A stretch of DNA of 64,000 nt, taken from the NCBI GenBank assembly GCA_024276425.1, contig JAJRXF010000102.1:20536-84535 (forward strand), in the 5' to 3' direction. The notes beneath the pieces are model-generated. The model was given only the letters and a program-made list of their open reading frames with translations, ran no database searches and was not told the origin of the DNA. Position 1 is the first letter of the stretch, and every line of letters begins with the position of its first letter. This document shows, piece by piece, positions 1 through 64,000 of the stretch. The translations under genes were made by a program, and so were the position numbers. This stretch comes from Actinomycetes bacterium (GTDB lineage Bacteria; Actinomycetota; Acidimicrobiia; Acidimicrobiales; SZUA-35).

Positions 1-2025
1 CTCGGCCAGGGCAGCCGTCGGCTCGACTCCCTCGGCGGTGATGCGAACCCGCACAGCGCGAGAGACTGGCAACTCGTCTCCATCGGAGAGCGAGCCGCTA
101 AATACCGTGTCCTGGGCAGCACCAGTATCTGCGGCCAGATCACCCAGGTACTTCACCAGAGCCTCGCGACGAACCGCTACGGTGGTGTCCGGCCACCCCA
201 TCTCCGCTACTGCATCTCCGTCGACGAGGACAACCACGTCGTCGGACTCAACCACGAAGCGAATAGTGGCCAGACTGTTTCCGTCGAATTCGGCTGGCAC
301 CTCGATTCTGACACGTTGTTCATATGCCTCAACTGGTGCTGGGGCTGAGTCCTCAGCGGTGGACTCCTCCGCCAGATTGTCGGTGTCATCACCGGGCTCA
401 CTTTCAGCATCGCCAGTATCGACATCAGGCTCGCCTGAAGCCCCGAGGCCATAGCTGTCAAGCAACGAGGAGAGTTCCAAACTCTCAACCTCGGCGTCCT
501 CAGCAGCCGCGTCCTCAGGGGCCGCGTCCTCAGGAGCCGCGTCCTCGGGTTTGGCAGGGTCGGTCCAAGTCGACTGGGCAAGAATTCCTTCAACTTCAGC
601 GATTCGCTGCCCAACCGAGATGGAAGACTCCTCAAACGCGCTCCGTGTGCCTTGGAGCGCAGTGCGCGCCGTCTCGAGTTCAACTTGCATGGCCTGCCAT
701 TGAGTCGACATGCGCTCAAGTTCGAGCTCCAGATCGATGCGGGCCTGATCTGCAATCCGCAGAGTTCCTTCTAGCTCTTCCTTTTCGGTCAAGAGTTGGT
801 CGCGCTCGGCCAAAAGCCGGCTCGCCTCGTCCTGGGACTCGCTCAAGGAACGCTCGATGGTTTCCCTCGTCGTAGTTGCCTCGGCCAGTTGGGCCGCAAC
901 AGCGTCAACATTCTCCTGCCCGGCCTGGATTTCTTCCGCATGACGCTCTGCCAGTTCAGCCAGATCAGCTTCATGCGACTGTCTAAGTTCAGTCATTGCG
1001 TTTTCGTGTGCCTGACGCAGCTCGGCGAGGGCGTCCTCATGAGCCGAGGTTGCAGCAAGAAGATCTGCTTCGTTGTCTTGACGAAGCTCCGCGAGTTCAT
1101 TCTCGTGAACTGCCTTCGCTTCTTTGAGGGCTGAGTCGATCTCGGCCGCGTGCTGCTCGGACTGAGCCGCCGCCGCTCCAAGAAGTTCTTGGAGTTCGAT
1201 GGCGTGGGCGTCCTTGGCCTGGCGCAAGGCGTCCTCTTGGGCCAGGGATATTACTTCGATGTCCTCGCTGGTTGTCTGTTCCTGAACCTTGGCTAGTTCG
1301 GCTTCGAGTTCGCTCGACCGCTCCTTGGCAGACTCCAACTCTTCTTGGAGGGCCAAGATCTCAGCTTCCAATCCGGCCAGTGCTTCGCTATCTGCGGAGG
1401 ACCCTTCCTTGGGACTCTCGAGGGGCGAATCAGGCACACTTGCCGTTGCTTGCTCCGGGGCAGAACTATCGGCGAGATCCTCAGGAGACACATCAGGGAG
1501 ATCTGCTGAAGAGGCAATCGTCTTTCGTTCGAGCGATAGTTGATCCACCAAACCACGCAAGTTCGCTAACTCCTCCTCGATCGAGGTCGCCGAAGCAAAC
1601 TCGCCTTTGGATGCCGCCGTACGCTCTGGAATAGGAAGCGGAGGAGCAGGAAACTGGCGCTTGTCTGGAGTTGGTGCTGGAGGCTTTGGGGGTCTGATGT
1701 TCGCGCCAGGAGCCGAAGGCTTGGGTTGCTCTTCGCTTTTTGCTTCGCTCGCGACTTCTGAGTCCCACTCTTGTGGCCGCGTGAGCCACAGGTAGCCCGC
1801 TCGTCCAACTCCCTGCTCGGTAGCCTCCGCTGCCACCCGGCGGCGAAAAGTCGGATCTTCTTCGATAGCCCGCTGGGCCACGGTCATAGCCCTACGAGGT
1901 AGTTGAGGCAGGTACAAAAAGGGCAGCATGGCGTCGGGCGGATCGACAGGTGGGACCGCCTTCTTGCCCTCTCTGGCAACAGCAAATGCCAATTCACACG
2001 CTGCGGCTAGCGGCTCAGCTTCCAT
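1..2025 (-). CDS. Large coiled-coil protein, 3' end truncated by the window edge. Acidic PEDAA repeats; C-terminal region weakly resembles a YacP/NYN domain
   Basis: Not in the ORF track because it runs off the window. Manual translation from ATG 2025 (AGGAG 9 nt upstream, in-frame TAG just before) is open to position 1: MEAEPLAAACELAFAVAREGKKAVPP... The middle is long A/E/L/Q-rich heptad-like sequence. The tail reads VVLVDGDAVAEMGWPD...TVFSG...VRVRITAEG. Confidence 0.7.
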   Translation of the reverse strand, partial: MEAEPLAAACELAFAVAREGKKAVPPVDPPDAMLPFLYLPQLPRRAMTVAQRAIEEDPTFRRRVAAEATEQGVGRAGYLWLTRPQEWDSEVASEAKSEEQPKPSAPGANIRPPKPPAPTPDKRQFPAPPLPIPERTAASKGEFASATSIEEELANLRGLVDQLSLERKTIASSADLPDVSPEDLADSSAPEQATASVPDSPLESPKEGSSADSEALAGLEAEILALQEELESAKERSSELEAELAKVQEQTTSEDIEVISLAQEDALRQAKDAHAIELQELLGAAAAQSEQHAAEIDSALKEAKAVHENELAELRQDNEADLLAATSAHEDALAELRQAHENAMTELRQSHEADLAELAERHAEEIQAGQENVDAVAAQLAEATTTRETIERSLSESQDEASRLLAERDQLLTEKEELEGTLRIADQARIDLELELERMSTQWQAMQVELETARTALQGTRSAFEESSISVGQRIAEVEGILAQSTWTDPAKPEDAAPEDAAPEDAAAEDAEVESLELSSLLDSYGLGASGEPDVDTGDAESEPGDDTDNLAEESTAEDSAPAPVEAYEQRVRIEVPAEFDGNSLATIRFVVESDDVVVLVDGDAVAEMGWPDTTVAVRREALVKYLGDLAADTGAAQDTVFSGSLSDGDELPVSRAVRVRITAEGVEPTAALAE
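506..550. repeat. 15-nt x3 in-frame tandem repeat (GCCGCGTCCTCAGGG) encoding PEDAA repeats in the coiled-coil protein
   Basis: Three adjacent near-identical 15-mers read directly from the sequence. Confidence 0.8.
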
Positions 2026-2183
2026 CTTGGTCTACTCCTGTACATCAGAGATCGCCGCGAATCCGGGAAGAACTGCGGTTGTCACTAACAAAGATCGGAT
2101 GCTCCGGTCCGAAATTCAGTAATCGGCCTCGGGAAGTGTCCCGCGAGGTGTTTTCAGGCCTGGAGGTATAGTCAGACTTGACA

Positions 2184-2199
2184 ACGAACATTTGTTCGA
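2184..2199. promoter_or_regulatory. LexA (SOS) box ACGAAC-ATTT-GTTCGA, preceded by TTGACA (2178-2183) and TATAGT (2167-2172)
   Basis: 15/16 match to the mycobacterial/actinobacterial SOS box TCGAAC-N4-GTTCGA. It overlaps the first candidate start of the downstream nuclease gene. Confidence 0.55.
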
Positions 2200-3865
2200 T
2201 TTCAGTGGTGGAGTGCACACCCCCTTCATCAGCCAGCGTTCATTCGACGACCTCGGTACGCCTCTATCTGAGGTTACCTTCTGCGTGCTCGATCTTGAAA
2301 CAACCGGAGCGAATGCCCAGAACTGCTACATCACCGAGGTTGGGGCGGTTAAAGTGCGTGGCGGCGAAGTACTGGGTACCTACCAGACCATGGTTAACCC
2401 TGGCACGGCCATTCCGCCCCATATCACCGTGCTCACGGGCATCACTGACTACCAAGTGCTTCGAGCGCCACCAATCAATGAGGTCCTACCAAGCTTTCTT
2501 GAGTTTGTCGGTGGGTCCGTCATTGTTGGTCACAACCTCCGGTTCGATGTCTCTTTTCTGGAAGCCGCTCTGCGCCGCTGGGGTGGACCCCTCATTGGCA
2601 ACCAAAGGCTGGACACCTTATCCCTAGCTCGTCGACTCCTGGTCGACGACGTGCCGAACTTCAAACTCGGTGAGCTTGCTCGCCGGCTTCGTCTGGACCA
2701 TCAGCCCTCTCACCGAGCCCTTGACGATGCGTTGGCCACGGTTGATCTGCTCCATCTCCTCATCGAGCGGGCCTCTTCTTGGGGAGTGACCGGAATCGAT
2801 GATTTGGTGGCCCTTCCCACCATCGCTGGCCATCCCCAGTGGAAGAAGTTGGCCATGACCACCAGCCTTCCTCACAAGCCAGGCGTCTATCAGTTCTTGG
2901 ATAGTTCCGGCGCCGTCTTGTACGTCGGAAAGGCCACCGACCTTCGTTCTCGGGTCCGCAGCTACTTCTCCTCGGATCGCCGCCGCAAGGTGGCCCAACT
3001 CCTCCGAGAGACCAGCCAGATTACCCACCAGGTTTGTGCCAATACCCTGGAAGCAGAACTGGTCGAACTTCGCCTGATCCGAGACCATCAACCCCGCTTC
3101 AACCGACGGGGCCGACGGAAAGCACGCTCGCATTTCGTTCGCCTCACCCTGGCTGAGCACTTCCCCAGACTCGCCATCGTGCACTCCGATACCGGGCCCG
3201 GTGTACATCTTGGCCCACTTCCCTCTCATAGAGAAGCCAGCGACGTCGTCCAGGCAATTCAGACCGCCCTACCGATTCGGCGCTGCACCTCCAAAACCCC
3301 CAAACGAGGAAACCTGAAGCCATCTCCTGGGTGCACAAACGCTCAACTCGGCCTCAACACATGTCCATGTAGCGGAACAATCAGTGAGCATGACTACACC
3401 CGCATCGTCCACGACGTCCTGGCCGCCATGACCGGATCATCCAATCTGGTGCTCACTCCACTCGATCAAAAGATGAAGAAACTCTCTGATGAGGAACGCT
3501 TTGAAGACGCCGCAGAGATTCGAAATCTGGCGTCCGCCTTTGTTCGGGCCCTTCGCCGTCAACGCCGACTCGACATGATGGATCGAATTGACCGCCTCGT
3601 TCTTGAAACATCCGCTGGTAGCCGAATCGAACTTGGCCGCGGTGGTCTGATGCGCGGCCTAGCCCATGGCTCTGAGACAGTCGACCTAGCCGAAACCCTG
3701 TGTGTGGCCTCCTGGCTGGAGCGCAATGCGGGAACGGTTCGGGTAGTGGAAACTGAGGGCACACTTGCCCTCACCTTGCCCCGGTTGCCGGACTATATCC
3801 CGGTCGAACCAAACGGAGCCCCCGCGCCAGAACTTGCGCGGCCTAGGTCTGGTCGACGCCGATGA
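2192..3865 (+). CDS. DEDDh 3'-5' exonuclease (DnaQ/epsilon-like) fused to a GIY-YIG (UvrC-like) nuclease domain; Rv2191-type architecture
   Basis: Exo motifs FCVLDLETTG, HNLRFDVSFL, HRALDDALATVDLL. GIY-YIG motif PGVYQFLDSSGAVLYVGKATDLRSRVRSYF. Start uncertain: TTG 2192 lies inside the LexA box and GTG 2213 is an alternative. Confidence 0.85.
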   Translation: MFDFSGGVHTPFISQRSFDDLGTPLSEVTFCVLDLETTGANAQNCYITEVGAVKVRGGEVLGTYQTMVNPGTAIPPHITVLTGITDYQVLRAPPINEVLPSFLEFVGGSVIVGHNLRFDVSFLEAALRRWGGPLIGNQRLDTLSLARRLLVDDVPNFKLGELARRLRLDHQPSHRALDDALATVDLLHLLIERASSWGVTGIDDLVALPTIAGHPQWKKLAMTTSLPHKPGVYQFLDSSGAVLYVGKATDLRSRVRSYFSSDRRRKVAQLLRETSQITHQVCANTLEAELVELRLIRDHQPRFNRRGRRKARSHFVRLTLAEHFPRLAIVHSDTGPGVHLGPLPSHREASDVVQAIQTALPIRRCTSKTPKRGNLKPSPGCTNAQLGLNTCPCSGTISEHDYTRIVHDVLAAMTGSSNLVLTPLDQKMKKLSDEERFEDAAEIRNLASAFVRALRRQRRLDMMDRIDRLVLETSAGSRIELGRGGLMRGLAHGSETVDLAETLCVASWLERNAGTVRVVETEGTLALTLPRLPDYIPVEPNGAPAPELARPRSGRRR

Positions 3866-4913
3866 GGCCAACCAGGGCCTCTAACTTCCCCTTTGCCCGT
3901 CCATCTTCGATTGCCGACCTTGCCTGCTGTAGTCCATGGGCAAGATCATCGGCAAGGCCTGCTACCACCAGCCCGGCGGCCGCATTCAAAGCCACGATGT
4001 CCGCCTTGGGACCAAGTTCCTCACCCGAGACAATCCGATGGAAGATATCTGCGTTCTCCTCGGCGTTCCCACCAGCCAGTGCGTCCATAGACGTGGGTGC
4101 AGCAACCCCAATTTCCTTGGTATCAATCTCCAGACGTTCCACCTCGCCAGTGATCACCTCAAAGATGACCGAGGGCCCCGTTGTGCTGATCTCATCAAGT
4201 CCTCCCGCTCCGGTGATGACCCAGGATTTTTCGGTTCCTGTTGCTGCGAGCACCTCAGCCAGTTGTCGAGCCAACGCCTCATTGGCGGTTCCGATGACCT
4301 GCCGCTTCACTCGCCCCGGGTGGGCGATCGGTCCGAGCAAATTGAAGACGGTGGGAACCCCGAGTTCGGCTCGGACTGGTCCGGCGTGTCGCATGGCTGG
4401 ATGGAAGAGGCGAGCTTGGGCGAAACCGAGTCCAACCTCTTCTAAACATCGTTCCAAGCGATCTGCTGGCAGCATCACCTCGAGCCCAAGCGAACTGAGG
4501 AAGTCCGACGATCCCGAAGTTGAACTCGCTCGGTAGTTGCCATGCTTGCAAACGACTGCCCCGGCGGCGGCGGCGACGAAGGACGCCATTGTCGACACGT
4601 TCAAGGCATGCTTGCGTCGATGGGCCGAGCCACCGGTGCCAACAATGTCAATGGCTCCATTAGGCACGCTTAAAGGAGCAGCGGCCGCCATCATCGAGCC
4701 CGCCATTCCCGCCATCTCCTCAACCGTTTCCCCCTTGACCTTCATGCCAAGGATGAGGCCGGCAATTTGGGCCTGAGTGGCGCGCCCGGCCAAGATGTCG
4801 CTGGTAGCCGCTGCTGCTTCCTGACCAGTGAGATCGGTACCGGCGGCAAGCTTGCTGTAGAGGGCGGGCCAGCCCCCATGGGCGGCGACGGAAAGAGCGA
4901 TTGAATCATTCAC
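3843..4913 (-). CDS. trpD: Anthranilate phosphoribosyltransferase
   Basis: GTGGS..ALNVSTMASFVAAAAGAVVCKHGNYRASSTSGSSDFL matches the TrpD signature (GTGGD..NiST..aAaaG..V.KHGNR..SS..GsaD). Confidence 0.9.
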   Translation of the reverse strand: MNDSIALSVAAHGGWPALYSKLAAGTDLTGQEAAAATSDILAGRATQAQIAGLILGMKVKGETVEEMAGMAGSMMAAAAPLSVPNGAIDIVGTGGSAHRRKHALNVSTMASFVAAAAGAVVCKHGNYRASSTSGSSDFLSSLGLEVMLPADRLERCLEEVGLGFAQARLFHPAMRHAGPVRAELGVPTVFNLLGPIAHPGRVKRQVIGTANEALARQLAEVLAATGTEKSWVITGAGGLDEISTTGPSVIFEVITGEVERLEIDTKEIGVAAPTSMDALAGGNAEENADIFHRIVSGEELGPKADIVALNAAAGLVVAGLADDLAHGLQQARSAIEDGRAKGKLEALVGLIGVDQT

Positions 4914-4965
4914 CCCCAGAAAGCTAGCCGCTGCAGGTCAATCCGGGGAACCAAGCTAGATTGAA

Positions 4966-5367
4966 GTGGTGCCTAAGATCGACTGGTTGACCATCCGCAC
5001 CGCCGCGACGGCCGGACTCATAATCATCATCCCTTCGGCGATCCTCAGTACTGTACTCATCGGCGAGAACGGATCGTTCGCGTGGTCTGCCCTGTTCGCT
5101 TTCCTGATCTTGCTTGGGTTCTTTGTGGCGGGATTCGGTGCCGGAAGGCTCCGATCGGACACTCCAATGATGCACGGTTCCATCGCGGCGATGAGTTGTT
5201 ATGCAGTGGTGCAGATCTTCGGGATTGGCCGTCGTTTAGTCGCCGGAGAGTCCATCAACCCAGTCAGCTACCCACTTTTTCTCATGATTGCTGCCACTTG
5301 TGGAATAGCGGGAGCAGTCTTCGCCGACTGGAGTGCTCGAAAGACCGCCCGCATGCAGCGTCAGTGA
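4966..5367 (+). CDS. Small integral membrane protein (about 4 TM segments)
   Basis: 133-aa ORF with a GTG start, hydrophobic segments throughout and a basic C-terminus. Confidence 0.6.
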   Translation: MVPKIDWLTIRTAATAGLIIIIPSAILSTVLIGENGSFAWSALFAFLILLGFFVAGFGAGRLRSDTPMMHGSIAAMSCYAVVQIFGIGRRLVAGESINPVSYPLFLMIAATCGIAGAVFADWSARKTARMQRQ

Positions 5368-5397
5368 CCCGGCCAAATATCCAGTAGCCTTCATGTC

Positions 5398-5817
<420 letters not shown>

Positions 5818-5859
5818 CTCGGGTGGCCCTTCATTCACCGGCGAGCCTTTCCTCGAAGC

Positions 5860-6183
5860 TCAGTCAATCGGAAGTCGAGCAAAAATCTCGACCTTGGCGT
5901 CCTCAAATTCTTCCTCAGTAATTTCGCCTTTTTCACGCTTTTTGTGGATCTCTTCGATCATGGCCAACAGTTCTGGAGCGGAGAGCTCGCCCTTACCTTC
6001 AAACATGGCGGCGACCGTCTCGCTTTGCCCCTCAATGGGATCTGGCTCGGAAGCCTCACCAGAAGAGAGCGGGCCATACGGGTTGTCTTCTTTGCCGTGG
6101 CGGCTCGCAAGCTTTGCCGCCTTCTTTGCTGCCTTTGCTCGGTCTCGCTGAAGTTTCGCGAAGCTCGATCGTTGTTTTCCCAT
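5860..6183 (-). CDS. Small basic/acidic protein with a SHOCT-like C-terminus
   Basis: Internal ATG 6183 is preceded by AAGGGAG (5-nt spacer). The C-terminus GEITEEEFEDAKVEIFARL resembles the SHOCT motif. The longer track ORF (to 6276) lacks an SD. Confidence 0.6.
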   Translation of the reverse strand: MGKQRSSFAKLQRDRAKAAKKAAKLASRHGKEDNPYGPLSSGEASEPDPIEGQSETVAAMFEGKGELSAPELLAMIEEIHKKREKGEITEEEFEDAKVEIFARLPID

Positions 6184-6388
6184 GGGAACTCCCTTCTTCG
6201 GCCCAAAGGGCCGGTCCTCCCCTGTCGAGGAGGGCCAAGACGACAAGCAGAAATGCCAGCCGATGGCTCTGTGCAAACGAACCGGCTAAACAACGCCGAT
6301 CATTATTGCAATTCAATCCGACCGATGAGCGTAGGAGCTTTCGGAGCATCCGCAAACGCGCGGTGGTGGGTTACCTATCGGTCCTCGG

Positions 6389-6961
6389 TCACCCCAGGTG
6401 GCCGGTCTGGTTGAAATTCTGGAGCGACGGACCACGATCGGTGATCTCAATTCGTGTAATCGAAGCTTGGCCAACCTTGCTTCTCGATAGTGCCATCGGG
6501 CCAACGCCCAAGGCCCAGCAAAGACTCGCCTTTACGGGAGAGACATGACTAACGATCACCAAATCAGCATCGAGCGCTGAGCTTGCCAGATCATCGAGGC
6601 CCCCTCGTACCCGCTCAAACATCTCTGCCATTGACTCCCCGTTTGGCGGTCGGTACTCCACATCGGAAAGCCACTGTTGCCAAACTTCTGCGGGGACAGA
6701 GGAAAGTGGCGCCAGATCGAAATCTCCGTAATCCACTTCAATGAAGCGGTCATCAATCTCGACCTCTACATCAAAGACCGACGCCGTCTGTCGGGCTCGA
6801 GCCAGCGGACTTGATACCACCCGATGGGGCCTAGGAAGAAAAGCCGCGATCTGATCGGCCTGCAGACGACCGAGATCGTCCAGGTCGGGATCGGCGTGAC
6901 CAAGGAGTAGCCCGCTGGCGTTGGCCTCGGTCCGCCCATGTCGAACAATCCACATCGTCAT
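6389..6961 (-). CDS. Histidine phosphatase family protein (phosphoglycerate mutase/CobC-like)
   Basis: N-terminal RHG motif MWIVRHGRTEAN. ATGA start/stop overlap with the upstream membrane protein gene. Confidence 0.85.
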   Translation of the reverse strand: MTMWIVRHGRTEANASGLLLGHADPDLDDLGRLQADQIAAFLPRPHRVVSSPLARARQTASVFDVEVEIDDRFIEVDYGDFDLAPLSSVPAEVWQQWLSDVEYRPPNGESMAEMFERVRGGLDDLASSALDADLVIVSHVSPVKASLCWALGVGPMALSRSKVGQASITRIEITDRGPSLQNFNQTGHLG

Positions 6962-7446
6962 GGCGATAGAACCGATCGGTCCAGTTGGCCGGTTCGCGTC
7001 AAAAGATCTCGATTCTGAGAGTCAGCCAAACCAAAACGGCGCCAGGCCCAAGCACCCGCAACAACGGCCAAGATCTCGAACCCAACTAGCACGCCGATCG
7101 AATGGTCCACTTCGGGGACTGGCCGGTCGCCAAAGCCGAGCCCAAAGGCTGGCCACCAGAACAGCGAAGCCCTGGTCCAGGACCCGTCCAAAACAAGATG
7201 GAACAATACGCCAATGGGCAGGCCAAGTAGACGTCGCCGAACAAGACGCTTGTTCTGGGTACCCGCCACTACGACACCGAGAAGAATGCTTGCCCCCACC
7301 AGCGTGTGAAGAACAAACGGGTGACCAAGCGCCACCTCGATTGCGGGAAGGACAGCACCGACGGCCACAATCCGATAGTCGATCATCGGACTGCGAAAGA
7401 CCCCGGCCACAAGTATGGGGACCAGGATGGCGAACCAGAGAAACAC
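6958..7446 (-). CDS. Integral membrane protein, possibly a YdjM/DUF457-like hydrolase (tentative)
   Basis: 162-aa hydrophobic ORF with His-containing loops (LGHPFVLHTL, FHLVLDG). Translationally coupled to the phosphatase. Confidence 0.55.
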   Translation of the reverse strand: MFLWFAILVPILVAGVFRSPMIDYRIVAVGAVLPAIEVALGHPFVLHTLVGASILLGVVVAGTQNKRLVRRRLLGLPIGVLFHLVLDGSWTRASLFWWPAFGLGFGDRPVPEVDHSIGVLVGFEILAVVAGAWAWRRFGLADSQNRDLLTRTGQLDRSVLSP

Positions 7447-7458
7447 AGCAGAGTCCGC

Positions 7459-8178
7459 TTATCGGATCAGAATGCGGCCACACTGGTCGCAGTTGATTAC
7501 CGCATCATCCGGTTGCCGCTTGATCTGATCAAAGGCAACGGCCGACATGGTCATGTGACAGCCATCGCAGGTATTGCCAACTAGACGGGCAACGGCAACG
7601 CCTCCTAAGTCCTCACGCAAGCTGTCATAGTCGGACAAGAGGTCGCTGGGGATTGCCTCAGCCATCGGACCTCTCTTTTCATTCAGCCGATCGATCTCGT
7701 CATCGATTTCCATCAAAGCAGCGGCCAAGGCAACTTCATATTCTGTCTTTGCCGCCACCAACGAGCGGATCGTTTCCTGAACCGGTGCGAGTTCCTCATC
7801 AACGCGCTCAATCTGTTCCATGATCTCTAACTCGTCGTCTTCGACGGACACCTGGCGTTCCCTGAGCATCTTGGCCTCGTCTTGGAGTGCCAGCAGGTCC
7901 TTTGTGGCCACAACCGAGCCGTCGTAGAGCTTGGCATCAATTTCACTCCGCCGAGATCCGATCCTTGAAACCTCGTCATCGAGGTCAGACTGTTGACTCT
8001 CAAGACTTGCCCGCCGCATGCCGATCTCGTCTGCTATTAGCTGGTTGCGATCAGTTTCGGCCTCTGTCTCACGGATCTTGGTGCGAATCGGATGATGGCC
8101 ACGCTTATGACGGAGTTGCAGAAGGGTCAGGTCAAGATCTTGGACGGCGAGAAGGTGTTCATACACCGATGTCGGCAT
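7459..8178 (-). CDS. Coiled-coil protein with a C4 zinc ribbon (COG1579 / zf-RING_7 family; Rv2229c-like)
   Basis: Coiled-coil body followed by CDGCHMTMSAVAFDQIKRQPDDAVINCDQCGRILIR at the C-terminus. Confidence 0.8.
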   Translation of the reverse strand: MPTSVYEHLLAVQDLDLTLLQLRHKRGHHPIRTKIRETEAETDRNQLIADEIGMRRASLESQQSDLDDEVSRIGSRRSEIDAKLYDGSVVATKDLLALQDEAKMLRERQVSVEDDELEIMEQIERVDEELAPVQETIRSLVAAKTEYEVALAAALMEIDDEIDRLNEKRGPMAEAIPSDLLSDYDSLREDLGGVAVARLVGNTCDGCHMTMSAVAFDQIKRQPDDAVINCDQCGRILIR

Positions 8179-8184
8179 CTTGTT

Positions 8185-10359
8185 CTAGCCCTCGGCTGCG
8201 GTCGTCTCGACCGGTGTTGTCGTAGCTGGGGCGGTCGTCGGAGGCGCCTCGCCGCCTCCGTCCACTGGCGGAATTGGATTTCCGTTCTCATCCACTGGAA
8301 CTGTGGTGGTCGTCACGGGGTTAAAGCAATCTTTGGTTCCGTCTCCGTTCGAGTCAACCATGATGGTTTCTCTGGTTGACCCGCCACGATCAGCGCGGTT
8401 GCAGAAGTCAATCTCTCCTGCAACCTTGAGATAGCGGCCGCCCGAGTAGGGGTCGGGTGGAGGAAACTCAAGCGGTTCAAGATTGGCGTGGTAGTCATTG
8501 TTGAACTGGCCCCACACCTGGGCAGGAACCGTCCCCCCAAAGATCACACGCCACGGCCCGACGTTTCGCATCGGGATCTTCTCATCGGGGTGCCCCATCC
8601 ACACCGCGGTGGTCAGGTATTCGGTGAAGCCCACGAACCATGCGTCCTCACTACTCTGGGTCGTGCCGGTCTTGCCTCCGGCCTGGTGCCCGTTGTCGAG
8701 GCGAGCACGCTTGCCAGTTCCGGCTCGGACATTGCTGATGAGCGTCTCGGTAATCATCCTGGCCGACTGGATAGACAAGGCCCGGCGAGCATCAGAGCGG
8801 TGCTCATAGATGACATTGCCATTGCGGTCCTCGATGCGGTCGATGTACCAAGCCTTGTTGTAAAGCCCATCGTTGGCCATGGCCGCATAGGCCGAGGCCA
8901 TCTCCATGGGGTGGACTTCTTTGGAACCAAGCGGAAGCGAAAGCACCGCATCATCGGGATTGTTGAAGGTGCTGATGCCAAGCCTGCCCGCCACATCGAG
9001 CACCTTGTCGTTGCCAACGACCTGGCCAAGCCGAACGAATGAACAGTTGTTCGATGCTCGCGTCGCTGCCGCAATCGAAATCGTTCCACCCCGTCCACCC
9101 TTTACCTTATAGGGATTCGGGTAGCCACCAGGATTTGGGAAGGTGCAAGGGCTGTCCCCACGAACGGTATCTCGAGGGGTATAGCCGGCCTCGAATAACG
9201 CCGCCAAAACGAATGTCTTCATCGAAGAGCCAGGCTGGCGGGTGCCGTCAGTTGTGAGGTTGAACTGCTCACGGGAAAACTCGGTACCACCAACCATGGC
9301 TCGCACCGCGCCGGTGTGAGTGTCAACGGCCGCAATGGCAAGGGTGAAGCCGCGATCATCCACCGGCAAAAGGTCGTTCTTGGCCTTGACTGCCATTGCC
9401 TGAGCCTCAAGATCGAAGGTGGTAAAGACGTTGAGCCCACCGAAGTAGACGGCGTTGAACCGCTCGTCGTAGGTGGAGCCGATGGGAATATCTGGATTGG
9501 AGAGGAGTTCTTGCAACGCCTCTTCAACAAAATAGTCGGTTGGCTTGATGTCGAAGGGGGTCTGGCGTTCTGCGGGCAGAGGGGCTCGCTTGATCCGAGC
9601 ACCCTGATTCTCATCTATAAGATCTCTCGCCACCAACACATCAACCACCGTTGCGCGGCGGCGGCGTGCCGTTTTGGCGTCTCTGGTTGGATCGTTGTCC
9701 CGAGGGTTGCGGATGAGTCCGGCAAGAAGAGCGGCTTCCTCCCAACCAAGTTCGCTGGCATCCTCATAACCCCAGTACGTCTCAGCCGCAGCCTGAACTC
9801 CGTATGCGCCGGCACCAAAGTAGATGGTATTGAGATAGCGCTCAAGGATCTGGTCTTTGGTGAATTGCCGCTCGAGTCGAAGGGCATAAAAGGCCTCTGT
9901 ACTCTTGCGATCTAGATCTTGCGCCGATGTCAGAAACGATTGTTTGACCAACTGTTGGGTAATGGTCGACCCACCCTGAGCAATGCCACCAGCATTAATG
10001 TTTTCGATCAGAGCCCGAAACACCGCTCGGTAGTTGACCCCGGCATGGTCGTAAAAGTCGGCGTCTTCCATGGCCAAGATGGCACTAATCACTGGCTGAG
10101 GAATGTCATCCAATGCGATCGTCTCTCGGTTCTTTTCTTCAACCAGGAAGGTAAGAAACGTCCCATCGGATGCATACATGGACGAGCGGATCTCTAGATC
10201 CTCAAGCTCAAGTTCGGCCGCGGTGTTCTCGGTAATGGTGGCCACAGTCGCCAACTGTGGGCCGATACTCAGCATTGTGGCCGCGGCCACCACGCTGATG
10301 GCCAGCATGATCAGCCCGAGTGAGGTAAAGCGCTTCGCAAGGCGCAGTAGGAACAGCAC
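8185..10359 (-). CDS. Class A penicillin-binding protein (GT51 transglycosylase + transpeptidase)
   Basis: GT51 motifs ILAMEDADFYDHAGV and GGSTITQQLVK. Transpeptidase motifs SSMK (SxxK), SNN and KTGTT. N-terminal TM anchor and a Pro/Thr-rich tail. Confidence 0.92.
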   Translation of the reverse strand: MLFLLRLAKRFTSLGLIMLAISVVAAATMLSIGPQLATVATITENTAAELELEDLEIRSSMYASDGTFLTFLVEEKNRETIALDDIPQPVISAILAMEDADFYDHAGVNYRAVFRALIENINAGGIAQGGSTITQQLVKQSFLTSAQDLDRKSTEAFYALRLERQFTKDQILERYLNTIYFGAGAYGVQAAAETYWGYEDASELGWEEAALLAGLIRNPRDNDPTRDAKTARRRRATVVDVLVARDLIDENQGARIKRAPLPAERQTPFDIKPTDYFVEEALQELLSNPDIPIGSTYDERFNAVYFGGLNVFTTFDLEAQAMAVKAKNDLLPVDDRGFTLAIAAVDTHTGAVRAMVGGTEFSREQFNLTTDGTRQPGSSMKTFVLAALFEAGYTPRDTVRGDSPCTFPNPGGYPNPYKVKGGRGGTISIAAATRASNNCSFVRLGQVVGNDKVLDVAGRLGISTFNNPDDAVLSLPLGSKEVHPMEMASAYAAMANDGLYNKAWYIDRIEDRNGNVIYEHRSDARRALSIQSARMITETLISNVRAGTGKRARLDNGHQAGGKTGTTQSSEDAWFVGFTEYLTTAVWMGHPDEKIPMRNVGPWRVIFGGTVPAQVWGQFNNDYHANLEPLEFPPPDPYSGGRYLKVAGEIDFCNRADRGGSTRETIMVDSNGDGTKDCFNPVTTTTVPVDENGNPIPPVDGGGEAPPTTAPATTTPVETTAAEG

Positions 10360-10445
10360 GAGGCACCAGGGTAGTCAGATCGCCAACCAATGTCGGGTCA
10401 CTACATTACGAGCCATCGGATGCGCGGCCCAAGTACAAAAGAAAC

Positions 10446-11315
10446 TCAGTTGGCTGGGGCCGAAAAAGGATCGCCATTGATCACCCGAGCGGCACCAAAG
10501 ACGGCCTCGGCCGGACCGGTTGAGGATGAAACGTCAGTTACCGCGAGGCCAAAGAGTGGGCCTCCAAAATGGTCTCCGAGGACGACCATGGTTACCAACT
10601 GGTCCTCTACCATCGCCTGGCCAACAAATTGCACGTCAAAGTCGATGTCGCAAATCTCAGCCGCTGCGTGGGCGATGGCGGTTGGGGCATCCTCGGCCAC
10701 GGCCGCTCCGTGTCGCCGGTCGTCGGAGCTTCCAAGGCGCACGTCGGCCAATACCCCGTCACTAGACTCTTGACTTAGCACCCGGATGGTGCTGTCTGGA
10801 GGGATAAGGAGAGACTCACCGAGTGCTGAACCAATGGAACGCACGAGCCGCCCGATCGTCTGAACTTCGTTCTGACCAAAGGGCCGATCTCGAATGACTG
10901 CGGCCGCCATTGGGCCATCCGAACTGGATTGGCGGCACAGTAGAAAGCTGTAGCCGCCGACCTCATCTTGGATTTGGCCATCCTCACCAGAGTCCAGTTG
11001 GGTCCAAAGTCGGCCACAAACTTCAAACATGAGCGGATCAACACCTGACCAACTGGCCGGCACCTTGGATGCGATTGTGGCCAGTTTGCCTGCGCCGTCG
11101 CGACGGGCGATCACCACACCTTCGCTTCGAAAGGCCGCCGCGATCGATGAGATGGCGAGTTCGGTGACCATGCCACGCACCTCTGGGGAGCGCCTGACCT
11201 TCTGGGAGCTAAGCAAGTCAGTCAGGCCCAGGGTCGGGGCTACATCACGCGTCTCTCCGAGGATCCCCGCGAGACCCTTTCCCAATCCAGTTGAAGTAGC
11301 TTTATGACCGGTCAC
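10446..11315 (-). CDS. Hypothetical protein with a ParB-type N-terminal peptide (GLGKGLAGILGE) and two GAF-like/unknown domains
   Basis: GTG 11315 is preceded by AGGAG (6-nt spacer). 289 aa with no recognisable catalytic motif and no ParB/Srx GERRxRA box. Confidence 0.65.
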   Translation of the reverse strand: MTGHKATSTGLGKGLAGILGETRDVAPTLGLTDLLSSQKVRRSPEVRGMVTELAISSIAAAFRSEGVVIARRDGAGKLATIASKVPASWSGVDPLMFEVCGRLWTQLDSGEDGQIQDEVGGYSFLLCRQSSSDGPMAAAVIRDRPFGQNEVQTIGRLVRSIGSALGESLLIPPDSTIRVLSQESSDGVLADVRLGSSDDRRHGAAVAEDAPTAIAHAAAEICDIDFDVQFVGQAMVEDQLVTMVVLGDHFGGPLFGLAVTDVSSSTGPAEAVFGAARVINGDPFSAPAN

Positions 11316-11409
11316 CGCTTGCTCCTAGGGGCGATAGGCGAATATCAGCGACGTCGGGATGTGAACGACTCTAGTCAACCATCGACCCCACAGGTGACCA
11401 TCTGAAGTG

Positions 11410-12249
11410 TTAACCACAACGAGAGCTCGCAGTATTTGATTGTTGAATGATCTCCAACCAACTCGCCGACGAATCGTCTTCATCAATCATCCAAGACCGG
11501 ATCGATTCGACCGGAATGGCCAGCGTCAGCTCCGTGACTCGATCAAACCCTTGGAGGATGGCGATGACTTCACCATCGGAGTTGAGCACCGGTCCCCCAC
11601 TGAAGCCACCCTTTGTAACCTCGTCAATGAGCATCACGGGTCCGCTAATTCCGTAAGGACCGCCGTTGGAATAGCCGTGGACTCGGCCAAGGACGAGGTC
11701 AGTTTCACCACCATCCGCATGCCCCGCGAGCAGGAGTGCATCGCCAATGTTTGGGTTCCGGCTCGCCAAGGTCAACTCTGTCCAAACCCAGGGCGCTTGC
11801 ACAACATCACTAGTCGGCACAGCATCACTAGTCGGCACAGCATCACTGGTCGGCACAGCCGAGACCAGAGCAAGATCAACGTCCTCACCCTTTCGTTGGA
11901 CCGTGCCAAGAACGATCCGACTCCCAAGTTCGATCTTCACCGTCGAAGCACCCTCCACCATGTGACGGTTTGTGAGAAGTTGGCCATCGACCAAGAAGCC
12001 ACTGCCAAGCAAGAACCCATCACAAGTGTTGGCCGATACTCGAGCCGTTGCTGCCAGGGCCAGTGAACCCACCTCGACTTGTTTCTGACTCGACATCGAC
12101 AGCATCGGGGGCTTGGGCCCTGCATCACTCAGAGGTGGGTTGATTCGATAGCCCGACTGAGCTGGCACAGCCCCGACCAGGAACATTAGACCAAGGCCGG
12201 TGAGAGCCCAGGCTCCTACTGCCACCGCGACCGAACGACCAACTTCCAC
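11410..12249 (-). CDS. Trypsin-like (S1C/HtrA-like) serine protease, membrane-anchored or secreted
   Basis: His region GSGFLVDGQLLTNRHMVEG, Asp region DVDLALV, Ser region GGFSGGPVLNSDGEVIAILQG, plus an N-terminal TM/signal segment. Confidence 0.8.
   Translation of the reverse strand: MEVGRSVAVAVGAWALTGLGLMFLVGAVPAQSGYRINPPLSDAGPKPPMLSMSSQKQVEVGSLALAATARVSANTCDGFLLGSGFLVDGQLLTNRHMVEGASTVKIELGSRIVLGTVQRKGEDVDLALVSAVPTSDAVPTSDAVPTSDVVQAPWVWTELTLASRNPNIGDALLLAGHADGGETDLVLGRVHGYSNGGPYGISGPVMLIDEVTKGGFSGGPVLNSDGEVIAILQGFDRVTELTLAIPVESIRSWMIDEDDSSASWLEIIQQSNTASSRCG
11805..11858. repeat. 18-nt x3 in-frame tandem repeat (CATCACTAGTCGGCACAG) encoding AVPTSD x3 inside the protease
   Basis: Three adjacent 18-mers. 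Copies 1 and 2 are identical and copy 3 has one substitution. Confidence 0.9.
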
Positions 12250-12314
12250 TCAATTGACCGTAGGTTTCGGGGGAAGGGATGTGGATAGCAAACCAACCCA
12301 ACACGATGGGCCAT

Positions 12315-12776
12315 TTAGCGCATTCTGCCCTCGGGGTAGGACGTGGCTGAGTGCCCAGCGCGGTTGGCGCATTGCAACTTGTACACAATGTCAGTCGTGA
12401 GCGCCTCGAACTCGTCGCTCATCTTGAAGAACGAAACACCAATGAGTTGGTCGCCCTTCATGTCTGGGTGTTCTTTGGGGCGCATGTTGTGCACTTCAAC
12501 TATGGCATCGGTGCCATGAAACTCGAATTTCACCCGCATTCCAATGGTTAACTTCTTGGAACTCGGAGCCTCAATCATCAAGCCGGTCATGGATATTTCG
12601 GTGATCTGGACCTCGACGGGTGCTGCGCGTCCGGTTAAGGCTTTGCGGCGGCTGGGTGGGAACCATATCGCTGGCAACGGAGGGGTCGGATACCGTTCGG
12701 CAAGCCGCGGGAATACGTCGGGTAGCCGCGCATCGTGCTTGTCGAAGAACTTATTCACTCTTTTAATGTCGGCCAA
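12315..12776 (-). CDS. Hypothetical protein with a degenerate PilZ-like core (tentative)
   Basis: SRRKALTGR ... EISMTG loosely fits RxxxR ... (D/N)xSxxG, followed by a beta-rich segment. The spacing is shorter than in canonical PilZ. Confidence 0.55.
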   Translation of the reverse strand: MADIKRVNKFFDKHDARLPDVFPRLAERYPTPPLPAIWFPPSRRKALTGRAAPVEVQITEISMTGLMIEAPSSKKLTIGMRVKFEFHGTDAIVEVHNMRPKEHPDMKGDQLIGVSFFKMSDEFEALTTDIVYKLQCANRAGHSATSYPEGRMR

Positions 12777-12848
12777 CTATTGACCTGTCCGAATAGGCCA
12801 TTGGTCCTGGCTTTTCGCAACAGTTGTAGGGGTATGGCCGCAGAGGTC

Positions 12849-15788
12849 CTAGTCATTCACCCTTCGAACGCGGATCCGTTGGTCGGTGGGAAACATGGAT
12901 CTCGCCATGGCCGCAACCTCAGATTGGGTGATCCTTTGGAGAAGTTGGAGGGCCTCGCCTCTGGTGTAGGGGTCGATTGGGTCCTCACTCGCTGCGTCAA
13001 TGGCCATCAACATCAATTGGAAGTTGTTGATCAGTTCATAGTCAGACGTGGAGATGGCAACCGCCCGCTGGAACTCATCGACGCTCGGTCCGTTGCGGGC
13101 CAGATCTTCTATCTCTTCCAGTACCACTTGCTCAATCTGATCGAGCCGGTCAGGATCACCATTGACGATGACAAAGACTTCAACGACCTCATCGGGAACT
13201 ACTGAGGTCGTTGGGTAGACGTTGCCTCCATAGGTTGCCCCAAGATCCTCTCGAATTGCATCAAAGAGGCGAGCCTGAAGAATGTTTCCAACAAGTTCAA
13301 CCGCTAAGTCCGTCCGCTCGCTCACCGGCATCTCGACCGAGAAGAGAAAATCGACGCCGGCTCCAGAGGAATCGGCTCCTGCGCTCACCTCAACCTCGAT
13401 CAAGTCGGCTGGCGGTTCGTTCCAGTGATCAACAAAACTATCGGAGGCTCCGGCCGGCAGCGTCCCGACGTAGGTCTGAAGTAGCAATTCAGCGGTTTGA
13501 GCATCGATGTCTCCAACAAGGGCAACAACAAGATCGTCAACCTTACCCAATCGTTGCTCGTAGAGATCGAGGGCGTCGCTTGCGTCAAGCCCCTCGATAC
13601 GGGCCAAGTCGGGGACAATGACTTCATAAGGGTCACCGGAGTATCGAGCATCGAGCATGGCGGCGAAGGACAGGCTAGAGGGGTCGATGGCGGAGTTTTC
13701 CGCCTCAATCTTGGCGGACTGAACCGCGGATCTGAACGCCACGTCATCCACCCTGGGATCGGTAACCAAGAGGCTGAGAAGTTGGAACATTAGTTCGGCA
13801 TCATCGGTCGCGGCATTTCCGAAGAAACCCTCCTCGGTTTCATCGATATAGGGAGAAAGCGACACAACTGATCCGGCGAGAAGGCGGTCGAGTTGCACTC
13901 TGTCGATCTCAGCTAGGCCGCTACTGCTGACTGCCTCAGTCACCAATCCCATGAGGGGTCCATCGCCGGGTTCGAGGGTTGACCACCCACCAAAGGATCG
14001 GGCCAGCAAGTCTACGGAGCCTTCCGAGATCGTCGAGGGAACAAAAACTCCCGTTGCTCCGTTGTCGAAACGGATGGCAAACCCATCAACCTCACGGATC
14101 TCGATGCGATCACCCTCATCATCGATCCGGGGAACCGTCATCAACTCATCAATCGCCTCGATCTGGGCCGCCTCACCGGCATTCGATCCCTTCTCGATGC
14201 CAGCCGCCACGGCCGCTTCGAGTTCGGCGACGCTTGGAACAATGTCATCGTCCGGGCCAAGGCCCACCACGAGCGGGGCTGACAAGCTCATCAGGTACTG
14301 GAAGTAGTTGGTGAGTTCCTGGGCGGTAAAACTCTCGAACATAGCCGTGACGCGAGCATGCCAGTCCTCAACTGAGCTTGCTTCGGTTCCAGATAAGAAG
14401 TTGGCGACATAGAGGTTTGCGAACTCACTGTCTTGCGTGGTGTCTGCGGACGCAAGACGCTGGTCGGCCCAGGCCTGAAATTCACCGATGGCACGATCAA
14501 GTTCATCCTGGGTGACCCCGTTGACCTCGACGGTTCGCAACGCGCCAAGCACGTCTTCGGTGGCGGCCACCAAGTCATCGCCAGTAAAGTTCAGTCCGAG
14601 AAACCACAAGTTGCGGGTGTAGTCAAAGGAGCCAATGGATGCTTCGAGGGCTCGGATTTCGCCTTGTTCGATTCCCTCATCAAAGCGGTTCTGGATCACC
14701 TGGATCAGCACCTCTCCAAGCATGATGAGCCGCTCCCCCCCGATGGTTCCCGCGTCCCAGGTTGGAATCCAGTAGTCGAGAGAAATCGCAGGACGTGTCA
14801 TCTCCTCGTGGACGTAGCGGTCAACAACCGGGGTGTCGATGGGAGCGACCTCTATATCAGGCCGTTCGATAGCGTCACTTCGGCCAGCAAAATCGGAGAA
14901 CCGACTCGTGACCTCTTGTTCCATCTGATCGAGGGTAAGGTCACCCACGACAATGACAGCCATCAGGTCTGGGCGGTACCAGCGGTCGTAGAAGCGTCGG
15001 GCATCTTGTGCGGTCGTGCTCAGGATGCCCTCAGTGGAACCAATGGTGAAGTATCCGGCATAGTCCGAGCCTTTGGTGTAGATCTCGTCGAACAGCAATG
15101 CGGACTGAGCACTTCCCGACTCAACCCGGACGCGACGCTCCTCTCGGAGGACACCTCGCTCGTCGATGACGGCCTGCTCATCCAGGGTGGCGGCTATGGC
15201 CCAGTCAGCCAATACATCAAAAGCTTCGGTAACCGAGGAAGGGTCAGTGGCCACCGTTAGTTCATAGACCGTCTCGTCATAGCTGGTGTAGGCGTTGATG
15301 TCTGGGCCGATCTCCAGTCCGAGCCGCTGAAGCACTGGGTCGAGTGAGTTGTCTGGGTATTTATCGGTCCCGTTGAACATCATGTGTTCGACAAAATGGG
15401 CCAGTCCCGAATCGGGCTGGTCCTGTAGTGCAGAACCGGCGTCGACTGCCAGCCGCAGTTCGAGCCGCTGGCCTGGGGCGCGGTTCCGTCGCAGGTAGTA
15501 GGTGAGCCCGTTGTCCAACTGGCCAACACGAACAGCTTCATCCATTGGGATTGGGGTTGGGTCCGGATCGGGTTCGATCGAGTCGAGGGTCGATCCAAGG
15601 CCTGGCAATCCCGCACCGTCTTCAGGGCCACCATCGGCGTCGGCGGTCGTGGGAGTGGTGGAGTCGAACGCGTCATCGCCGTTGGACGAGGCGGTGCAGG
15701 CACCAGCGACTAGGGCTAACACGACCACTCCGATGAGCCACCGAGCCAGACCTCGATCTCGTTGGCTTCGTGGTGTTGTTGCCACCAT
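12849..15788 (-). CDS. M16 (pitrilysin/insulinase) family zinc peptidase, double-length, probable lipoprotein
   Basis: Inverted zinc motif HFVEHMMFNGT (HxxEH). N-terminal LALVAGAC lipobox-like signal. 979 aa with a repeated M16 fold. Confidence 0.9.
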   Translation of the reverse strand: MVATTPRSQRDRGLARWLIGVVVLALVAGACTASSNGDDAFDSTTPTTADADGGPEDGAGLPGLGSTLDSIEPDPDPTPIPMDEAVRVGQLDNGLTYYLRRNRAPGQRLELRLAVDAGSALQDQPDSGLAHFVEHMMFNGTDKYPDNSLDPVLQRLGLEIGPDINAYTSYDETVYELTVATDPSSVTEAFDVLADWAIAATLDEQAVIDERGVLREERRVRVESGSAQSALLFDEIYTKGSDYAGYFTIGSTEGILSTTAQDARRFYDRWYRPDLMAVIVVGDLTLDQMEQEVTSRFSDFAGRSDAIERPDIEVAPIDTPVVDRYVHEEMTRPAISLDYWIPTWDAGTIGGERLIMLGEVLIQVIQNRFDEGIEQGEIRALEASIGSFDYTRNLWFLGLNFTGDDLVAATEDVLGALRTVEVNGVTQDELDRAIGEFQAWADQRLASADTTQDSEFANLYVANFLSGTEASSVEDWHARVTAMFESFTAQELTNYFQYLMSLSAPLVVGLGPDDDIVPSVAELEAAVAAGIEKGSNAGEAAQIEAIDELMTVPRIDDEGDRIEIREVDGFAIRFDNGATGVFVPSTISEGSVDLLARSFGGWSTLEPGDGPLMGLVTEAVSSSGLAEIDRVQLDRLLAGSVVSLSPYIDETEEGFFGNAATDDAELMFQLLSLLVTDPRVDDVAFRSAVQSAKIEAENSAIDPSSLSFAAMLDARYSGDPYEVIVPDLARIEGLDASDALDLYEQRLGKVDDLVVALVGDIDAQTAELLLQTYVGTLPAGASDSFVDHWNEPPADLIEVEVSAGADSSGAGVDFLFSVEMPVSERTDLAVELVGNILQARLFDAIREDLGATYGGNVYPTTSVVPDEVVEVFVIVNGDPDRLDQIEQVVLEEIEDLARNGPSVDEFQRAVAISTSDYELINNFQLMLMAIDAASEDPIDPYTRGEALQLLQRITQSEVAAMARSMFPTDQRIRVRRVND

Positions 15789-15970
15789 TGGCTGCCTCCC
15801 TCTTCCTAACCGTTCTGACCCCGTCGGTCAGAACCGGCTGGAGTCAAGATAAACCGCCCGGCATAGCCAGGTGGGAACGGCAGCAACCTAACAGGCTTCT
15901 GCCGGCTAGCGACCATCCGCTTCGGATGCCTCCAATGTCGGTCTGAGGGTCCAGCCTCATCCAATTCGTG

Positions 15971-16885
15971 TTACCTGGCCGGGCGCGAGGACAACTTCGG
16001 CTTGGGGTGCAGCGGCCACAGGACAGGGAACCAGTCTTCCCGCATGCGCTCACCGGGATCGAGTCCCAGATTGTCCAACGGCGGCGAGGTTTCGCCAAGG
16101 CGGCTGACAAAGCGAACATCGTCGCCCAACCAGCGCGTCGAGAAGGCTCTGCGTCGCGTCGTGATGGGGGCGTCTCCCGCGCCATGCAGGGTTCGAAAGT
16201 CAAACAAGATAGCGTCTCCTGGTTGGAGCGGTTTGACCAGAACCTCGGACTGCTCGATTTTGGGGACCGGGGTCATCGAGGGGTCTTTCGATTCGTACTC
16301 GGAGCCATCGGAGAAGACCCGGGGTCGGTGGAGTTGTTGGGACTTGTGAGAGCCGGGGACGAATCGAACTGCGGTATCTTGGTCGATGTGGTCCAGGGCA
16401 ACATAAACGCTGACCGTTTGTCTGCCGTCCACGCAATAGTACGGAAGGTCCTGGTGCCAGGGGGTCGACTTTTGGGTTCCCGCTTCCTTGCTGAAGGCGT
16501 GCTCGTGGAAGAACTGGGCGGTCTGTGACCCCATGATGGTGGCGGCCACGGAAGCGGCGGCCGATGTCAGGACGAAGGCAAGGTATTCGGGGATGAGTTG
16601 CCAGTTGCAGTAGCTGTCGAAGAAGCGGCCCGGTTCATCGCCCAGGGTGCTGTCGCAAGGGAACGCGTAGGCATCCGGCGATTCAAGGTTTCGTTGCAGA
16701 CCTGCCCGTAGAGGCTCAACCCATTCAGTAAAGGTGCCCGGCAAGTAGACGACACCGTTGGTTGCGTATTCCTCGACCAGGGCCGGATCAAGGTCGGCCG
16801 CCGGACGGTTCGTGGCATTGGCTAGGGGCCGAGCATCATCGAGTACCCGCCACTCCATGCCAGCTTGGTTCCCTACTGTGACCAC
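15971..16885 (-). CDS. Phytanoyl-CoA dioxygenase (PhyH) family Fe(II)/2-oxoglutarate oxygenase
   Basis: WHQDLPYY (HxD) and FDFRTLHGAG motifs. GTG 16885 is preceded by GGAG (7-nt spacer). Confidence 0.85.
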   Translation of the reverse strand: MVTVGNQAGMEWRVLDDARPLANATNRPAADLDPALVEEYATNGVVYLPGTFTEWVEPLRAGLQRNLESPDAYAFPCDSTLGDEPGRFFDSYCNWQLIPEYLAFVLTSAAASVAATIMGSQTAQFFHEHAFSKEAGTQKSTPWHQDLPYYCVDGRQTVSVYVALDHIDQDTAVRFVPGSHKSQQLHRPRVFSDGSEYESKDPSMTPVPKIEQSEVLVKPLQPGDAILFDFRTLHGAGDAPITTRRRAFSTRWLGDDVRFVSRLGETSPPLDNLGLDPGERMREDWFPVLWPLHPKPKLSSRPAR

Positions 16886-17086
16886 CGTTGGTCTCCCCCT
16901 CCAATTCGATTCCCCCTCGGGCCTGCCATTGTAGCCCCAGCGCCGAAACTCCGGTTTGAGCTGTCCCGAAGGGATTGCTCAATACGTGGCCCTAATAGGA
17001 CAACTTTCACACCGGCTGAAGATTTGAAGCCAGGATGTTTACGAGCCCTCAGCGAGGAAAATCGGGTTTGAACGAAGTTCAATACG

Positions 17087-17160
17087 TGGGTGATGAGGGA
17101 TTCGAACCCCCGACCCTCTCGGTGTAAACGAGATGCTCTAGCCAACTGAGCTAATCACCC
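17087..17160 (-). tRNA. tRNA-Val (anticodon TAC)
   Basis: Cloverleaf GGGTGAT-TA-GCTC..GAGC-A-TCTCG-TTTACAC-CGAGA-GGGTC-GGGGG-TTCGAAT-CCCTC-ATCACCC-A, 74 nt. Confidence 0.95.
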
Positions 17161-17385
17161 GGGAGGCAGCAGCCTAGCGGCTTGGTCTGCTCGACCAGAC
17201 CACACCGATCGCTCCAAATCACCACCGTCTGGGTCGATCGGCCCACGCGGCGTCACCGCCCTTGAGTCATCTTGGGTCATGTTGCCAAACGTGTGTCTTT
17301 TCGTCACCGCTCTGTGACCTTTTGGAAACAGGAACGCCGATTCTGCTTTCTACGCTACGGGAGCCATTCGAGATCGAAATCCAAG

Positions 17386-17892
17386 ATGCTTCACGTTCCC
17401 TCAACTGAACACCTCCATCGAGTGAGGTTGTACGCCATACTTGCCGCGCTCTTGGCTATGGCAACAATGACGGCCACTCTCTATCGGTCTCAAGGCGACG
17501 CCAGCATTGGCCTGTCTGTCGATGATCATCTTGGCCAAGGCGGCAACGGCTCGCTCGCCATCAACGGACAGGTCTATGACTTCTCTGCGGAGCACTGCGT
17601 AGTCACCGAGGACAATTTCATCGCCACTGGATCCGGCACAATCGGCACGGACAGTTTTCGAATCGCTGCTTCGATCAGTTCGGTCGAATTGACCGTAGGA
17701 CCTCAAGACGCCGACAACCCTGGTGAGTTCGGCCAGGATGCTTTGCGACTCCGTTCCGAAGAACCACCCGTTTGGCAATCCAATGACAACAATGTGTCCG
17801 CGACGGTTGCACTGGTCGATCCTTCCCGCCCCGAATCCTTGATTTTTAACGGTCAACTCCAGGTGAACTGCCCGGCCTCCCAGCAGGACTAG
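17386..17892 (+). CDS. Hypothetical secreted or membrane-anchored protein
   Basis: From the internal ATG the product starts MLHVPSTEHLHRVRLYAILAALLAMATMTATL (TM/signal). The upstream 38 codons of the track ORF look non-coding. Weak SD. Confidence 0.5.
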   Translation: MLHVPSTEHLHRVRLYAILAALLAMATMTATLYRSQGDASIGLSVDDHLGQGGNGSLAINGQVYDFSAEHCVVTEDNFIATGSGTIGTDSFRIAASISSVELTVGPQDADNPGEFGQDALRLRSEEPPVWQSNDNNVSATVALVDPSRPESLIFNGQLQVNCPASQQD

Positions 17893-17902
17893 ACAAGCAG
17901 GC

Positions 17903-18667
17903 TCAGGACCACTCGGCCCGCATGGCCATAACCTGGCCCAGAAGCTCAGGCGTTGCCGCCGCTACTGGTGCGCGCCGGGCCGTGTGAGAAAGCACGACGG
18001 CCTCCTTCCCACCACCCTCTGCTACCGCCGCCCCCGCCTCCTGGCAAACCAACCACGCCCCAAGATAGTCCCAAACCCCATGAGCGGAATCGACATCAAC
18101 GAACGCATCGAAGGCACCCGTAGCCACCGCGCACATGTCCAACGCACAGGCCCCAAAGGTTCGGTACTGACTCCAGCCGCCATGGCTGGGAGGCAGACCC
18201 GAAAATGACACAAGCGCGTTGGCCAAGGTGGTTTCACCCGAGGGCTGAGCCCAGCGCCCGACAAGAGTTGGGCCATCAACCTCTAACCCCTCGTCCCGGA
18301 TGGCCCGATAACGGTCACCCAAGGCCAGGTTGGAAACAAGAGACACCAGTGGACCGTCAACGTCTACCGCACAAAGGCTGGTGGCATACCAGGGCAATCC
18401 CTGCGACGCATTCGTCGATCCATCGACGGGATCGACCACGACAGTGATGCTCCCCTTCCCGATGATGCCCGACTCCTCACTGAGCACCCGAAACCCGGCG
18501 TCAAGCAATGGTTGCAGGAGCAACTCGTCGGCGACGACGTCATGGACGTACTGCCCATCTCGCTCCCCCGACAAGCCCCATCCTCTTTGTTGGTTCAACC
18601 GCAGGCGGAGTTCGGACTCTAGTCTCTCGAAGAGATCGAGGATGACGGTGGGGTCTTTCGTCGACAT
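17903..18667 (-). CDS. Inositol monophosphatase family protein (IMPase/SuhB/HisN-like)
   Basis: Motifs VVDPVDGSTNASQG and WDYLGAWLVCQEAG. Confidence 0.85.
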   Translation of the reverse strand: MSTKDPTVILDLFERLESELRLRLNQQRGWGLSGERDGQYVHDVVADELLLQPLLDAGFRVLSEESGIIGKGSITVVVDPVDGSTNASQGLPWYATSLCAVDVDGPLVSLVSNLALGDRYRAIRDEGLEVDGPTLVGRWAQPSGETTLANALVSFSGLPPSHGGWSQYRTFGACALDMCAVATGAFDAFVDVDSAHGVWDYLGAWLVCQEAGAAVAEGGGKEAVVLSHTARRAPVAAATPELLGQVMAMRAEWS

Positions 18668-18782
18668 TGCCCAGGACGCTAGCAGCCGGTGTAGTACCAG
18701 CCCAGCAAGATCTCGGTCACAGAAGTGTTCAAAACGGTTGTCAAGGTGGCAGGCTATTGACCGTTGAGAGGAGGGCCGGTCA

Positions 18783-19352
18783 ATGGCACTGGTTGATATC
18801 CCCGGGTTTGTAGCCGAGTTGAAGGACCACGCATCGGATCATGGCTTCCATGTTCATGACGAACGGCACTTCGTGGAGACTTACTCGATGCGCCAGGCTT
18901 GGGAAATCGACCTACACCCGGAGCGGGCCTGCGGCGGCCCCCTCGACCTCCATCTCGCCATCGAGCTCGACCCGCGTACCCTCCTAACCTTTGAGGATCG
19001 AATGCTCGAAATGCCCGAGGACGCCGAACCTCCGGAGGGCTACGTCTTCCCCCTCATGTTCACCTGGGCCATGCCACCGCTCAGCCACGCGCCAGATCTG
19101 CTTCTCCTTGCCACCGATCTAGCAGGAATCGGGGGGCCGGACCTACCTTTGAGTGTGTCTGCCATCGACTCGACTGCTCAGGTAACCGACGCACCCGAAC
19201 GGACACTGACCATCTCAACCCGCCTCGAACTTTCCTTGGCCGACCTGTTCATGCATCGAGAGAATCTCTGCGACACATTCGACCGCGCCCACGCAGTGAG
19301 TGAGTTCCTTCTCGATCACTCCCCAGCATGGCTGGACGAAGGATTGGCGTGA
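18783..19352 (+). CDS. Hypothetical protein
   Basis: 189-aa ORF with non-repetitive composition. Its TGA overlaps the GTG of the next gene (GTGA). Confidence 0.55.
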   Translation: MALVDIPGFVAELKDHASDHGFHVHDERHFVETYSMRQAWEIDLHPERACGGPLDLHLAIELDPRTLLTFEDRMLEMPEDAEPPEGYVFPLMFTWAMPPLSHAPDLLLLATDLAGIGGPDLPLSVSAIDSTAQVTDAPERTLTISTRLELSLADLFMHRENLCDTFDRAHAVSEFLLDHSPAWLDEGLA

Positions 19353-20911
19353 ACGCCAACCTTTACCGATTCTCCTTCGATCGGTTCTCCGACAACCTCG
19401 ACCAGGTCTTCCTAACTGAACCGGCCCACGGCCAGGTAGCGACACAGAGCCACTCCTATTGTCAAGTGGACCAACGAAGTGCCGTCCTGGCGGGAGGGCT
19501 AGTCTCCCTTGGAGCCAAGATTGGGGATCGGATTGTCGTCCAGGTCGACAAATCTGTCGACGCAATAGCCCTGTACTTCGCCTGCTTACGAACTGGCCTG
19601 GTCTATGTCCCACTCAATACCGCCTACACCCCCAACGAGGTCCGCTTCTTTCTCCGCGATGCCGGAGCGACAGTCTTTGTTTACGCCCCCGACCGGATCG
19701 ATGATATGGCCAAGGCCATGGTTGAACTCCCAAACCTGATCACCGTCTCGCTCGGATGCTGCGGAGATGGCTCATTGCCCGAGGCAGCCCGCAGTACCGA
19801 GCCTCACAACGACATTGTCGATCGAGCCGACACGGACCTCGCTGCCATGCTTTACACCTCGGGAACGACTGGCCGTTCCAAGGGGGCGATGCTCACCCAT
19901 CGGGGACTACGGGAGAACGCTCTTGCCCTACACCGGGTGTGGGCCTTCGAGCCGGGTGATGTTCTTCTTCACACCCTTCCTATCTTCCACGTTCATGGCC
20001 TCTTCGTCGCCCTCCATTGTGCCATCCTCAACCGGTCCGAAGTAATTTTCTGCCCACGATTTGGGGTCGACGAAGTTCTTCAACAGCTACCGCAAGCGTC
20101 CGTGCTCATGGGAGTTCCCACCCAGTACGTCCGGCTACTGGCCGACTCTCGATTCAACCGTGGGCTTTGCCGCCATATGCGCTTGTTCACCTCTGGGTCT
20201 GCCCCCATGACCGAGGGCGTGTTCAACTCATTTGCCCACCAGACTGGGCATCGCATCTGTGAACGCTACGGGATGACCGAATGCGGAATCATCACCTCTA
20301 ACCCCTATGAGGGCGAACGCGTCGCGGGGACCGTTGGCTACGCGCTGCCCGGCTATGAGCTACGAGTCATGACCGAGACCGGGCCCGCGGCCCCGGGCGA
20401 AGTTGGTGTTGTGGAGGTCCGAGGCCCTCATCTGTTCTCGGGATACTGGCAACTACCAGACAAGACAGCCCAAGAATTGACCGACGACGGTTTCTTCCGT
20501 ACTGGCGATGTCGGACAACTTGACCACACCGGCAGGCTGACCTTGGCCGGTCGCTCCGGGGACATGATTATCTCTGGCGGACTCAACGTGTACCCCAAAG
20601 AAATTGAGGCAGTTCTTGACCAAATCGAGGGTGTGGCCGAGTCGGCCGTCGTTGGGCTACCCCACCCCGACTTCGGTGAGGCAGTGACCGCCTTCATTGT
20701 CCTGTCCAATAACCCGGCAACTGGTGTCGTTGACGCCCAAAAGAACCCAAACTTTTCTGCCGAATGTGAAGGATTTTTGGCCCGATTCAAACAACCGAAA
20801 CAGTACATAGTGCTCGAAAAGCTTCCCCGCAACACCATGGGCAAGGTGCAAAAGGCGGCTATACGGGCTGCCTATGACGACCTCTACACGTCCAGTCCAG
20901 ACCTCAGCTAG
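19349..20911 (+). CDS. AMP-dependent acyl-CoA synthetase/ligase (malonyl-CoA synthetase MatB-like)
   Basis: AMP-binding motifs MLYTSGTTGRSKGAMLTH, YGMTE and FRTGDVG. The N-terminus VNANLYRF resembles MatB MNANLF. GTG 19349 has GAAGGA upstream and a GTGA overlap. The track ORF starts at 19328. Confidence 0.85.
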   Translation: MNANLYRFSFDRFSDNLDQVFLTEPAHGQVATQSHSYCQVDQRSAVLAGGLVSLGAKIGDRIVVQVDKSVDAIALYFACLRTGLVYVPLNTAYTPNEVRFFLRDAGATVFVYAPDRIDDMAKAMVELPNLITVSLGCCGDGSLPEAARSTEPHNDIVDRADTDLAAMLYTSGTTGRSKGAMLTHRGLRENALALHRVWAFEPGDVLLHTLPIFHVHGLFVALHCAILNRSEVIFCPRFGVDEVLQQLPQASVLMGVPTQYVRLLADSRFNRGLCRHMRLFTSGSAPMTEGVFNSFAHQTGHRICERYGMTECGIITSNPYEGERVAGTVGYALPGYELRVMTETGPAAPGEVGVVEVRGPHLFSGYWQLPDKTAQELTDDGFFRTGDVGQLDHTGRLTLAGRSGDMIISGGLNVYPKEIEAVLDQIEGVAESAVVGLPHPDFGEAVTAFIVLSNNPATGVVDAQKNPNFSAECEGFLARFKQPKQYIVLEKLPRNTMGKVQKAAIRAAYDDLYTSSPDLS

Positions 20912-20988
20912 CCGCTAAATCACTGGGAATCGGCGGGCCGAGAGCCGGATCGGAGACCCGACCACAACTCTCGAAACCCACCTTTGAC

Positions 20989-21008
20989 GGCGGCAAACCT
21001 TTGCTGCC
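20989..21008. terminator. Candidate bidirectional hairpin between the convergent acyl-CoA synthetase and ACAD genes
   Basis: GGCGGCAAA-CC-TTTGCTGCC (8-9 bp including one G-U). No clear U tract. Confidence 0.3.
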
Positions 21009-21018
21009 ATCCCCAATA

Positions 21019-22329
21019 CTAGTTCCGCCCGACGTCGGTGTGGTCTTCAACCCCATAGACGTCCGCTGGTTGATAGCGGGCAATCTCGGCCCGACCAACA
21101 ACCATGAAATGCACTTCATCTGGTCCATCGGCCAAGCGAAGGGTACGTTGCTGGGTGTACATCTCGGCTAGCGGAGTCCACTGAGAGATGCCAGTAGCGC
21201 CATGCATCTGGATGGCCTGATCGATGATGTCACAGCAGCGCTCGGGCACCATGGCCTTGACTGCGCTGACCCACACCCGTGCTTCGGCGTTACCCATCAA
21301 GTCCATGGCTTTGGCTGCCTTCAGCACCATCATTCGCATCGCCTCAATCTCAATACGAGCCCGGGCAATTATCTCGGTGTTGCCGCCGAGCTTGACCAAT
21401 GGGCGGCCAAATGCTTCCCGGGAGAGACCACGTTCGACCATGAGTTGTAGAGCCTTCTCAGCCGAGCCGATCGATCGCATGCAGTGGTGGATTCGACCGG
21501 GACCGAGTCGAAGTTGGGAGATCTCGAATCCACGACCTTCACCAAGCAGCATGTTCTCTTTCGGGACCCGAACCTCGCTGAAGCGAATATGCATGTGTCC
21601 GTGCGGAGCATCGTCTCGGCCAAAGACCTCCATACCTTCCAGAATCTCAACCCCAGGGGTGTCCATGGGGACCAGAATCTGAGATTGCTGCAAATGAGGG
21701 GCGGCATCGGGGTTGGTGCGGACCATCACAATCATAATCTTGCAGCGAGGGTCACCCGCCCCTGAGATGTAGTACTTCTCCCCGTTAAGCACCCACTCTT
21801 CACCATCAAGGACAGCCGTCATCTGTACGTTCTTGGCGTCGGAAGAGGCTACTGCGGGCTCAGTCATAGCGAACGCGGAACGAATTTCACCTGCCAGCAA
21901 CGGCTTGAGCCATTGCTCTTTTTGCTCCGGGGTGCCAACCCGTTCCAGCACCTCCATGTTGCCGGTGTCTGGTGCCGAGCAGTTAAGACACTCCGATGCT
22001 AGGCGAACCTTGCCTAGTTCGGTGGCAATGTAGGCGTAGTCCAGGTTGCTAAGCCCCTCTCCTGTCTCCGCGTCTGGCAGAAAGAAGTTCCAGAGCCCGG
22101 CGGCCTTAGCCTTGTCCTTGACCACTTGCAATAGTTCCAACTGGCCCTCCGCGTAGCTCCATCGATTGGGAGCATTGCTGTCGAGCTTGTGAAACTCGAT
22201 CGCCATTGGCTCAACCTCTTCAGCAATGAATTTCTTGACCGCTTCGAACAAGGGCCTCGCCTTTTCCGACATGCCAAGGTTGTAGAGTTCACCGTCGAAG
22301 TCATCGGTATTTAGTGGGTTAACAGGCAT
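21019..22329 (-). CDS. Acyl-CoA dehydrogenase (ACAD10/11-like FadE)
   Basis: Full ACAD fold. ATG 22329 is preceded by GGAG (5-nt spacer). The product starts MPVNPLNTDDFDGELYNLGMSEKARPLFEAV. The 114-codon upstream extension in the track ORF runs through an intergenic repeat and is rejected. Confidence 0.88.
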   Translation of the reverse strand: MPVNPLNTDDFDGELYNLGMSEKARPLFEAVKKFIAEEVEPMAIEFHKLDSNAPNRWSYAEGQLELLQVVKDKAKAAGLWNFFLPDAETGEGLSNLDYAYIATELGKVRLASECLNCSAPDTGNMEVLERVGTPEQKEQWLKPLLAGEIRSAFAMTEPAVASSDAKNVQMTAVLDGEEWVLNGEKYYISGAGDPRCKIMIVMVRTNPDAAPHLQQSQILVPMDTPGVEILEGMEVFGRDDAPHGHMHIRFSEVRVPKENMLLGEGRGFEISQLRLGPGRIHHCMRSIGSAEKALQLMVERGLSREAFGRPLVKLGGNTEIIARARIEIEAMRMMVLKAAKAMDLMGNAEARVWVSAVKAMVPERCCDIIDQAIQMHGATGISQWTPLAEMYTQQRTLRLADGPDEVHFMVVGRAEIARYQPADVYGVEDHTDVGRN

Positions 22330-22477
22330 TGGTTCTCCGTGGTTCGCGATCACCAACGATCTTGGCACCCATAGCTCACAGAATCGAACTGAGATCCGAT
22401 CTTTCGGCCGCTCCGGGGTTGCTCTCACCGCCCCTGGAGTGCTCCCTTTGTCGCTCTTGCCCACCCCCAGGGCCTTC

Positions 22478-22521
22478 GTTGTCGCGTTTGCGACCCAGTT
22501 AGGGGTCGCAAACGCGACAAC
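22478..22521. repeat. Perfect 19-bp inverted repeat with a 6-nt loop (GTTGTCGCGTTTGCGACCC agttag GGGTCGCAAACGCGACAAC)
   Basis: Read directly from the sequence. Lies in the divergent spacer between the ACAD and the molybdopterin oxidoreductase. Confidence 0.9.
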
Positions 22522-22530
22522 GAGCCGAAA

Positions 22531-22610
22531 GAACCTGATCCAGAGGTACCGGAAGAACCTGACCCAGAGGTACCGGAAGAACCTGATCCAGAGGTACCGG
22601 AAGAACCTGA
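22531..22610. repeat. 24-nt x3.3 tandem direct repeat (GAACCTGATCCAGAGGTACCGGAA)
   Basis: Units at 22531, 22555 and 22579 plus a partial unit at 22603. Copy 2 has a single T>C difference. Confidence 0.9.
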
Positions 22611-22671
22611 GCAGAATGGAAAGGCCAAGCCGATTCCTGGCAGTATGCGGGGATGATCCTGAGGGGGACAA

Positions 22672-25017
22672 ATGCCTGATCCCATATCTGAACCTGCGTT
22701 AGAGCATGACCCAGAGCCCAACCCGGAGCCCGGCACGAGCCAACGCACCGTCTTTCGAACTTGCCCCCTGTGTGAGGCCACCTGTGGCCTTGAGATTTCG
22801 GTGAAGGGTAACGAGGTCACCCGTATTCGTGGGGATCAAGAAGATGTGCTGTCGCGTGGCTTCATTTGTCCCAAAGGGTCAGCTCTACGACATCTTCATG
22901 CCGACCCCGATCGCCTTCGCCGCCCGATGGTCAAGCGAACAATGGACGACGGAACCAGCCAGTTCGTGGAAACAACATGGGAGGAGGCATTTGCCACCAT
23001 CGAGGCCGGCCTGCTTCCAATCTTGGCTGAGCACGGCAGGGACTCCGTCGGTATTTACCTGGGAAATCCGACCGTTCATAGCCTCGGAGCCGTGCTTCAC
23101 ACCGGAAGCCTGATCAGGGCTCTCGGTTCGCAGAACCGCTTCAGTGCATCCACCGTTGACCAGCGGCCAAAGGAAATCTCAAGTGCCGCCTTGTTCGGTT
23201 CGGTCGCCATTGCGGTACCAGATCTGAATCGCACCGACTACATCGTTCTGCTGGGCGCGAATCCCTACGCTTCGAATGGATCGCTATGTACGGCCCCGGG
23301 GTTTCCTGACAAGCTCGAGGCCATCCAAGCTCGCGGGGGCAAAGTTGTGGTTGTTGACCCTCGACTCAGTGAAACCGCTAGACGATGCGACCAACACATC
23401 GCCATCCGCCCCGGAACCGACACGCACCTACTGGCCGCCATCGCCCACACCATGCTGGTCGAAGATCTGGCCGACCCCTCCAACGTGGCCGATCATTGCG
23501 ACGGACTAGAGGGACTGACCGAGCTTTTGTCCCCCTATACGCCCGAAACGGTGGCCGACATCTGTGGCGTCGATGCCGAGGCCATACGGACCTTGAGTCG
23601 AGAACTGGCGGCCGCCCCGAGCGCGGCGGTCTATGGGCGTATGGGGACAAGCACCCAAGAGTTCGGCACGCTGGCCTCCTGGCTGGTCGACATCGTGAAT
23701 ACTCTGTCCGGCAACCTCGACAGAGTTGGCGGAGTCATGTTCCCGAAGGGAGCTCTTGGTCAGCCATCAACCAAAGGCGAGCCCGGCTCGGGGCGCGGCT
23801 TTCGCATGGGACGCCGAACGTCTCGGGTTTCCAAACTCCCCGAGTCGCTGGGCGAATTTCCCGTCACTGCGTTGCCTGAGGAAATCGAGACGGCAGGCGA
23901 AGGCCAGATCCGGGCCATGATCACTGTTGCAGGCAACCCGGTCTCTTCGAACCCGAATGCCAACCGACTCGACGCGGCCCTGGCGTCGTTGGAATTCATG
24001 GTTTGTGTCGATCCATACATCAACGAAACAACCCGCCATGCCAACGTCATTCTGCCTCCCCCGTCCCCGCTCCAGAAATCCCACTACGACGTCGCCCTGC
24101 TCAACCTGGCCATTCACAATGTGGCCAACTATTCACCTCCGGTTCTGGGACTTGACGGACAGATCGATGAATGGGAGATCATGCTTTCCCTCAGCGCTCT
24201 AGTCATGGGAACCAGCGCGAGCGATCTGGCAAATGCCGTACCGGAGGCTGATGAGTTCGTAGCTCGGACTATTCTTTCCAGCGCGGTACAGGACAAGTTT
24301 GGGCGAGTGTTTGAGCGCAACGTAGACAGCCTGATGGCCGACTTGGATGACATCTGTGGGCCGGAACGCTTGTTGGACATCATGCTGCGGACCGGCCCCT
24401 ACGGAGACGGATTCGGGACCAACCCCGGCGGTCTCACCCTCCAACATTTGATTGACAACCCCCACGGCGTCGACCTTGGGCCGTTGGAACCCAACCGCAT
24501 TCCCGATCTACTCAGAACCCAGTCGGGCAAGATCGACATCATTCCCGATTTGATGTTGGGCGATCTCGACCGACTTAGCAAGTCTCTTGGCCGTGACTGG
24601 AACGAATCGATGGTCCTCGTTGGACGCCGTCATGTCCGCTCGAACAACTCCTGGATGCACAACCTCGCGATCCTGACCAAGGGCAGGAACCGGTGCACGT
24701 TGCAGATCCACCCCGAGGATGCCGAGCGTCTGGGTGTTGTTCACGGAGAGCCAACCTCGGTGGAGTCGCGAGCCGGCAAGGTACTGGTCGATGCCGAGGT
24801 CACCGAGGGCATACGACCCGGCGTGGTCAGCATCCCTCATGGTTTTGGACAAAACATGGCTGGGGTCAAAATGCGAGTGGCAACCGAGTACCGAGGGGTC
24901 AACACCAACATTTTGACTGACGAGTACTTCCGAGACGCCATCAGCGGAACCATCGCTCTCAATGGTGTACCCGTCACCATCACCAGCCAAACTGCGTCAG
25001 CAATCAAAACAAACTGA
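22672..25017 (+). CDS. Molybdopterin-dependent oxidoreductase (MopB superfamily, N-terminal 4Fe-4S domain)
   Basis: N-terminal cluster CPLCEATCGLEISV...ICPKG. 781 aa in MopB domain order. Has an acidic Pro-rich 25-aa N-terminal extension. Confidence 0.9.
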   Translation: MPDPISEPALEHDPEPNPEPGTSQRTVFRTCPLCEATCGLEISVKGNEVTRIRGDQEDVLSRGFICPKGSALRHLHADPDRLRRPMVKRTMDDGTSQFVETTWEEAFATIEAGLLPILAEHGRDSVGIYLGNPTVHSLGAVLHTGSLIRALGSQNRFSASTVDQRPKEISSAALFGSVAIAVPDLNRTDYIVLLGANPYASNGSLCTAPGFPDKLEAIQARGGKVVVVDPRLSETARRCDQHIAIRPGTDTHLLAAIAHTMLVEDLADPSNVADHCDGLEGLTELLSPYTPETVADICGVDAEAIRTLSRELAAAPSAAVYGRMGTSTQEFGTLASWLVDIVNTLSGNLDRVGGVMFPKGALGQPSTKGEPGSGRGFRMGRRTSRVSKLPESLGEFPVTALPEEIETAGEGQIRAMITVAGNPVSSNPNANRLDAALASLEFMVCVDPYINETTRHANVILPPPSPLQKSHYDVALLNLAIHNVANYSPPVLGLDGQIDEWEIMLSLSALVMGTSASDLANAVPEADEFVARTILSSAVQDKFGRVFERNVDSLMADLDDICGPERLLDIMLRTGPYGDGFGTNPGGLTLQHLIDNPHGVDLGPLEPNRIPDLLRTQSGKIDIIPDLMLGDLDRLSKSLGRDWNESMVLVGRRHVRSNNSWMHNLAILTKGRNRCTLQIHPEDAERLGVVHGEPTSVESRAGKVLVDAEVTEGIRPGVVSIPHGFGQNMAGVKMRVATEYRGVNTNILTDEYFRDAISGTIALNGVPVTITSQTASAIKTN

Positions 25018-25066
25018 CAAACAAACTGACGTACCGACCAACCAGGACAGAGGGAGCTCACCAGCA

Positions 25067-26278
25067 ATGTCTCAGACCATCACCGAAGCCGCTTTCCGTC
25101 AACGCTGCCGCGACTTTCTCGATGCCAACGCCACCGGAACAAACCTTGAGGAGCCAGATCCTCGAGGATCAAAACTTCTGGATGAACACCGCCAGTTTCA
25201 GGCCAAGCTCGCCGAAGCTGGACTCGCCGGTTTGACCTACGACAGGGCCTATGGCGGCGGTGGCTACGACCCAGAGTACGAGAAAATGTGGCGTGAGGAA
25301 TATGCCAAATACCCAGACATGACATCCTCCTTAACCATTAGCCACGGCATGTGCACACCAATGATGAACGAGTATGGCACCGATGAACAAAAGGCCAAGT
25401 ACCTTCCCGACATGATCACGGGCAAAACAGTCTGGTGCCAAATGTTCTCTGAACCTGGTGCTGGATCGGACGTGGCCAGCCTCCAAATGAAGGCCGACCT
25501 CGATGGTGACGAATGGACTCTCAACGGTCAGAAGGTCTGGACAACGCTGGCCCATGTCTCCGAATACGGTCTCGTCATTGCACGCACAGACGTAACCCAA
25601 CCCAAGCACGGTGGAATCTCCATGTTCATTGTCAAGATGGACTCACCCGGTATCGAAATACGGCCGATCACTCAAATCAACGGTGGCACCCACTTCAACG
25701 AGGTGTTCTTCTCCGATCTGCGCCTACCAAAGGACGCCCTTGTCGGCCCGCTCAATGAAGGCTGGCGTCTCGCCACCGCCATGCTCATGTATGAGCGGGT
25801 GGCGATTGGCACCGGCTCCGCCAGCGGCATTAAGACACCGAACTACAACTTCTTAGCCAAGCGGGCAACACAAAACGGACGTAGCAATGACCCGGTGATT
25901 CGCCAACAACTCATGAGACTCTATTCTCAGGAGGCCACCAAGTCTCTGGTATCGATGCAGACTCGAAACGCGCTCGAATCGGGCAAAACTCCCGGGCCCG
26001 GCGGCTCCTTATCGAAGCTACATGGAGCGGTGATCGCCTCAATGACTCGCACTATTATCCCCAGCGTTGCCGGTCCGGTCACCGCTGCTTGGGAACAAGA
26101 CTCCGGAGACGAGGTTTACTCTCACTCAGTTCTGTCTAGTTTCATGGCCAATATTGCTGGCGGAACAGACGAGATTCAGAAAAACATCATTGGCGATCGG
26201 GTTCTCGGGTTGCCCAGAGAGCCCAGCGTCGACAAGGGTGTTCCCTTTCAGGATCTTCGAACCGGAACCCAGGTTTAG
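25067..26278 (+). CDS. Acyl-CoA dehydrogenase
   Basis: ATG 25067 has GAGGGAG upstream. The product starts MSQTITEAAFRQRCRDFLD and has an ACAD middle and C-terminal fold (FSEPGAGSD, GGTDEIQKNIIG). The track start 24962 would overlap the upstream gene. Confidence 0.88.
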   Translation: MSQTITEAAFRQRCRDFLDANATGTNLEEPDPRGSKLLDEHRQFQAKLAEAGLAGLTYDRAYGGGGYDPEYEKMWREEYAKYPDMTSSLTISHGMCTPMMNEYGTDEQKAKYLPDMITGKTVWCQMFSEPGAGSDVASLQMKADLDGDEWTLNGQKVWTTLAHVSEYGLVIARTDVTQPKHGGISMFIVKMDSPGIEIRPITQINGGTHFNEVFFSDLRLPKDALVGPLNEGWRLATAMLMYERVAIGTGSASGIKTPNYNFLAKRATQNGRSNDPVIRQQLMRLYSQEATKSLVSMQTRNALESGKTPGPGGSLSKLHGAVIASMTRTIIPSVAGPVTAAWEQDSGDEVYSHSVLSSFMANIAGGTDEIQKNIIGDRVLGLPREPSVDKGVPFQDLRTGTQV

Positions 26279-26322
26279 CTCTGCCGGGTTCAGATTCCGG
26301 CTCTGCCTGGTTCAATTGGGGC

Positions 26323-27945
26323 ATGGACCTGAAGTTCAGCAATCGTTTTTCCCGCCAACTGCCAGCCGACCCCTTGGTCGACCGGCGGTCTCGGGAGGTT
26401 CGTGGAGCGTGTTTCTCAAGGGTTGAGCCCACCCCAACCTCGAAACCTCAACTCATCGCTAGCTCAATCGAAGTTGCCAAAGATCTGGGCCTCACCGAAG
26501 AAGATGTCGCCTCCGATGAATTCCTCCAAATGGTTACCGGGAATCTCGTGCTGAAAGACATGGACCCCTACGCCGCGTGTTACGGCGGCCACCAGTTCGG
26601 CAACTGGGCTGGACAACTCGGCGACGGACGAGCAATCGCCCTTGGCGAGGTAGAGACACCAAGCGGCAAGCATCTCACTCTCCAACTGAAGGGCGCAGGC
26701 CCCACCCCGTATTCCCGTGGGGCCGATGGCTATGCGGTGCTGCGATCCTCCATCCGAGAGTTCCTATGCAGCGAAGCAATGCATCACCTCGGTGTACCAA
26801 CTACCCGGGCCCTCAGCCTTGCCCTAACCGGGGATGAGATTGTCCGCGACATGCTCTATGACGGCAACCCCGCCCCTGAACCCGGAGCGATCGTTTGCCG
26901 GGTCGCTCCCTCGTTCACCCGGTTCGGAAACTTCGAACTGTTCGGATCCCGCGGAGAAATAGACGAACTTCGCCAGCTCTTGGACTTCACCATCCGCACC
27001 GACTTCCCCCATCTGGGTAACCCGTCCCCTCAGACCTATATTGCCTGGTTCAGCGAGGTCTCCCAGCTCACCGCGCAGTTGATGGTGCACTGGATGAGGG
27101 TCGGTTTTGTTCACGGAGTCATGAACACCGACAACCTCTCGGTCCTGGGTCTAACCATCGACTACGGCCCCTACGGCTGGTTAGAGAACTTCGATCCGAA
27201 TTGGACTCCCAATACCACAGACAAAACCCACGGCCGCTACCGATATGGGGCCCAGCCGCAGGTTGCCCAATGGAACCTGGCCCAACTCGGCAATGCGATC
27301 TATCCCCTCATCAATGATGCCGAGCCGCTCGAAGCCGTGTTGAGTGACTATGTGAGCCACTACCGACATGGCTTTCGGGCCATGATGGCGTCCAAGTACG
27401 GGTTGGCCGACTGGGATGAGGCCGAGGGCCCGGACGTCTTTTCCGAAGGCAGCCATCTTGACAGCCTGATCCACGGCCTCAACTCGGTCATGGCCCTAGC
27501 CGAAACCGATGTCACAATCTTTTATCGCCGCCTCGCCGACATCCCCACCTCCGCCATGCACGAACCAGACGACATCCTGGTCAACCGGTTGGGGGACGCC
27601 TTCTATGTCAAGGACCAGATCACCGCTCGCGTAATCATGGCCATGTCTATCTGGTTACGTTCCTATCTTGATGCCGCCAGCACCATCGCGTCCAAACTTG
27701 GAACAGACGATGCCCAGCGCCGCTCGGCAATGAACAACGTCAACCCCAAATACGTTCTGCGAAACTACCTGGCCCAGCTTGCCATCGATCAGGCCACCGA
27801 GGGTGACTACTCCATGATTGGCGAACTGCTCGAAGTCCTGCGCCAACCCTATGACGAACAACCCCAGTTTGAGCACTATGCAGCCAAGCGCCCAGATTGG
27901 GCCAGGACGAAGGTGGGGGCATCACAGCTCTCGTGTAGTTCCTAG
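26323..27945 (+). CDS. selO: Protein adenylyltransferase SelO (YdiU/UPF0061)
   Basis: YGGHQFGNWAGQLGDGRAIALGEV and GVMNTDN motifs. The C-terminus is ...LSCSS, with Cys at the antepenultimate position. Confidence 0.92.
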   Translation: MDLKFSNRFSRQLPADPLVDRRSREVRGACFSRVEPTPTSKPQLIASSIEVAKDLGLTEEDVASDEFLQMVTGNLVLKDMDPYAACYGGHQFGNWAGQLGDGRAIALGEVETPSGKHLTLQLKGAGPTPYSRGADGYAVLRSSIREFLCSEAMHHLGVPTTRALSLALTGDEIVRDMLYDGNPAPEPGAIVCRVAPSFTRFGNFELFGSRGEIDELRQLLDFTIRTDFPHLGNPSPQTYIAWFSEVSQLTAQLMVHWMRVGFVHGVMNTDNLSVLGLTIDYGPYGWLENFDPNWTPNTTDKTHGRYRYGAQPQVAQWNLAQLGNAIYPLINDAEPLEAVLSDYVSHYRHGFRAMMASKYGLADWDEAEGPDVFSEGSHLDSLIHGLNSVMALAETDVTIFYRRLADIPTSAMHEPDDILVNRLGDAFYVKDQITARVIMAMSIWLRSYLDAASTIASKLGTDDAQRRSAMNNVNPKYVLRNYLAQLAIDQATEGDYSMIGELLEVLRQPYDEQPQFEHYAAKRPDWARTKVGASQLSCSS

Positions 27946-28208
27946 CGACCGCACTTTTCGCGTGCCGCCTCGAGGATGCTTGCGAGGCCTTCTTCATCAT
28001 TCGTGTCAGGAGATTCCGCTAGCTTCTCAAAATCGGAAATATCGAACCTCCCAGCGGTAGCCTGAGCAAGACAGCGGGCCTCTTCGGGAGTGGCCTGATG
28101 GTCGGTCAACCATTGCTCAATCTCAGCCTGACGGCTCTGCTCACTAGGTCCACCACAACCCGACAGTGCAACAAGACCAATCGCGACAACACCGACTATC
28201 TTCCTCAT
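27942..28208 (-). CDS. Small lipoprotein
   Basis: MRKIVGVVAIGLVALSGCGG has a lipobox LSGC. 88 aa. Confidence 0.6.
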   Translation of the reverse strand: MRKIVGVVAIGLVALSGCGGPSEQSRQAEIEQWLTDHQATPEEARCLAQATAGRFDISDFEKLAESPDTNDEEGLASILEAAREKCGR

Positions 28209-28275
28209 GGTGGCAACTTCCTCCTACTGGCATGGTCGGCAAGAGGGGCACAGAATTTAATCTCGCTCCTCCAGG

Positions 28276-29538
28276 TTGGTTGTTGTAGGGTCCGAAAGTG
28301 TGACCATCAAAGAACCGCACCACCCTCTTCTCCACCCCTTCGCAATCCCGGCAAAGGCCGAGTCGGACTTCATCAATATCGTGTCCGGTGCAGGCACCAC
28401 CTTGCATGATGATCAGGGAAGGCGCTACCTCGATGGAATGGCTAGCCTTTGGTACTGCCAGGTGGGCCATGGTCGAACCGAGATTGTCGACGCCGTCGCC
28501 AATCAACTCAAGCAGACCGGCAGTTACAGCATCTTCGATCCGTTCACCTCCACCATTGCCCGCCGAGCGGCCGAGATGATTGCCGAGCGCTCACCTCATG
28601 CCGACGGTCGGGTGATGTTTGGCTGCTCCGGCTCCGAAGCAGTCGACACCGCCCTGAAGTTTTCTCGCCTGATTCAGCAACGGCGCGGGCTTCCAGATAA
28701 GCAGATCATCATCCGCCGCACCGACGCCTATCATGGCACGACCTTTGGCGGCACGGCATCCCAAGGACTTGCGCCCAACCGTGAGGGTTGGGGAGACCTC
28801 GACCCGAATTTCATCGAGATCCCACAAAGCGACATTGAGGCCATGGCCACCGTTTTTGGTGCCCATGGCGATCGAATAGCTGCGGTCATTAGCGAACCAG
28901 TCCAGGGAGCCGGAGGAGTGTGGCCCCCAGTCGAGGGATACCTCGAGAACATGCGCCGACTTTGCGACCAGCATGGGGCGCTCCTGATATTTGACGAAGT
29001 CATCTGCGGGTTTGGTCGAACCGGTTCATGGTTTGGTGCACAAACCTATGGTGTGACCCCCGACCTCATGACCTTCGCCAAGGGCGCAACGTCGGGGTAT
29101 CAACCCCTTTCAGGAGTCATCATTAGCCGCGCGGTGGCCGACGAACTGGAGGAAGATGACTCGTTCCTGCTCCGTCACGGTTACACCTACAGCGGCCATG
29201 CTGGGTCCTGTGCCGCGGCCGTCGCCAATATTGAGATTATCGAACGTGAGGGGCTGGTGGAACGAGCCAACCACATCGGCCGGGAAGTCACAAAAGGCTT
29301 CGAGGCGCTCAAAGGAGACGGACTCATCGAGGGCTACCGCGGGGTTGGGGCAGTATGGGCCGCCGACCTTGGCGAGCCAGCAGCCGAGTGGAGCCGAAAG
29401 ATGACGGCCAGAGGCCTAATCAGTCGAGGGTTCGACGACGCCCTAATCTTGTGCCCACCCTTGGTCATTAGCGACGACGAGATCGCCGAATTTGTCGAAG
29501 GGATCGCCGACCTTCGCCGCCAAATGGCACCAAGGTGA
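28276..29538 (+). CDS. Class III (omega) aminotransferase, PLP-dependent
   Basis: DEVICGFGRTGSWFGAQ and TFAKGATSGYQPLSG (PLP lysine). Start uncertain (TTG 28276 or GTG 28300). Confidence 0.88.
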   Translation: MVVVGSESVTIKEPHHPLLHPFAIPAKAESDFINIVSGAGTTLHDDQGRRYLDGMASLWYCQVGHGRTEIVDAVANQLKQTGSYSIFDPFTSTIARRAAEMIAERSPHADGRVMFGCSGSEAVDTALKFSRLIQQRRGLPDKQIIIRRTDAYHGTTFGGTASQGLAPNREGWGDLDPNFIEIPQSDIEAMATVFGAHGDRIAAVISEPVQGAGGVWPPVEGYLENMRRLCDQHGALLIFDEVICGFGRTGSWFGAQTYGVTPDLMTFAKGATSGYQPLSGVIISRAVADELEEDDSFLLRHGYTYSGHAGSCAAAVANIEIIEREGLVERANHIGREVTKGFEALKGDGLIEGYRGVGAVWAADLGEPAAEWSRKMTARGLISRGFDDALILCPPLVISDDEIAEFVEGIADLRRQMAPR

Positions 29539-29553
29539 ATAGTTTTCGCCCCT

Positions 29554-30000
29554 CTACCGTGCCCTCAAAACCTCAAGTGCCTTATCAGCGTGAGCGTTCA
29601 TGCTGGTCTCGCTGTTGATCACGGCGAGAACCTCACGGTTGGTGTCAATCACGAACGTCGCCCGTTTTGTTGGCAGGAACCCCATCCGCTTCACCCCGAA
29701 TTGTTCCAGGATGCCTTTCTTCGGGTCCGAAAGCAGCGGGAACCCAAGGTCGTTGTCTTCGGCGAATTCTCGTTGCCGACCAACCTGGTCGGCACTCATT
29801 CCCACGATCGTGGCTCCCAACTGTTTGAACTCCGATTGCAGATCACGGAAATGTTTCGATTCAATCGTTCAACCAGGAGTTTTGGCCTTGATATAGAAGT
29901 ACAAAACGATTGGTCCGGTGTTCAACAGATCGCTCAGCTTGACCGATTCTCCGTTCTGGTCCAGTGCGGAAAAATCTTCGACGACAGCGCCGACTTTCAT
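29554..30000 (-). CDS. bcp: Bcp/PrxQ-type peroxiredoxin with an in-frame TGA (29869-29871) at the peroxidatic Cys position: candidate selenoprotein, alternatively a pseudogene
   Basis: Two same-frame track ORFs (29869..30066 and 29554..29820) join into MKVGAVVEDFSALDQNGESVKLSDLLNTGPIVLYFYIKAKTPG[TGA]TIESKHFRDLQSEFKQLGATIVGMSADQ... This is colinear with E. coli Bcp [23 protein letters not shown]. Confidence 0.7.
29833..29867 (-). promoter_or_regulatory. Candidate SECIS-like stem-loop starting 2 nt after the in-frame UGA
   Basis: CGAUUG (29867-29862) pairs with CAAUCG (29838-29833), enclosing AUCG/UGAU and an 11-nt apical region. Folded by eye only. Confidence 0.3.
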
Positions 30001-30070
30001 GGAAGTTCTCTCAGAGGCATTCCTGCACCCTAAAGTAATTCGACGCACTGGTTCCAATAGGTGCAAGATC

Positions 30071-30144
30071 GGGCCCGTAGCTCAGTTGGTTAGAGCACAG
30101 GACTCATAATCCTTTGGTCGTGGGTTCGAGCCCCACCGGGCCCA
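30071..30144 (+). tRNA. tRNA with CAT anticodon (elongator Met, or Ile2 if lysidine-modified)
   Basis: GGGCCCG-TA-GCTC..GAGC-A-CAGGA-CTCATAA-TCCTT-TGGTC-GTGGG-TTCGAGC-CCCAC-CGGGCCC-A. Lacks initiator features. Confidence 0.92.
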
Positions 30145-30327
30145 CGTTTTCGCCTCCGGCGAAACTGGAGTTTCGGCGCTAGGGCGCCAAAACATCCACA
30201 ACCCCAACACCCCACCCAACTCCACATCCAACAAAACTGGAGTTTCGCTCACTAACCGAGCTACTCGTTAAGGTCTGGTTTCCTCACGTGACTTAGTATC
30301 CCCTTACTCACACAGAGGTGAATTCTG

Positions 30328-31380
30328 ATGACTGATAGTGTCAATCCGAATGCTGGTTGGTACCCGGACCCTCAGGTTCCGGGCACTCAACGTTGGTGGG
30401 ATGGAAACGCCTGGACTGAATACACCCAGGCCATCGTCCAGCCAACTCCGGCACCAACCCCCGCCGCGACTCCTCCTGCGCCAGCAACGATGCCCGAATT
30501 CATCCCACCGGTATCTCCTGGTGCTGCCGCTCCCGGGACGGTGGACACCCCAACCAAGAAGTCCGGCAGCACGTTCCCTATCGTGCTTCTTGTTGGGCTC
30601 GCAGGTGCCCTCGTTCTGACAGTCATTGGTGGGGCAGCACTTCTATTTCTTGGGTCCTCCAACGACGAACTAGTCGAGGCCGTCTCAACATCGGCCTCGT
30701 CCGAGGGCGATGTTGACGAGGTAGACGACGCCCCTGATGAAGCCAGCGGATCGAACAATGTTTCGCCCGGATCCGACGCAGATACGACGACCTCGACCAC
30801 CGAAGACTCACAACCAGCAACGACCACTGACTTCGCTGGTGCCGACGGTGTTTTGTCCTGCACTCGAAATGAAGGCGGAGTTCTACTCGAACTCGTCAAC
30901 GGGGGAACAGAGACCTCAACCTACTTTCTTACCGTCGGGTTCTTTGATGACGCCGGAACTCGCTTGGCCGACGAATTCACTTCGGTAAACTCGGTCCGTC
31001 CGGGAGAGCGAGTAATCCAAGAATTCTTCATGTTCGAAGATGCCGGGACAGTCTGTGAGATCATCGAAACCGAACGATTCCCCGTCCAGAGCGAAGCCGA
31101 TCAACTGGCCGAAGTTGAAGACTGCGTCATTGGTTCCGAACCGGATGCTTTCGGAGACTTCAGCGCATCCGTGTCGGTTACCAACACCACGTCCATCACA
31201 AGCGATTACTCAATCGATGCCGCCTTCATGGATGCCGAAGGAATAAGGCGCGGCCATGGATCAGCCTTCATCCAGTCTGTTCGTCCCCAAGAAACAGCCC
31301 CCGGAGACTTCTTTACCACCGCGGAATTCGCAGAAGGTTTCACCTGTGAAATAGTCGCAGTCGTTCGCTTCGACTCCTAA
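30328..31380 (+). CDS. DUF2510-domain membrane protein with two tandem FxLYD-like extracellular domains
   Basis: N-terminus GWYPDPQVPGTQRWWDGNAWTEY (DUF2510), a Pro-rich linker, one TM segment, then two ~90-aa repeats each bracketed by Cys (LSCTR...VCEI and EDCVIG...TCEI). Confidence 0.75.
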   Translation: MTDSVNPNAGWYPDPQVPGTQRWWDGNAWTEYTQAIVQPTPAPTPAATPPAPATMPEFIPPVSPGAAAPGTVDTPTKKSGSTFPIVLLVGLAGALVLTVIGGAALLFLGSSNDELVEAVSTSASSEGDVDEVDDAPDEASGSNNVSPGSDADTTTSTTEDSQPATTTDFAGADGVLSCTRNEGGVLLELVNGGTETSTYFLTVGFFDDAGTRLADEFTSVNSVRPGERVIQEFFMFEDAGTVCEIIETERFPVQSEADQLAEVEDCVIGSEPDAFGDFSASVSVTNTTSITSDYSIDAAFMDAEGIRRGHGSAFIQSVRPQETAPGDFFTTAEFAEGFTCEIVAVVRFDS

Positions 31381-31442
31381 ACAACCCTTGTCCACCAAGG
31401 GCACGATTCCCTACCAGGCAGTGGTGGCTGGCAGAATGAGGC

Positions 31443-32654
31443 ATGACCTCTTCGGCACCGACGAACGGACCCCTTGACGGGGTGCGAGTTATTGACCTGA
31501 CCACGATCGTCATGGGGCCAATGGCCTGTCGCATTCTTGGTGACCTGGGCGCAGATGTCATCAAGGTTGAAACTTCCGAAGGCGACTTTATGCGCCATTT
31601 CGAACCCAAGACTTCCGCTGGCATGAGCGCATTCTCACTAAACATCAACCGCAACAAGCGAAGCATAGTGCTCGACCTAAAATCTCGAACCGGCCGCCGG
31701 GCCATGCTCGACCTCGTCGCCACCTCCGACGTTCTTGTCACCAACATGCGTCCGGCTGCCCTTGAACGTCTCCGCCTGTCCTATCAAGACCTCCTGGGGG
31801 CAAAAGACGACCTGATCTACTGCAGCGCCGTCGGATTCGGCTCAGAGGGCCCCTACGCCGGTCAAGCGGCCTATGACGACGTCATCCAAGCCGTTTCCGG
31901 TTTGGCCAGCATGGCTGCTTGGATTGGAGACGAACCAGCGTTTACTCCCAGCATCATCGCCGACAAGGTAGCGGCCCTACACATTGTCTATTCCGTCAAC
32001 GCTGCTCTATATCGACGGGAGACAAGCGGCCTGGGTGACCACATCGAAGTTCCAATGGCCGAACTCATGGCCGCCTTCAACCTCACCGAGCACCTGAATG
32101 GACACACCCTGGAACCCAAGCAGGAGCCCTTCAGCTATCCCCGTCTGCGGACCAAGCACCGCAAGCCCCGCCGATCAGCCGACGGTTGGGTCTGTCTCAT
32201 GCCCTATTCCGACCAAAACTGGAAAGACTTCTTTGAACTCGCGGGCCGACCAGACCTGGCTGTGGACCCTCGATTCGCCAGTATCAATGACCGGATTACC
32301 AACATTGACGCCTTGTATGGCTACCTGGATGAGTTGACCGATCAGAAAACCACAGCCGAGTGGCTTCGAGTGTGTGACGACCTGTCGATACCGGCAACTC
32401 CAGTCAACAACCTCGAAGACCTGGCCGAAGATCCTCACTTTGCCGCCGTTGGGCTGTTGGAACTCACCCGACACCCATCCGAGGGCGCCTACCGGGTGAT
32501 CAAGGATCCGATCAGTTTTGCCAGCGGAAACGCCGGTTTGCACCGCCACGCCCCCAGGCTTGGCAACGACACAATCGAGATCCTGTCCGAGTTGGGCTAT
32601 GACCAGGACCGCATCGACCAGATCACGTCACGACTGGACGCTGAGTCTGAATGA
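31443..32654 (+). CDS. CaiB/BaiF family (class III) CoA-transferase
   Basis: GPLDGVRVIDLTTIVMGPMACRILGDLGADVIKVE N-terminal signature. 403 aa. Confidence 0.9.
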   Translation: MTSSAPTNGPLDGVRVIDLTTIVMGPMACRILGDLGADVIKVETSEGDFMRHFEPKTSAGMSAFSLNINRNKRSIVLDLKSRTGRRAMLDLVATSDVLVTNMRPAALERLRLSYQDLLGAKDDLIYCSAVGFGSEGPYAGQAAYDDVIQAVSGLASMAAWIGDEPAFTPSIIADKVAALHIVYSVNAALYRRETSGLGDHIEVPMAELMAAFNLTEHLNGHTLEPKQEPFSYPRLRTKHRKPRRSADGWVCLMPYSDQNWKDFFELAGRPDLAVDPRFASINDRITNIDALYGYLDELTDQKTTAEWLRVCDDLSIPATPVNNLEDLAEDPHFAAVGLLELTRHPSEGAYRVIKDPISFASGNAGLHRHAPRLGNDTIEILSELGYDQDRIDQITSRLDAESE

Positions 32655-32661
32655 AGTATGG

Positions 32662-32734
32662 CTCCGGGGGTGGGGCTCGAACCCACGACCTATTGATTAA
32701 CAGTCAACCGCTCTGCCAGCTGAGCTACCCCGGA
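32662..32734 (-). tRNA. tRNA-Asn (anticodon GTT)
   Basis: TCCGGGG-TA-GCTC..GAGC-G-GTTGA-CTGTTAA-TCAAT-AGGTC-GTGGG-TTCGAGC-CCCAC-CCCCGGA-G, 73 nt. Confidence 0.95.
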
Positions 32735-32857
32735 TCGGGTCAGGTGAATATAGCAAAGGTATGGGCCAAAGGACGCACCCAATTTCCGAATCGGGCTGCC
32801 CACCCCGTTTCGCGCTCCCGAACCGTCCTTGATGCTGGTCAGTACAAACGACGCTCG

Positions 32858-34141
32858 TCAGTCCAAATAGTCCCGAAGTCGGTCGCTCCGAAGGGGGTGT
32901 CGAAGCTTAGCCAAGGTCTTGGACTCGATCTGGCGAATTCGTTCCCGGGTAACGCCAAAGGCCCGCCCCACCTCTTCGAGGGTTCTGGGCCTACCGTCCT
33001 CAAGACCGAATCGGAGTCGTACAACCTCGGCCTCACGCTCAGAAAGCTCTCCCAGCACGTCCTGGACCGTTTGGGCAAGCAGCTTTCGGGCAGCCACATC
33101 AAGGGGCGCGGCTCCCTTGTCCGGTATGAAGTCGGCCATGGAAGTGTCGTCTTCGTCCCCGATTGGAGTATCGAGGGATAACGGGTCCTGTTGGGCGATC
33201 CGCAGTATCTCGGTCACCTTCTCCTCGGTCAGATCAACAGCTTCGGCGATCTCGGCGATAGTCGGTTCTCGTTCGAGCCGCTGCAACATCGAACGTTGAG
33301 CACGAACGACTTTATTGATGGCCTCCACCATATGAACGGGAACCCGAATCGTCCGAGACTGATCGGCAATCGCTCGGGTGATCGCCTGTCGAATCCACCA
33401 GGTGGCATAGGTGGAAAACTTGAAACCCTTTGAGTAGTCGAACTTCTCTACCGCCCGCATCAGCCCAAGATTGCCTTCTTGGATCAGATCGAGCATCGGG
33501 ACACTTCGGCCAACGTAACGTTTGGCGATAGAGACAACGAGCCTCAGGTTGGCCGACGTCAGTTCGCTACGTGCCCGGTCGCCATCGCTAATGGTGCGCC
33601 GCAACTGTCGCTGTTCGAGCCGATCTAGCTTGTCCCATGTCCCCTCGGACAAATGATCGGCCACAACAGAGGTGGCGCCCGCGCCAGCTTCGATTCGCTT
33701 TGCCAGCCAGACTTCTTCCTCCGCCTTGAGCAGGGGAACCTTCCCGATTTCCTTCAGGTACATGCGCACCGGGTCAGATGAGCTGGAGGCTTGGGCCATG
33801 GCGGCCGCAGCGACTCGGGTGGCATCAAAGGCACGAGTCCGACGAAATCCGAGGGGCTCCGATCCTGTCGTGTCGGTTGAGGACTCGGGCTTGTCGGTGT
33901 GGACCCAGTTCTGGGACCCGTTTCGGGCCACTTCGCGAACAGACTCATCTAACAAGATGTCGTTTTCGGCCAAGAATTCGCGTACCTCGTGCATGACGTC
34001 TTCGGTAATCGAAACTCGTTGCAGCACGTCACTGACATCGACTGGAGTCAGAGGACGCCCCACCCGGGCGCGCAACTGCAGCCGATCTCGGTGCTCGTCG
34101 GTAAAGGAGGAGCCACGTACAACTGTGGGTTTCTTGGTCAA
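32858..34141 (-). CDS. sigA: Primary (group 1) RNA polymerase sigma factor
   Basis: [26 protein letters not shown] (region 1.2), [55 protein letters not shown] (region 2), and region 4 [18 protein letters not shown]. The TTG start overlaps the dnaG TGA. Confidence 0.93.
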
Positions 34142-35919
34142 GAGGGATCTCCGGGCGAACTAGTCCACCAACCTAGCAAGCCCTCGACCGCCGGTCCCCT
34201 TCGCGCCGGATCTTGTAGCTGTTCTAACTGAGCCTTAAACCAAGAAAGATCGGAGTTCGAAGCGGAAATATCTGCTGGCGTTTTGGCTTTGCGGGCCAAC
34301 TGTTGGTTGTCCTGGATGCGGCGTTGTAGATAGTGCGACCAAAGCAGGCTGGCCACATCCTCCGGCTCGGCCGACGTCTCTTCTACCGAGAGCCTCTGGA
34401 TCGCTTCGGCTACCGCAGGGCTACTGGCTTGGATGGCCAGGTGCAGCGTCTCGTGTTGGCATAGTTGGCGGTAAAGGGCCGCGTACAACTCATCGGCAAA
34501 CAAGTCCGGCACCAGAAGGGGTCCCATGACCTCCGGGGTCTGCATCATCAAGCGCAGCCCCTCGGTCTCGGGCGAATCTCGGTAATCGCGAGGCTTGATT
34601 GGCTGACGGCGAACGGCCCCGTCGGGACTAACTCTCTTTCGTGGCCCCTCGGCCAAGATCTGGCGAACAAGATTCGGTTCGATCCGACAACGCCCAGCTA
34701 TTTCCATGGCGTATTGATCCTTGACCAGCGCATCGGGATGCTCGGCCACCATCTCGAGCGCGGCCTTCGCAGTTCGAGCGCGTCCTTCCACCGTTGCCAT
34801 ATCTCCAGCGTTGAGCGCCCGCTCTACCCGAAAGGCCAGGAACGGTTTGGCCTTCGCTACAGCCTCAGCCAGCCTGGCCGGATCGCTACGAGCCAGATCG
34901 CCTGGGTCGACTCCGTCCGGAAGATCGGCGACGGCTACGTCAAGACTGTGCTTCTTTTCCCACTCATAGAACTTCGCTGCCGCGTTCTGACCTGCCGAGT
35001 CAGCATCAAAGGAGAGTACAACTCGCCGAGCAAACCGGCTCAGCATTTTTACGTGCTCCTCGGTCAGAGCAGTCCCACATGTCGCCACCGCACGAGTCAC
35101 TCCGGCCTGGCCATAACCGATGACATCGGTATAGCCCTCGCACACGATGACCTCATCTGCGGCCACGATGTCCGTCTTGGCCCAGTTCAGTCCATAGAGC
35201 ACTCGACTCTTGTGGTAGACCCCAGAATCGGCGGAATTACGATACTTTGCTGGATCATCGGACCCGGGCAAAACCCGACCACCGAAGCCCATTGCCCGAT
35301 CTTGGGCGTCGAAGATGGGAAACAAAACGCGCCCACGAAAGAAATCGTACTGCCCTCCCCGATTGTTGATATTACCCAATCCGGCATCGACCCAGTCCCG
35401 ATTGGGAACACGAAGCGCCTTGGAGAGTTGGTCCCAAGAATCCGGTGCCCACCCAATCTGGTATTGCCGAACAATGTCGCCGTCATAGCCGCGCTGGCGA
35501 AGATAACTTCTGGCGGCGGCGGCATCCTTACCAGTAAGCAAACGTTGGTGATACCACTGGACGGCGCGACCAATGGTCTCGTGCAGCTTGGCCCGACGTT
35601 TACGTTCCTCACCCTCGTTCTTGTCGGTGTAGTGCAAGGTGAAGTCGGACTTGGCTGCCAACCACTCCACGGCGCCAACAAAGTCCAGTTGCTCCTGCTC
35701 GCGCACGAACGTGATGACGTCTCCTTTTGCCTGACAGCCAAAGCAGTAATACAGGCCCTGCTCAGCGTTCACGGAAAACGATGGCGACTTCTCGGTGTGA
35801 AATGGGCACAGACCGGTAAACCGACGTCCAACGCGACGAAGTTGAGTGTAGTTGGAGATCACCTGAACAATGTCGGCGCTCTCCCGCAAACGCACGATGT
35901 CCTCATCAACAATCCCCAC
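34138..35919 (-). CDS. dnaG: DNA primase
   Basis: Zinc-binding domain [34 protein letters not shown], followed by a TOPRIM region ([10 protein letters not shown]). Confidence 0.93.
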
Positions 35920-35928
35920 CGTCGAAAC

Positions 35929-38574
35929 CTACCGTGGATCGGGTTGACTTAGCCCTCCGAGCACCGCCTGGGCAGCCGCCAGCCGGGCGATTGGGACCCG
36001 ATAGGGGGAGCAGGACACATAGTCTAGGCCACATTCCCAAAAGAATCCGATGGACGCGGGGTCACCGCCATGTTCGCCGCAGATTCCGAGTTTTATTCCC
36101 GGGTTGGCGGCACGAGCGGCTTCCGATGCCCTGCGCATCAGTGCTCCGACTCCGAGCACATCCAGTGTTTGAAAAGGATTGGCCCCAAGAAGTGAACGGT
36201 CGACATACTCACCCACAATCCGACTCTCGACATCATCACGACTAAATCCGAGAGTCATCTGAGTCAAATCATTCGTGCCGAAGCTAAAGAAGTCTGCTCC
36301 GGGAGCAATCGCCTCAGCACACAGTGCCGCTCGCGGGGTCTCCACCATCGAGCCAATACGAACATCCAGTGGCTCATCAGCCAACTCATTAGCAGTCGCT
36401 ACCTCGGCCTCAATCCAACTTCTGACCAGATCCAGTTCGGGTCGATTGATGATAAGGGGCACCATGATCTCGATCCGCGGGTGTCCCCCAGCGGATCGAT
36501 GCTCCAACCCGGCGGCCATGATGGCCTTGGCCTGCATTCGAAATAGACCGGGCCGGAGGATCCCCAGTCGGACTCCTCTGGTCCCGAGCATCGGGTTGGA
36601 TTCGCTCCACTCTCGCGCTGCTGACAAAAGAGCCTGTTCCCGCTCGGATAGTGTGCCAGAGGACTCGGCCAGGCTGAGTTCTTCGATCTTGGGTAGAAAT
36701 TCATGCAATGGTGGATCGAGAAGGCGGATGGTCACCGGAAGACCATCCATTGCCTGCAACAGATCAAGGAAGTCCCGCTGCTGAACCTCAGCCAAAGCCG
36801 ACAGTGCGGCGGATTCCTCTTCCTCACTAGTTGCCAGGATCATGGCCTGGACCAGGGGCAGCCGCTCACCGAGGAACTGATGCTCGGTACGACACAACCC
36901 GATTCCCTCAGCCCCAAACTCCCTGGCTACTAACGCGTCATCCGCGGTATCAGCGTTGGCTCGAACCTCGAGTTTTCCTTCACGGATCTCATCCGCCCAG
37001 GCCAAGATCTGGGTCATGTCAGTGTTCGGCTCGCTCTGCGCGGTGCCAATCTCGCCCACGAATACGGTGCCCGCTCCACCGTCGATGCTAATCAGATCCC
37101 CCTGGTTGACTCTGGTCTCCCCGACTTTGAAGAACCCGTCTCCAACAATGATGTCGCTGGCACCACAGACCGCGGGCTTACCCCAACCGCGAGCGACAAC
37201 TGCGGCATGGCTGGCCAAACCCCCTTTGGTGGTGAGAATGCCCTCTGCGATTGACATCCCGGGCACGTCTTCGGGTGAAGTTTCATCTTTCACCAGGATG
37301 ACATCCTCACCTTCGTCATACGCATCCAGGGCATCATCGGCGCTGAAGTACACCCTGCCAACCGCAGCGCCCGGGGAGGCCCCCAGGCCTGCGGCAAGCA
37401 CCTCCGCCTGCGACTGCTCGAACTGTGGATGAAGGATCTGATCGAGGTGATCGCCGCTGACCCTGAGCACTGCTTCATGGACCGACAGCGGATTGGTCGG
37501 ACGACGAGTACCTTCCACCGCTGCTCTCACCGCTGCCACTCCCGACCGGTCGGCCACCTGAGCCTGGAGTAGCCAGAACTCGCCTCGTTCCACCGTGAAC
37601 TCCACACTCATCATGTCTCGGTACTCGGCCTCTAAGAGGTTGACGGAACGTCCTAGAGCAGCCATTGCATCGGGGAGTTCTGCTTCGAGCTCGGCCAGGG
37701 ACCGCACCTGAGCATTGCCAGCGGTCACGTCTTCGCCCTGGCCACCAGTAACAAACTGCACAAAAAGCCCCGCCGCACCAGTTCGAGGATCGTGGCTACA
37801 CGCGAGCCCACTTCCCGAACGGCTATCTCGATTGCCAAAAACCATTCGCTGGACAGTAACCGCAGTCCCAAGATCATGATGGATGCGTTCGCGGCTCCGG
37901 TACGCGTGGGAGATGGGGTCGTTCCAACGTTGGAATGCGGCCAGAATTGACCCCTCAAGTTGCTGTCGGGGATCTTGGGGGAATGGAGCGGACCCTTCAC
38001 CCTCAACGATCTCCAGAAAGCTCTGCACAACAAAACCCAATGCGTCACTTGTGAGCTCGCCGTCCTTGAGCACCCCACTGTCCGCTCGTGCCCGTGCCAA
38101 ACACTGCTCGAAGGCCTCCATCGGGACCCCCAGGACAAGATGGCCATACATTTGGATTAGCCGTCGATAGCTGTCGCTGGCGAATCGCCAGTCGCCCGTC
38201 GCCTCCGCCAGGGCCTGGGTCGTCTTGTCGTTAAGACCAATGTTGAGCACGGTCTCCATCGCCCCTGGCATTGGCAGAGCTGCACCGGCCCGCACACTCA
38301 AAAGCAACGGATCAGGACCGCCAAGAGTGGCCTGGCAGCGTACTGAAAGGCCCTGCAGGCTTGCTTCCAGCTCTTCTCTTAGCTGGGAGGAAAGCTTCCC
38401 AGCAGCAAGCGTCTGTCGGCAACTGCGCGTACTCAGGGTGAATCCTGGCGGTACCGGAAGGGATAGGACCGAGGTCATCTCGGCCAGGTCGGCTCCCTTC
38501 GCCCCAAGCAGACCGCCGAGGGAACGGGGTGAGTCGCGATGTTGATGGTCCAGCGGAAAAATGGTTCGCACCAC
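35929..38574 (-). CDS. ppdK: Pyruvate, phosphate dikinase
   Basis: LLGAKGADLAEM, phosphohistidine loop GGLASHAAVVARGWGKPAV and PEP-utilising C-terminus CGEHGGDP. 881 aa. Confidence 0.93.
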   Translation of the reverse strand: MVRTIFPLDHQHRDSPRSLGGLLGAKGADLAEMTSVLSLPVPPGFTLSTRSCRQTLAAGKLSSQLREELEASLQGLSVRCQATLGGPDPLLLSVRAGAALPMPGAMETVLNIGLNDKTTQALAEATGDWRFASDSYRRLIQMYGHLVLGVPMEAFEQCLARARADSGVLKDGELTSDALGFVVQSFLEIVEGEGSAPFPQDPRQQLEGSILAAFQRWNDPISHAYRSRERIHHDLGTAVTVQRMVFGNRDSRSGSGLACSHDPRTGAAGLFVQFVTGGQGEDVTAGNAQVRSLAELEAELPDAMAALGRSVNLLEAEYRDMMSVEFTVERGEFWLLQAQVADRSGVAAVRAAVEGTRRPTNPLSVHEAVLRVSGDHLDQILHPQFEQSQAEVLAAGLGASPGAAVGRVYFSADDALDAYDEGEDVILVKDETSPEDVPGMSIAEGILTTKGGLASHAAVVARGWGKPAVCGASDIIVGDGFFKVGETRVNQGDLISIDGGAGTVFVGEIGTAQSEPNTDMTQILAWADEIREGKLEVRANADTADDALVAREFGAEGIGLCRTEHQFLGERLPLVQAMILATSEEEESAALSALAEVQQRDFLDLLQAMDGLPVTIRLLDPPLHEFLPKIEELSLAESSGTLSEREQALLSAAREWSESNPMLGTRGVRLGILRPGLFRMQAKAIMAAGLEHRSAGGHPRIEIMVPLIINRPELDLVRSWIEAEVATANELADEPLDVRIGSMVETPRAALCAEAIAPGADFFSFGTNDLTQMTLGFSRDDVESRIVGEYVDRSLLGANPFQTLDVLGVGALMRRASEAARAANPGIKLGICGEHGGDPASIGFFWECGLDYVSCSPYRVPIARLAAAQAVLGGLSQPDPR

Positions 38575-38643
38575 AGAACATTAGACCGTGGAGACTTTGA
38601 CAAGAAAGGCTCTTGACTCGCCAACTCTTTTGGTAGCTGGATG

Positions 38644-39963
38644 CTATTCGTCTAGTCGCTCAGCCAACCAGCCTCGAACCGCATCCAAGGGAATCCGAAC
38701 CTGCTCCATTGAGTCCCGCTCTCTGATGGTCACGGACTTGTCTTCTAACGTCTCAAAATCGTAGGTAACGCAAAATGGTGTGCCGATCTCGTCTTGGCGG
38801 CGGTAGCGCTTACCAATGGCCTGGGTTTGGTCGTAGTCGCACATCCAGCGGCCAGAGAGTTCGTTTGCAAGCTCGGTTGCCGGTCCGCTGAGCTCTGGTT
38901 TCTTGGACAGGGGCAGCACCGCCACCTTGTAGGGGGCAATGCGATGATGAAGTCGCAGAACGGTGCGGGTGTCGTCATTGACTTGTTCCTCCTCATAGGC
39001 CGCCATGAGGAAAGCCATCATGGTTCGCGTGGCCCCAGCCGCCGGCTCGATCACATAGGGGGTGTATCGCTCCTTGGTGACCTGGTCGTAGTACTCAAGC
39101 TTGGCCCCCGCCGCCTTGGCGTGTTGGGTGAGGTCGAAGTCGCCCCGATTGGCGATGCCCTCTAATTCATCCCAGCCCCAGGGGAAAAGGTATTCAACGT
39201 CGGAGGTACCGAGGGAGTAGTGGCTCAACTCGTCGTCTTCGTGAGGCCGCAGCATCAACTGATCGGTGGGAATACCATGATCGATGTACCACTGCAAGCG
39301 AGTTTGGCACCAGTATTCATACCACTGAGGCGCCTCGGCCGGGGGAACAAAGAACTCCATCTCCATCTGCTCAAACTCCCGAGTTCGAAACACAAAGTTC
39401 CCTGGAGTGATCTCGTTGCGAAAGCTCTTGCCAATCTGGGCGATCCCAAAGGGCGGCTTCTTACGGGTGGTGTACTGCACGTTCGCGTAGTTGATAAACA
39501 TGCCCTGAGCAGTCTCCGGACGCAGATAGACCTCTGCTCCTGCTCCCTCCACCGGGCCAGCGGTGGTCTTAAACATGAGATTGAAATTTCGGGGCTCAGT
39601 GAGTTCCCCGGAGACTCCACATGTCGGGCACAGGTCCTTCTTCTTCAGCTTGTCCTGACGGTGCCGCGCTCCACAGTTGCGGCAATCCACCAAAGGATCG
39701 GTGAAGTTGGACAAATGGCCCGAGGCTTCCCATACTGCAGGTGGCGAGAGGATCGAGGCGTCAAGACCAACGACGTCTTGTCGCATCTGTACCATGGAGC
39801 GCCACCAGGCATCCTTGACGTTTCGGAGCATGAGAACACCAATTGGGCCGTAGTCATAGGTCGAGCGAAAACCACCGTAGATTTCGGCCGATGGGTAGAC
39901 GATTCCCCGTCGTTTTGAGAGATTGACGATCTTGTCGAATAACCCTGGATCCGGCGTAGTCAT
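38644..39963 (-). CDS. glyQS: Glycine--tRNA ligase (dimeric class II GlyQS type)
   Basis: Internal ATG 39963 gives MTTPDPGLFDKIVNLSKRRGIVYPSAEIYGG. Class II motifs FRNEITPGNFVFRTREFEQMEMEFF. Confidence 0.92.
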   Translation of the reverse strand: MTTPDPGLFDKIVNLSKRRGIVYPSAEIYGGFRSTYDYGPIGVLMLRNVKDAWWRSMVQMRQDVVGLDASILSPPAVWEASGHLSNFTDPLVDCRNCGARHRQDKLKKKDLCPTCGVSGELTEPRNFNLMFKTTAGPVEGAGAEVYLRPETAQGMFINYANVQYTTRKKPPFGIAQIGKSFRNEITPGNFVFRTREFEQMEMEFFVPPAEAPQWYEYWCQTRLQWYIDHGIPTDQLMLRPHEDDELSHYSLGTSDVEYLFPWGWDELEGIANRGDFDLTQHAKAAGAKLEYYDQVTKERYTPYVIEPAAGATRTMMAFLMAAYEEEQVNDDTRTVLRLHHRIAPYKVAVLPLSKKPELSGPATELANELSGRWMCDYDQTQAIGKRYRRQDEIGTPFCVTYDFETLEDKSVTIRERDSMEQVRIPLDAVRGWLAERLDE

Positions 39964-40080
39964 GGAGGGGCAGCGTAGCTTAAGCAAAACTCTGGGCGAC
40001 CTCTTTAATGTTGCTGGCACCTCCCATTCTGATTTCATCGCCCCAAGGTCCCCGATGCTGGCCCGATTTGGCGACAGAAT

Positions 40081-41304
40081 GTGTGGATGCTCGACCCTTT
40101 ACTTACTGATGTGCTCCGTCGCCGAATCTTGGCGTCAGTCATTGACCTCTTGGGCATCGGCCTTGTAACTGGACTTGTTGGCTGGAGCCAAGCCGAAGTC
40201 TTCACTCCGGACAGTTTCGATCCGACTACGGGAGAAGCTATTTGGAGCAGCGCCGATCAGGCCCGCCTCACCGACATCTACAACAACCTGTGGAATCGGA
40301 TGCAAGAAGTCGGAGGATCCCAATACGTATGGACCTCCGAGCCAGCCAAGGTCGTAGGCTTCGTCGGACTTCTCGCAACCTTAGTGGTCTTTGTTTTTGT
40401 GCCCTTATTGACCCAATCGACACCGGGCCAGAAACTATTTGGGCTCCGCATCTCGGATCTGCAGGGCAAGTCCGCCTCGCTTCTTCAACTCTTGATCCGC
40501 ACCCTGGTTGGGGTCATTGATCTGTTGCCCGTCGTCATTCCTGGCCTCTTAGGCTGGCTCCTGGCCAAAGCGAATCCGCAGAAGCAGCGTCTAGGTGACC
40601 GCCTGGCCGGTACCACGGTAATCGACACGCATGGCCCAGTCCGGCTCCTGAGCGACAAGGAATTGAGCCAGCGTTCGTCTCAGCCAGCGGAAGCCGATGA
40701 GTCAATGGTCGATCTCGGAAGTCGACTGGGGCAGAGCTCAGCCAGCGTCTCTGCAACCGCGGCGGCATCCCAAGCCACCGATGAGACTGACTCCCTTGAT
40801 TTGGCCCAAGCTCCCCCCGAGACCGATGGCATCACACCAGAGTCACCCCCCGAAACCGATAGCATCACACCAGAGTCACCCCCCGATCTGGCGCCGGATG
40901 TTCAGATGCCCGCAGTTGAAATACCAGCAGTTGAGCCGGTGAAGCAGGAACACTTGGCAGAGGGTCCTTCGGAACCGATAGTTGAAACACCAGCCGCGAC
41001 CAGTCTGTCTCCGGTTGAAGAATCCTTGGATGCGGCGTCTCTCGATTCGCTCTTACCCCCTCCACCTTTGCACCGCTCCGGAGAATGGGAAGCGCCAACG
41101 GCCGAGGCTGCGCCCATTTGGATTCCAGAACCCGAAACCACAGAACCCGAAACCACAGAAACCGAAGCGACCACACTTGATGCGGCCACTGCCGCTGAGC
41201 CACACTGGAGCGAAGAGTGGCAGGCATGGATCTTTTGGGACGACGAACACCAACAATGGCTCCTCCACGACATTGAGTCCGATCTCTGGGTGCCAATCAG
41301 CTAG
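40081..41304 (+). CDS. RDD family membrane protein with a long acidic, repeat-containing C-terminal tail
   Basis: N-terminal RRILASVIDLLGIGLV plus TM segments typical of RDD. The tail carries PPETD(G/S)ITPES x2 and EPETT repeats. Confidence 0.75.
   Translation: MWMLDPLLTDVLRRRILASVIDLLGIGLVTGLVGWSQAEVFTPDSFDPTTGEAIWSSADQARLTDIYNNLWNRMQEVGGSQYVWTSEPAKVVGFVGLLATLVVFVFVPLLTQSTPGQKLFGLRISDLQGKSASLLQLLIRTLVGVIDLLPVVIPGLLGWLLAKANPQKQRLGDRLAGTTVIDTHGPVRLLSDKELSQRSSQPAEADESMVDLGSRLGQSSASVSATAAASQATDETDSLDLAQAPPETDGITPESPPETDSITPESPPDLAPDVQMPAVEIPAVEPVKQEHLAEGPSEPIVETPAATSLSPVEESLDAASLDSLLPPPPLHRSGEWEAPTAEAAPIWIPEPETTEPETTETEATTLDAATAAEPHWSEEWQAWIFWDDEHQQWLLHDIESDLWVPIS
40813..40887. repeat. 33-nt x2.3 in-frame tandem repeat inside the RDD protein tail
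   Basis: CCCCCCGAGACCGATGGCATCACACCAGAGTCA and a near-identical copy, followed by a partial third. Confidence 0.85.
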
Positions 41305-42027
41305 CTAGCTCAAGTGTTCATAAGCGACTCGGGAGGAGCGCAAGCGTCTCTCAAAGTGTTGATCCAGCATGATGCTTGACAACGACTGGAGTTCCTCAGC
41401 TACGGAGTTTTCTGTTGTATCCAGCACATGACGTACATGCCCCTCAAACACGTGCTGCATAGCCACGCGTGCGCCTGCGCTCATGAACCCACCAGATCGA
41501 CACCGGTCACAGAGCACGCCTCCCCTACTCAAATCCAGTGACACAAGGCCGTCGGAACGAGAGCACTCAACGCAGGCTTCCAGCATCGGCTGCACACCTT
41601 CAAGCTTCAGCAGCTTGGCCACAAAGGCTGGGACAATAAGTGGATTTCCCGCCCGGTCTAGTTCACGAAGCGCACCAGTCAACAATTTGAAAAGAGCAGG
41701 CGACGGTTCTGCCTCTTCACTGGCCAAATCAACCGCCTCAAGCAGGATGGCTGCTCTTCCGTATCGCATCAAATCACGCCGAAAGCTCGCGTGGACCTGA
41801 CGAGTTTCAACCTGGGTCACGATGTCGAGGTTTCGCCCCTCATACAGTTGGGCATGAACCACCGTTGACGGTTCGAGCCGCGCACCAAACTTGCTCTTCG
41901 TCCGTCGAATCCCCTTCGCAACCGCCCGGGTCTTCCCTCTTGTCCGCGTATACAACACGATGATCCGGTCGGCCTCACCCAACTTATAGCTCCGTAGGAC
42001 AACGGCATCCTCACGATAAAGCGTCAT
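41305..42027 (-). CDS. recO: DNA repair protein RecO
   Basis: MTLYREDAVVLRSYKLGEADRIIVLYTRTRGKTRAVAKGIRRTKSKFGARLEP. Cys-rich zinc motif CVECS...CDRC. Confidence 0.9.
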   Translation of the reverse strand: MTLYREDAVVLRSYKLGEADRIIVLYTRTRGKTRAVAKGIRRTKSKFGARLEPSTVVHAQLYEGRNLDIVTQVETRQVHASFRRDLMRYGRAAILLEAVDLASEEAEPSPALFKLLTGALRELDRAGNPLIVPAFVAKLLKLEGVQPMLEACVECSRSDGLVSLDLSRGGVLCDRCRSGGFMSAGARVAMQHVFEGHVRHVLDTTENSVAEELQSLSSIMLDQHFERRLRSSRVAYEHLS

Positions 42028-42782
42028 GATTGGGACTTCAAACCACCAAATCGACGGTCGCGTTGCTGATACTCGCCGACTGCCACGGCTAGGTGCTCAC
42101 GTCGAAAATCTGGCCAAAGCGTCTCGACAAACACGAGTTCGGCGTACGCAGCCTGCCAGATCAAGAAGTTCGAAATCCGATGTTCACCCGAGGTACGAAT
42201 CCATAGATCGACCTCGGGCATCTCGGGGTCATACAAGCGACTGGCGATCGCAGACTCAGAAAGTTTGGCACCCTCATCGACGAGTGACTTGACCGCATCA
42301 ACCAATTCAGCCCTGCCTCCATAGTTGAAGGCAATCGTCAGAGTCATGCGAGCATTGTGCTTAGTAAGGTCAACGGAGCGGTCCATCTGTTTCAGGAGGC
42401 GTTTTGGGACACGCCAGTCTCTACGCCCGATAAAGCGGATTCGTACTCCAAGTTCATGAAGCTCATCACGCCGGCGAACCAACAACGATTCGTTGAACCC
42501 CATGAGGAATCGAACCTCATCCGTTGGCCGCCGCCAGTTCTCTGTCGAGAATGCGTAAACGGTTAGCCACGAGATGCCAAGGTCCAATGCCCCATGAATA
42601 GCATCGAGTAAAGCCTCCTCCCCCGCGCTATGGCCATCGGTCCTTTTGAGGCCCCGCTGCTGCGCCCAGCGACCATTTCCGTCCATTACGCAGGCAACGT
42701 GGGCGGGAATGCGATCCGGGTCGAGGCCTGAGATATCCATTGGACGAAACCGTACCCGAGGAGTTCCCCAGGCGCGCAGCAT
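42024..42782 (-). CDS. uppS: Isoprenyl transferase (undecaprenyl/decaprenyl diphosphate synthase)
   Basis: HVACVMDGNGRWA, FSTENWRRP and RTSGEHRISNFLIWQAAYAELVF. 4-nt overlap with recO. Confidence 0.93.
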   Translation of the reverse strand: MLRAWGTPRVRFRPMDISGLDPDRIPAHVACVMDGNGRWAQQRGLKRTDGHSAGEEALLDAIHGALDLGISWLTVYAFSTENWRRPTDEVRFLMGFNESLLVRRRDELHELGVRIRFIGRRDWRVPKRLLKQMDRSVDLTKHNARMTLTIAFNYGGRAELVDAVKSLVDEGAKLSESAIASRLYDPEMPEVDLWIRTSGEHRISNFLIWQAAYAELVFVETLWPDFRREHLAVAVGEYQQRDRRFGGLKSQS

Positions 42783-42896
42783 TGAAAATCAAACGAAAAT
42801 CGTCCTCAGGATCTGGCGCGGATCACGGCGACGAAACAAGACTGTTCGCTCTCTACAAATCCCGGCAGGTGCTCTAAGGGGTCCCGACAGGTGGCT

Positions 42897-44102
42897 CTAA
42901 GGGGCGTCCGACGTCGGTACCTCAGATTGCGCCGCCGTCGTCGTGATCACTACCTCTGTGGTTTGTGCCACCGTTGTTTCTGGAGCCGGCGTCGGTGCCG
43001 GTGCCGGCGTCGGTGCCGGCGTCGGTGCCGGCGTCGGTGCCGGCGTCGGTGCCGGAGCAATTGTTGGAGCCGGAGGTGGCTCGGTAATTGTCGTGGCTAC
43101 CGTATCCACCACGGTCGTTGACGTCACCGTCGCAGCCGTCGTGGTTATGGGACGGCGTGTGGTTGCAGGACGGCGCGTGGTTCTAGGCGCCGTTACCACC
43201 GGAGCAGCCGTGGTCGGTGCTGGGGTGGTAACCACCGTCGTGGTTGGAGCCTGCGTCGTTTCGAGCACCGTGGTGGTTGGGGCCTCCGTGGTCTCCAGCA
43301 CGATGACGGCTCCGCTATCGGTCGGAATCTCCGCTGTGGTCGACGATGGCTGGGTGTCGGCGCTCTGGTCTACCGTCGCAACATCATTCCCACCTGAAGA
43401 CCCAATCGCTCCCACAAGTTGCAAACCTCCAAGACCAACAACTAATGCCCCGACTCCAACCATCAACGGCATCCGCCACCACGGGGGAAGCTCTAACTCT
43501 TGGGCCGGAACGAATGCCACTGCCGCCGTGTTCAGTGTCAAACTCTTTCGTGACCCAAACAGAGAACTGTCCGCAGATTCCGCCCTCGACTCCGAGACCG
43601 CTGACGCCAAGTCGATCTGCTCCGGTTCGTCTCGAGGATGATCGAATAGGGAACTTCCAATGTCAAGAACCGGAGCTTCGACCGCTTCGGTGTCGCCAGC
43701 GGAGAAAATATCGACCTTCGCTAGGTCGACAACGGGCTGAGAATCGGTCTTGTCCGAGAGCGATGAGTCACCCTCGGCTGAGGACGGAGTTTCGAATAGT
43801 CGAATCGGTGCCGCCTCTTGTTCGTCTTCGGTGAGGCCAGCTACGGAGAAGACGTCAACGACTTCCATTCTGGCCGAAGAAGTAGCGTCGCCTGCTAAGG
43901 CAGTACCGTCATCACCCTCAGCTTCTTCACCCTCGGAGGAGCGAGCCGCCCGCTCAGCCTGGCGAAGGTCGATAATGTAGTCTCGGCCGATTCCTTGACG
44001 AACAAAGTCATCACCAAAGATCGACTTCTCCTCCATTGCCTCTTCTTTTGCCTTGTCGTTCTCACCAGTTTTCATGCCGTCGAAAATCGTTTCGTCTGTC
44101 AA
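42897..44102 (-). CDS. Membrane-anchored low-complexity protein (acidic N-terminus, one TM, Thr/Pro/Ala-rich exterior)
   Basis: TTG start at 44102. TM segment WWRMPLMVGVGALVVGLGGLQLVGAIG. C-terminus carries TTEAPTTTV and APTP repeats. Confidence 0.6.
   Translation of the reverse strand: MTDETIFDGMKTGENDKAKEEAMEEKSIFGDDFVRQGIGRDYIIDLRQAERAARSSEGEEAEGDDGTALAGDATSSARMEVVDVFSVAGLTEDEQEAAPIRLFETPSSAEGDSSLSDKTDSQPVVDLAKVDIFSAGDTEAVEAPVLDIGSSLFDHPRDEPEQIDLASAVSESRAESADSSLFGSRKSLTLNTAAVAFVPAQELELPPWWRMPLMVGVGALVVGLGGLQLVGAIGSSGGNDVATVDQSADTQPSSTTAEIPTDSGAVIVLETTEAPTTTVLETTQAPTTTVVTTPAPTTAAPVVTAPRTTRRPATTRRPITTTAATVTSTTVVDTVATTITEPPPAPTIAPAPTPAPTPAPTPAPTPAPAPTPAPETTVAQTTEVVITTTAAQSEVPTSDAP
42985..43056. 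repeat. 12-nt tandem repeat (GCCGGCGTCGGT, about 5.5 copies) encoding (PTPA)n on the minus strand
   Basis: Read directly from the sequence. One 6-nt half unit is inserted after copy 1. Confidence 0.85.
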
Positions 44103-44152
44103 GGGAGTCGTCCTAGCCTTTCGGCATCACCAAAGCCTAATCCGCTAGAATA

Positions 44153-46042
44153 GTGCCTAGGATCGGGTCGGTGTCCAGCATTCGTACCCAGCTAGGTAGG
44201 GTCACCCAGCAACTCCCGACCGGAGGCGAAGACCGTCCCGGCCAGCTAGCCATGGCTGAGGCAGTCCGAGCGGCTCTTGACGAGAACGGCATCCTCCTGG
44301 TCGAGGCGGGCACTGGAACCGGCAAGTCTTTCGCCTACCTGACACCGATCGTTGCTGCCGAAAAACGAGCTGTCATTGCTACCGCCACGATCGCTCTACA
44401 AGGGCAAATAGTCGACAACGACCTCCCGATAGTAGCCACCGGACTCGATCGAAATGTCAGTGCCGCGGTTCTTAAGGGTCGAGGCAACTATCTGTGTGTA
44501 CAGCGACTGGCGGAACTTGACCGATCGAGCCACACAGATCAACTTCAACTGTTGGGCGGGAGCTCACCGGGCGAGCAGCTCACCCGAGTTCGAAAATGGG
44601 CCGAATCTACTACCTCTGGAGACAAGGAAGAGCTCGATCCCAGCCCATCTCATGAAGTTTGGCGGGCCCTTAGCGTTGGTGCAGAGGAGTGCCCGGGAGC
44701 CGCCCGCTGTCCATCCGGCAAGGAATGCTTCTCCGAACAAGCAAGAAGAACGGCCAACGAGGCAGACATCATCGTCACCAACCACCACTATTACGGCCTC
44801 CACCTCGCTTCCGGTGGAGCCCTCTTACCCGACCATGAGATCGTGGTCTTTGATGAGGCCCATCACCTTCCGGAGGTTCTAGGCGCAACCTGTGGTACCG
44901 AGGTAAGCGGCAATCGGCTTCGTAACCTTGCTCGCAAGGTTCGAGCGGTCCTAACCGATGACAAACTCTCCATCGGGCTGGACAAATCCGCCATTGATCT
45001 CGACAACATGCTACGAGAAAGCGTAGGGCGCACCGTCGAATTCACCGTCGACCTGGTGTCTGTCCTTAGCAATGCTCGGGACCGTTCCGACACGGCCGCG
45101 AACGGTCTTAAACTTGCTAACCCGGCGCCCGGCTCAGACACCGCTGCTCGCGTCGAACGGGCCCAGAAGGGTGCGTTGGCCATGACCAACGGCATCGATC
45201 AGATCATCCAAGCCAGTGAAAGCGATGTCGTCTGGGTCGACGGGAGCGCCAACGCTCCTGTTCTTCGTCGCACCCCGATCGAGGTTGGTGACATATTGGA
45301 CAAGCAACTATGGGGCGAGCGTGCTGTCACTCTGACCAGTGCCACACTTCCCGACGGACTGATACCCCAACTTGGTCTGGACAAAAGTACCGAGATCCTC
45401 CGGGTTGGGTCCCCCTTCAACTTCGAGAAACTGGGACTTCTCTACTGTCCGCTACACCTTCCTGAACCACGCCACCCCACCCACCGCCAGGCAGTTCGAG
45501 AAGAGATGCGGATTCTTATCCAAGCCGCCGGAGGACGCACGCTTGGGCTGTTCACGAGTGCGTCCGCCATGCGAGAGGCCGCTGAGCAACTGCGAGAAGA
45601 ATTGGGTTTTCCCGTTCTCCTTCAGGGCGAAAAGCCCAAGCCTGCCCTCATCCAGGCATTCAAGGAAAACCCCAAGGCCGTGCTATTGGCCACCCTCTCA
45701 TTCTGGCAGGGTGTAGACCTGCCAGGAGATACCCTCACTCTGGTCACAATCGACCGCCTCCCATTTCCTCGTCCGGACGAGCCAGTGCTGCAGGCAAGAC
45801 GGGACCGAGCCGGACCAATGGCATTTCGCACCATTGACTTGCCCCGGGCACAAACCTTGTTAGCTCAGGCGGCCGGTCGACTTGTGCGACGGGGAGATGA
45901 CCGAGGTGTCGTCGCCGTGCTCGACACGCGTTTCGCTACCAAAAGGGCATACCGGTGGGACCTCATCAACGCACTGCCACCATTCAAACGGACAAAGGAC
46001 CAAGCTGAGGTCACCGACTTCTTGCGATCACTAGATCTCTAG
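44153..46042 (+). CDS. dinG: DinG/XPD-family ATP-dependent DNA helicase
   Basis: Walker A LVEAGTGTGKSFAYL, DEAH box VFDEAHHL, Cys cluster (YLCVQR..ECPGAARCPSGKEC) consistent with an Fe-S domain, and C-terminal helicase motifs. Confidence 0.88.
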   Translation: MPRIGSVSSIRTQLGRVTQQLPTGGEDRPGQLAMAEAVRAALDENGILLVEAGTGTGKSFAYLTPIVAAEKRAVIATATIALQGQIVDNDLPIVATGLDRNVSAAVLKGRGNYLCVQRLAELDRSSHTDQLQLLGGSSPGEQLTRVRKWAESTTSGDKEELDPSPSHEVWRALSVGAEECPGAARCPSGKECFSEQARRTANEADIIVTNHHYYGLHLASGGALLPDHEIVVFDEAHHLPEVLGATCGTEVSGNRLRNLARKVRAVLTDDKLSIGLDKSAIDLDNMLRESVGRTVEFTVDLVSVLSNARDRSDTAANGLKLANPAPGSDTAARVERAQKGALAMTNGIDQIIQASESDVVWVDGSANAPVLRRTPIEVGDILDKQLWGERAVTLTSATLPDGLIPQLGLDKSTEILRVGSPFNFEKLGLLYCPLHLPEPRHPTHRQAVREEMRILIQAAGGRTLGLFTSASAMREAAEQLREELGFPVLLQGEKPKPALIQAFKENPKAVLLATLSFWQGVDLPGDTLTLVTIDRLPFPRPDEPVLQARRDRAGPMAFRTIDLPRAQTLLAQAAGRLVRRGDDRGVVAVLDTRFATKRAYRWDLINALPPFKRTKDQAEVTDFLRSLDL

Positions 46043-46054
46043 CACGCCTACGGC

Positions 46055-46960
46055 CTAGTAGCCGAGGCGCTCCACGGATTCCTCATCATGCTGCCAGTTC
46101 TTGTCCACCGTGACGAACAGGTCCAAATAGACCTCATCAGGTAGTTGTCGCCGAGCCCGAATTCCAACTTCTTTGAGTACCGAGCCCCCCTTTCCGATCA
46201 CGATCCCCTTCTGCGAGTCTCGCTCAACCAGTATCTCAACGCGAATTCGCGGCCATTCCCATTCTGTCACCCGAGTAGCGACGGAATGTGGAACCTCGTC
46301 TCTGGTTACCCGCAAGAGTTGTTCTCGCACTAACTCCGCCACCCACTGAGGTTCTGGAGTGTCGGTAATCTGATCCTCGGGGTACCAGTGGGGGCCCTCG
46401 GGCATCCGCTCCGCCAAGTGTTCGAGCAATGCCGCAAGGCCTTTCCCGGTTTGAGCCGATACGGGAAAGTAGGCGGAGGCGTTGAGGCTGGAGACCTTCA
46501 AGAGTTGCTCAGCCACACGGCCATGATCTAGTCCATCGATTTTGTTGACCACGACAATCGTCGATTTGGGTTCAAGGTTTCCCGCCAGGAATTCATCACC
46601 ACGGCCATATCCACTTCTGCCATCGACAACAAAGCAGACCAAGTCGACCCCCGAACTTGCATCGGAGGCTGTGGCGTTGAGCCTCCTGTTCAAGGCTGTC
46701 CGGGGTTTACCAACGCCGGGGGTGTCCACAAAGATGATCTGAGAGGCCTTCGTGGTGCGGACGCCACGAATCTGGTGCCTCGTCGTATGGGCCTTGTTTG
46801 ATGTAATCGAAATCTTACGGCCCACCATCTTGTTTAGGAGTGTGGACTTCCCAACGTTGGGGCGTCCAAAGAGGGTGACAAACCCCGACCGGAACTTCTC
46901 CGAACCTTTCGAATCGAGAGCGTCGGGGAGTTGTTCTGAGCTGCCTGGCTTGTTATTCAT
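46055..46960 (-). CDS. era: GTPase Era
   Basis: G1 GRPNVGKSTLLN, G3 DTPG, G4 NKID and a C-terminal KH domain. Confidence 0.93.
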   Translation of the reverse strand: MNNKPGSSEQLPDALDSKGSEKFRSGFVTLFGRPNVGKSTLLNKMVGRKISITSNKAHTTRHQIRGVRTTKASQIIFVDTPGVGKPRTALNRRLNATASDASSGVDLVCFVVDGRSGYGRGDEFLAGNLEPKSTIVVVNKIDGLDHGRVAEQLLKVSSLNASAYFPVSAQTGKGLAALLEHLAERMPEGPHWYPEDQITDTPEPQWVAELVREQLLRVTRDEVPHSVATRVTEWEWPRIRVEILVERDSQKGIVIGKGGSVLKEVGIRARRQLPDEVYLDLFVTVDKNWQHDEESVERLGY

Positions 46961-48279
46961 TTGGAGGCTGGTTCTCCGGACTGTTCCTCAGAGGGCTGAT
47001 TGATCTGAGGTACGGAACTCGTTGGACCTCCATCTACCTGGAGGATACGAACCCGCGTAATTCGTCTTCCCTGGACTCGCTCAACCAGGAGAACGTAGCC
47101 ATCACAATCACGGGTCTCACCTTCGCGCGGAACTCGTCCGAACTGATCAAAGACCAACCCACCAACGGTGTCCCAATCGCCACTGGGCAGTTCTAGGCCA
47201 GCCAGATCATTTAGTTCATCAATGAGCATCCGCCCATCCACTCGAAGGGTGCCATCGGGCTGGCGTTCGACCAGTTGCTCCTCGACGTCATACTCATCAA
47301 CAATCTCACCCACTATTTCTTCAATGAGATCCTCAAGGGTCACCAGACCAGCAATTCCCCCGTACTCATCCACAACAACCGCCATGTGGAAGCTGTCTCG
47401 CTGCATCTCCCGTAGGAGGGGAGCTACCTTTTTTGTTTCGGGGACAAACCTTGGGGGACGGAGCAGTTCACCCACCATTGCATCGTCCCGATCATCCAGT
47501 TCGGCCCGGATTAGATCCTTCACATAGGCCAGCCCAACAATGTCGTCGATGTTTTCCCCGGTGACTGGTACACGAGAGAACCCGGCTTGTGAGGTGATCT
47601 CAAGGGCACCAGCCACACTTAGGTTGGCCTCGATGGTAGTCATGTCCGTTCGTGGAATCATGACCTCCCGGACAATTGTCTCGCCAAACTCAATAACCGA
47701 CTCGATGAGATCTCGTTCGCTTTCCTCAAGTACATCATCCTCGAACGCGGCGTCGGCCAGCGCAATGAGTTCTTCGGGCAGGGAGAAGGGTCCAGTTTTG
47801 ATGCCCTTGCCGGGCACAATCACGTTGGATAGACCAATGAGAAATCGGGCCACTAATCTGACCGGACCAAAGCCGACGAAGAATGCAACCGGGCCAGCCA
47901 AGGCTAGGGCTGCTCGGTCGGCATGCAGAATGCCAAGTGTGCGGGGGACCGCCTCGGCCACCACAAAGAGCAAACAGCCATTGAGCACCAGGACCAAGGC
48001 CACACCAGCACGTCCAAACTGTTGTGCCGCGAGCAAGGCCACCACCGAAGCCTCCGCAAGATGCATCAACAAGATGACCAGCCGGAGGGGATTCAAGATG
48101 TTTTGCGGTTCCTCTAGCAACCGAGTCACCCTGGAGCGGCGGCGCTCCGACTCGTCTTCGAGACTTGCGATTCTTACGGTGCTGGTGGCGCTCAACGCGC
48201 TCTCGGCTATGACCAGGACCATGACCAACAGGAGAAGGACAACCACCGCCAGAAGACCAGAAAACGTGCCAAGTGTCAT
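46957..48279 (-). CDS. CNNM/TlyC/CorC-type protein (DUF21 + CBS pair + CorC_HlyC)
   Basis: N-terminal TM DUF21, CBS pair (VMIPRTDM...), C-terminal transporter-associated domain. 4-nt overlap with era. Confidence 0.9.
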   Translation of the reverse strand: MTLGTFSGLLAVVVLLLLVMVLVIAESALSATSTVRIASLEDESERRRSRVTRLLEEPQNILNPLRLVILLMHLAEASVVALLAAQQFGRAGVALVLVLNGCLLFVVAEAVPRTLGILHADRAALALAGPVAFFVGFGPVRLVARFLIGLSNVIVPGKGIKTGPFSLPEELIALADAAFEDDVLEESERDLIESVIEFGETIVREVMIPRTDMTTIEANLSVAGALEITSQAGFSRVPVTGENIDDIVGLAYVKDLIRAELDDRDDAMVGELLRPPRFVPETKKVAPLLREMQRDSFHMAVVVDEYGGIAGLVTLEDLIEEIVGEIVDEYDVEEQLVERQPDGTLRVDGRMLIDELNDLAGLELPSGDWDTVGGLVFDQFGRVPREGETRDCDGYVLLVERVQGRRITRVRILQVDGGPTSSVPQINQPSEEQSGEPASK

Positions 48280-48347
48280 CGCTGTTCCAGTGTCATCGCT
48301 GTTCCAGTGTCATCGCTGTTCCAGTGTCATCGCTGTTCCAGTGTCAT
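48273..48347. repeat. 17-nt x4.4 tandem repeat (GTGTCATCGCTGTTCCA) spanning the CNNM start codon
   Basis: Identical copies at 48273, 48290, 48307 and 48324, plus a partial copy at 48341. Each copy carries CAT (ATG on the minus strand). Confidence 0.92.
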
Positions 48348-48357
48348 TTGATGAGAA

Positions 48358-48810
48358 TCATTCGGCGATGGGATGGGAGAATCCAAGAGCAGCCAACATC
48401 TGCCGTTCTGCACGCTGCATTATCAGCGCGTCTTCGTCCTCGGCATGGTCATGACCAAGAATATGCAGAACTCCGTGAATAGTAAGAAGAGCGAATTCGG
48501 CCTCCTCAGTCCCGGCATGATCGAGCATCTGTCCTCGCGCCATTGCTGGGCAGATGACAACATCACCCAAATGAAGGGGAACATCCCCATGATCCTTGGC
48601 CTCATCCAGGGGAAATGAGAGCACGTCGGTTGGGCCCGACTGCCCCATATGAATCCGATTGAGCCGAGCCATCTCATCTTCACCAACGAAGAGAATGTCG
48701 AGGTGTCCAAGCGTCACGCCCTGAGCGGTCAAGGTTCGTAGCGCCACCTTGCTCCAACGCCTAACGTCAACCGAATCACCATCCATTGCGAGGTCTTCGC
48801 CGCGCACCAC
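48358..48810 (-). CDS. ybeY: Endoribonuclease YbeY (rRNA maturation)
   Basis: HGVLHILGHDH zinc motif. GTG 48810 is preceded by GGGGAGG (8-nt spacer) and gives (M)VRGEDLAMDGDSVDV, aligning with actinobacterial YbeY N-termini. The longer track ORF (to 48972) overlaps phoH. Confidence 0.88.
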   Translation of the reverse strand: MVRGEDLAMDGDSVDVRRWSKVALRTLTAQGVTLGHLDILFVGEDEMARLNRIHMGQSGPTDVLSFPLDEAKDHGDVPLHLGDVVICPAMARGQMLDHAGTEEAEFALLTIHGVLHILGHDHAEDEDALIMQRAERQMLAALGFSHPIAE

Positions 48811-48853
48811 CAGCCCACCCTCCCCTACCTGACACGTGAGAGTTCGAGTCGGG

Positions 48854-49804
48854 TTATGAGGATCTTCGAGCATCGTGTTGTTCGTAGGCATCAACAATGT
48901 CTTGCACAATCCGGTGACGTACGACGTCCCGAGATCCAAGCTTAACGAATCCCATGCCTTTGATCCCTTCAAGGATGCGTTGGGTTCCCATCAAGCCACT
49001 TCGGCCGCCAGAGATGTCCACCTGCGTAACATCGCCGGTCACAACAACCTTGGAGTTGAAGCCAATCCTGGTTAGGAACATTTTCATCTGCTCTGGAGTG
49101 GTGTTCTGAGCTTCGTCGAGGATGATGAAGCTGTCGTTGAGCGTTCGGCCTCGCATGAAGGCCAGGGGAGCCACCTCCACAGTGTTTTTCTCCAGCATCT
49201 TGGCCAACCCCTCGACCCCAACCATGTCTTGGAGGGCATCGTACAGGGGCCGAAGATAGGGATCGACTTTCGACATGAGGTCACCCGGCAAATACCCGAG
49301 TCGTTCACCCGCCTCAACCGCGGGCCGAGTAAGCAGGATTCGCTCGACATCTTTCGCCTGTAGAGCATTCACTGCGCACGCCACCGCTAGCCAACTCTTG
49401 CCCGTACCAGCCGGGCCGATGCCAAATGTGACCATGTTCGTGCGAATCGCATCGATGTAGGCCTTCTGCCCCGCCGTCTTTGGTCGAACCGGTTTACCGC
49501 GGTAAGTCGTCACCACTCGGTCGGTCAAAACCTCAGACGGGCGATGATTGGCCCGAACCATGTGAATGGCCCTTTCAACCATCGCACTGTCCAAGCCCTG
49601 CCCTCCCTGGAGAATCAAGATGAGCTCTTCCAGGACCAGGGCCGTTTCTGCAGCCGCCTGACCTTCGATGTGGATGACATTGCCGCGAGCCAGAATCTTG
49701 GAGTCGAAATTGGCTTCGACTACGCGAAGGTATCCGTCTCGTTCTCCAAGTAGGCCGAGCATCAACTCGTTACTCGGGACTTGGATTTCGACTCGTTGAA
49801 CCAT
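48854..49804 (-). CDS. phoH: PhoH-like ATPase
   Basis: Walker A GPAGTGKSWLAVA, LTRPAVEAGERLGYLPG and FIILDEAQN. Start uncertain: ATG 49804 was chosen because the track start 49921 would overlap the divergent gene. Confidence 0.88.
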   Translation of the reverse strand: MVQRVEIQVPSNELMLGLLGERDGYLRVVEANFDSKILARGNVIHIEGQAAAETALVLEELILILQGGQGLDSAMVERAIHMVRANHRPSEVLTDRVVTTYRGKPVRPKTAGQKAYIDAIRTNMVTFGIGPAGTGKSWLAVACAVNALQAKDVERILLTRPAVEAGERLGYLPGDLMSKVDPYLRPLYDALQDMVGVEGLAKMLEKNTVEVAPLAFMRGRTLNDSFIILDEAQNTTPEQMKMFLTRIGFNSKVVVTGDVTQVDISGGRSGLMGTQRILEGIKGMGFVKLGSRDVVRHRIVQDIVDAYEQHDARRSS

Positions 49805-49882
49805 GGGTTCTGGAAGCGTACTCGGACAGGAGGCCAGCTCGCGAACGAATTCCTTCGTTGCCACGGCCGCTGAACGTCTTAT

Positions 49883-50965
49883 ATGATGGTAAGCCTCGGG
49901 CTTGTGGCCCCGCATGACCAAACCTCGTTCTTGCAGGAGTTGTTCGTGGCTACCCGAGTTTCGCTAGAGCCAATGCCAGACGGAAGAATCGCCGTACTCA
50001 AGACGGTCCTTGACGGTGACAAGGCCGACCGCCAGGCCGAGGCCGCGTGGCTGGCCAAGGCCCGCCATCGCGGGGTAGTCAGACTGCTCGGAATAACCGT
50101 GAACCCAGTCGTAATCCGAACCCTCCACGCTGGTGGCACCACAATGCGTACCGAGAACCCAGCACCCGAGGTTGCCTGCCACTTGCTCACCGATGCCGCC
50201 GTGACCCTGGCCGACCTTCACGATCGCGGCCTGGTTCATGGCCAAATCACACTGGATCATCTGGTGGTAAGCGAGCATCACATCACCTTGTGTAGTCCCA
50301 GCGGTACTGGCTCCGACAAGGCTGAGGATCTCGCTGCGCTTGGACGTTGTGTGACCACGCTGCTCGAGCGTTGGGCGAACACCAAGACTTCAGTACCTCA
50401 CCCCCAAGACTGGGAACGGCTGGCTCAGCATTTGACTGAACCAAGGGAGGGCTATTCGGCCCGCCGCGCAGCCCGTGAATTGGCGCGTCTCAGTGGCCAC
50501 ATCGAGGGGACACGGCTCTCTGGCGATAGAGCGGCCTCAAACTTGTCACGAGATGATGGTGGCCTCAAGCACCCCAACGGCTTGCTCATTGGTTCGATGG
50601 TTGCCTTCGTCGCCATGTCAGGGCTCTGGTTCTTTCGTCCCGAGCCCACTCCTAGCGGCCTCGACGGACCCCAGATCCAACTAGGGACCGACCTGTACCG
50701 GATCGAGGGCGAACCAAGCGACCAGGCCAGTGCGCTCGGAGCCTCATGTGCGGATCCGGCCGACGAGGTTCCCGGCCAGGCCGCAGTCTTTCTGGACACA
50801 TCGTCCGGTACGGTCTGGCACTTTGCCAGCCCCACTTCACCAGCAGAGCCCCTTGCAGTCGTGCCGGGAGCCACAGACCTCCAACCCAGCGGATGTGAGT
50901 CCATCCTGATCGAAGGCCCGGCCGGTCAAGTCGAAATCGACCTGCCAGCCAGCGCGACGAACTAG
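49883..50965 (+). CDS. Membrane protein with an N-terminal degenerate protein-kinase-like (pseudokinase) domain
   Basis: RIAVLK (VAIK-like), AEAAWLAKARHRGVVRLLG, LHDRGLVHGQITLDHLVV (HRDxKxxN replaced by HGQxTxxH), no DFG. Followed by one TM segment and a ~115-aa exterior domain. Confidence 0.55.
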   Translation: MMVSLGLVAPHDQTSFLQELFVATRVSLEPMPDGRIAVLKTVLDGDKADRQAEAAWLAKARHRGVVRLLGITVNPVVIRTLHAGGTTMRTENPAPEVACHLLTDAAVTLADLHDRGLVHGQITLDHLVVSEHHITLCSPSGTGSDKAEDLAALGRCVTTLLERWANTKTSVPHPQDWERLAQHLTEPREGYSARRAARELARLSGHIEGTRLSGDRAASNLSRDDGGLKHPNGLLIGSMVAFVAMSGLWFFRPEPTPSGLDGPQIQLGTDLYRIEGEPSDQASALGASCADPADEVPGQAAVFLDTSSGTVWHFASPTSPAEPLAVVPGATDLQPSGCESILIEGPAGQVEIDLPASATN

Positions 50966-50985
50966 GACAACAGAATCAAGCGAGG

Positions 50986-51507
50986 TCAGGAAGTAGATGG
51001 AACGCGAGCAAGCCCCAGGTCGGCCAACCGATCGATGGCATGTTCAAAGTTGACACCGAGGATGCATGCCACTGCTCGCAGATCATCCTGGCGAACGGTA
51101 AGTACCCGACCGTTGAAGTCTTGACGCTGCACTTGGATCATGCCTAGGTAGCGGGCCAGCATCTCGCCTTCGGGACCAGCAACCGAATCAAGCTGGGTGA
51201 GATCCAGGGTGACGCCTGCTCGGCCGGTCAGGTCAATAGCGCCGGGGGTAATCCCAACCGTAGTTGCCCGTGGCAACAGCTGATCGATGGGCACATTGTA
51301 AAATGTGGCTAACCGCTCGAGTCGGGGGACGGAGATTGCTCGTTCGCCTCGCTCGTAGGCGCCAAGCACCGACGCCTTGAACTCCTGGTCCGACGCCGCC
51401 TCAACATCTTGCAGCGAGAACCGCTTCTGGCGCCGAATGGCGCGCAAGCGTTCCCCTACTCGGCGACCGTATTCTGACGTTGCGTCACTGAAATCGTCCT
51501 CGACCAT
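50986..51507 (-). CDS. XRE-family helix-turn-helix transcriptional regulator with a C-terminal domain
   Basis: HTH segment GERLRAIRRQKRFSLQDVEAASDQEFKASVLGAYERGERAISVPRLERLATFYNV. ATG 51507 is preceded by AAGGAGAGG. Confidence 0.8.
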   Translation of the reverse strand: MVEDDFSDATSEYGRRVGERLRAIRRQKRFSLQDVEAASDQEFKASVLGAYERGERAISVPRLERLATFYNVPIDQLLPRATTVGITPGAIDLTGRAGVTLDLTQLDSVAGPEGEMLARYLGMIQVQRQDFNGRVLTVRQDDLRAVACILGVNFEHAIDRLADLGLARVPSTS

Positions 51508-51731
51508 GCCTCTCCTTGACCAGCGTTCGTAGAAGTCTGGCCCCACGCAGTGACAGCCAAGCTAGTCGCCACTCAGCGCGTGTTCAACCACCCTTGGTGT
51601 TCATTGTCACCTACGGACGGACTAACACCGTGGGCCCTTTGACTCAAACTTGCCTACGCAAGAGTCAAACCGGGCCACGAACACCTCAGAATCAACTCCT
51701 TGGATGGCCATGAAGGTAGCTACTTGACCAT

Positions 51732-52451
51732 CTATATAGCTTCACCTAAATCGCGACGCCATCGTGACTCACAGGCCAGAACCGCCGCGGCCACAACCGC
51801 AGTCTCCGTCCGCAGGATGTGCCCCGGCAGGCCGACCAGAGGAGCAAGTTCTGACTCGGCTTGGCTCCATCCTCCTTCTGGCCCAACGAGCACAAGACTG
51901 GATTGTTTGCCATCCGGAGAGTGAAAACTCCTCCCGGCCGGATCCGCCAATCCGACTACTAGACCATCTGCACTCGCCTTCGTGACGGCATCGGCAACAG
52001 AACGGGGAGATTCAACATCGGGTAGCCAGACTCGCTTGCACTGCATTGCCGCTTCGCGTGCGGCCCTGGCCAGGCGGTTATCCAGGGAGACTCGCTTCTT
52101 TCGATCCAGACGGACCACAGAGCGATCAGCCAGTAGAGGCTGAATACAGTCAACACCCAACTCGGTCAACTTCTGGATCATCCACTCGGTTTTGATGGCC
52201 TTGACCGGGGTTAATCCAATCGCTACCCGAGGATGAGGTCTGCGTATCGTGCGCACCTCGGAGATCGGTTCAAACCCGGTCCCCAATAGGCCAAGCCGAT
52301 AGCTCCCTCGGCCGTCACTAGCAGCAATGCTCGCTCCATCACGGAGACGCAGTGAGGCACGCAAGTGTCGCAGATCCCGCTCAAGAATCTCCGGGACTTG
52401 TAGGTCTTGCACGAAAACTAGCGGCAGCGATCGAAGTTCGGCCACAGACAC
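51732..52451 (-). CDS. rsmE: 16S rRNA (uracil1498-N3)-methyltransferase
   Basis: RsmE layout with C-terminal LVGPEGGWSQAE. Sits in the conserved position after dnaJ. Confidence 0.88.
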   Translation of the reverse strand: MSVAELRSLPLVFVQDLQVPEILERDLRHLRASLRLRDGASIAASDGRGSYRLGLLGTGFEPISEVRTIRRPHPRVAIGLTPVKAIKTEWMIQKLTELGVDCIQPLLADRSVVRLDRKKRVSLDNRLARAAREAAMQCKRVWLPDVESPRSVADAVTKASADGLVVGLADPAGRSFHSPDGKQSSLVLVGPEGGWSQAESELAPLVGLPGHILRTETAVVAAAVLACESRWRRDLGEAI

Positions 52452-52469
52452 GCCAAGGACCCCTGCCGT

Positions 52470-53582
52470 CTAATTGAACGCCGACTTGATCTTGGAAAAG
52501 ATGCCGCCCTCGGCCGGGCCCTTAACCGACTCATCACGCCGTTCGGCCAGTTGTCGAAGCAACCCTTCCTCTTCCTCGCTTAGCTTCGTTGGGGTATCCA
52601 CCACCAGAGTAAGCTCCAAATCTCCACGCCCCCGGCCCCGCAATCGGGGAACTCCCGCACCCCGGATTGTGAAAACGTGACCCGACTGCGAACCGGCTGG
52701 AACATCGACATCGCAAACATCATCGATCGTCTGGAAACTGATCACCGTTCCGAGAGCTGCTTGGGTCATAGCAACATGCATGTCGGCAAAGAGGGTGTCT
52801 TGTTCCCGAGAGAATACCTCGTGGGAGCGAACCTGGATTTCGACGTAGAGGTCGCCGGCCCCTCCGCCTCGTGGACCGACGGCGCCGCGGCCGGTCAGCC
52901 GCAATGTCGACCCAGCAGAGACCCCAGCCGGAATATCAACGGTGTAGGTCCGCTCATCAATTGTGCGACCCTCACCCGCACATTCGTTACACGGAGAGGT
53001 GATGATCTGGCCATCGCCACCACAGGTGGGGCAGGCTACTGTCGTGACCATCTGCCCAAGGATGGACTGCCTGACTTGGCGAACCTGGCCCATTCCGTTG
53101 CACTCGCCACAGGTCAAGACTTCGGCCCCATCCTGGGCTCCGGTTGCTTGGCAGGCGTCACAAGCGACCGCGGTTCGCACCGTAACGTCCTTCGCCACCC
53201 CGCTAACAGTCTCTTCAAGAGTCAACTCGACTGCGTACTGAAGGTCACTCCCCTGTGTGCTTCTTGATCCAGCTTGATTGAACCCAGACTGGGTAAAGAA
53301 CGCATCGAACAGGTCGCCAAGTCCTCCACCGAAGGCAGACCCCGCTCCCCCGCCGAATCCCTGTGGGCCACCAGCCGAACCGAAGCGGTCGAAGTTCGCC
53401 CTTTTCTGTGGATCACCAAGAACCTCATAGGCCTCGGCGATCTGCTTGAACCTGGCCTCGGCCGCAGGATCGTCCGGATTGGCGTCGGGATGAAGCTGCC
53501 TAGCCAGTTTCCGGTAGGCCTTCTTGATCTCTTCGGGGGATGCCCCGCGGTCAACCCCGAGTAACTGGTAATAGTCGGACAC
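52470..53582 (-). CDS. dnaJ: Molecular chaperone DnaJ
   Basis: J domain [31 protein letters not shown], a G/F region and four CxxCxGxG zinc motifs. Confidence 0.95.
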
Positions 53583-53585
53583 TAC

Positions 53586-54581
53586 TTAACCTTCGCTCAA
53601 TCGATGGCCGAGTTGGCGGCTAACCACAGCAACCGCAGCAATGGCCTGGGGATAGTTCATGCGTGTAGGACCAAGCACACCGATGGAGCCTGCGGGCTCG
53701 CCGTCGATCTGAAAGGGAGCAACGACAACGCTGCACTCTTCCATTCGATCGATGCCGGTCTCGGTCCCGATTGCGACTCGTAGGCCACGATCAAGGACAT
53801 CGCTCATCACGTTAACCACAACAAGTTGCTGCTCCAGAATGGTTAGCACCCGCTGGACAGATTCGACCGCCTCAAATGACGTCACCACCCGAGACGCTCC
53901 ATCGACGTACACATGATCGGGTTCATCGGTCCAACTGCTCAACGATCGAAGTACCTCGGCGGCCAAAGCATCAAGCCGCTTCGACCCCACCGACCCCAAG
54001 GGTGTTGGCTTCGTCAGCGTGTTTCCCTCCAACGAGGCCGCAACCAGGCGACCAATCGAGTCGACATCTTCTCCGCTCACCTCCTCTGCGAACTGAAATG
54101 TCTCCTTCTCGATGGCTCCGTTGGCCAGTACGACAACAGCGAGGGCTACGGTCGGCCCTAAGGGCACGAGCTGGAAGGAGCGTACACAGACCGAGTCTGT
54201 GGAGTGGTCAACGACAACTGCAGCATATTCGGTCATGTTACTCAAGAGCCCAGCCGTGTCCCGAAGTAGGTGTTCAAGCTCACCACGGATTTGTTGAAAA
54301 AAGTCGATCACTCGGGTGTTTTCTAGCCGAGGCAACTGATGCTCAGTCATGTTGTCAACGAAGTAGCGATAGCCGCGATCGGTTGGAACCCGACCAGCGC
54401 TGGTGTGAGGCTGGTGGAGAAATCCATCACTTTCTAGGGCGGCCATGTCGTTGCGAATAGTGGCCGAGGAAACCTTCATTGTCGTGGCAGCCGCGACCGC
54501 GGTGCTTCCGACCGGCTGCGCGGTCTCGATGTACTCCTCGACCACGGTCCGGAGAATTGCGGCTTTACGTTCATCCAACAT
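53586..54581 (-). CDS. hrcA: Heat-inducible transcription repressor HrcA
   Basis: MLDERKAAILRTVVEEYIETAQPVGS winged-helix N-terminus. 331 aa, located upstream of dnaJ. Confidence 0.93.
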   Translation of the reverse strand: MLDERKAAILRTVVEEYIETAQPVGSTAVAAATTMKVSSATIRNDMAALESDGFLHQPHTSAGRVPTDRGYRYFVDNMTEHQLPRLENTRVIDFFQQIRGELEHLLRDTAGLLSNMTEYAAVVVDHSTDSVCVRSFQLVPLGPTVALAVVVLANGAIEKETFQFAEEVSGEDVDSIGRLVAASLEGNTLTKPTPLGSVGSKRLDALAAEVLRSLSSWTDEPDHVYVDGASRVVTSFEAVESVQRVLTILEQQLVVVNVMSDVLDRGLRVAIGTETGIDRMEECSVVVAPFQIDGEPAGSIGVLGPTRMNYPQAIAAVAVVSRQLGHRLSEG

Positions 54582-54587
54582 GTTGAG

Positions 54588-54614
54588 CTGGCAGTCTATC
54601 TAGTGGAGTGCGTA
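54588..54614. promoter_or_regulatory. Degenerate CIRCE-like element upstream of hrcA
   Basis: On the minus strand TACGCACTC-N9-GACTGCCAG versus consensus TTAGCACTC-N9-GAGTGCTAA (13/18, correct N9 spacing), 7 nt upstream of the hrcA ATG. Confidence 0.35.
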
Positions 54615-54630
54615 GCGAAGAACAGGGGGG

Positions 54631-56433
54631 CTAATCATCCAACCGTAGGGCGCGGATGAACGTGTCCGGTGGAATATCGACACGACCGATGCTTTTCATC
54701 TTCTTCTTGCCTTCTTTTTGTTTCTTTAGCAACTTGTTCTTGCGCGTGACGTCTCCACCATAAAGCTTGGCGGTGACGTCCTTGCGATAGGCCCTGACCG
54801 TCTCTCTCGCGATGATCCGACCCCCGATGGCTGCCTGAATCGGAACCTCGAATTGCTGACGGGGGATGATCGACTTGAGTTTTTCGGCCATGCTCCGTCC
54901 GTAGTCATAGGAACGCTCGCGATGGACAATGGAGGAAAAGGCGTCAACCTGCTCACCGTTGAACAAGATGTCGACTCGGACAAGATCAGCGGCCTCATAG
55001 CCATCTGCTTCATAGTCCAGGCTGGCGTATCCTTGGGTCCGGCTCTTCATCTGATCAAAGAAGTCGATGACAACTTCAGCCAAGGGAAGCCGGTAAACAA
55101 TTTCGACCCGCTCCGGCGATAGGTACTCGATCTTGCCCATTACCCCGCGCCGCGTTTGGCATAGGTCCATGAGTGTGCCGGTGTAGTCGGTTGGTGTGAT
55201 GATCGAAGCCTTCAGCATCGGCTCTTCGATTCTTGACCAGTCGCCCGATACCGGCAGTGTCGAAGGATTGTCGATATCGACTACGTCGCCATTGTTCAGG
55301 GTGATCTTGTAGGCCACGGACGGCGAGGTGGCAATTAGATTTAGGCCAAACTCTCTCTGGAGTCGCTCTCGAACGATTTCCATGTGAAGCAGCCCAAGGA
55401 AACCGCAGCGAAACCCGAACCCCAACGCGGTTGATGTCTCCGGCTCGAAGGTGAAACTGCCGTCATCAAGTCGAAGTTTCTCCAGGGCCTCACGGAAGTC
55501 CTCATAGTCATCCCCATCCACGGGATACAGACCGCAAAACACCATTGGTTGGGGCTCACGGTACCCATCCAAGGTTTCGGTGGCGCGATTGTGCTCCGAC
55601 GTAATTGTCTCACCCGATCGTGCCTCACGCACATCTTTGATACCAGCTATCAGGTAGCCAACTTGGCCGGCCTTAAGCTCATCGACCGGGCTCGGTGCCG
55701 GGTTCCTGGTGCCGATCTCATCCGCCAGATGCGTGGCATCAGCCTGCATGAAATGCAGTTTCTCTCCCTTGGTCATGGTTCCGTTGACCACTCGGACGGA
55801 GGACACCACCCCACGATAGGTGTCGAAGTGGCTGTCGAAGATGAGTGTTTGAAGGGGGCCCTGTGGGTCACCAGTCGGTGAAGGGATCCGTTGAATGATG
55901 GCGTCGAGGAGTCCCTCGACGCCATCGCCAGTCTTGGCCGAGATCCGCAGAACATCTTCGGCCGGGATGCCGAGTACCTGCTCGATCTCGGCTGCGTACT
56001 TGTCTGGGTCGGCGGCCGGAAGATCCAGCTTGTTAAGAACCGCAACAACTTCAAGGTTCTTCTCCAAGGCCAAGTACATATTGGCCAGGGTCTGGGCCTC
56101 GATTCCTTGGGCCGCGTCAACAACCAGAACGACTCCCTCGCAAGCGGCCAAGGACCGACTGACCTCATAGCCGAAATCGACATGACCAGGAGTATCGATC
56201 AGGTTGATCGTGTGACCCTTCCAATCGAGCCTCACACTTTGGAGTTTGATGGTAATTCCGCGCTCCCGCTCCAGGTCCATGCTGTCCAAATATTGGGCCC
56301 GCATGTCACGAGCTTCAACCGCACCGCACAACTCAAGCATGCGATCAGCCAACGTCGACTTTCCATGGTCGATGTGGGCAATGATCGAAAGGTTGTGGAT
56401 CTTCGATAGGTAGCCGGAAGAAGACGAGTTCAT
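54631..56433 (-). CDS. lepA: Translation elongation factor 4
   Basis: [28 protein letters not shown] and NKLD motifs plus the LepA-specific C-terminal domain. 600 aa. Confidence 0.95.
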
Positions 56434-56579
56434 GATTGCACAAACGCTAGCGCCACCACTGGCGGTGCCACCGCCGCGGAGGAATCTTGTTTCTTGACCA
56501 AAGACGGGGTCTTTCGCCGGTCTGGCCGCTATCGTTTCTTGGTCCTAGAAGTCTGTCGCAACGTCTCGAAGGTAAACCT

Positions 56580-56843
56580 GTGGCCAACATCAAGAGCCAG
56601 ATTAAGCGCAATCGCCAATCGGAGAAGGCCCGGTTGCGTAATCGCGCTATTCGTTCGGAACTACACACGCGGACCAAGGCGGCAGAAGCCGCCGCTGGGA
56701 CCGACAACGAAGCCGAGGCTCTTCGTTTGGCCATTCGGCGAATCGACAAAGCTGTCGCCAAAGGTGTCCTTCACAAGAACACAGGGGCCCGTCAAAAGAG
56801 TCGCCTGATCGCCCGAGTGCGGGCCGCATCCGCCGCCAGCTGA
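56580..56843 (+). CDS. rpsT: 30S ribosomal protein S20
   Basis: GTG 56580 (GAAGG 7 nt upstream) gives (M)ANIKSQIKRNRQSEKARLRNRAIRSELHT. The track ORF start 56487 is too long. Confidence 0.9.
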   Translation: MANIKSQIKRNRQSEKARLRNRAIRSELHTRTKAAEAAAGTDNEAEALRLAIRRIDKAVAKGVLHKNTGARQKSRLIARVRAASAAS

Positions 56844-56892
56844 GCCTCTTGGACACGAACCCGGCCGCCGACTTTTGGCTCTAGGTTTTCCA

Positions 56893-57900
56893 CTAGCGGC
56901 TGAGTCGAGCCAGCCGAGCAACCAGAACTTCCATCAGGACTTCGGCCTCAATAGCAGACCCCCCGCGCAAGTCGAGGTCGGTCTGGGCCAGTAGTCCAAT
57001 GGCCGAGTGAAGCCGCTCGCGTCCCAAACGTCGCGAAAGCCCAAGCGCCTTCTTGGCCGGAAACGTGGAACCCTTCATGCCCAGCCGAGCGGCCGCAGAC
57101 TTCTCGTCGTTCACCTCAAGCGCCCCATCGAGGGCCAGAGCACGCTGATAGTGGCCGTGAAGGGTGGCCATCACCTGGAGGGCGTGACGCTCCCCTCCCC
57201 TAGTCATGCGGTGCATCTTGTCCAAAGCGAGTGCAATGTCTCCCTCATCGATCGCATCGGTCAGCTCCCAGGGAGGTACATCAGAAGCGGTACCCAAATA
57301 CGGCTCAACGTCCTCAACGGAGAGTCTTGCCCCCTCGCCGTAGGAACTAATGAGCGCTTCTACAATCTGATTAACGCGCCCGACGTCATCCCCGAGGTGA
57401 TCCCCGATGGCCCGCCTTGCCGCTGGGTCAAAACGCAGCGGTGCATCAGCCAGTCGTTCGCCTAGGAGTGCCCTACGTCCCCGCCCCGAGGGAGCAGCGT
57501 CGATCTCTTGGGCTCCGAGCTCTTTCAATATCACCTTGAGGCTTTTGGGGATTGCTCCCAATCGGTTTGACGCCGATCCCTTTTCCCACACCAGCACCAG
57601 GTCCGTGGTTGGTGCGGGGTCTTGGAGGTAGTTCACGAGGCAAAGAACCTGATCGGCTTTGGTGAACAGTCCGACATTTCGGCCAATGACCACTCGGCGC
57701 TCCGTTAGAAAGGGCGGTGTGAGCGCTGCGTTGACAAGCGGTGCTAGTTCTGGCAGCCCTCCGTCAGCGAGGTAGTGAGATTCGTCCAACTCCTCGACCA
57801 TCAAAGACTTGTCCCCCGAACCCACGAAGCTCTTGACAACCCCGGCCAATTCCTGGGCAACTAGGGTCGGGTCGTCACCTTTGATAACTACTATGGCCAT
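56893..57900 (-). CDS. holA: DNA polymerase III delta subunit
   Basis: 335 aa with typical HolA layout, in the conserved position between comEC and rpsT. Starts MAIVVIKGDDPTLV. Confidence 0.85.
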   Translation of the reverse strand: MAIVVIKGDDPTLVAQELAGVVKSFVGSGDKSLMVEELDESHYLADGGLPELAPLVNAALTPPFLTERRVVIGRNVGLFTKADQVLCLVNYLQDPAPTTDLVLVWEKGSASNRLGAIPKSLKVILKELGAQEIDAAPSGRGRRALLGERLADAPLRFDPAARRAIGDHLGDDVGRVNQIVEALISSYGEGARLSVEDVEPYLGTASDVPPWELTDAIDEGDIALALDKMHRMTRGGERHALQVMATLHGHYQRALALDGALEVNDEKSAAARLGMKGSTFPAKKALGLSRRLGRERLHSAIGLLAQTDLDLRGGSAIEAEVLMEVLVARLARLSR

Positions 57901-58778
57901 CCAATGACCTGCTCGCTCGTGAGTTCGGTGTGGCGGACCGATGTCCTGGCCCTGGTCGAGAGTGACTCAGCCATGAAATCTGCTATCCGCCGTGAGGCAC
58001 GGACATCATGGGCACGCAGAACCCGACAGCCTCCGAGTATGCCAACGACGTGGGCCCCCATCGTGCCGGCGGCCACATCGTGACGATCGGTCTCCAGAAG
58101 TTCAAAGAGGAACCGCTTGTTCGAAGCAGACAGCAGGAGAGGGAAGCCAAGCTTGGCGATTTCCTCGGAGCGATGCAGGAGCTCCAGCGATTGGGAAGCG
58201 ACCTTGCCCAAGTCCAATCCGGCGTCAACGATGATCCGCTGTGGCGGTATGCCAGCGTCGAGGGCCCTTTGGGATCGCTCGACAAGAAAACCTCGAACCT
58301 CAGATAGGAGATCGTCATAAATCGGGTCCGGATCATCAACTCGCGGGGCCAGGCGAATGTGGGTAGCAACCACTGATGCTCTACCTTTCGCCGCGACGTG
58401 AAGGTAGTCCGCGTCGGCAAAGCCACTGATGTCGTTGCCGACGCTTGCCCCAGCCTCGATGCAATGATTAAGTACCGTGGCTCGCCAGGTATCAACCGAG
58501 AGTGGAACGTCGAAACGCTGATCAAGTGCCTCGATGGCAGGAACTACCCGCTCTAATTCTTCTTCCTCAGAAACGAACTCGCCCGGGCCAGCCTTCACTC
58601 CACCAATATCAAGAAGGTCGGCCCCGTCATTAACTAACTGATCTGCCTTGGACAGGAATTGGTCAAATTCCCAGTACTGGCCAGCGTCAAAAAATGAGTC
58701 TGGGGTACGATTCAGAATTCCCATCACCAGGGCGCGATAGGTCACGTCGAATCGATGAGACCCCAACTCCAGAAGCAC
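57891..58778 (-). CDS. Dihydropteroate synthase family protein (FolP2-like variant)
   Basis: VMGILNRTPDSFFDAG, DIGGVKAGPG, DAGLDLGK and RAHDV are colinear with E. coli FolP GILNVTPDSFSDGG, DVGGESTRPG, DPGFGFGK and RVHDV. Confidence 0.85.
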   Translation of the reverse strand: MLLELGSHRFDVTYRALVMGILNRTPDSFFDAGQYWEFDQFLSKADQLVNDGADLLDIGGVKAGPGEFVSEEEELERVVPAIEALDQRFDVPLSVDTWRATVLNHCIEAGASVGNDISGFADADYLHVAAKGRASVVATHIRLAPRVDDPDPIYDDLLSEVRGFLVERSQRALDAGIPPQRIIVDAGLDLGKVASQSLELLHRSEEIAKLGFPLLLSASNKRFLFELLETDRHDVAAGTMGAHVVGILGGCRVLRAHDVRASRRIADFMAESLSTRARTSVRHTELTSEQVIGWP

Positions 58779-58818
58779 TCGACGAATCTAGCGGCTGCGC
58801 CGCCCCACCGACACAGCC

Positions 58819-60633
58819 TCATGGTTGGCGGAGTTCAACACTAAGACCACCGTCGCCAGGTCTGATCTCCAGCCACTGCTCCTGGCCTACACGAATCTGG
58901 ATGGGCTTCTTGAGACGGGTCGCCCCGATGGCTCGATGATCTGGTGGGGCAACAACTAACCCCAGGCCGGCCACCTCCCCCAGTTGCCCCAAGAGCGCCC
59001 CGTTGGAGCGGCTGCCGCGTTCTAGCACAACGAGGTCAATGGTGAGGACTCTCTGTTGAACCAGAGAGTCCACAAGTCGGCCGTCAGCCACGCTAGAAAC
59101 GATGAGAACTGATGGGGTCTGGGTGGTGGGTGGCCACCACTGTCCACCTCCACGAAGGAGTGCTCGCTCCTGGGGTGGATTGGGCACGTTGGTTATCCAA
59201 AGCAGACCAAGACCAATTACTGCCACCGACCGGATGAAGGATGCGAAGAGTGTTTGCCGTCCTCGAACATGCCAGATCGTGATGCACCCAGCGAGCAGCA
59301 CAATGGCCGCCGCCGGTCCCAGTGCCGGAGCCGGCAGCCGGGATCCCAAAGCGGCAACACGCGCGATCCACTCAACCAGAAGACCAGCGGGGAACTGGAC
59401 CAATCGTCCCAGCGAAGTCGGGAGGAAACCCGCCACCACTCCCGAAGTCAGGCCGAGCGTCATGACGGCTCCCGCCGCCCATCCGGCCATGACGTTGGCC
59501 GGAACCGAAACCAGTGAGAGCGGCCCAAATACAGCAATTAGTAGTGGGGCAACACCAAGCTGGGCGGCCAGAGTCACGGCCAGGGGTTCTGCAATCCAGC
59601 GAGGTAGCGCCAATCTTCTCACGATTGAAGGTCCCAGCAGAAGGATTCCAAGCGATGCGGATACCGAAAGGATGAACCCAACGGAGTAGACCAGCATCGG
59701 GTCAATCAGAATGAGCACGGTCACCGCTAGCCCGAGTGTCCGCAAACCACGAGAGCGTCGGCCGATGGCGACCGACCAAGCGGCTATTCCTGCGGTGGCG
59801 GTTGCTCGAAGAACTGAGGGCTCCAGCCGAGTCGCGAGGGCGAAGACTCCAAGAGCAAGGAAGGTGAGACCAAGGCGACCCGTAAGACCAAGGCGGCGAA
59901 GCAGGGGCCCAAGCACCAATAGTACGAAGGCCACGTTTTGACCCGAAACGGCAAGCAGGTGGGACAGCCCGGCCTGCCGAAACTGCGCCCGTTGAGACAA
60001 TGGTTGGAAGCGGTCATCCCCAATGACAAGGCCGAGATACAGATTTCGAGTACCGGGGTCGACAAGATCTGCTCCCGAAATAACCACGGAGCGCAGCCAC
60101 TCAGAAGGTCGCTGATAGAACGGTGGCCCAGACACAACACTCACCTCGGTCAAGGACAAGCGGCCGACAAGGTGGCGAGAGCGGCTCCATGAAGATGGAA
60201 GAATCGGTCGAATCGTGCCCTCTATCTGGACCGACATTCCGGCCGTAGCCACACGGAGTGGGTCAGCAGCGAAGCCAGCACCATTCAGAATCAGCCTCTT
60301 GCCCGATGCAAGCCTGACCTCGGCCCGCCATCCATTCGTCGTCGGCTTGGGATCCGTCACCAGCTTGGCGGTCCCCGAATAGATCTGACTCGACAATGGC
60401 CGGTAGGCCTGTCCGGCACTCGTACCCAGCAACACTGCGCTGGTGAGCACGACCGAAATCACCAATAGCTGCCGATTGGCAACTATGGCCAGCCACAGGG
60501 CCAGGCCAAGGATTGCGAGCCCACTCAGAACGCCAAACTGGCTTCTTGCTGGCAACCGTTCGCCCAGCCCAATACCAACCCGACAACCAATGGCCGTGAG
60601 CAATGCAAGTAGCAGAACTCTGCTTTCGCTCAT
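58819..60633 (-). CDS. comEC: ComEC/Rec2 family DNA internalisation channel protein
   Basis: Polytopic membrane protein with the competence-domain motif GLSHLLAVSGQNVAFVL. Confidence 0.88.
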   Translation of the reverse strand: MSESRVLLLALLTAIGCRVGIGLGERLPARSQFGVLSGLAILGLALWLAIVANRQLLVISVVLTSAVLLGTSAGQAYRPLSSQIYSGTAKLVTDPKPTTNGWRAEVRLASGKRLILNGAGFAADPLRVATAGMSVQIEGTIRPILPSSWSRSRHLVGRLSLTEVSVVSGPPFYQRPSEWLRSVVISGADLVDPGTRNLYLGLVIGDDRFQPLSQRAQFRQAGLSHLLAVSGQNVAFVLLVLGPLLRRLGLTGRLGLTFLALGVFALATRLEPSVLRATATAGIAAWSVAIGRRSRGLRTLGLAVTVLILIDPMLVYSVGFILSVSASLGILLLGPSIVRRLALPRWIAEPLAVTLAAQLGVAPLLIAVFGPLSLVSVPANVMAGWAAGAVMTLGLTSGVVAGFLPTSLGRLVQFPAGLLVEWIARVAALGSRLPAPALGPAAAIVLLAGCITIWHVRGRQTLFASFIRSVAVIGLGLLWITNVPNPPQERALLRGGGQWWPPTTQTPSVLIVSSVADGRLVDSLVQQRVLTIDLVVLERGSRSNGALLGQLGEVAGLGLVVAPPDHRAIGATRLKKPIQIRVGQEQWLEIRPGDGGLSVELRQP

Positions 60634-60643
60634 CGAGGGCCGC

Positions 60644-61339
60644 TCATCGAATCACGACCTGATCGATCATCGCCGCCAGCTTGGCCGGTCCAATCCCCCG
60701 AACGTCCAGCAGCCCTTCGGGGGACGAGAACAGCCCATTGTCGTCGCGATGTTTGACAATGGCTGCTGCGGTGGCGGGCCCGACCCCAACAAGACGCTCC
60801 AACTCGCTAGCCGATGCCAGGTTGATGTTGACTGATCCAGGCTCTCGGTCAACTCGGCCATTGAGGCCAGGGGGCGAATCAGGCGGTAGGACCTCGCCCA
60901 CCCGCGGCAACCAAATCTGAACACCATCGGATAGGGCAGCCGCCAGATTCAGGCGTTGAAGGTCGGCCTCGGAGGTTGGGCCGCCGGCGGCATCGATGGC
61001 GTCCAAGACTCTTGAGCCGGGAGGCAGCGAGAAGACGCCCGGCTCGCTGACCGCTCCCGTCATGTGCACGATGAGCGGCGCATCCAAGGGTGACTCAAAC
61101 GGTTCAGGTTCGAGTGTGGCCTCGGGAATACGTTGTTCCACCGGTATCACTTGTGACGGTCGGCTGAGCCACCAGGCGAGTCCAAGCAGCCCAAGTACGA
61201 CCACGACCGAGACCGCGGCTGCGCCCGGCCGATTGCGCATTTCGTCAAGCCGAAGAAGGACGTCGTCAACTCGTTCGGGCAGTGTCGCTGGTGGCTGATC
61301 GTCGTCAGTCTCAAAGGGTGAGAGCACCCGGTTCCCCAA
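60644..61339 (-). CDS. comEA: ComEA family DNA-binding protein (SLBB + tandem helix-hairpin-helix)
   Basis: VNINLASASELERLVGVGPATAAAIVKHRDDNGLFSSPEGLLDVRGIGPAKLAAM. N-terminal TM segment. Confidence 0.88.
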   Translation of the reverse strand: MGNRVLSPFETDDDQPPATLPERVDDVLLRLDEMRNRPGAAAVSVVVVLGLLGLAWWLSRPSQVIPVEQRIPEATLEPEPFESPLDAPLIVHMTGAVSEPGVFSLPPGSRVLDAIDAAGGPTSEADLQRLNLAAALSDGVQIWLPRVGEVLPPDSPPGLNGRVDREPGSVNINLASASELERLVGVGPATAAAIVKHRDDNGLFSSPEGLLDVRGIGPAKLAAMIDQVVIR

Positions 61340-61420
61340 TCCTCAAAAACGTGTCATGGGGGAAGTTCATTTGGGGAAGGTTCGGTCAGAAGCGAGCGAG
61401 CAACCAGAACGTCGAGTTTA

Positions 61421-62143
61421 CTAGAAAAGCTTGGTTGACAGCTTTCGCCTCCACTCAGGCGTGCTTGGGTTGTCCGGACCGAGCACCTCGAGAAGGTCTA
61501 CAAACTCTGCCCGAGCCGCATCGTCGGTCTTGACGCGGTCGAGAAGCTCGGCCAGGCGACTCTCGATCGTGGCGTCCTCGATAGCCTTGTCAGCTGCTCC
61601 GGTCCTTGCTCTGGCAGCCAGGTGGCGAAACTCTTCGGTCTCGGGTACTCGACCGAGGTATTGGAGAGCCTCATCGTGTCGACCCTTGTCGATGAGTAGT
61701 TCGGCCAGGGCCTTGATGGCGGCCTCGTGACCAGGATCAGTTTCAAGGATGGCCAATAGGGACTCCTCGTCCCCAATTGTCAGTAACTCAGCCATTGATT
61801 GTTCGGACTCAGAGGGAAGCAACTTCTGCACGAACTCTCGGATCTCAGCTTCGGGTTTTGCCCCCATGAAGCCGTCGACAATCTGGCCGTCCTTCATGGC
61901 ATAGACGGCCGGGATCGATTGAACTTGGAAGGCCTGGGATGCGGCCGGGTTTTCATCGACGTTGATCTTGGCTAACAACACCTTGCCATTCGTCTCAGCA
62001 ACGACCTTCTCAATCATTGGTCCCAGAGTTCGACAAGGCCCACACCACGGCGCCCACAGATCAACAACAACTGGCCGGGTCATGGACTCGGTCAAAACGT
62101 CTGCCTCAAAACTGAGGTCGGTTACATCGATCATTGCCCACAA
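61421..62143 (-). CDS. Thioredoxin-domain protein with a C-terminal TPR-like extension (YbbN/CnoX architecture, active CxxC retained)
   Basis: VVVDLWAPWCGPCRTLGP followed by a helical repeat region. Confidence 0.88.
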   Translation of the reverse strand: MWAMIDVTDLSFEADVLTESMTRPVVVDLWAPWCGPCRTLGPMIEKVVAETNGKVLLAKINVDENPAASQAFQVQSIPAVYAMKDGQIVDGFMGAKPEAEIREFVQKLLPSESEQSMAELLTIGDEESLLAILETDPGHEAAIKALAELLIDKGRHDEALQYLGRVPETEEFRHLAARARTGAADKAIEDATIESRLAELLDRVKTDDAARAEFVDLLEVLGPDNPSTPEWRRKLSTKLF

Positions 62144-62253
62144 GGCTAGGCGCCCCTAGCCCAGATTTGCTCGCCTCTGACCGTGGTGTAGGTTGACCGT
62201 CAGTTCGGCGGCTTCAAGCCCCTGCCAAGCATGTCCGCAACGAAAGGCAATCC

Positions 62254-63288
62254 GTGAAGATTGATGGTGGATTCAGTATCGACGCTAACCCTACGGTTGC
62301 CGGACAACGAGCGGCCGAACAAGAAGCGGCGGGGTACGACGGCTTCTGGGTGCCGGAGACAGCGCATGACCCGTTCCTCCCCCTTGCGTTGGCCTCCCAA
62401 ACAACCTCCACTATCGAGCTAGGCACCTCGATTGCGGTTGCCTTTGCTCGCAACCCAATGACCCTGGCGAACACCTCCTATGATCTTCAGCTTTATTCCA
62501 AGGGGCGCTTTGTCCTGGGGATGGGCAGCCAAATCAAGCCCCACATCACCAAACGATTTTCGATGGAGTGGAGCAAGCCTGCGGCCAGGATGCGAGACAT
62601 GATTCTGGCCATTCGGGCCATCTGGGAGAGCTGGAATGAAGGCTCTCGCCTCAACTACCGGGGCCAGTTCTATACCCACACATTGATGACCCCATTCTTC
62701 GACCCAGGACCCAACCCCTTCGGGAACCCCAAGATTTTCCTGGCTGGTGTAGGCCAGCTCATGACCGAAACCGCTGGCGAAGTGGCCGACGGCTTCTTTT
62801 GCCATGGTTTCACCACCGAGCGGTACCTGCGCGAGGTCACAATCCCCGCCCTTAATCGGGGCCGAGCCAGGGCGAACAAAGGTCCGGTAACCGACTGGGA
62901 CTCAAACTTCGAGATCGTTGGTCCGTCCTTTATTGTGACCGGGGAAAACGATGAGGACATGGTAAAAGCATCCCAAGCCACGCGCCAACAAATCGCCTTC
63001 TACGGTTCGACCCCCTCCTATCGACCCGTTCTCGACCTCCATGGCTGGGGTGGTCTGCAAGACCGACTCAATGTCATGTCCAAGCAAGGTCAGTGGGAGG
63101 AGATGGCCGATCTTATTGATGAGGAGATTCTCAACGCCTTCGCGGTGGTGGGTTCGCCCGAGGCGATCGGCCCCGAACTCCAGGCCCGCTACGGAGATGT
63201 CATCCAACGGCTCAGTTTCTATGCCCCATACAAGTCGGACCCAAAAAGATGGGCCAGCGTCATGGCTAATCTCAAATCGGGCGGCTAG
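62254..63288 (+). CDS. Luciferase-like monooxygenase (LLM) family, probable F420-dependent oxidoreductase
   Basis: GTG start. N-terminus MKIDGGFSID..AAGYDGFWVPETAHDPFLPLALA and IAVAFARNPMTLA are typical of the LLM F420 subclass (recognised from memory, not searched). Confidence 0.8.
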   Translation: MKIDGGFSIDANPTVAGQRAAEQEAAGYDGFWVPETAHDPFLPLALASQTTSTIELGTSIAVAFARNPMTLANTSYDLQLYSKGRFVLGMGSQIKPHITKRFSMEWSKPAARMRDMILAIRAIWESWNEGSRLNYRGQFYTHTLMTPFFDPGPNPFGNPKIFLAGVGQLMTETAGEVADGFFCHGFTTERYLREVTIPALNRGRARANKGPVTDWDSNFEIVGPSFIVTGENDEDMVKASQATRQQIAFYGSTPSYRPVLDLHGWGGLQDRLNVMSKQGQWEEMADLIDEEILNAFAVVGSPEAIGPELQARYGDVIQRLSFYAPYKSDPKRWASVMANLKSGG

Positions 63289-63314
63289 GAAGCCGTATTT
63301 CTAGTCGATCTCGT

Positions 63315-64000
63315 CTAGTCGATCTCGCTCAGGACCTCATCAAGGTACCGGCGACCGAGTTGAGCGTAGCTTGGCCGGTCACTGGAGTTGAGGGTCAGAA
63401 CCACCCCGATCGACAATGCCCATGCCCGAGCTCGTGTCACAGTGTCGCCATCGCGGCCCAAGATCGTCAGGGCCTCGCTTCGGCGGTCGGCGTCGAATAG
63501 TGACCATAGACAGCCAAGGTCGCAGGCCGGATCGCCTGAGGTGAGATCGCCCCAGTCAATAACTCCGCTGAGACGCCCCTCCATGGTCGTGACGTTCCCC
63601 GGATGAAGGTCGCCATGAAGCCATTGGGCTGGTCCCCGATGTTCTGGTGTTGCCACCGCTTTGCGCCAATAGCGGAGCAGAGGTTGGTATTGGTCCTCAG
63701 CCAACAGGTCCGCTTCCAGTATGTCGGAAAGTTGTTTTTCGGTCCGCTCGGCTCGCTCGGCCAAGCCCAGACCACGGTGGGGGTTTTCGGGAGCCTCTTG
63801 GGGGGCGTCATGATGAAGCACATTGAGGAACTCGGCCAATTGTTGGGCCGCTTGGCCAGACTCCCTAACCGGCTCGGTCAAGGCATCGTTTCTGGGAATC
63901 CACGGACAGACGCTCCACGGGCGTTCGAACGTTTTCGAGCGCACTCCGATTCGGACTGGAACCGGGACCGGAAGTGGCAGCATTGGTGCCAGTAGAGGAA
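63315..64000 (-). CDS. Aminoglycoside/choline-kinase-like phosphotransferase (APH family), 5' end outside the window
   Basis: WLHGDLHPGNV (Brenner motif) and GVIDWGDLTSGDPACDL. The reading frame stays open to position 64000. Confidence 0.8.
   Translation of the reverse strand, partial: PLLAPMLPLPVPVPVRIGVRSKTFERPWSVCPWIPRNDALTEPVRESGQAAQQLAEFLNVLHHDAPQEAPENPHRGLGLAERAERTEKQLSDILEADLLAEDQYQPLLRYWRKAVATPEHRGPAQWLHGDLHPGNVTTMEGRLSGVIDWGDLTSGDPACDLGCLWSLFDADRRSEALTILGRDGDTVTRARAWALSIGVVLTLNSSDRPSYAQLGRRYLDEVLSEID

Follow-up and report, generated by a model that had tools for sequence, protein, structure and literature searches.

A very probable Sec-containing Bcp/PrxQ peroxiredoxin of marine Acidimicrobiia and the RNA structure downstream of its in-frame UGA

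PrxU of Eubacterium acidaminophilum is the experimentally studied selenocysteine (Sec)-containing peroxiredoxin named in reviews. Peroxiredoxins with Sec at the position of the peroxidatic cysteine (CP), referred to as Prx (TxxU), constitute an established selenoprotein family that is common in bacteria and in marine samples, as known from the surveys of Zhang & Gladyshev and from current tables (PMC2398784, PMC5029168, PMC13188914). Sec forms of this family were reported in 78 organisms (Peng et al., PMC5029168), and 253 Sec sequences were found in 34 GOS samples. According to the bacterial SECIS (bSECIS) model, as quoted in PMC13188914, the recoding hairpin carries an apical loop of 3-5 nt with the consensus N-G-[G/U]-N-N', and this loop is located 16-37 nt from the UGA.

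The window, i.e., the whole 64,000-nt stretch of DNA analysed here, carries on its minus strand a gene (29554..30000) with an in-frame UGA (29869..29871). Judging from sequence comparisons, this gene very probably encodes an unannotated Bcp/PrxQ selenoprotein of marine Acidimicrobiia, in which the catalytic Cys is replaced by UGA-encoded Sec (Sec-Bcp). It is an unannotated member of the known Prx (TxxU) family, with which it shares the AhpC-TSA fold and a T-x-x-U motif, in this case T-P-G-U, whose Sec takes the place of the peroxidatic Cys. As in the rest of the family, Cys homologues far outnumber the Sec forms, and the Sec forms are common in marine samples. The gene differs from PrxU in belonging to the Bcp/PrxQ subfamily, its product scoring only 23.7 bits against the NCBIfam model NF040737 (peroxi_PrxU), below the cut-off of 270. 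It also departs from the other Prx (TxxU) proteins in three respects: the Pro of the PxxxTxxU motif is replaced by Ile or Val in the subclade of the window gene, most members have lost the resolving Cys, and 83 nt separate the UGA from the sole hairpin with the SECIS loop consensus.

Reading frame and relatives of the Sec-Bcp gene

The frame comprised 148 codons and extended from an ATG (30000..29998) to a TAG (29556..29554), both on the minus strand. Its translation (MKVG...KAKTPG*TIESKHFRD...LRAR*) contained a single internal TGA at 29871..29869, surrounded by the sequence MKVGAVVEDFSALDQNGESVKLSDLLNTGPIVLYFYIKAKTPG*TIESKHFRDLQSEF...ALEVLRAR. A mechanical list of open reading frames cut the gene into two parts (29869..30066 and 29554..29820). 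The initial annotation had read these as two minus-strand ORFs in the same frame, split by the TGA at 29869-29871 and encoding together a 148-aa read-through product, and the translation confirmed this frame.

When Cys was placed at the TGA, the product matched the Pfam family AhpC-TSA (PF00578, E 9.4e-32) over residues 3-124 of 148, and the Redoxin profile was matched as well. The score against the NCBIfam equivalog PRK09437 (thioredoxin-dependent thiol peroxidase) was 96.4 bits, below the cut-off of 140. The closest solved structure was the actinobacterial 2-Cys Bcp 5epf_A ('Peroxiredoxin' in the PDB; E 2.4e-42, residues 1-147), with its TPGC opposite TPG[TGA]. The two proteins are of equal length, collinear over their full extent, and share TPG-C/U-T, HFRD, PLLSD and KR-TFVID. 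This alignment, together with the Cys codon present in distant homologues (see below), substantiated the earlier assignment of the TGA to the catalytic Cys of the TPGCT motif. In the active site, T41 and the Arg of KR-TFVID were present and position 44, encoded by the UGA, was aligned with CP.

The two proteins differ in their redox residues. The 2-Cys enzyme possesses a Cys at CP and a resolving Cys at +5, whereas the window protein has the predicted Sec and a Lys (K49), respectively, at these sites, so that the resolving Cys of the atypical 2-Cys Bcp is missing, and Cys is absent from the rest of the protein. The Sec-Bcp of the window is therefore, by its sequence, of the 1-Cys(Sec) type, as had been stated in the initial annotation. 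In the proposed catalytic cycle, Sec44 would reduce peroxide and become a selenenic acid. Because of K49 and the lack of any other Cys, an external reductant would be needed for its regeneration, presumably a thiol reductant such as a putative thioredoxin- or glutaredoxin-like partner, as in 1-Cys Bcp.

A search of species-representative genomes with the part of the gene 3' of the TGA as query revealed five metagenome-assembled genomes (MAGs) of Acidimicrobiia (L001-L005). Their proteins were 75-87% identical to the window protein, all carried TGA and in all both flanks of the codon were conserved. One of them (L002, chromosome OZ245048.1) is a closed sequence of 4.37 Mb. It aligns collinearly with about 19 kb of the window (about 73% nucleotide identity), which assigns the window to uncultured Acidimicrobiales. 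A scan of metagenomes yielded 31 further loci (56-85% identity), all with TGA and many from marine samples, and two more TGA contigs were reached via JGI gene calls that render the codon as Trp. In total, TGA occupied the same codon in 38 of 38 relatives, five MAGs and 33 metagenome contigs, with 56-87% aa identity and about 32 distinct sequences among them. All 75 more distant homologues, which came from Actinomadura, Glycomyces, Mycobacterium and other Acidimicrobiales, had TGC at this position, followed by the resolving Cys (TPGCTxExCHFRD).

No second stop codon or frameshift was found in any of the 38 TGA relatives, a disruption of close relatives having been named beforehand as an observation that would speak against a selenoprotein. 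The dN/dS ratio in the Sec-Bcp clade was 0.28 for codons 2-43, 5' of the UGA, and 0.21 for codons 45-148, 3' of it. The latter value indicates that the downstream part is translated and under selection, in agreement with the initial annotation, which had described the sequence 3' of the TGA as conserved and stop-free. The orthologue alignment that it had proposed as a check revealed conservation 3' of the TGA and the alternation of Sec (TGA, 38 sequences) and Cys (TGC, 75 distant homologues). The arrangement used to recognise selenoproteins, an in-frame UGA opposite a catalytic Cys with both sides conserved, was thus found at this locus.

In the neighbor-joining (NJ) tree, the Sec forms made up essentially a single clade within the actinobacterial Cys Bcp proteins. 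The forms with U-x4-C were basal (the basal members have U-TKES-C) and the 1-Sec forms with K49 were derived. The basal members could form an internal selenenylsulfide.

The Pro of the peroxiredoxin PxxxTxxC motif, at position CP-7, is universally conserved. In the window protein, it was replaced by Ile37 (29890-29892). Within the Sec subclade, which shows YFY-I-KAxTPG-U, Ile occupied this position in 28 of 31 sequences and Val in the others, while the sister Sec forms kept Pro. The loss of this Pro predates that of the resolving Cys.

As regards the surroundings of the gene, a divergently oriented tRNA-Met (30071-30145, plus strand) is found 70 nt upstream of the start of the Sec-Bcp gene, and a tRNA-Asn (32659-32734, minus strand) at a distance of 2.6 kb. 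L001, L002, L081 and L082 show this arrangement as well, and the divergent tRNA-Met with the nearby tRNA-Asn belongs to the part that the window and L002 have in common. A scan for promoters and terminators returned no signal stronger than expected by chance.

RNA structure downstream of the UGA codon

The initial annotation had proposed a SECIS stem beginning 2 nt 3' of the UGA. Its two arms, the hexamers CGAUUG (29867..29862) and CAAUCG (29838..29833), are indeed present on the minus strand, as are the inner AUCG/UGAU pairs, but the 66 nt 3' of the UGA folded no better than shuffled sequences (z = 0.06). The stem was specific to the window: across 31 Sec-clade sequences, 48.7% of its cells were paired, and shuffled and slid controls were as good. 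This hairpin was accordingly discarded as the SECIS. RNAalifold applied to nt +1..+63 alone returned just a 5 bp UGAAC/GUUCR pairing in columns fixed by coding. This alignment was too short, and its extension (from -30 to +140) exposed three helices, designated A, B and C.

Helix A consisted of a 5' arm at 29841..29853 (CAUUUCCGUGAUC, nt 19-31 from the U of the UGA) and a 3' arm at 29797..29809 (GAUCGUGGGAAUG, nt 63-75), both on the minus strand and both identified in the MFE fold of the window, by RNAalifold and by pair counts. It began 15-16 nt past the UGA and had a consensus core of 10 bp, extended to 13 bp in the window. In 30 sequences, 93.7% of its cells were paired, in comparison with 60% in the Cys homologues, and the pair 51/103 showed compensatory changes, with CG in 13 and UA in 12 sequences. 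Hairpin B (29816..29834, minus strand; consensus CCGAGUUC-GCC-GAACUCGG) was located inside helix A, with 87.9% of cells paired in the Sec clade and 65% in the Cys homologues. In the window it was weak, with 5 of its 8 pairs formed and CAAAC as the loop. The loop varied between sequences (GCC, AAU, AAA, ACC, UCC and others), with a G in the first two loop positions in 19 of 30 sequences.

Hairpin C (29774..29794, minus strand; U-GCCGACCA-GGU-UGGUCGGC-A), the candidate SelB-binding SECIS, started 2-4 nt after helix A. It had 8-9 bp (range 7-9; 9 bp in the window) and a GGU or GUC triloop, with the GGU of the window at 29785..29783. In the Sec clade 95.8% of its cells were paired, compared with 32% in the 75 Cys homologues, and all 30 sequences had a G in the first two loop positions. 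Two of its pairs changed in a compensatory manner: 114/122 was UA in 25 and CG in five sequences, and 116/120 was AU in 13, CG in six, GC in six and GU in three.

The MFE structure of the whole region in the window was composed of A and C (-33.6 kcal/mol, z = -1.96), and hairpin C alone reached -15.6 kcal/mol with z = -4.68. For helices A, B and C together, 92.6% of cells were paired, against 31-50% when the 3' partners were slid by 1-3 columns, and none of 500 shuffles was as high. Some of the compensatory changes altered the protein (Q-V, R-S or P-V; D or G) and yet preserved the pair. Over hairpin C, Cys relatives with the residues SADPVDRQ (L119) or SADPVERQ (L118) formed 4-5 of 8 pairs, whereas the Sec forms with SADPVDRQ formed all 8. 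In the comparison of sequences, the three-helix RNA downstream of the UGA was thus shown to be conserved with compensatory changes and confined to the UGA forms. A search of Rfam at a permissive E-value over 29650..29950 returned no SECIS and no other credible family. Elsewhere in the window (5401-5818, plus strand), Rfam recognised the bacterial RNase P RNA class A (RF00010, 247 bits).

The codon usage in the region was also inspected. A codon-by-codon count showed that synonymous sites were near saturation over most of the gene and nearly fixed at Gly43, Glu57 and codons 66-75, and dS was 0.99 for codons 45-76 versus 1.61 further 3'. Among the codons of the 3' arm of helix A, Val66 was GUG in 27 of 29 and Gly67 was GGA or GGG in 27 of 31 sequences. 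When each sequence was recoded with synonymous codons, C attained its observed pairing in 4% and A in 19% of the trials, which means that part of the pairing capacity is inherent in the amino-acid sequence.

Further fixed codons were noticed in the 31 clade members. The Gly43 codon directly before the UGA (29872-29874, minus strand) was GGU in 30 of them and GGC once, other Gly codons varying freely; Lys38 was AAG and Glu57 was GAG in 30 of 31 each. The GAG of Glu57 is compatible with helix B or with the UGAAC/GUUC pairing. The GGU of Gly43 is not accounted for by helices A-C and may reflect a codon-context effect on UGA decoding. An out-of-frame TGA (29796-29798, minus strand; in GGA-AUG-AGU) is situated 10 nt 5' of hairpin C, and also occurs in L002, L003, L082 and L098. 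It lies outside the Bcp frame, the alternative frame is short, and its presence is probably coincidental.

With regard to the bSECIS model (the bSECISearch consensus), hairpin C agreed with the rules on loop, stem and energy in 30 of 30 sequences (the -15.6 kcal/mol given above is the value of the window). It shares with the canonical elements of E. coli fdhF and fdnG the loop form N-G-[G/U]-N-N' and an upper stem of 8-9 bp, and its loop resembles the A-GGUC-U of fdhF, as read from the E. coli genome. The spacing is different: in each of the 30 aligned sequences, which show no indels here, 83 nt separate the UGA from the start of the C loop, in contrast to 18-19 nt in fdhF and fdnG and outside the 16-37 nt of the model, and the conserved A/B domain of 55-57 nt sits between the UGA and hairpin C.

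A strict scan for contiguous stems in the 30 clade sequences detected a hairpin at 82-83 nt in 27, hairpin B, with a loop G, at 41-42 nt in eight, and none with its loop at 16-37 nt. The last result holds for contiguous stems only, as such a scan would overlook the bulged stem of E. coli fdhF. A lenient scan allowing bulges recovered the positive controls E. coli fdhF and fdnG with spacings of 18 and 19 nt, and in the clade its only hits, in 26 of 30 sequences, were the A/B domain in distorted form at the 36-37 nt edge.

The preferred model is that hairpin C acts as the SelB-binding SECIS. Helix A would begin just beyond the mRNA channel of a ribosome with the UGA in its A site, and the A/B stem-loop would serve as a compact spacer, so that the effective distance from the UGA to the loop of C would be about 26-28 nt if the 55-57 nt of A/B are left out of the count. 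The chances are about even for such a split bSECIS, in which the SelB hairpin, 83 nt away, would be brought near by the covarying A/B stem-loop.

The main alternative accepts the selenoprotein and assigns the SECIS to A/B, with SelB bound to the apical hairpin B and with C as an accessory element involved in stability, pausing or regulation. A long bulged stem-loop starting 15-16 nt past the UGA is indeed what classical bSECIS elements look like. The loop of B starts at 41-42 nt, just past the canonical range, and a strict hairpin with a loop G was present in 8 of 30 sequences; the distorted A/B at the 36-37 nt edge appeared in 26 of 30 with the lenient scan. This assignment seems unlikely in view of the varying loop of hairpin B, which has a G in its first two positions in only 19 of 30 sequences and in the window is reduced to CAAAC with 5 of 8 pairs. 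Hairpin C, by contrast, has the consensus loop in 30 of 30, the strongest covariation and the sharpest difference between Sec and Cys forms (96% vs 32%). The recoding signal deviates from the consensus model whether the SECIS is C or A/B.

Sec machinery and decoding of the UGA

Sec would be inserted at the UGA (29871..29869) by the bacterial Sec system, i.e., tRNA-Sec and SelB, and on comparative grounds this decoding is highly likely. No tRNA-Sec was detected by ARAGORN and Rfam in the 64-kb window and 36 related loci. Likewise, tblastn of E. coli SelA, SelB and SelD against the window and all loci gave no credible match in the window or in the Sec-clade flanks. A SelB-like match at 54631..56433 was rejected, being LepA with a generic GTPase similarity. 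At L112:357-1289, the minus strand encoded a homologue of SelD (36% identity to the E. coli protein, E 3e-57), adjoining a Cys-type Bcp; L112 is a soil metagenome contig belonging to the Cys outgroup and carries a distant relative of the window gene.

The evidence for Sec machinery comes from the literature on other Acidimicrobiia, the searches described above having covered the window and the flanks of the related loci. Ilumatobacter coccineus, I. nonamiensis and Ca. Microthrix parvicella were listed as positive for SelD, SelA and SelB, with 15, 10 and 7 selenoproteins, respectively (Peng et al. 2016, PMC5029168 supplement). According to a 2026 preprint, each of 84 complete Actinomarina genomes carries selA, selC and selD, their selB being divergent. 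The novelty implied for the gene was overstated, as Prx (TxxU) proteins are common and cultured Acidimicrobiia (Ilumatobacter) had already been listed as rich in selenoproteins; that the gene itself was unannotated proved correct.

A search of the window and flanks for other selenoprotein genes, defined by an in-frame TGA with a C-type hairpin at 16-37 or 10-100 nt, returned only off-frame or antisense artefacts. In one clade member (L094:1168 and L096:642) the gene's own stop codon is TGA, with a 10 bp hairpin (CGUAUUUGAC-GGA-GUCGAAUACG) 21 nt downstream and 130 codons open in frame beyond it. The translation past this stop is not protein-like, so the hairpin is probably terminator-like and marks no second Sec site.

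Another possibility is that the UGA is read without Sec, either by read-through with a near-cognate tRNA (Trp, Cys, Arg) or as a sense codon throughout the lineage. Read-through might in principle be promoted by the stable helix that begins 15-16 nt past the UGA, and the JGI pipelines gave W at this codon. Reassignment is contradicted by the use of TGA as a terminator in 10 of the 33 long ORFs of the window (stop-to-stop, at least 300 codons), including that of the convergent aminotransferase ending at 29538. The initial annotation had likewise taken TGA for an ordinary stop in this neighbourhood. An enzyme with Trp or Arg as its peroxidatic residue would be inactive, whereas the surroundings of the active site are strongly conserved. 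The fit of the hairpin C loop to the SelB-type consensus and the Sec machinery reported in related Acidimicrobiia also argue against this possibility, which is regarded as very improbable.

Even less credible, and rejected here, is the decaying pseudogene (Cys to stop) that the initial annotation had left as its alternative, or else an error of sequencing or assembly. In favour of this reading, the ORF is split by gene callers and the 64-kb window has no Sec machinery, but the same TGA stands in 38 assemblies or contigs, independent of each other, only 56-87% identical in protein and free of a second disruption, with a dN/dS of 0.21 downstream and a conserved UGA-specific RNA structure. Taken as a whole, the explanation favoured here, a Sec-Bcp with hairpin C as the candidate SECIS, is considered quite likely.

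Database annotation and significance of the Sec-Bcp clade

The initial annotation had expected a Sec-Bcp to be missing from public annotation, and the protein collection agreed with this expectation. The entries belonging to the clade were either C-terminal fragments of 83-105 aa or proteins with W at the active site, and U was present in none. The 'TPGWT' peroxiredoxins among these entries are very probably TPG-U-T proteins. Among the JGI calls, the Sec TGA was given as Trp in L116:486-932 (P0012), in L117:196-885 (P0009) and also in P0001. The L117 call runs through two further TGAs, which results in a 229 aa product.

If the split SECIS is true, it would define a type of bSECIS that the 16-37 nt model used by selenoprotein predictors does not cover, bacterial SelB would act across a structured spacer, and similar genes would be missed or mis-modelled. 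A functional hairpin C would widen the geometry accepted for Sec decoding in bacteria and provide a concrete cause for the failure of model-based predictors to find such genes.

For the family, the clade suggests a stepwise path from a 2-Cys Bcp through the U-x4-C forms to a 1-Sec enzyme in which the resolving Cys and the motif Pro are both gone. For the organisms, it means that a putative antioxidant enzyme of abundant marine Acidimicrobiia is invisible or misdescribed in the public collections searched.
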